In this document: positions 1 to 5,343 of the stretch, piece by piece
How the letters are laid out: every line of letters begins with the position of its first letter
Numbering within the stretch: the stretch's first letter is position 1
Virus record (IMG/VR): IMGVR_UViG_3300030397_000035
Strand: one strand, 5' to 3'
Origin: a virus
Length of the DNA stretch: 5,343 nucleotides
Notes under the pieces: model-generated
The model's database searches: none
Seen by the model: only the letters and a program-made list of their open reading frames with translations
What the model was told of the DNA's origin: nothing
Made by a program: the position numbers and the translations under genes

Positions 1-101
1 AATTTAGAAAAGAGAATGCAGAGGAATATACGCCGGGCAGATTGTGGAGTAAACACTTATGCAAGAAGGCGCGAACAGATTTACGCGAAAGGACTCTGTA
101 G
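1..101 (+). CDS. VP4: Duplicate copy of the 3' end of the VP4 replication initiator gene (partial, an artefact of linearisation)
   Basis: Identical to 5221-5321. The reading frame ends at TAG 99-101, which corresponds to the VP4 stop at 5319-5321. Confidence 0.9.
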   Translation, partial: FRKENAEEYTPGRLWSKHLCKKARTDLRERTL

Positions 102-123
102 GAACTGTATGGGATGTTTATGA
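1..123. repeat. Left copy of the 123-nt terminal redundancy of a circular genome (identical to 5221-5343)
   Basis: Base-by-base comparison of lines 1-123 and 5221-5343 shows identity over all 123 nt. This pattern is expected when a circular genome is assembled or linearised with an overlap. The unit length is 5220 nt. Confidence 0.97.
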
Positions 124-298
124 TGAGAGATACGATTCCCATTATGTACCAAGATGCAGCGTATGCGGAGGATATAAGGAGGGACTATTTGTACACTGGT
201 TTTTTACCGGATTGTATTGCCGAGCATGTATACAGTACAAGTTGTATGGTGATTTCCGGACGATTGAAAATATTAACGAAGGAGTAAGAAATGGTTAA
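59..298 (+). CDS. Hypothetical 79-aa protein with a CxxC-N17-CxxC zinc-ribbon-like motif
   Basis: ATG at 59 is preceded by GGAG at 46-49 (9-nt spacer). Cysteines fall at residues 33, 36, 54 and 57 (CSVC...CRAC, nt 155-229). The start overlaps the VP4 3' end by 43 nt in a different frame. The stop TAA 296-298 overlaps the next gene's ATG at 291. It sits on the same strand and in the same packing pattern as the core genes. I recognise no family. Confidence 0.6.
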   Translation: MQEGANRFTRKDSVGTVWDVYDERYDSHYVPRCSVCGGYKEGLFVHWFFTGLYCRACIQYKLYGDFRTIENINEGVRNG

Positions 299-581
299 GC
301 CTATGTATGCTATTTATGATTCAGTTAGTTGTGTATATGATCGCCCGTTTCCAGCGATGAATGATCAAGATGCTATTAGAAGTTTTACTAGTGTAGCGAT
401 GAATAAAGACACGGTTATTGGACAGCATCCAGAACATTTTAAATTGTTTAGAATTGGTAAATGGAATGATGCAGAAGGGAAGTTGTTTGGTGAGGGACCG
501 CATCATATTGCGTCCGCTCATGAGATAGTCTCTAAAGTTGTTGCGCTTGAGTCGGATACGGCCGTTGGGGGTACTGCTTAA
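291..581 (+). CDS. VP5: VP5-like small non-structural protein of gokushoviruses (96 aa)
   Basis: GAAGGAG at 278-284 lies 6 nt upstream of ATG 291. The N-terminal pattern MYAIYDSVSCVYDRPFPAMNDQDAIRSF...HPEHFKLFRIGKWND matches my recollection of the conserved small protein encoded just upstream of VP1 in gokushoviruses. The position immediately 5' of VP1 fits (TAA 579-581 is followed directly by the VP1 ATG at 582). Confidence 0.7.
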   Translation: MVKPMYAIYDSVSCVYDRPFPAMNDQDAIRSFTSVAMNKDTVIGQHPEHFKLFRIGKWNDAEGKLFGEGPHHIASAHEIVSKVVALESDTAVGGTA

Positions 582-2165
582 ATGCCTAGTTCAGTTATGA
601 CACATAGTTTTTCGGAGGTGCCGCGCGCGGAAATTCCGCGCTCGTCCTTTAATCGGTCGCATGGTGTAAAGACTACGTTTGATGCGGATTATCTTATTCC
701 CATTTTAGTAGATGATATTGTTCCCGGTGACACGTTTAATGTAAATATGTCGTTTTTTGCTAGATTGGCGACGCCGTTGCATCCGATTATGGATAATATG
801 TTTCTGGAGTCGTTTTTCTTCTTTGTTCCGTATCGTTTATTGTGGGATAATTTTGAGAAGTTTCACGGTTCTCAGGTCGATCCGGCGGATTCTATTGACT
901 TTACTATTCCGGCTCAGAGTTCCGGTACTACGGTTGATATTAGAAGTGGTAATGACGGTGCGTTAAGAACGTATATGGGTTTACCGCCTAATTCAAGTGT
1001 GGACTTGTCAGAGATTTCGGCGTTGCCTACGCGGGCTTATAACCTTATTTGGAATGAGTGGTTTAGGGATCAGAATTTACAGGATTCACTTACTGTGGAA
1101 ACGGATGATGGCCCTGATACTTATGCTTCTTATGCGTTGGTCAAGCGTGGTAAACGGCATGATTATTTTACTTCCGCGTTACCGTGGCCGCAGAAAGGTG
1201 ATGCGGTAGATTTGCCGTTGGGTACTGTTGCAGAGGTCCATACTGCTGCGGGTGTCGCTGGTAATATCGGTATTTATTCCGATTCGACTAGTTCCTATAA
1301 GTTGATGGACCCTAATACTGGCGCGGGTTTTGTGCAGGTTGATTCTGGTACGACTAATGCACAGACTAACGTTATGTATGCTGATTTGTCTAGTGCTACA
1401 TCGGCAACGATTAATGATTTGCGTTTGGCGTTTCAGACTCAGCGTTTATTAGAGAGAGATGCTCGTTCAGGCACCCGTTATAATGAGATGATTTTGGCGC
1501 ATTTCGGTGTGACGGTTCCAGATTTCCGCGTACAGAGGCCGGAATATTTGGGCGGTGGTAGTACGCGTGTGAACGTGACGCCTGTAGCGCAGACGTCGGG
1601 GCAGCCGACTCCTGCTGCGGATGATGCTCTAGGCTTGCTTGGCGGTTTTGGTACAGCTAGCGGGACTCATGGTTTTACTAAGTCGTTTGTTGAGCATGGT
1701 GTATTGATCGGTCTGGTTAACTTGCGTGCGGATATTACGTACAGTCAGGGTGTAGAGAGATATTGGCATAAATCGACTCGGTATGATTTCTATTATCCGG
1801 TTTTGTCGATGATTGGCGAGCAGGCAGTGCTTGATCAGGAGATTTTTTATCAGAATACAAGTGCTGATGATGATGTCTTTGGTTATCAGGAGCGTTATGC
1901 AGAATACAGGTATAAGCCGTCAAGATTGACTGGTTTGTTTGCTGTTGATCATGCTAGTAGCTTGAAAGCGTGGCATTTGTCGGAAGATTTCGGAAGTTTG
2001 CCGACTTTGGGCGATACGTTTATTCAGTCTAATACAGGTACGCCTTTGGATCGGGCTATTGCTGTTAATACAGAGCCGCATTTGCTATTTGATGCGCATT
2101 TTAACATGCAGTGTGCTCGACCAATGCCGTTGTTTGGTGTTCCGGGTAACTTGGATAGGTTCTAA
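582..2165 (+). CDS. VP1: Major capsid protein VP1 (phiX174 F-protein family), 527 aa
   Basis: This is the longest ORF. The N-terminal motifs [20 protein letters not shown] and [14 protein letters not shown], and the C-terminal motifs, are characteristic of Microviridae/Gokushovirinae major capsid proteins. Size and gene order (VP1-VP2-VP3) fit. An alternative start at Met6 (nt 597) is possible. Confidence 0.93.
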
Positions 2166-2797
2166 TGTCTCTTGAAGCGTTTGTAACAGGTGGTTTGGGT
2201 AGCATCTTTTCTGGTCTAGGCCAGCATAGTGCTAATAAAACTAATGTTAAACTAATGAGGGAGGCTAATGCTTTTACTGAAAGGATGTCGAATACTGCTG
2301 TACAGCGTAGGATGGCTGACTTGGAAGCTGCTGGAATTAATCCTATACTCGCTGGTAAGTTTGATGCTTCTACTCCTGCTAGTGCTCTTGCTACCGTCGG
2401 TAATGTCGGCGAAGCTGCTGTGGCTGGTGCACAAGGAGGCATGACGGCTGGTGTAGCTGGTGCTAGTTTGGGGCCTACATTGGATCAAATTGGTGCTCGG
2501 GCTGATTTAAGTCGAAGGCAGACGGAAGCGTTAGGATTGGTGGCTGAAGCATCTAGTAACGCCGGTGCTTTTCTGAAAACATTGCTCGAAAAGATTCAGA
2601 GTACAGATTTTACGTCTCTGGATATCGAGAATATGTTGGAGTTTTTCAAGGCAGATATGAAAGACACAGCACGAAGTTTAATGGAAAGTATCGCAGAGGG
2701 TATACATAAGCGTTTTGATCAAGTGAGCGATGATATAGCCAATTGGTATTATGATTCCGACGGTAATCGTCGAAGAAATAGAGAAGGAAACTATTAA
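2165..2797 (+). CDS. VP2: Minor capsid / DNA pilot protein VP2, 210 aa
   Basis: There is a TAATG overlap with the VP1 stop (2163-2167). It carries the conserved gokushovirus VP2 signature [23 protein letters not shown], followed by a Gly/Ala-rich segment and a helical C-terminus. It is positioned between VP1 and VP3. Confidence 0.88.
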
Positions 2798-3273
2798 TGA
2801 GTATGCTTGGAACTAGGCAGCCTACTGCTGAAGATTATAAGAAAACGAGAATGACGAAACAGTCATTTAAAGATAGTACAGATATTAATAAGATACTAAA
2901 GAAGGCGCAGACTAAGGGAACTGTGGCCCATTTGCAGAAGTATCCTGCAATGGTATACGGAGAGTTTACAGGGCAAGATTTGCAAGAGTCGTTGGCACTA
3001 ATAAATAAAGCTAATGAAATTTTTGCAGAGGCGCCTAGTGAGATTCGGAGAGAGTTCGATAATGATGCGTTGAAGTTTGCGGCATTTGCGAGTGATCCGG
3101 CTAATATTGATAGATTGCCGGAGTTGTTGCCGAAGATTGCTGAACCGGGGTCATATTTCCCGAACCCGGTGAAGCGATCGGCAGTGGAGCCGGTGAGTCC
3201 TCAACCGGCTCCGGAGGGTGGCGATGCACCCTCTGGGACTGACGGAGGTGTCAGTCCCCCAGAGAGTGTCTAG
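2797..3273 (+). CDS. VP3: Internal scaffolding protein VP3, 158 aa, with a Pro/Gly/Ser-rich C-terminal tail
   Basis: There is a TAATG overlap with the VP2 stop (2795-2799). The motifs MTKQSFKDSTDINKILKK, YGEFTG and EIRREFDNDALKFAAFASDPAN resemble gokushovirus VP3. The last ~30 residues (SAVEPVSPQPAPEGGDAPSGTDGGVSPPESV) are low complexity and are encoded by a run of DNA hairpins. Confidence 0.85.
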   Translation: MSMLGTRQPTAEDYKKTRMTKQSFKDSTDINKILKKAQTKGTVAHLQKYPAMVYGEFTGQDLQESLALINKANEIFAEAPSEIRREFDNDALKFAAFASDPANIDRLPELLPKIAEPGSYFPNPVKRSAVEPVSPQPAPEGGDAPSGTDGGVSPPESV

Positions 3274-3287
3274 TAGGCTCTCTGGGG
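3187..3287 (+). other. Four consecutive perfect stem-loops spanning the VP3 3' end and its stop codon
   Basis: Inverted repeats verified by hand. GAGCCGGT 3187-3194 pairs with ACCGGCTC 3204-3211 (8 bp). GAGGGTG 3214-3220 pairs with CACCCTC 3227-3233 (7 bp). GGGACTGAC 3235-3243 pairs with GTCAGTCCC 3250-3258 (9 bp). CCCCAGAGAG 3257-3266 pairs with CTCTCTGGGG 3278-3287 (10 bp), and the loop of this last one contains the VP3 TAG at 3271-3273. A weaker 6-bp pair lies at 3144-3149 / 3165-3170. Confidence 0.85.
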
Positions 3288-3322
3288 CCCGCCCTGGCTA
3301 ACGCTAGGGCGGGCTTTTTTTT
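3287..3322 (+). terminator. Rho-independent terminator 1
   Basis: GCCCGCCCT 3287-3295 pairs perfectly with AGGGCGGGC 3306-3314. The stem can extend by 3 more pairs to a TAAC loop. It is followed immediately by eight T residues (3315-3322). Confidence 0.85.
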
Positions 3323-3328
3323 GGTACG

Positions 3329-3356
3329 CGCGCGGTAACTTTCCCGCGCGTTTTTT
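3329..3356 (+). terminator. Rho-independent terminator 2 (in tandem with terminator 1)
   Basis: CGCGCGG 3329-3335 pairs with CCGCGCG 3344-3350 (7 bp, all G/C, 8-nt loop). It is followed by six T residues (3351-3356). Confidence 0.75.
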
Positions 3357-3387
3357 GCATGTGCTACGCGAAGGTTTAGCAAGAAGG

Positions 3388-3430
3388 AATGCAAGGTCCG
3401 TGCCAATATTGGCCTTGCATTTTCGTTTTT
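3388..3430 (+). promoter_or_regulatory. Stem-loop enclosing a 12-bp perfect palindrome, followed by a T-rich tract (a third terminator-like element or an operator)
   Basis: AATGCAAGG 3388-3396 pairs with CCTTGCATT 3413-3421 (9 bp). The palindrome GCCAATATTGGC occupies 3402-3413 inside and overlapping the stem. TTTCGTTTTT follows at 3421-3430. Confidence 0.5.
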
Positions 3431-3443
3431 CGTATGGTTTAAT
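3415..3443 (+). promoter_or_regulatory. Candidate sigma70-type promoter for the accessory cassette (TTGCAT-N17-TTTAAT)
   Basis: TTGCAT at 3415-3420 and TTTAAT at 3438-3443 are separated by a 17-nt spacer. The pair lies about 29 nt upstream of the strong SD/ATG at 3461-3474. Both hexamers are imperfect, and the alternative -10 boxes TAATAT and TATATT overlap at 3440-3448. Confidence 0.3.
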
Positions 3444-3471
3444 ATATTTGCGTTAACAAAAGGAGGACGCT

Positions 3472-3642
3472 ATGAAAAACCATGATCTATGGGTTGAAGA
3501 TTGGAAACTACACGTAAGGCAGTTACGCGATGTCTTTTATGGCGCTAACTTTTCTGCCGAAGAATGGAAGGAATTTCTAAGCGAGATGGACGATATTATC
3601 GAAGCTGCCCACTCTAATGCGGAGGAATGGAATCGTGAATGA
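3472..3642 (+). CDS. Hypothetical 56-aa acidic, Trp-rich protein (not in the supplied ORF track)
   Basis: Hand translation gives MKNHDLWVEDWKLHVRQLRDVFYGANFSAEEWKEFLSEMDDIIEAAHSNAEEWNRE, ending at TGA 3640-3642. AGGAGG at 3461-3466 lies 5 nt before ATG 3472, the best SD in the window. It is the first ORF after the terminators. It has 14 acidic and 6 basic residues and 4 Trp. Its stop overlaps the likely GTG start of the next ORF (GTGAATGA). Confidence 0.7.
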   Translation: MKNHDLWVEDWKLHVRQLRDVFYGANFSAEEWKEFLSEMDDIIEAAHSNAEEWNRE

Positions 3643-3838
3643 TGCACTTTTGAGTTTGATTGAAGCGGAGCAGCGTAAAGCCGACAGGCGGCGCGCTGCT
3701 ATTGAAGCGACTAAGTTGGAGATAGAACTAATTGGTGATAGTGTGAAACTGCGCGGTAAGCTGCAAAGGCAGGAAGCGGCCTTGCAGCAAAGTTTGGATA
3801 ATTTGGAGAAGTTGAACCGCGCAGGTAAGAAGAAGTAA
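3617..3838 (+). CDS. Hypothetical basic coiled-coil protein (73 aa from ATG 3617, more likely 67 aa from GTG 3635)
   Basis: The ORF track gives ATG 3617, but there is no SD upstream of it. GGAGG at 3621-3625 lies 9 nt before an in-frame GTG at 3635, which overlaps the upstream stop. The sequence is Leu/Glu/Lys/Arg/Gln-rich with heptad-like spacing and a KKK C-terminus (15 basic and 11 acidic residues in the 67-aa form). I recognise no family. Confidence 0.6.
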   Translation: MRRNGIVNDALLSLIEAEQRKADRRRAAIEATKLEIELIGDSVKLRGKLQRQEAALQQSLDNLEKLNRAGKKK

Positions 3839-4063
3839 ATGTATTACAGGGTCGGGGGAAACCCCGACCCTGTGTTAAAGTGGCCGCTGCGCGGCCTGTG
3901 GAGTCGCCTAAAGGCGACCCTCTTCAGGCGCCAGCGCGAAAAGGAGTCGCGCCTACGCTGCGCTACGGCGCGACGATTGCCTATTGCTTGGCTTTGGAGG
4001 GTCTATGAAGATTTTGGTAATATTGTCCGTACCCTTTTTTCTAAACGGATGCGGTGCGTTTAG
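3839..4063 (+). CDS. Questionable 74-aa Arg/Trp-rich ORF running through the hairpin array
   Basis: In its favour, the ATG at 3839 directly abuts the preceding TAA (TAAATG), which fits the coupling pattern seen elsewhere. Against it, there is no SD and the third codon positions are G/C-rich, unlike the T-ending codons of the other genes. The R/W/L-rich composition is typical of a chance ORF in GC-rich palindromic DNA. It also overlaps the better-supported 4005-4202 ORF by 59 nt. Confidence 0.2.
   Translation: MYYRVGGNPDPVLKWPLRGLWSRLKATLFRRQREKESRLRCATARRLPIAWLWRVYEDFGNIVRTLFSKRMRCV
3846..3873 (+). other. Perfect 12-bp stem with a GAAA tetraloop immediately after the coiled-coil ORF
   Basis: ACAGGGTCGGGG 3846-3857 pairs with CCCCGACCCTGT 3862-3873, and the loop is GAAA (3858-3861). 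It starts 8 nt after the TAA at 3836-3838. No T-run follows, so it is not a canonical intrinsic terminator. Confidence 0.85.
3882..3974 (+). repeat. GC-rich array of three further stem-loops, two of them sharing a GGAGTCGC arm
   Basis: GGCCGC 3882-3887 pairs with GCGGCC 3891-3896. GTCGCC 3903-3908 pairs with GGCGAC 3913-3918 (TAAA loop). GTCGCGCC 3946-3953 pairs with GGCGCGAC 3967-3974 (13-nt loop). The direct repeat GGAGTCGC occurs at 3900-3907 and 3943-3950. The region is visibly more GC-rich than the rest of the genome. Confidence 0.75.
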
Positions 4064-4202
4064 TGCTACTAACTTGCGCTGCGGTACGGACGGCGATAGT
4101 AGTTATGTTGAAATTATTTCTGCTCCGCAGAGTGTTTCGGCTAATGTTCGGGCTATGTCCGATTTGTGTGCGTTTGCTTATGAAGGAGATAACGATGGCT
4201 AG
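4005..4202 (+). CDS. Small secreted protein or putative lipoprotein, 65 aa (signal peptide MKILVILSVPFFLNG followed by Cys16)
   Basis: GGAGG at 3996-4000 lies 4 nt before ATG 4005, so I prefer this start to the TTG at 3984 given in the track. The N-terminus has one Lys, then a hydrophobic stretch, then L-N-G-C, which resembles a lipobox although Asn at -2 is non-canonical. The mature part is ~50 aa with two more Cys (26 and 55) and an acidic C-terminus. The T-ending codon usage matches the core genes. The stop TAG 4200-4202 overlaps the VP8 start (ATGGCTAG). Confidence 0.6.
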   Translation: MKILVILSVPFFLNGCGAFSATNLRCGTDGDSSYVEIISAPQSVSANVRAMSDLCAFAYEGDNDG

Positions 4203-4314
4203 ACGTAGTAAATTATCTTACGGTGGTTCTAAGCGTTTGTTTACGGCTACGGCTTCTAAAACTAATAGTATGAATGTGAAGCCTCGGCCGATGCGTGGCG
4301 GTATTCGTTTGTAG
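4195..4314 (+). CDS. VP8: Small basic DNA-binding/packaging protein (VP8, phiX174 J-protein analogue), 39 aa
   Basis: GAAGGAG at 4182-4188 lies 6 nt before ATG 4195. The product is MARRSKLSYGGSKRLFTATASKTNSMNVKPRPMRGGIRL, with 10 of 39 residues K/R and no D/E. The C-terminal PMRGGIRL is as I recall for gokushovirus ORF8 proteins. It lies immediately upstream of VP4. The track's 86-aa version (GTG 4054) has no SD. Confidence 0.8.
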   Translation: MARRSKLSYGGSKRLFTATASKTNSMNVKPRPMRGGIRL

Positions 4315-5321
4315 TGGGATGCGACAGTCCATTAAAAGGATGGAAGGATCGGGATACTGGCGGTTTGACGTTTGATAGGAGAAATTGTAGTGAAAAAATG
4401 GAAGTTGCTTGCGGTCAGTGTCTCGGTTGTCGTTTGGATTATTGTCGTATGTGGGCGATGCGAATTACCCACGAAGCCAGCTTGCATGAATATAAAGGAG
4501 GTAATTGCTTTATTACTCTGACGTATCGTGATGCTGATTTTTGCGATGAAGAGCAACTGGCAAAAGAGTTATATGTGCCGGATGATTGGAGTTTAAATAA
4601 ACGGCATTTCCAACTATTTATGAAGCGTTTGCGGAAAGCGTTTCCGAAGAGGGAGATTAGGTACTTTTATGCCGGTGAATACGGTCGGTGTTGCAGGCAT
4701 GGCATTGACGTACAGCGGGTTGGCTGTCCTCTCTGTAACGTGGGGCGTCCCCATTTTCATGCTTGTCTTTTTAATCATAGTTTTACTGATTTAGAGCCAT
4801 ATAGTTCCGATGGAGGAGTTTTACGTTATACTAGTCCGACTCTGGAGAAAATATGGGGATATGGTTTCGTTGACGTTGGCGATCTTACTTTTGCTTCTGC
4901 TAGTTATGTTGCAGGTTATGTACTAAAGAAGGTACGTGGGCCTGTAGCTGATGACCATTATCAAGCTTACGATATGGATGGAGAAATTACTTTTTTGGAA
5001 CCGGAGTTTGTCGGTATGAGTCGCGGTAATGCTGCTTACAAAGGGCAGAAGTGCGGTATCGGTGCCGGATGGTTTGAGAAGTATAAAGACGACTGTTTCC
5101 CAAGTGATGAGATTCCTATTCCGGGTGTCGGGGTTATGAAGGGCGTTCCGCGTTATTATGATGAAATGCTAAAAGATTATGACGAGGAGTTGTATTTAAA
5201 GATAAAGGAGTCTAGAACTCAATTTAGAAAAGAGAATGCAGAGGAATATACGCCGGGCAGATTGTGGAGTAAACACTTATGCAAGAAGGCGCGAACAGAT
5301 TTACGCGAAAGGACTCTGTAG
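4314..5321 (+). CDS. VP4: Replication initiation protein VP4 (HUH rolling-circle endonuclease, phiX174 A-protein family), 335 aa
   Basis: The GTG start at 4314 overlaps the VP8 TAG (TAGTG). The N-terminal GCDSPLKGW and CGQCLGCRLDY are typical of Microviridae Rep proteins. Motif I is FITLTY, the HUH motif is HFHACLF (nt 4752-4760), and the two-tyrosine motif is SYVAGYVLKK (Tyr198 and Tyr202, nt 4905-4919). A Cys-rich insertion lies between GEYG and RPHFH. Confidence 0.92.
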   Translation: MGCDSPLKGWKDRDTGGLTFDRRNCSEKMEVACGQCLGCRLDYCRMWAMRITHEASLHEYKGGNCFITLTYRDADFCDEEQLAKELYVPDDWSLNKRHFQLFMKRLRKAFPKREIRYFYAGEYGRCCRHGIDVQRVGCPLCNVGRPHFHACLFNHSFTDLEPYSSDGGVLRYTSPTLEKIWGYGFVDVGDLTFASASYVAGYVLKKVRGPVADDHYQAYDMDGEITFLEPEFVGMSRGNAAYKGQKCGIGAGWFEKYKDDCFPSDEIPIPGVGVMKGVPRYYDEMLKDYDEELYLKIKESRTQFRKENAEEYTPGRLWSKHLCKKARTDLRERTL

Positions 5322-5343
5322 GAACTGTATGGGATGTTTATGA
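5221..5343. repeat. Right copy of the 123-nt terminal redundancy (identical to 1-123)
   Basis: Identical to 1-123. It contains the last 101 nt of VP4 and the first 65 nt of the 79-aa ORF (ATG at 5279, equivalent to 59). Confidence 0.97.

Follow-up and report, generated by a model that had tools for sequence, protein, structure and literature searches.

The interval between VP3 and VP8 of this gokushovirus probably serves as the transcription stop/start hub of the circular genome and carries a module found throughout its lineage, rather than a private insertion. The structural operon would end at a terminator (T1) behind VP3, and a conserved sigma-70-type promoter would restart transcription ahead of two small overlapping genes, A and B, whose promoter-proximal products would be the earliest and most abundant. 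A stem-loop behind B would act as a partial terminator, attenuator or mRNA 3'-end stabiliser, setting a step-down in expression into a lipoprotein gene, VP8 and VP4. The product of A would be a host-interaction effector (at best guess for anti-defence or takeover), exchanged by recombination between conserved flanks; B would be its conserved partner or regulator, following the logic of a variable acr gene followed by a conserved aca gene; and the lipoprotein would be a clade-core envelope effector.

Genome and extent of the interval

The window (the whole stretch of DNA analysed, 5,343 nt) is a circular gokushovirus genome of 5220 nt, bases 1-123 being identical to 5221-5343. It contains the following genes.

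291-581: VP5
582-2165: VP1
2165-2797: VP2
2797-3273: VP3
3472-3642, plus strand: gene A (o56), 56 aa, acidic (pI 4.6) and Trp-rich, in a hypervariable slot
3635-3838, plus strand: gene B (o67), 67 aa, basic (pI 9.8), with a GTG start and the Shine-Dalgarno (SD) sequence GGAGGAA at 3621-3627
4005-4202, plus strand: lipoprotein gene o65, 65 aa, with the SD sequence GGAGGG at 3996-4001 and a predicted signal peptide at residues 1-15
4195-4314, plus strand: VP8, J-like DNA-binding protein (phrog_10695, E = 1.6e-13), the downstream boundary of the interval
4314-5321: VP4, abutting VP8

From the VP3 stop to the VP8 start the interval measures 921 nt, or 17.6% of the genome, in agreement with the roughly 920 nt and 17% given in an earlier, sequence-only reading of this DNA, which had interpreted it as a self-contained accessory cassette. 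It is 100% identical in five independent Logan assemblies (SRR4039770-74), and a chimeric assembly is therefore ruled out. An insertion specific to this genome is not supported: the whole clade of 5.1-5.65-kb genomes (closed sizes 5114-5647 nt) has VP3-to-VP8 gaps of about 650-1250 nt (651-1246) with the same layout. Across the gokushovirus lineage, the interval takes up 12-22% of the capsid-limited genome; in more distant gokushoviruses, the VP3-to-VP4 gaps are just 111-730 nt. In the GenBank genome KP087952, too, this gap measures 1 kb, and no feature is annotated in it.

Database searches with the interval returned little. A blastn search of the gap against GenBank phages gave chance fragments only, IMG/VR scans with each small ORF as the query found no close relatives, and the seven Rfam matches in 3200-4320 all lay far below the family gathering scores and were taken as chance. 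As the sequence-only reading had anticipated, none of the three products could be placed in a named family, scans against Pfam, PHROGs, NCBIfam and PADLOC giving nothing significant.

Predicted end of the structural operon and restart of transcription

The region between VP3 and gene A contains the following signals.

3257-3287, plus strand: hairpin over the VP3 stop codon (CCCCAGAGAG / CTCTCTGGGG), 10 bp, 100% complementary
3284-3322 (scan site 3284-3317), plus strand: intrinsic terminator T1, 15 pairs (10 GC), 4-nt loop, then T8
3328-3357 (scan site 3328-3351), plus strand: intrinsic terminator T2, 8 pairs (7 GC), then T6
3372-3421, plus strand: conserved upstream box GTTT.GCA.GAAG.AATGCAAG..TGCCA, including an inverted repeat
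3415-3443, plus strand: candidate sigma-70-type promoter, TTGCAT (3415-3420), 17-nt spacer and TGgTTTAAT (3435-3443) with an extended -10
3458-3466, plus strand: Shine-Dalgarno site of gene A, AAAAGGAGG, 5 nt before the ATG at 3472

Both terminators had been predicted by the sequence-only reading, and a terminator scan recovered them as by far the top two terminator-like sites genome-wide; each has the GC-rich stem-loop followed directly by a U run that defines an intrinsic (Rho-independent) terminator. A GC-rich hairpin lies 3' of VP3 in every clade genome examined, its stem sequence differing between genomes and a T run (weak in L052) following it. T2 is not conserved in L039 or L048 and is therefore specific to the window genome. 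Comparison of the genomes shows a conserved terminator, T1, at the predicted close of the structural operon, doubled in the window genome. The hairpin over the VP3 stop codon also folds at the VP3 ends of L048, L052, L054, L055 and L056.

The candidate promoter ahead of gene A, matching at 8/12 positions plus the extended -10, was found by eye, and the promoter scan, with its threshold of 9/12, reported no site in 3380-3471. The prediction nevertheless gains from comparison: the same -35 and -10 elements lie at equal distance from the ORF start in an alignment of eight relatives, and the homologous site is the top plus-strand match genome-wide (10/12) in L056, L050 and L054. The leader between the predicted promoter and gene A is about 20 nt, and the search for further plus-strand promoters in the window genome gave no convincing candidate. 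It was fair to call the SD site of gene A the strongest in the genome, since AAGGAGG occurs four times (0.5 expected) and only the copy at 3458-3466 precedes a listed gene start.

The upstream box is common to the window, L039, L055 and L056. Within it lies the inverted repeat AATGCAAGG (3388-3396) / CCTTGCATT (3413-3421), whose 3' arm overlaps the -35 element. Since the exact repeat is present only in the window and L039, it points no more than weakly to an operator at which B would act.

Stem-loop after gene B and the non-coding hairpin array

Gene B is followed by two structured elements.

3846-3873, plus strand: stem-loop with arms 3846-3857 / 3862-3873, 12 bp, 100% complementary, GAAA loop
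3874-3995, plus strand: GC-rich non-coding hairpin array with hairpins at 3882-3896, 3903-3918 and 3946-3974, and GGAGTCGC at 3900 and 3943

The stem-loop, already described as a perfect 12-bp hairpin, differs from its counterpart in L039 by three compensatory double changes and two one-sided changes that keep pairing, with no pair-breaking change, a pattern that shows selection on the predicted structure. An equivalent GC hairpin is present 3' of B in all clade genomes, followed by a T8 run only in L054 and L056. In the window it has no U tract (its tail is GTGTTAAAG) and falls outside the definition of an intrinsic terminator. The sequence-only reading had regarded the interval as an insulated unit, which is doubtful for the window genome; with a closing hairpin of this kind and no second promoter, the promoter ahead of A may also feed the lipoprotein gene, VP8, VP4 and beyond. 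The A-B unit in L054 and L056 is closed by a full terminator, and the downstream genes there therefore need read-through or a promoter that was not found. A partial parallel is offered by phiX174 (promoters PA, PB and PD; leaky terminators TJ, TF, TG and TH), in that intergenic stem-loops would set stepwise expression in both; phiX174 has neither a pair like A and B nor the lipoprotein, and the gradient proposed here is one that we infer.

The array is not coding, as in the alignment with L039 single-base indels interrupt the candidate ORFs of the GC-rich spacer (3839-4063 and 3880-4008). The fold z-score of 3839-4004 is -5.9 as RNA and -6.2 as DNA. The motif GGAGTCGC (two copies, 0.1 expected) lies at the 5' base of two hairpins, and L039, L054 and L056 have it in the corresponding region too. 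The array, in a highly structured spacer of about 130 nt, is 81% identical to that of L039, more than the codons of B: although non-coding, it is more strongly constrained than the codons beside it.

The same features might act on the ssDNA genome instead of on RNA. The stem-loop and the array, perhaps together with the repeat at 3388-3421, would then constitute a complementary-strand origin (compare the primase or primosome hairpins of G4 and phiX174, and the M13 minus origin) or a replication or packaging signal, a reading that does not conflict with A and B as genes. Every microvirus needs a complementary-strand origin, and we know of none mapped in gokushoviruses; the fold score as DNA, the conservation of the array and the recurrent placement of GGAGTCGC all agree with such a function. 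However, in relatives with o65 but neither A nor B, this place measures just about 65 nt and has a single hairpin, and the array is accordingly not a universal requirement here; the first hairpin in L054 and L056 resembles a plain terminator, and the hairpin loops differ in sequence between clade members. A DNA signal is rather unlikely, though the likeliest of the alternatives to the transcription hub.

The gene pair A-B

The two coupled small ORFs of the sequence-only reading are borne out: the stop of A (3472-3642) and the start of B (3635-3838) overlap by 8 nt, gene callers and homologues concur on the GTG start of B, and in relatives the two genes are likewise tightly packed, with stop and start overlapping or abutting. 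The two differ sharply in their conservation.

Homologues of B with 30-69% identity were found in L039, L048, L052, L054, L055, L056 and L070. A tblastn search against GenBank phages found no relatives, nor did a first scan of metagenomes for which the B alignment was the query. The exhaustive search was run with a two-sequence profile of B, and the family comprises 24 clusters (50% identity), almost all of them 64-70 aa long. Values of dN/dS are 0.15-0.4 in most pairs, indicating that B is under purifying selection. Structure prediction, which the sequence-only reading had recommended, gave a confident AlphaFold2 model for B (pLDDT 95), a two-helix hairpin with helices at residues 3-33 and 37-66, and only a moderate one for the lipoprotein. 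Across the lineage B is predicted to be a basic helical hairpin of 65-69 aa, and K15, R18 and G34 are invariant in its family. Foldseek returned generic antiparallel helical hairpins only (Topo I linker, hantavirus N coiled coil, SerRS arm), which appear to be matches of shape.

Gene A by contrast is the only genome-specific member of the module. Its product matches only itself among 5.8 billion clustered proteins, and the slot in relatives is filled by other ORFs of 56-77 aa, mostly acidic and mostly unrelated, which appear to replace one another between conserved flanks. Nine genomes hold ten different A-slot ORFs, eight of them with a pI of 4.2-5.2 and two basic (L048, pI 8.6; L057, pI 11.2). 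Between the window and L039, gene A is unalignable (40% identity). Identity reaches 78% in the promoter flank and 81% in the hairpin array downstream, both above the 60% at third codon positions of B. The A-slot ORF of L070 (L070_A72) resembles that of L052 (L052_A64; E = 3e-6), though the B genes of these two genomes are not nearest relatives, suggesting that A alleles have been shuffled relative to B. Neither homology of the 56-aa A with the 69-aa A of L039 nor a shared C-terminal motif among the alleles was supported on comparison. Pfam and PHROGs scans of the nine other A-slot ORFs gave nothing significant. That A is a coding gene is supported by its SD site, the open frame itself, its overlap with B and the occupied slot of relatives; conservation does not contribute.

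In its layout the pair resembles acr-aca operons, with a promoter followed by a small, mostly acidic, hypervariable gene and then a small conserved gene. Further points of likeness are the apparent shuffling of alleles among relatives and the presence of an HTH protein at the conserved position in some clade members: in L045-47 and L061 a DNA-binding HTH_28 protein occupies the place of B, HTH_28 being the sole significant family match (Pfam/PHROGs) of the 77-aa protein of L045. This hints at a regulator role for B. Unlike Aca repressors, B is predicted to be a helical hairpin and has no HTH match in Pfam, PHROGs or NCBIfam; the inverted repeat overlaps the -35 element in the window and L039 only, not clade-wide; and neither gene A (Pfam, PHROGs, NCBIfam, PADLOC) nor any other A allele matches a known anti-defence protein, the likeness residing in gene layout. 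The fuller proposal, that A is an acr-aca-like exchange slot policed by a non-HTH B and that the lipoprotein is the missing gokushovirus lysis or exclusion protein, is improbable as a whole.

Alternatively, A and B might be a toxin-antitoxin-like or self-neutralising pair in which acidic A masks basic B, with no role in host defence. The opposite charge of eight of the ten A-slot ORFs and the close packing of the genes would fit, but the alleles share no conserved interface motif, which is hard to square with one conserved partner, and the A-slot ORFs of L048 and L057 are themselves basic; we give such a pair little credence.

The lipoprotein gene

The SD-led ORF with a signal peptide that had been noted before VP8 has, in addition, a lipobox (LNGC) with a predicted lipidated Cys16 (codon 4050-4052). 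The criterion applied was a signal peptide that closes with a lipobox, [LVI][ASTVI][GAS]C, whose cysteine is invariant. Cys16 is invariant in 42 sequences of the family, as are Cys26 and Cys55, and nearly every homologue has a lipobox, mostly the canonical L[SGAT][GA]C; the Asn at position -2 in the window is unusual. Weak LptM_cons and LPAM_1 matches cover the lipobox in 15/42 members. The 65-aa product is accordingly a predicted lipoprotein (signal peptidase II substrate), and Gly at position +2 suggests that it is probably sorted to the outer membrane.

Homologues of o65 form at least 45 clusters at 56-100% identity (the top cluster being the window's own protein) and occur in a further 10 IMG/VR genomes, at 40-53% identity, without A and B; all sit between VP3 and VP8/VP4, and the family is unannotated in GenBank. 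Within the clade the mature domain is 63-82% identical, compared with 62-69% for VP1, making o65 apparently as conserved as the capsid protein. The last 8 nt of o65 are also the first of VP8, an overlap conserved in relatives that suggests translational coupling. Being syntenic without A and B, overlapping VP8 and conserved like VP1, o65 therefore belongs with the VP8-VP4 gene string and not with a cassette.

No structural or sequence relative of known function was found for o65. Its model (pLDDT 67), a predicted beta-hairpin plus helix, gave no Foldseek match in the PDB at E <= 0.001, and a profile search against PDB sequences returned just a chance match (E = 0.77). A scan of 185,579 species genomes gave nothing but spurious matches, 16 residues long and not backed by an ORF, in an Acetobacteraceae MAG of high GC content, and hence no prophage or host clue; a literature search on gokushovirus or microvirus lipoproteins or lysis proteins found nothing relevant. 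Tentatively, we favour an effector of lysis or of interference with envelope biogenesis over a receptor-masking or superinfection-exclusion protein, the latter being only slightly less probable. Colicin lysis proteins (bacteriocin release proteins), small lipoproteins that cause quasi-lysis alone, provide a precedent for a lipoprotein lysis effector; by contrast with these, o65 has a longer mature part with the predicted hairpin-and-helix fold and two extra invariant cysteines, and Lysis_col was matched by 0/42 members (Pfam, E <= 1). With about 50 aa in its mature part, o65 resembles T5 Llp and Cor as a small phage lipoprotein that has extra cysteines and a probable outer-membrane location, but it matches no solved structure in sequence or fold and is more conserved than one would expect if it bound variable receptor loops.

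A complete lysis cassette, with the lipoprotein as the outer-membrane spanin, B as its coiled-coil counterpart in the inner membrane and A in a timing or antagonist role, would account for a small lipoprotein beside a coiled-coil protein. We know of no lysis gene in gokushoviruses. Kirchberger et al. 2022 (PMC9239249) list accessory genes related to lysis for other families of microviruses only. Against an Rz/Rz1-like system, neither A nor B has a transmembrane segment or signal peptide as read from their sequences, 10 genomes have the lipoprotein but no B, the lipoprotein is not proline-rich, and no spanin (e.g. Rz1) or colicin-lysis family appears among Pfam matches at E up to 1, making this a long shot.

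Comparison with morons

The module shares with the morons of lambdoid phages its own promoter and SD, an upstream terminator, a downstream stem-loop, a site between core genes, and one slot whose content differs between close relatives. Lambdoid morons, however, are sporadic insertions, whereas this module is fixed lineage-wide in a 5-kb ssDNA phage, with a conserved gene B. Close relatives do not lack it at the same site: all clade genomes examined carry the module and only the A allele differs. Its promoter is conserved and a terminator lies upstream, but a U tract downstream is present only in L054 and L056. It also sits at the transcription start of the genome and may drive core genes too, and no evidence of lysogeny or host benefit was found; the 185,579 species genomes yielded no prophage copy.

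Of the accessory cassette, there remains a unit between core genes with an exchangeable gene A; o65 and B are conserved in the clade. Nor are the three products equivalent orphans as proposed, o65 being present in at least 45 clusters, B in 24, and only A being genome-specific. The sequence-only reading had held that universal presence and synteny of these ORFs in ordinary gokushoviruses would make them core; o65 is syntenic across a broad clade and B across a narrower one, A is not, and not one of them occurs in all gokushoviruses. A single insulated, moron-like insertion of 3274-4202, genome-specific and carrying three independently expressed accessory orphans, is consistent with the flanking signals, the lack of named families and the short gaps of distant gokushoviruses, but is very improbable and largely refuted by the synteny of o65 (including the 10 genomes without A and B), its VP8 overlap and VP1-like conservation, the clade-wide presence of B and the module, and the U-less closing hairpin.

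Significance

Microviruses have been described as nearly devoid of accessory genes. Annotations usually omit the small ORFs of these phages (Kirchberger et al. 2022, PMC9239249). The analysis shows a whole gokushovirus lineage spending genome on a conserved promoter-driven gene pair with an exchanged member, a structured non-coding block and a lipoprotein. These genes are clonable candidates for two questions, namely lysis or exclusion in gokushoviruses and counter-defence genes in tiny ssDNA phages, and B or the lipoprotein could serve as a conserved anchor for mining more such genes through guilt by association. If the fuller proposal were true, microviruses would hold an acr-aca-like system, and the lipoprotein would act on a conserved envelope machine.

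Genome organization and the VP3-to-VP8 interval

The genome is a closed circle of 5220 nt, bases 1-123 of the window being the repeat at 5221-5343, and its closest GenBank records, KP087936 and MH572418, share only ~70% nucleotide identity with it. The gokushovirus core genes assigned with Pfam and PHROGs are as follows.

Core genes (window coordinates, strand, gene)
291-581, plus strand, VP5
582-2165, plus strand, VP1
2165-2797, plus strand, VP2
2797-3273, plus strand, VP3
4195-4314, plus strand, VP8
4314-5321, plus strand, VP4

The interval between VP3 and VP8 measures 921 nt, or 17.6% of the genome, in agreement with the ~920 nt and ~17% first estimated. Five independent assemblies (runs SRR4039770-74) are 100% identical over VP2-VP3-gap-VP8-VP4, which rules out an assembly artefact as its source. 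The sequence-only reading had described the interval as a single insulated accessory cassette, and every element that it listed (two terminators, a Shine-Dalgarno (SD) site, two ORFs, a perfect 12-bp hairpin and a signal-peptide ORF) exists in the window. That reading is borne out in part: the module exists and some of it is accessory, yet it belongs to the lineage as a conserved feature and combines genes of three distinct kinds. It is not one insulated insertion; the same plan recurs in the clade of related genomes, whose closed members (5114-5647 nt) have VP3-to-VP8 gaps of 651-1246 nt.

Two further features lie elsewhere in the genome. A 79-aa ORF between VP4 and VP5 (59-298, plus strand), overlapping the VP5 start and, in another frame, the VP4 3' end, encodes a CxxC...CxxC zinc-ribbon motif (YVPRCSxCG..HWFFTGLYCxxC). 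It belongs to no PHROG family, recurs at 38-52% identity in six clade genomes (L048, L050, L052, L054, L055 and L057), and is an additional clade-core gene outside the usual six-gene list. Within VP2 (2433-2443, plus strand), AAGGAGG is followed after 1 nt by an in-frame ATG (Met93), a candidate internal start that could yield a C-terminal VP2 product, in the manner of A/A* of phiX174.

A shared plan of transcription and translation signals

In the clade, a hairpin over the VP3 stop is followed by a GC-rich terminator with a T run (weak in L052), ~100-200 nt with aligned -35/-10 elements, an AGGAGG-type SD, and the small genes A and B; then come a strong GC hairpin, further hairpins, an SD, a lipoprotein gene, VP8 and VP4. 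In the window, the first of these is a perfect 10-bp hairpin (3257-3287) whose loop contains the VP3 stop codon, also seen at the VP3 ends of L048, L052, L054, L055 and L056. Two terminator-like sites, 3284-3317 followed by T8 and 3328-3351 followed by T6, stand far above all others in the scan.

The proposed promoter is present as TTGCAT (3415-3420), a 17-nt spacer and TGgTTTAAT (3435-3443), but it matches at 8/12 positions and was not reported by the promoter scan of the window. In L056, L050 and L054, the site 5' of A is the top plus-strand promoter match genome-wide, with aligned examples such as TTGACA-17-TAAATT (L056) and TATAAT (L050, L054). That a strong SD opens A was borne out: AAAAGGAGG at 3458-3466 lies 5 nt upstream of the ATG at 3472, and none of the other three AAGGAGG copies in the genome precedes a listed gene start. 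The suggested coupling of the two small ORFs likewise stands, A (3472-3642) and the GTG-initiated B (3635-3838) overlapping by 8 nt. After a strong stop at the two terminators, the conserved promoter would be the sole convincing start found, and A and B would then be expressed first and in the highest amounts.

In a sister lineage (L045-47 and L061), B's position is taken by an HTH_28 protein, a divergent 77-aa product in L045 (1610-1843, plus strand). The same slot in L045 holds an 81-aa minus-strand ORF (1305-1550), also found in L046 and L047; a minus-strand gene would be very unusual for a microvirus. The layout resembles a small genetic switch.

A variable gene and its conserved partner

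Alignment to relatives, suggested as a check, separated the genes: A varies, whereas B and the lipoprotein gene are conserved. Among 5.8 billion clusters, the only match to A was its own entry. Its slot in nine genomes holds ten ORFs of 56-77 aa (pI 4.2-5.2 in 8/10) with essentially no similarity to one another, the two weak links being between the window's 56-aa A and the 66-aa A of L056, and between the 72-aa A of L070 and the 64-aa A of L052 (E = 3e-6). Neither link tracks the kinship of the adjacent B genes, a sequence pattern which indicates that A alleles have been exchanged between genomes; A is the truly variable part of the module.

Comparison with L039, a 712-nt ENA contig, is consistent with this picture. 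A itself cannot be aligned (40% identity), while the promoter flank is 78% and the 3' hairpin array 81% identical; for B, third codon positions are 60% and first and second positions 72% identical. The non-coding flanks are therefore more constrained than the coding sequence, and are likely recombination arms for the exchange of A. L039 opens with GTTTCCCAGTCACGATC (positions 1-17), which looks like a primer from random amplification that was carried into the assembly.

B belongs to a conserved family. Homologues occur at 69% identity on L039 and at 30-64% in L048, L052, L054, L055, L056 and L070, with shortened relatives (43-57 aa) in L050, L057 and probably MH572418; an exhaustive profile search gave 24 representative clusters, nearly all of 64-70 aa. 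Most pairs show dN/dS of 0.15-0.4. The protein is basic (pI 9-10), with K15, R18 and G34 invariant and K42, R45, K59 and L60 near-invariant. Structure prediction had also been proposed as a check: the AlphaFold2 model of B is a confident antiparallel two-helix hairpin (pLDDT 95), with which Foldseek retrieved generic hairpins only, and that of the lipoprotein is modest (pLDDT 67, a beta-hairpin and a helix), with no relatives by PDB profile search or Foldseek.

An exchangeable, mostly acidic small gene paired with a small conserved partner under a strong promoter follows the same logic as acr-aca loci, in which variable anti-CRISPR genes precede a conserved autorepressor gene. By this analogy, our tentative best guess is anti-defence or host takeover for A, and, held equally loosely, regulation or partnership with A for B.

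A conserved lipoprotein outside the cassette

The third ORF (4005-4202), preceded by an SD and encoding a signal peptide, had been counted as a cassette member; it is instead a conserved lipoprotein gene outside any private cassette. Among 36 IMG/VR relatives, tblastn found homologues of the 65-aa product at 40-53% identity in ten genomes of 4.4-4.9 kb, always between VP3 and VP8/VP4 and always without A and B. A large protein search gave at least 45 clusters at 56-100% identity, headed by the protein of the window itself; many of them come from contigs of 5.2-5.8 kb. The gene is present but unannotated in three GenBank microviruses; in KP087952 it lies in an unannotated 1072-nt VP3-to-VP4 gap. 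In the window, and in most clade genomes with both genes called, the lipoprotein gene ends 8 nt inside VP8.

In the alignment, the signal peptide ends in L[SGAT][GA]C (LNGC in the window, atypical at position -2), the predicted lipidated Cys and two further Cys are invariant, and the mature protein, CGAFSATTLRCGTDGxSSYVE..SAPQ...R....C.FAYE, is near-frozen. Weak matches among 42 members (LptM_cons in 11/42, LPAM_1 in 4/42) cover the lipobox region only. By the E. coli rule, Gly at +2 hints that a diderm host would sort the protein to its outer membrane. Within the clade, identity to the window is 63-82% for the mature domain, compared with 62-69% for VP1 and 47-70% for VP4. Such extreme conservation points to a conserved host target, which places lysis or envelope interference slightly ahead of receptor masking as a possible role.

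In the minimum-energy RNA fold, the lipoprotein SD GGAGGG pairs with upstream CCCUCUUC (3918-3929 with 3991-4001), a modelled masking that could limit lipoprotein translation. Relatives with the lipoprotein and without A and B (L004-L011 and L021) carry a conserved hairpin, CTGGCTAGGTG...CACCTAGC, in the first ~65-80 nt 3' of the VP3 stop; L035 has a related one. The run that follows is A-rich, not T-rich, and so this is no canonical terminator.

The hairpin after B and the non-coding array

A GAAA loop separates two arms, 3846-3857 and 3862-3873, that form a perfect 12-bp stem. Relative to L039, this stem has three compensatory double changes and no pairing-breaking change. No T run follows it in the window, and a T8 tail is present only in L054 and L056. 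Lacking a U tract, the stem-loop probably lets a fraction of transcripts through into lipoprotein-VP8-VP4 and beyond, similar to the leaky-terminator gradient of phiX174.

In a rival but non-exclusive reading, the hairpin array downstream (3874-3995) would work in the single-stranded DNA itself, perhaps as a complementary-strand origin; its fold z-score as DNA is -6.2. The motif GGAGTCGC occurs twice in the window (3900-3907 and 3943-3950, 43 nt apart; 0.1 copies expected), each time at the 5' foot of a hairpin, and in the same region of L039 (637/679), L054 (2538) and L056 (1282). It may serve as a recognition site in replication or in RNA binding.

Biological implications

The accessory repertoires of microviruses have been described as limited, with lysis-related genes of other families at fixed sites and numerous functionally uncharacterized small proteins (mean 65 aa) (Kirchberger et al. 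2022, PMC9239249). Literature searches found nothing relevant on gokushovirus lipoproteins or lysis proteins. The known kinds of element to which the module compares are accessory or moron-like and acr-aca-like modules, together with phage lipoproteins. It offers candidates that can be tested for a part in gokushovirus lysis or exclusion and in counter-defence.

Follow-up and report, generated by a model that had tools for sequence, protein, structure and literature searches.

The small open reading frame at positions 4005–4202 of the window, the whole 5,343-nucleotide stretch of viral DNA analysed here, is almost certainly a real expressed gene, and its 65-residue product is very probably a true lipoprotein, as judged from family-wide sequence signals. 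It defines a conserved, previously unannotated lipoprotein family found in microviruses only, and the gene is a dispensable accessory of one marine/sediment gokushovirus lineage. As to function, we tentatively favour exclusion or receptor masking, a reading that draws on analogy with other small phage lipoproteins and to which we give a probability of roughly 0.4. The features on which the argument relies are as follows.

3839–4004, plus strand: untranslated GC-rich hairpin spacer directly 5′ of the gene (166 nt; 61% GC).
3996–4001, plus strand: Shine-Dalgarno motif GGAGGG, 3–4 nt 5′ of the ATG, read directly.
4005–4202, plus strand: gene for the lipoprotein precursor (65 codons and a TAG stop), defined by the ORF list, homologues, synteny and purifying selection.
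4005–4049, plus strand: predicted signal peptide MKILVILSVPFFLNG, with n-region MK and h-region ILVILSVPFFL.
4041–4052, plus strand: predicted lipobox L-N-G-C (L13-N14-G15-C16) with Gly at +2; Cys16 (4050–4052) is the predicted lipid-modified residue 1 of the mature protein.
4050–4199, plus strand: mature 50-residue acidic domain CGAFSATNLRCGTDGDSSYVEIISAPQSVSANVRAMSDLCAFAYEGDNDG, which holds the conserved core.
4080–4082, plus strand: codon of Cys26 (mature Cys11), invariant in both alignments, putative disulfide partner.
4167–4169, plus strand: codon of Cys55 (mature Cys40), invariant, putative disulfide partner.
4195–4202, plus strand: ATGGCTAG overlap of the VP8 start (ATG at 4195) with the lipoprotein stop, read directly.
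4195–4314, plus strand: gene for a VP8-like small basic protein, the downstream neighbour (phrog_10695, E = 1.6e-13).

The frame runs from the ATG at 4005 to the TAG at 4200–4202, and its product begins MKILVILSVPFFLNG-CGAF.... Motifs resembling the Shine-Dalgarno sequence are similarly placed ahead of the start codon in several homologues, and VP8-like homologues come after the lipoprotein gene in relatives. The overlap with VP8 is present in one relative (L056) and replaced by gaps in two others (L066 and L069), so it is not universal. The gene has T at a frequency of 0.48 in third codon positions and a CAI-like index of 0.66, in line with the core genes VP1–VP5 (0.62–0.72). An initial annotation had taken the Shine-Dalgarno motif, the codon usage and the VP8 coupling as signs of expression, and every sequence detail that it gave (the ORF, lipobox, Gly at +2, Shine-Dalgarno motif and VP8 overlap) is correct. 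It had also held that conservation of the frames opening at 3839 or 4054, in place of the 4005 frame, would speak against the gene; it is the 4005 frame that relatives conserve. We rejected the ORF at 3839–4063 as a gene, as it has no homologue in any relative and poor codon usage (CAI-like index 0.475), and likewise the ORF at 4054–4194, which is interrupted by stops in 8 of 18 relatives and has an index of 0.53. The spacer ahead of the gene contains inverted repeats, including a perfect 12-bp stem at 3846–3873, and as ssDNA it folds with −47.3 kcal/mol (z = −5.3); an Rfam search of the window gave no match.

The protein has 45 close homologues, with 56–80% identity, and a search of 1.84 billion representatives returned a further 71 clusters at 50% identity, all of 41–172 residues. 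In every member for which the genomic context was read, on contigs of at most 5.8 kb, the gene lies between VP3 and VP8/VP4. Variability by codon position (0.255, 0.197 and 0.55 for positions 1, 2 and 3) and a dN/dS of about 0.2 show that the gene is under purifying selection. Three GenBank genomes (KP087952, MH572405 and MH572455) carry it without annotation, and a separate tblastn matched the lipoprotein in 3 of the 2568 GenBank records that have a VP1 match. A DNA-level search of GenBank phages with 3300–4400 of the window gave just short VP4 matches. We found no cellular homologue; two matches in a single Acetobacteraceae MAG, among 185,579 species genomes scanned, were judged spurious, as no family-like ORF covers either of them.

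The distribution within the lineage is informative. The complete circular genomes KP087954, MH572347 and MH572418 lack the gene, and their VP1 proteins are 62–66% identical to that of the window and sit nested among the carriers in the VP1 tree. In MH572347 (4417 nt) only VP8 lies between VP3 and VP4. Because these three complete sister genomes do without it, the gene is dispensable, and since it is missing in some members of the lineage it does not form part of the gokushovirus core set (VP1–VP5 and VP8). It is also absent from loci L001–L055. In one diverged carrier (L072) the lipoprotein is 53% identical to that of the window, compared with 39% for VP1 and 35% for VP4, and this better preservation than the backbone points to a host-directed, possibly exchangeable module.

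The N-terminus of the window protein consists of a positively charged n-region (MK) and an h-region within the 7–22 residues expected, with a best 8-residue Kyte-Doolittle mean of 2.83. Across the family this part of the protein is variable in sequence and always hydrophobic: in every member that has a scorable N-terminus, the 8-residue mean before the Cys reaches 1.9 or more. The mature part is highly conserved. The lipobox consensus is L-[S/G/A/T]-G-C, or LSGC with one residue per position. Of 115 members, 112 retain its Cys; at position −1, 110 of 111 have Gly, Ala or Ser, and Leu stands at −3 in 75 of 111. At −2, 94 of 111 members have Ser, Gly, Ala or Thr, and just two have Asn. A PROSITE-type core ([LVI][ASTVI][GAS]C, with the Cys at positions 15–35) is passed by 93 of the 105 members with a full N-terminus, and the window protein is among the 12 that fail, for its Asn at −2 alone. 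The initial annotation had flagged this residue as non-canonical. In a family lipobox that otherwise follows the canon it is an infrequent substitution, and its AAC codon is one base from the consensus Ser codon AGC. The broader claim, that a small expressed protein bears a lipoprotein signal, draws strong support from the family-wide Cys, the small residue at −1 and the hydrophobic h-region.

Residue +2 is Gly, Ser or Ala in 109 of 112 members, with Gly in the window protein, and it is never Asp; for this reason the predicted location is the inner leaflet of the outer membrane, by a sorting rule that comes from E. coli, outer-membrane sorting rules varying among taxa. Strong Shine-Dalgarno motifs and the need for a disulfide would be in keeping with a Gram-negative host in which translation starts by the Shine-Dalgarno mechanism.

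The mature domain has seven Asp/Glu residues against two Lys/Arg, a single Pro in 50 residues and an acidic C-terminus (...AYEGDNDG). Its core, L-R-C-G-x-D-G-x-S-S-Y-V-E...C-x-F-x-Y, is highly conserved. The three-Cys pattern is kept in 112 of 115 members, and 111 of 112 have exactly three Cys from the lipobox onward. The second Cys follows the lipobox Cys by 6–13 residues across the family, and a large majority of members have a distance of 29 from Cys26 to Cys55; these two probably form a disulfide. The first conserved strand begins just 6–13 residues past the lipid Cys; such a very short tether favours an envelope-proximal target for the predicted domain. A TonB-box-like reading of the SSYVEVVSAP strand was dropped, as the motif is not kept in distant members.

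Searches of the mature domain against Pfam, PHROG, PADLOC and the PDB gave no match. Scans of Pfam, PHROGs, PADLOC and NCBIfam, which covered the window protein plus 45–70 family members, returned nothing beyond weak sub-threshold lipoprotein signal models, namely the NCBIfam LptM signal model (24 of 45 members) and Pfam LPAM_1 (10 of 70). Mimicry of LptM was considered and set aside: the E-values are 0.0055 at best and mostly 0.03 or weaker, and we ascribe them to the signal peptide plus CG. A sequence-profile search of all PDB chains likewise found nothing. Two AlphaFold2 runs, from alignments of 45 and 70 sequences, gave low-confidence models (pLDDT 66–68) with a β-hairpin (residues 23–39) followed by helices. 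With these models Foldseek gave no match better than E = 0.5 in the PDB or BFVD, a result that says little, because AlphaFold predictions of the phage lipoproteins Llp and Rtp45 are likewise reported to be wrong (PMC9586334, PMC12685063).

Exclusion or receptor masking accommodates these observations best. The precursor would pass through Sec and receive a diacylglyceryl group on Cys16, and cleavage by signal peptidase II would leave a 50-residue acidic domain held to the membrane by a tether of about ten residues. A Cys26–Cys55 disulfide formed in the periplasm would staple the domain, whose target would most likely be an outer-membrane protein contacted from the periplasmic side; a plausible candidate is the receptor that the phage itself uses. 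With this receptor bound, infected cells and lysis debris would no longer adsorb further virions, which is how Llp serves T5 and Rtp45 serves Rtp. Because sister genomes lack the gene, an accessory role of this kind is preferred to that of a sole lysis gene; a function like that of Llp is favoured by these genomes, by the shortness of the tether and by the single disulfide that is probably present. High conservation of the mature domain would be equally compatible with any specific host target. Several observations count against the exclusion reading: similarity to Llp in sequence or fold stops at the signal peptide, the window protein has Asn at −2 of its lipobox, and the llp and rtp45 genes adjoin the genes for their receptor-binding proteins, whereas the lipoprotein gene does not adjoin the capsid/receptor-binding gene.

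The closest competitor, which we hold to be somewhat unlikely, is a periplasmic or outer-membrane accessory with another role, such as exclusion of unrelated phages, inhibition of a periplasmic enzyme or stress sensor, or modulation of vesicles or debris. It draws on the same architecture and the same evidence of dispensability as receptor masking, and the protein has no homology to any characterised family. This is a residual class with nothing specific against it, although the precedents known among phage lipoproteins of this size (about 6 kDa, one disulfide) mask receptors.

A single-gene lysis effector is less likely again. The protein might lyse cells by accumulating in the envelope in the manner of a bacteriocin release protein (BRP), or by jamming essential envelope machinery, for example LptDE, BAM, Lol or a partner of a peptidoglycan synthase; the narrower proposal, that it lyses or kills by acting on LptDE, BAM or Lol from its lipid anchor, we consider improbable. 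A lysis role would close a gap in gokushoviruses, which lack a lysis gene of the φX174 E type and of which only some have peptidases (PMC7062461, PMC9239249). No endolysin, holin or peptidase was found in the window by ORF list, Pfam or PHROG, and strong constraint on the mature domain is expected for a specific host target. Colicin lysis proteins, small lipoproteins able to lyse cells, provide a precedent. However, lysis in this lineage cannot depend on the lipoprotein, because the sister genomes lack it, MH572347 having nothing but VP8 at the locus, and the tblastn count given above (3 of 2568) also speaks against it. Neither Pfam Lysis_col (PF02402) nor Rz1 matched the window protein or 70 family members at E ≤ 1. 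The 50-residue mature part with its probable disulfide also differs from the Cys-free BRPs of about 28–33 residues, and the gene is promoter-proximal and coupled to replication genes. An alternative lysis candidate exists in a hydrophobic +1-frame ORF within VP4, which is present in carriers and non-carriers.

A secreted product that signal peptidase I cleaves and that carries no lipid is very unlikely. The Asn at −2, outside the PROSITE rule, speaks for it; against it stand the near-invariant Cys at +1 and small residue at −1, the odd number of Cys (three), which leaves one unpaired, the lack of a conserved AxA-type site, the restriction of weak sub-threshold matches to lipoprotein signal models, and the single base that separates the Asn codon from that for Ser. 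The suggestion in the initial annotation of an o-spanin, here taken as an Rz1-like o-spanin or a u-spanin that would fuse inner and outer membranes in the last step of lysis, is not supported and is largely refuted already by anatomy, despite the small size, the predicted outer-membrane sorting and an unrelated ORF of u-spanin-like architecture in another gokushovirus (L044): no adjacent or embedded partner has an N-terminal transmembrane segment (the neighbouring ORFs of 56, 73 and 39 residues lack one, and the upstream 56- and 73-residue ORFs are soluble, the second coiled-coil-like), there is no i-spanin, endolysin, holin or Rz1 Pfam match, and the protein has an acidic tail in place of a C-terminal transmembrane segment and is not Pro-rich.

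Microviruses are described as nearly devoid of accessory genes, and most of their numerous small ORFs (about 65 residues) are unassigned (PMC9239249). The expectation that a lysis or exclusion lipoprotein would be new for the Microviridae is consistent with the literature searched. Were receptor masking to prove true, this would be the first exclusion factor of an ssDNA phage, and it could serve as bait for finding the gokushovirus receptor and host. Should the lipoprotein kill instead, a new envelope target would be indicated; an effector on LptDE, BAM or Lol would amount to a 'protein antibiotic' whose target lies in the periplasm close to the outer membrane, and it would account for lysis in at least this gokushovirus lineage.

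Among known systems, the T5 Llp/Cor family (8a60_B, 7qjf) offers the closest likeness. T5 Llp has a mature Cys1 plus a Cys11–Cys58 disulfide in 61 residues (PMC9586334), and its sequence agrees with PDB 8a60_B. The protein described here is likewise a small lipoprotein, of 50 mature residues, with Cys1, Cys11 and a putative Cys11–Cys40 disulfide; in Llp the bond joins Cys11 to a Cys near the C-terminus, and the putative one here would do likewise. Its size and sorting signals agree with those of the Llp/Cor group (about 6–7 kDa mature, no Lol-avoidance residue), and both are accessory genes of lytic phages, with action here predicted at the periplasmic face of the outer membrane. The likeness does not extend to homology: the PDB profile search returned neither 8a60 nor 7qjf, and hhalign comparisons (single-sequence and profile-profile) aligned 16–23 columns with 36–57% probability, covering the signal peptide alone and reaching the second Cys at most. 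The setting also differs, as the phage has a 5.2-kb ssDNA genome and the gene adjoins replication genes rather than a receptor-binding gene.

The lipoprotein Rtp45, of about 6 kDa, has one disulfide and a β-hairpin and binds LptDE; superinfection-exclusion lipoproteins of this kind, from LptD-targeting small siphophages, bind where the periplasm meets the outer membrane and thereby alter the receptor's extracellular loops (PMC12685063). Our protein resembles Rtp45 in being a small lipoprotein with one, here putative, disulfide and a hairpin, which comes from the low-confidence models alone; the PDB profile search gave no match to Rtp45. Colicin lysis or bacteriocin release lipoproteins are also very small and come from small replicons without an endolysin, and could in principle lyse alone, whereas the present protein has a longer mature part with a predicted fold and disulfide, and its gene is dispensable. 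With the λ Rz1 o-spanin and the T1 gp11 u-spanin (PMC6139136) it has the outer-membrane lipoprotein signal in common, and it differs in the partner, transmembrane, Pro and lysis-gene features described above. We know of no envelope-directed Microviridae protein besides φX174 E. That protein is likewise small and envelope-directed, but E is the product of an overprinted gene and sits in the inner membrane with an N-terminal transmembrane domain that is not cleaved off, whereas the gokushovirus protein has a frame of its own and a predicted cleavable lipoprotein signal.

The first 123 nucleotides of the window are repeated at its end (1-123 at 5221-5343), so the window represents a circular genome of 5220 nt, and its gene content according to the ORF list, Pfam and PHROGs is the gokushovirus set. 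The closest GenBank relatives by VP1 show 56-70% identity. Because the VP1 relatives are the 'Eel River basin pequenoviruses', which come from the sediment of a cold methane seep, and Microviridae of the Ciona robusta (sea squirt) gut, the phage can be taken as marine or sedimentary. The following features are relevant to the analysis.

Features of the window
291-581: ORF5/VP5 (Pfam Phage_ORF5)
582-2165: VP1
2165-2797: VP2, pilot protein
2797-3273: VP3, scaffold (Chlamy_scaf)
3284-3322: strong intrinsic terminator directly after VP3, 15-bp stem and T run
3328-3356: second strong terminator in tandem, 8-bp stem and T run
3472-3642: small soluble ORF, 56 aa, acidic, good Shine-Dalgarno
3617-3838: small soluble ORF, 73 aa, coiled-coil-looking, good Shine-Dalgarno
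3839-4004: untranslated spacer, 166 nt, 61% GC, four or five hairpins
3996-4001: Shine-Dalgarno GGAGGG
4005-4202: lipoprotein gene, ATG 4005 to TAG 4200-4202, product beginning MKILVILSVPFFLNG-CGAF...
4041-4052: lipobox L-N-G-C, Gly at +2
4195-4314: VP8-like basic protein, 39 aa (phrog_10695); the overlap of its ATG (4195) with the lipoprotein stop reads ATGGCTAG
from 4314: VP4, replication initiator

The ORF at 4005-4202 is a gene. The initial annotation placed its start, stop, lipobox, Shine-Dalgarno and VP8 overlap correctly, and its appeal to codon usage also holds, as this matches the core genes: T3 is 0.48 and the CAI-like index 0.66, against 0.62-0.72 in VP1-VP5, 0.475 in the overlapping 3839-4063 ORF and 0.53 in the 4054 frame upstream of VP8. 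Among 5.8 billion protein clusters searched there were 45 homologues (56-80% identity), all on contigs of at most 5.8 kb, and an HMM run exhaustively against 1.84 billion representatives gave 71 clusters at 50% identity, each of 41-172 aa, with no cellular homologue. Two matches in a single MAG, from a scan of 185,579 species genomes, were rejected, as neither is covered by a family-like ORF. The proposed survey of microviruses for similar ORFs near VP8 was productive: in every context read, comprising 18 distinct loci and the most distant member tested (P0112), the gene lies between VP3 and VP8/VP4 on the same strand. Across the 18 loci, variability is 0.55 at third codon positions against 0.255 at first and 0.197 at second, and dN/dS is ~0.2 for unsaturated pairs. 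Conservation of the 3839 or 4054 frame in place of this one had been named as a refuting outcome. Both are interrupted by stop codons in relatives, and no homologue of the 3839 ORF was found in any relative examined, so neither takes the place of the 4005 frame; VP8 homology in relatives starts only at VP8's own ATG. The window ORF is the founding member, in the window, of a conserved gokushovirus lipoprotein family, so far unannotated and without cellular relatives.

The evidence that the product is a lipoprotein is stronger from the family than from the window's own sequence. Three Cys residues stand in fixed register in 112 of the 115 family members, the first ending a hydrophobic N-terminal stretch, the second 6-13 residues further on and the third ~29 after that; the exceptions are two N-terminally truncated calls and P0047, which lacks the lipobox Cys. 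Position -1 is Gly, Ala or Ser in 110/111 members, -2 is Ser, Gly, Ala or Thr in 94/111 and -3 is Leu in 75/111, the most frequent lipoboxes being LSGC, LGGC, LAGC and LTGC. A PROSITE-type lipobox core is passed by 93 of the 105 members with a full N-terminus. The window protein falls outside it solely because of Asn at -2, a residue rightly flagged earlier as non-canonical and found in only two members; a single base change would turn its codon, AAC, into AGC for the consensus Ser. In the family alignment, the sequence before the lipobox Cys is variable yet always hydrophobic and everything after it is highly conserved, a pattern typical of signal sequences that are cleaved off. Exactly three Cys occur from the lipobox onward in 111/112 members. 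One Cys is thereby left without a partner, which is what a lipid-modified Cys16 and a periplasmic disulfide between Cys26 and Cys55 would give. All matches to the NCBIfam and Pfam libraries were sub-threshold, and most concerned lipoprotein models. The two most frequent in NCBIfam were the LptM signal model (24/45 members) and YceK/YidQ, and the two most frequent in Pfam were LPAM_1 (10/70) and LptM_cons (7/70). Taken together, these patterns predict lipidation of the protein and make the lipoprotein reading very probable.

The mature protein has 50 residues and is acidic (7 D/E against 2 K/R), with a single Pro and a variable acidic tail at its end. Its conserved core reads L-R-C-G-x-D-G-x-S-S-Y-V-E ... 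R-x-x-x-x-L-C-x-F-x-Y. Two AlphaFold2 runs concur on a β-hairpin at 23-39 followed by helical segments, with pLDDT of only 66-68. The first strand lies only 6-13 residues beyond the lipid anchor, so the domain must act within a few nanometres of its membrane. Residue +2 is Ser, Gly or Ala in 109/112 members and Asp in none, which under the enterobacterial Lol rule predicts sorting to the outer membrane; this assignment is provisional, as that rule is not universal.

The main transcription unit ends at the tandem terminators after VP3. The 73-aa ORF beyond them has homologues in two relatives (L068 and L071), and coiled-coil-looking ORFs occupy its position in KP087954 and MH572418, the same by place and look only. 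The spacer contains a perfect 12-bp stem with a GAAA loop (3846-3873), and its ssDNA fold reaches -47.3 kcal/mol (z = -5.3). Priming of the complementary strand, attenuation and RNA stabilisation are all possible roles of the spacer, and the upstream stop-to-stop stretches of L068 and of a further relative, L069, hint at similar GC-rich sequence before the gene. After the spacer come the lipoprotein gene, VP8 and VP4, an order that puts the lipoprotein gene at the promoter-proximal, replication end of the genome; a simple scan of 3200-4350 found no sigma-70 consensus promoter. The initial annotation had also proposed coupling to VP8. The overlap is present in the window and in one relative (L056); in other relatives a gap separates the two genes, which means that translational coupling does not characterise the family.

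Three complete, circular genomes, KP087954, MH572347 and MH572418, gave no family-HMM match even at E <= 10, although their VP1 is 62-66% identical to that of the window, as close as in most carriers of the gene. In MH572347, VP8 stands alone between VP3 and VP4. A neighbour-joining tree of VP1, built without support values, nests these non-carriers within the carrier clade. VP1 matched 2568 GenBank records, and a separate tblastn with the lipoprotein matched only three of them, in which the region is unannotated: KP087952.1 (4878-5063), MH572405.1 (3080-3268) and MH572455.1 (2994-3182). The gene was found in 0 of 55 more distant gokushovirus loci. In IMGVR_UViG_3300030412_000105 (3001-3198), the lipoprotein is 53% identical to that of the window, VP1 39% and VP4 35%. 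These identities suggest a gene either more conserved than the virus backbones or moving between them, and hint at exchange between divergent microvirus backbones.

Several other hydrophobic ORFs were seen. A 49-aa ORF overprinted in the +1 frame inside VP4 (4372-4521) has a transmembrane-like segment, KKWKLLAVSVSVVVWIIVVCG. An open +1 ORF occupies the equivalent position in 12 of 15 relatives, carriers and non-carriers alike, and at that place the third-position entropy of VP4 is reduced (1.40 against 1.71, over only 7 columns); the 49-aa ORF may represent an overprinted gene like E or just reflect the conserved VP4 sequence. Further off-frame ORFs lie inside VP4 and VP2 (4669-4794, 4810-4926 and 2268-2444), and of these, the +1 ORF at VP4 residue ~119 is seen again in roughly half the relatives. 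Separately, IMGVR_UViG_3300047502_000001 has a 98-aa ORF between VP1 and VP2 (652-948, +) whose lipobox (...LLIVVSGC) is canonical and whose C-terminal hydrophobic segment precedes RKLRS. This is the architecture of a unimolecular spanin; the ORF is unrelated to the lipoprotein family, its sole match being a weak one to phrog_8599.

As to function, a module that is dispensable, directed at the host and under strong constraint is more readily explained by exclusion or receptor masking than as the only gene for lysis, and we give the former a probability of about 0.4. Exclusion factors also keep progeny from adsorbing to debris (PMC12685063). We would expect such protection to benefit a phage in which contact triggers irreversible DNA ejection. 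Some other accessory role in the envelope is rather less probable. A lysis effector is attractive because gokushoviruses have no E-type lysis gene, as the initial annotation stated and the literature agrees, and peptidases in only some of them (PMC7062461, PMC9239249). However, the distribution of the gene argues against this, as it is missing from the complete close relatives KP087954, MH572347 and MH572418, and we consider it unlikely. A secreted, non-lipidated peptide is a slim prospect, and a spanin can be set aside on anatomy: there is no TM-bearing partner, C-terminal TM segment or endolysin, and the protein is not Pro-rich. The earlier lipoprotein reading finds good support in the family lipobox and the three Cys, and as to its two functional proposals the evidence leans to an accessory role similar to that of Llp rather than to a lysis gene on which the phage depends.

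Our literature searches found no paper connecting microviruses with lipoproteins. The mature domain had no match in Pfam, PHROGs or PADLOC, nor one by profile search among the sequences of all PDB chains, and Foldseek against PDB and BFVD returned no match better than E = 0.5 with models of pLDDT 66-68. Colicin-lysis lipoproteins are shorter and show no profile match. By architecture, the closest counterparts are lipoproteins with which tailed phages exclude superinfection by masking a receptor. In its mature form, the lipoprotein Llp of T5 has 61 residues and a Cys11-Cys58 disulfide (PMC9586334; sequence checked against PDB 8a60_B), and Rtp45 is a ~6 kDa lipoprotein with one disulfide and a β-hairpin that binds LptDE at the periplasmic outer-membrane interface (PMC12685063). 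The window protein resembles this plan, with mature Cys1, Cys11 and Cys40 in 50 residues. In contrast, hhalign against Llp alone, or against an alignment of Llp and its four retrievable homologues, aligns the signal peptide only. By sequence the window protein is outside the Llp family, although its mode of action may be Llp-like. What is new is the occurrence of a known type, the small phage outer-membrane lipoprotein, in ssDNA microviruses, as a new sequence family.
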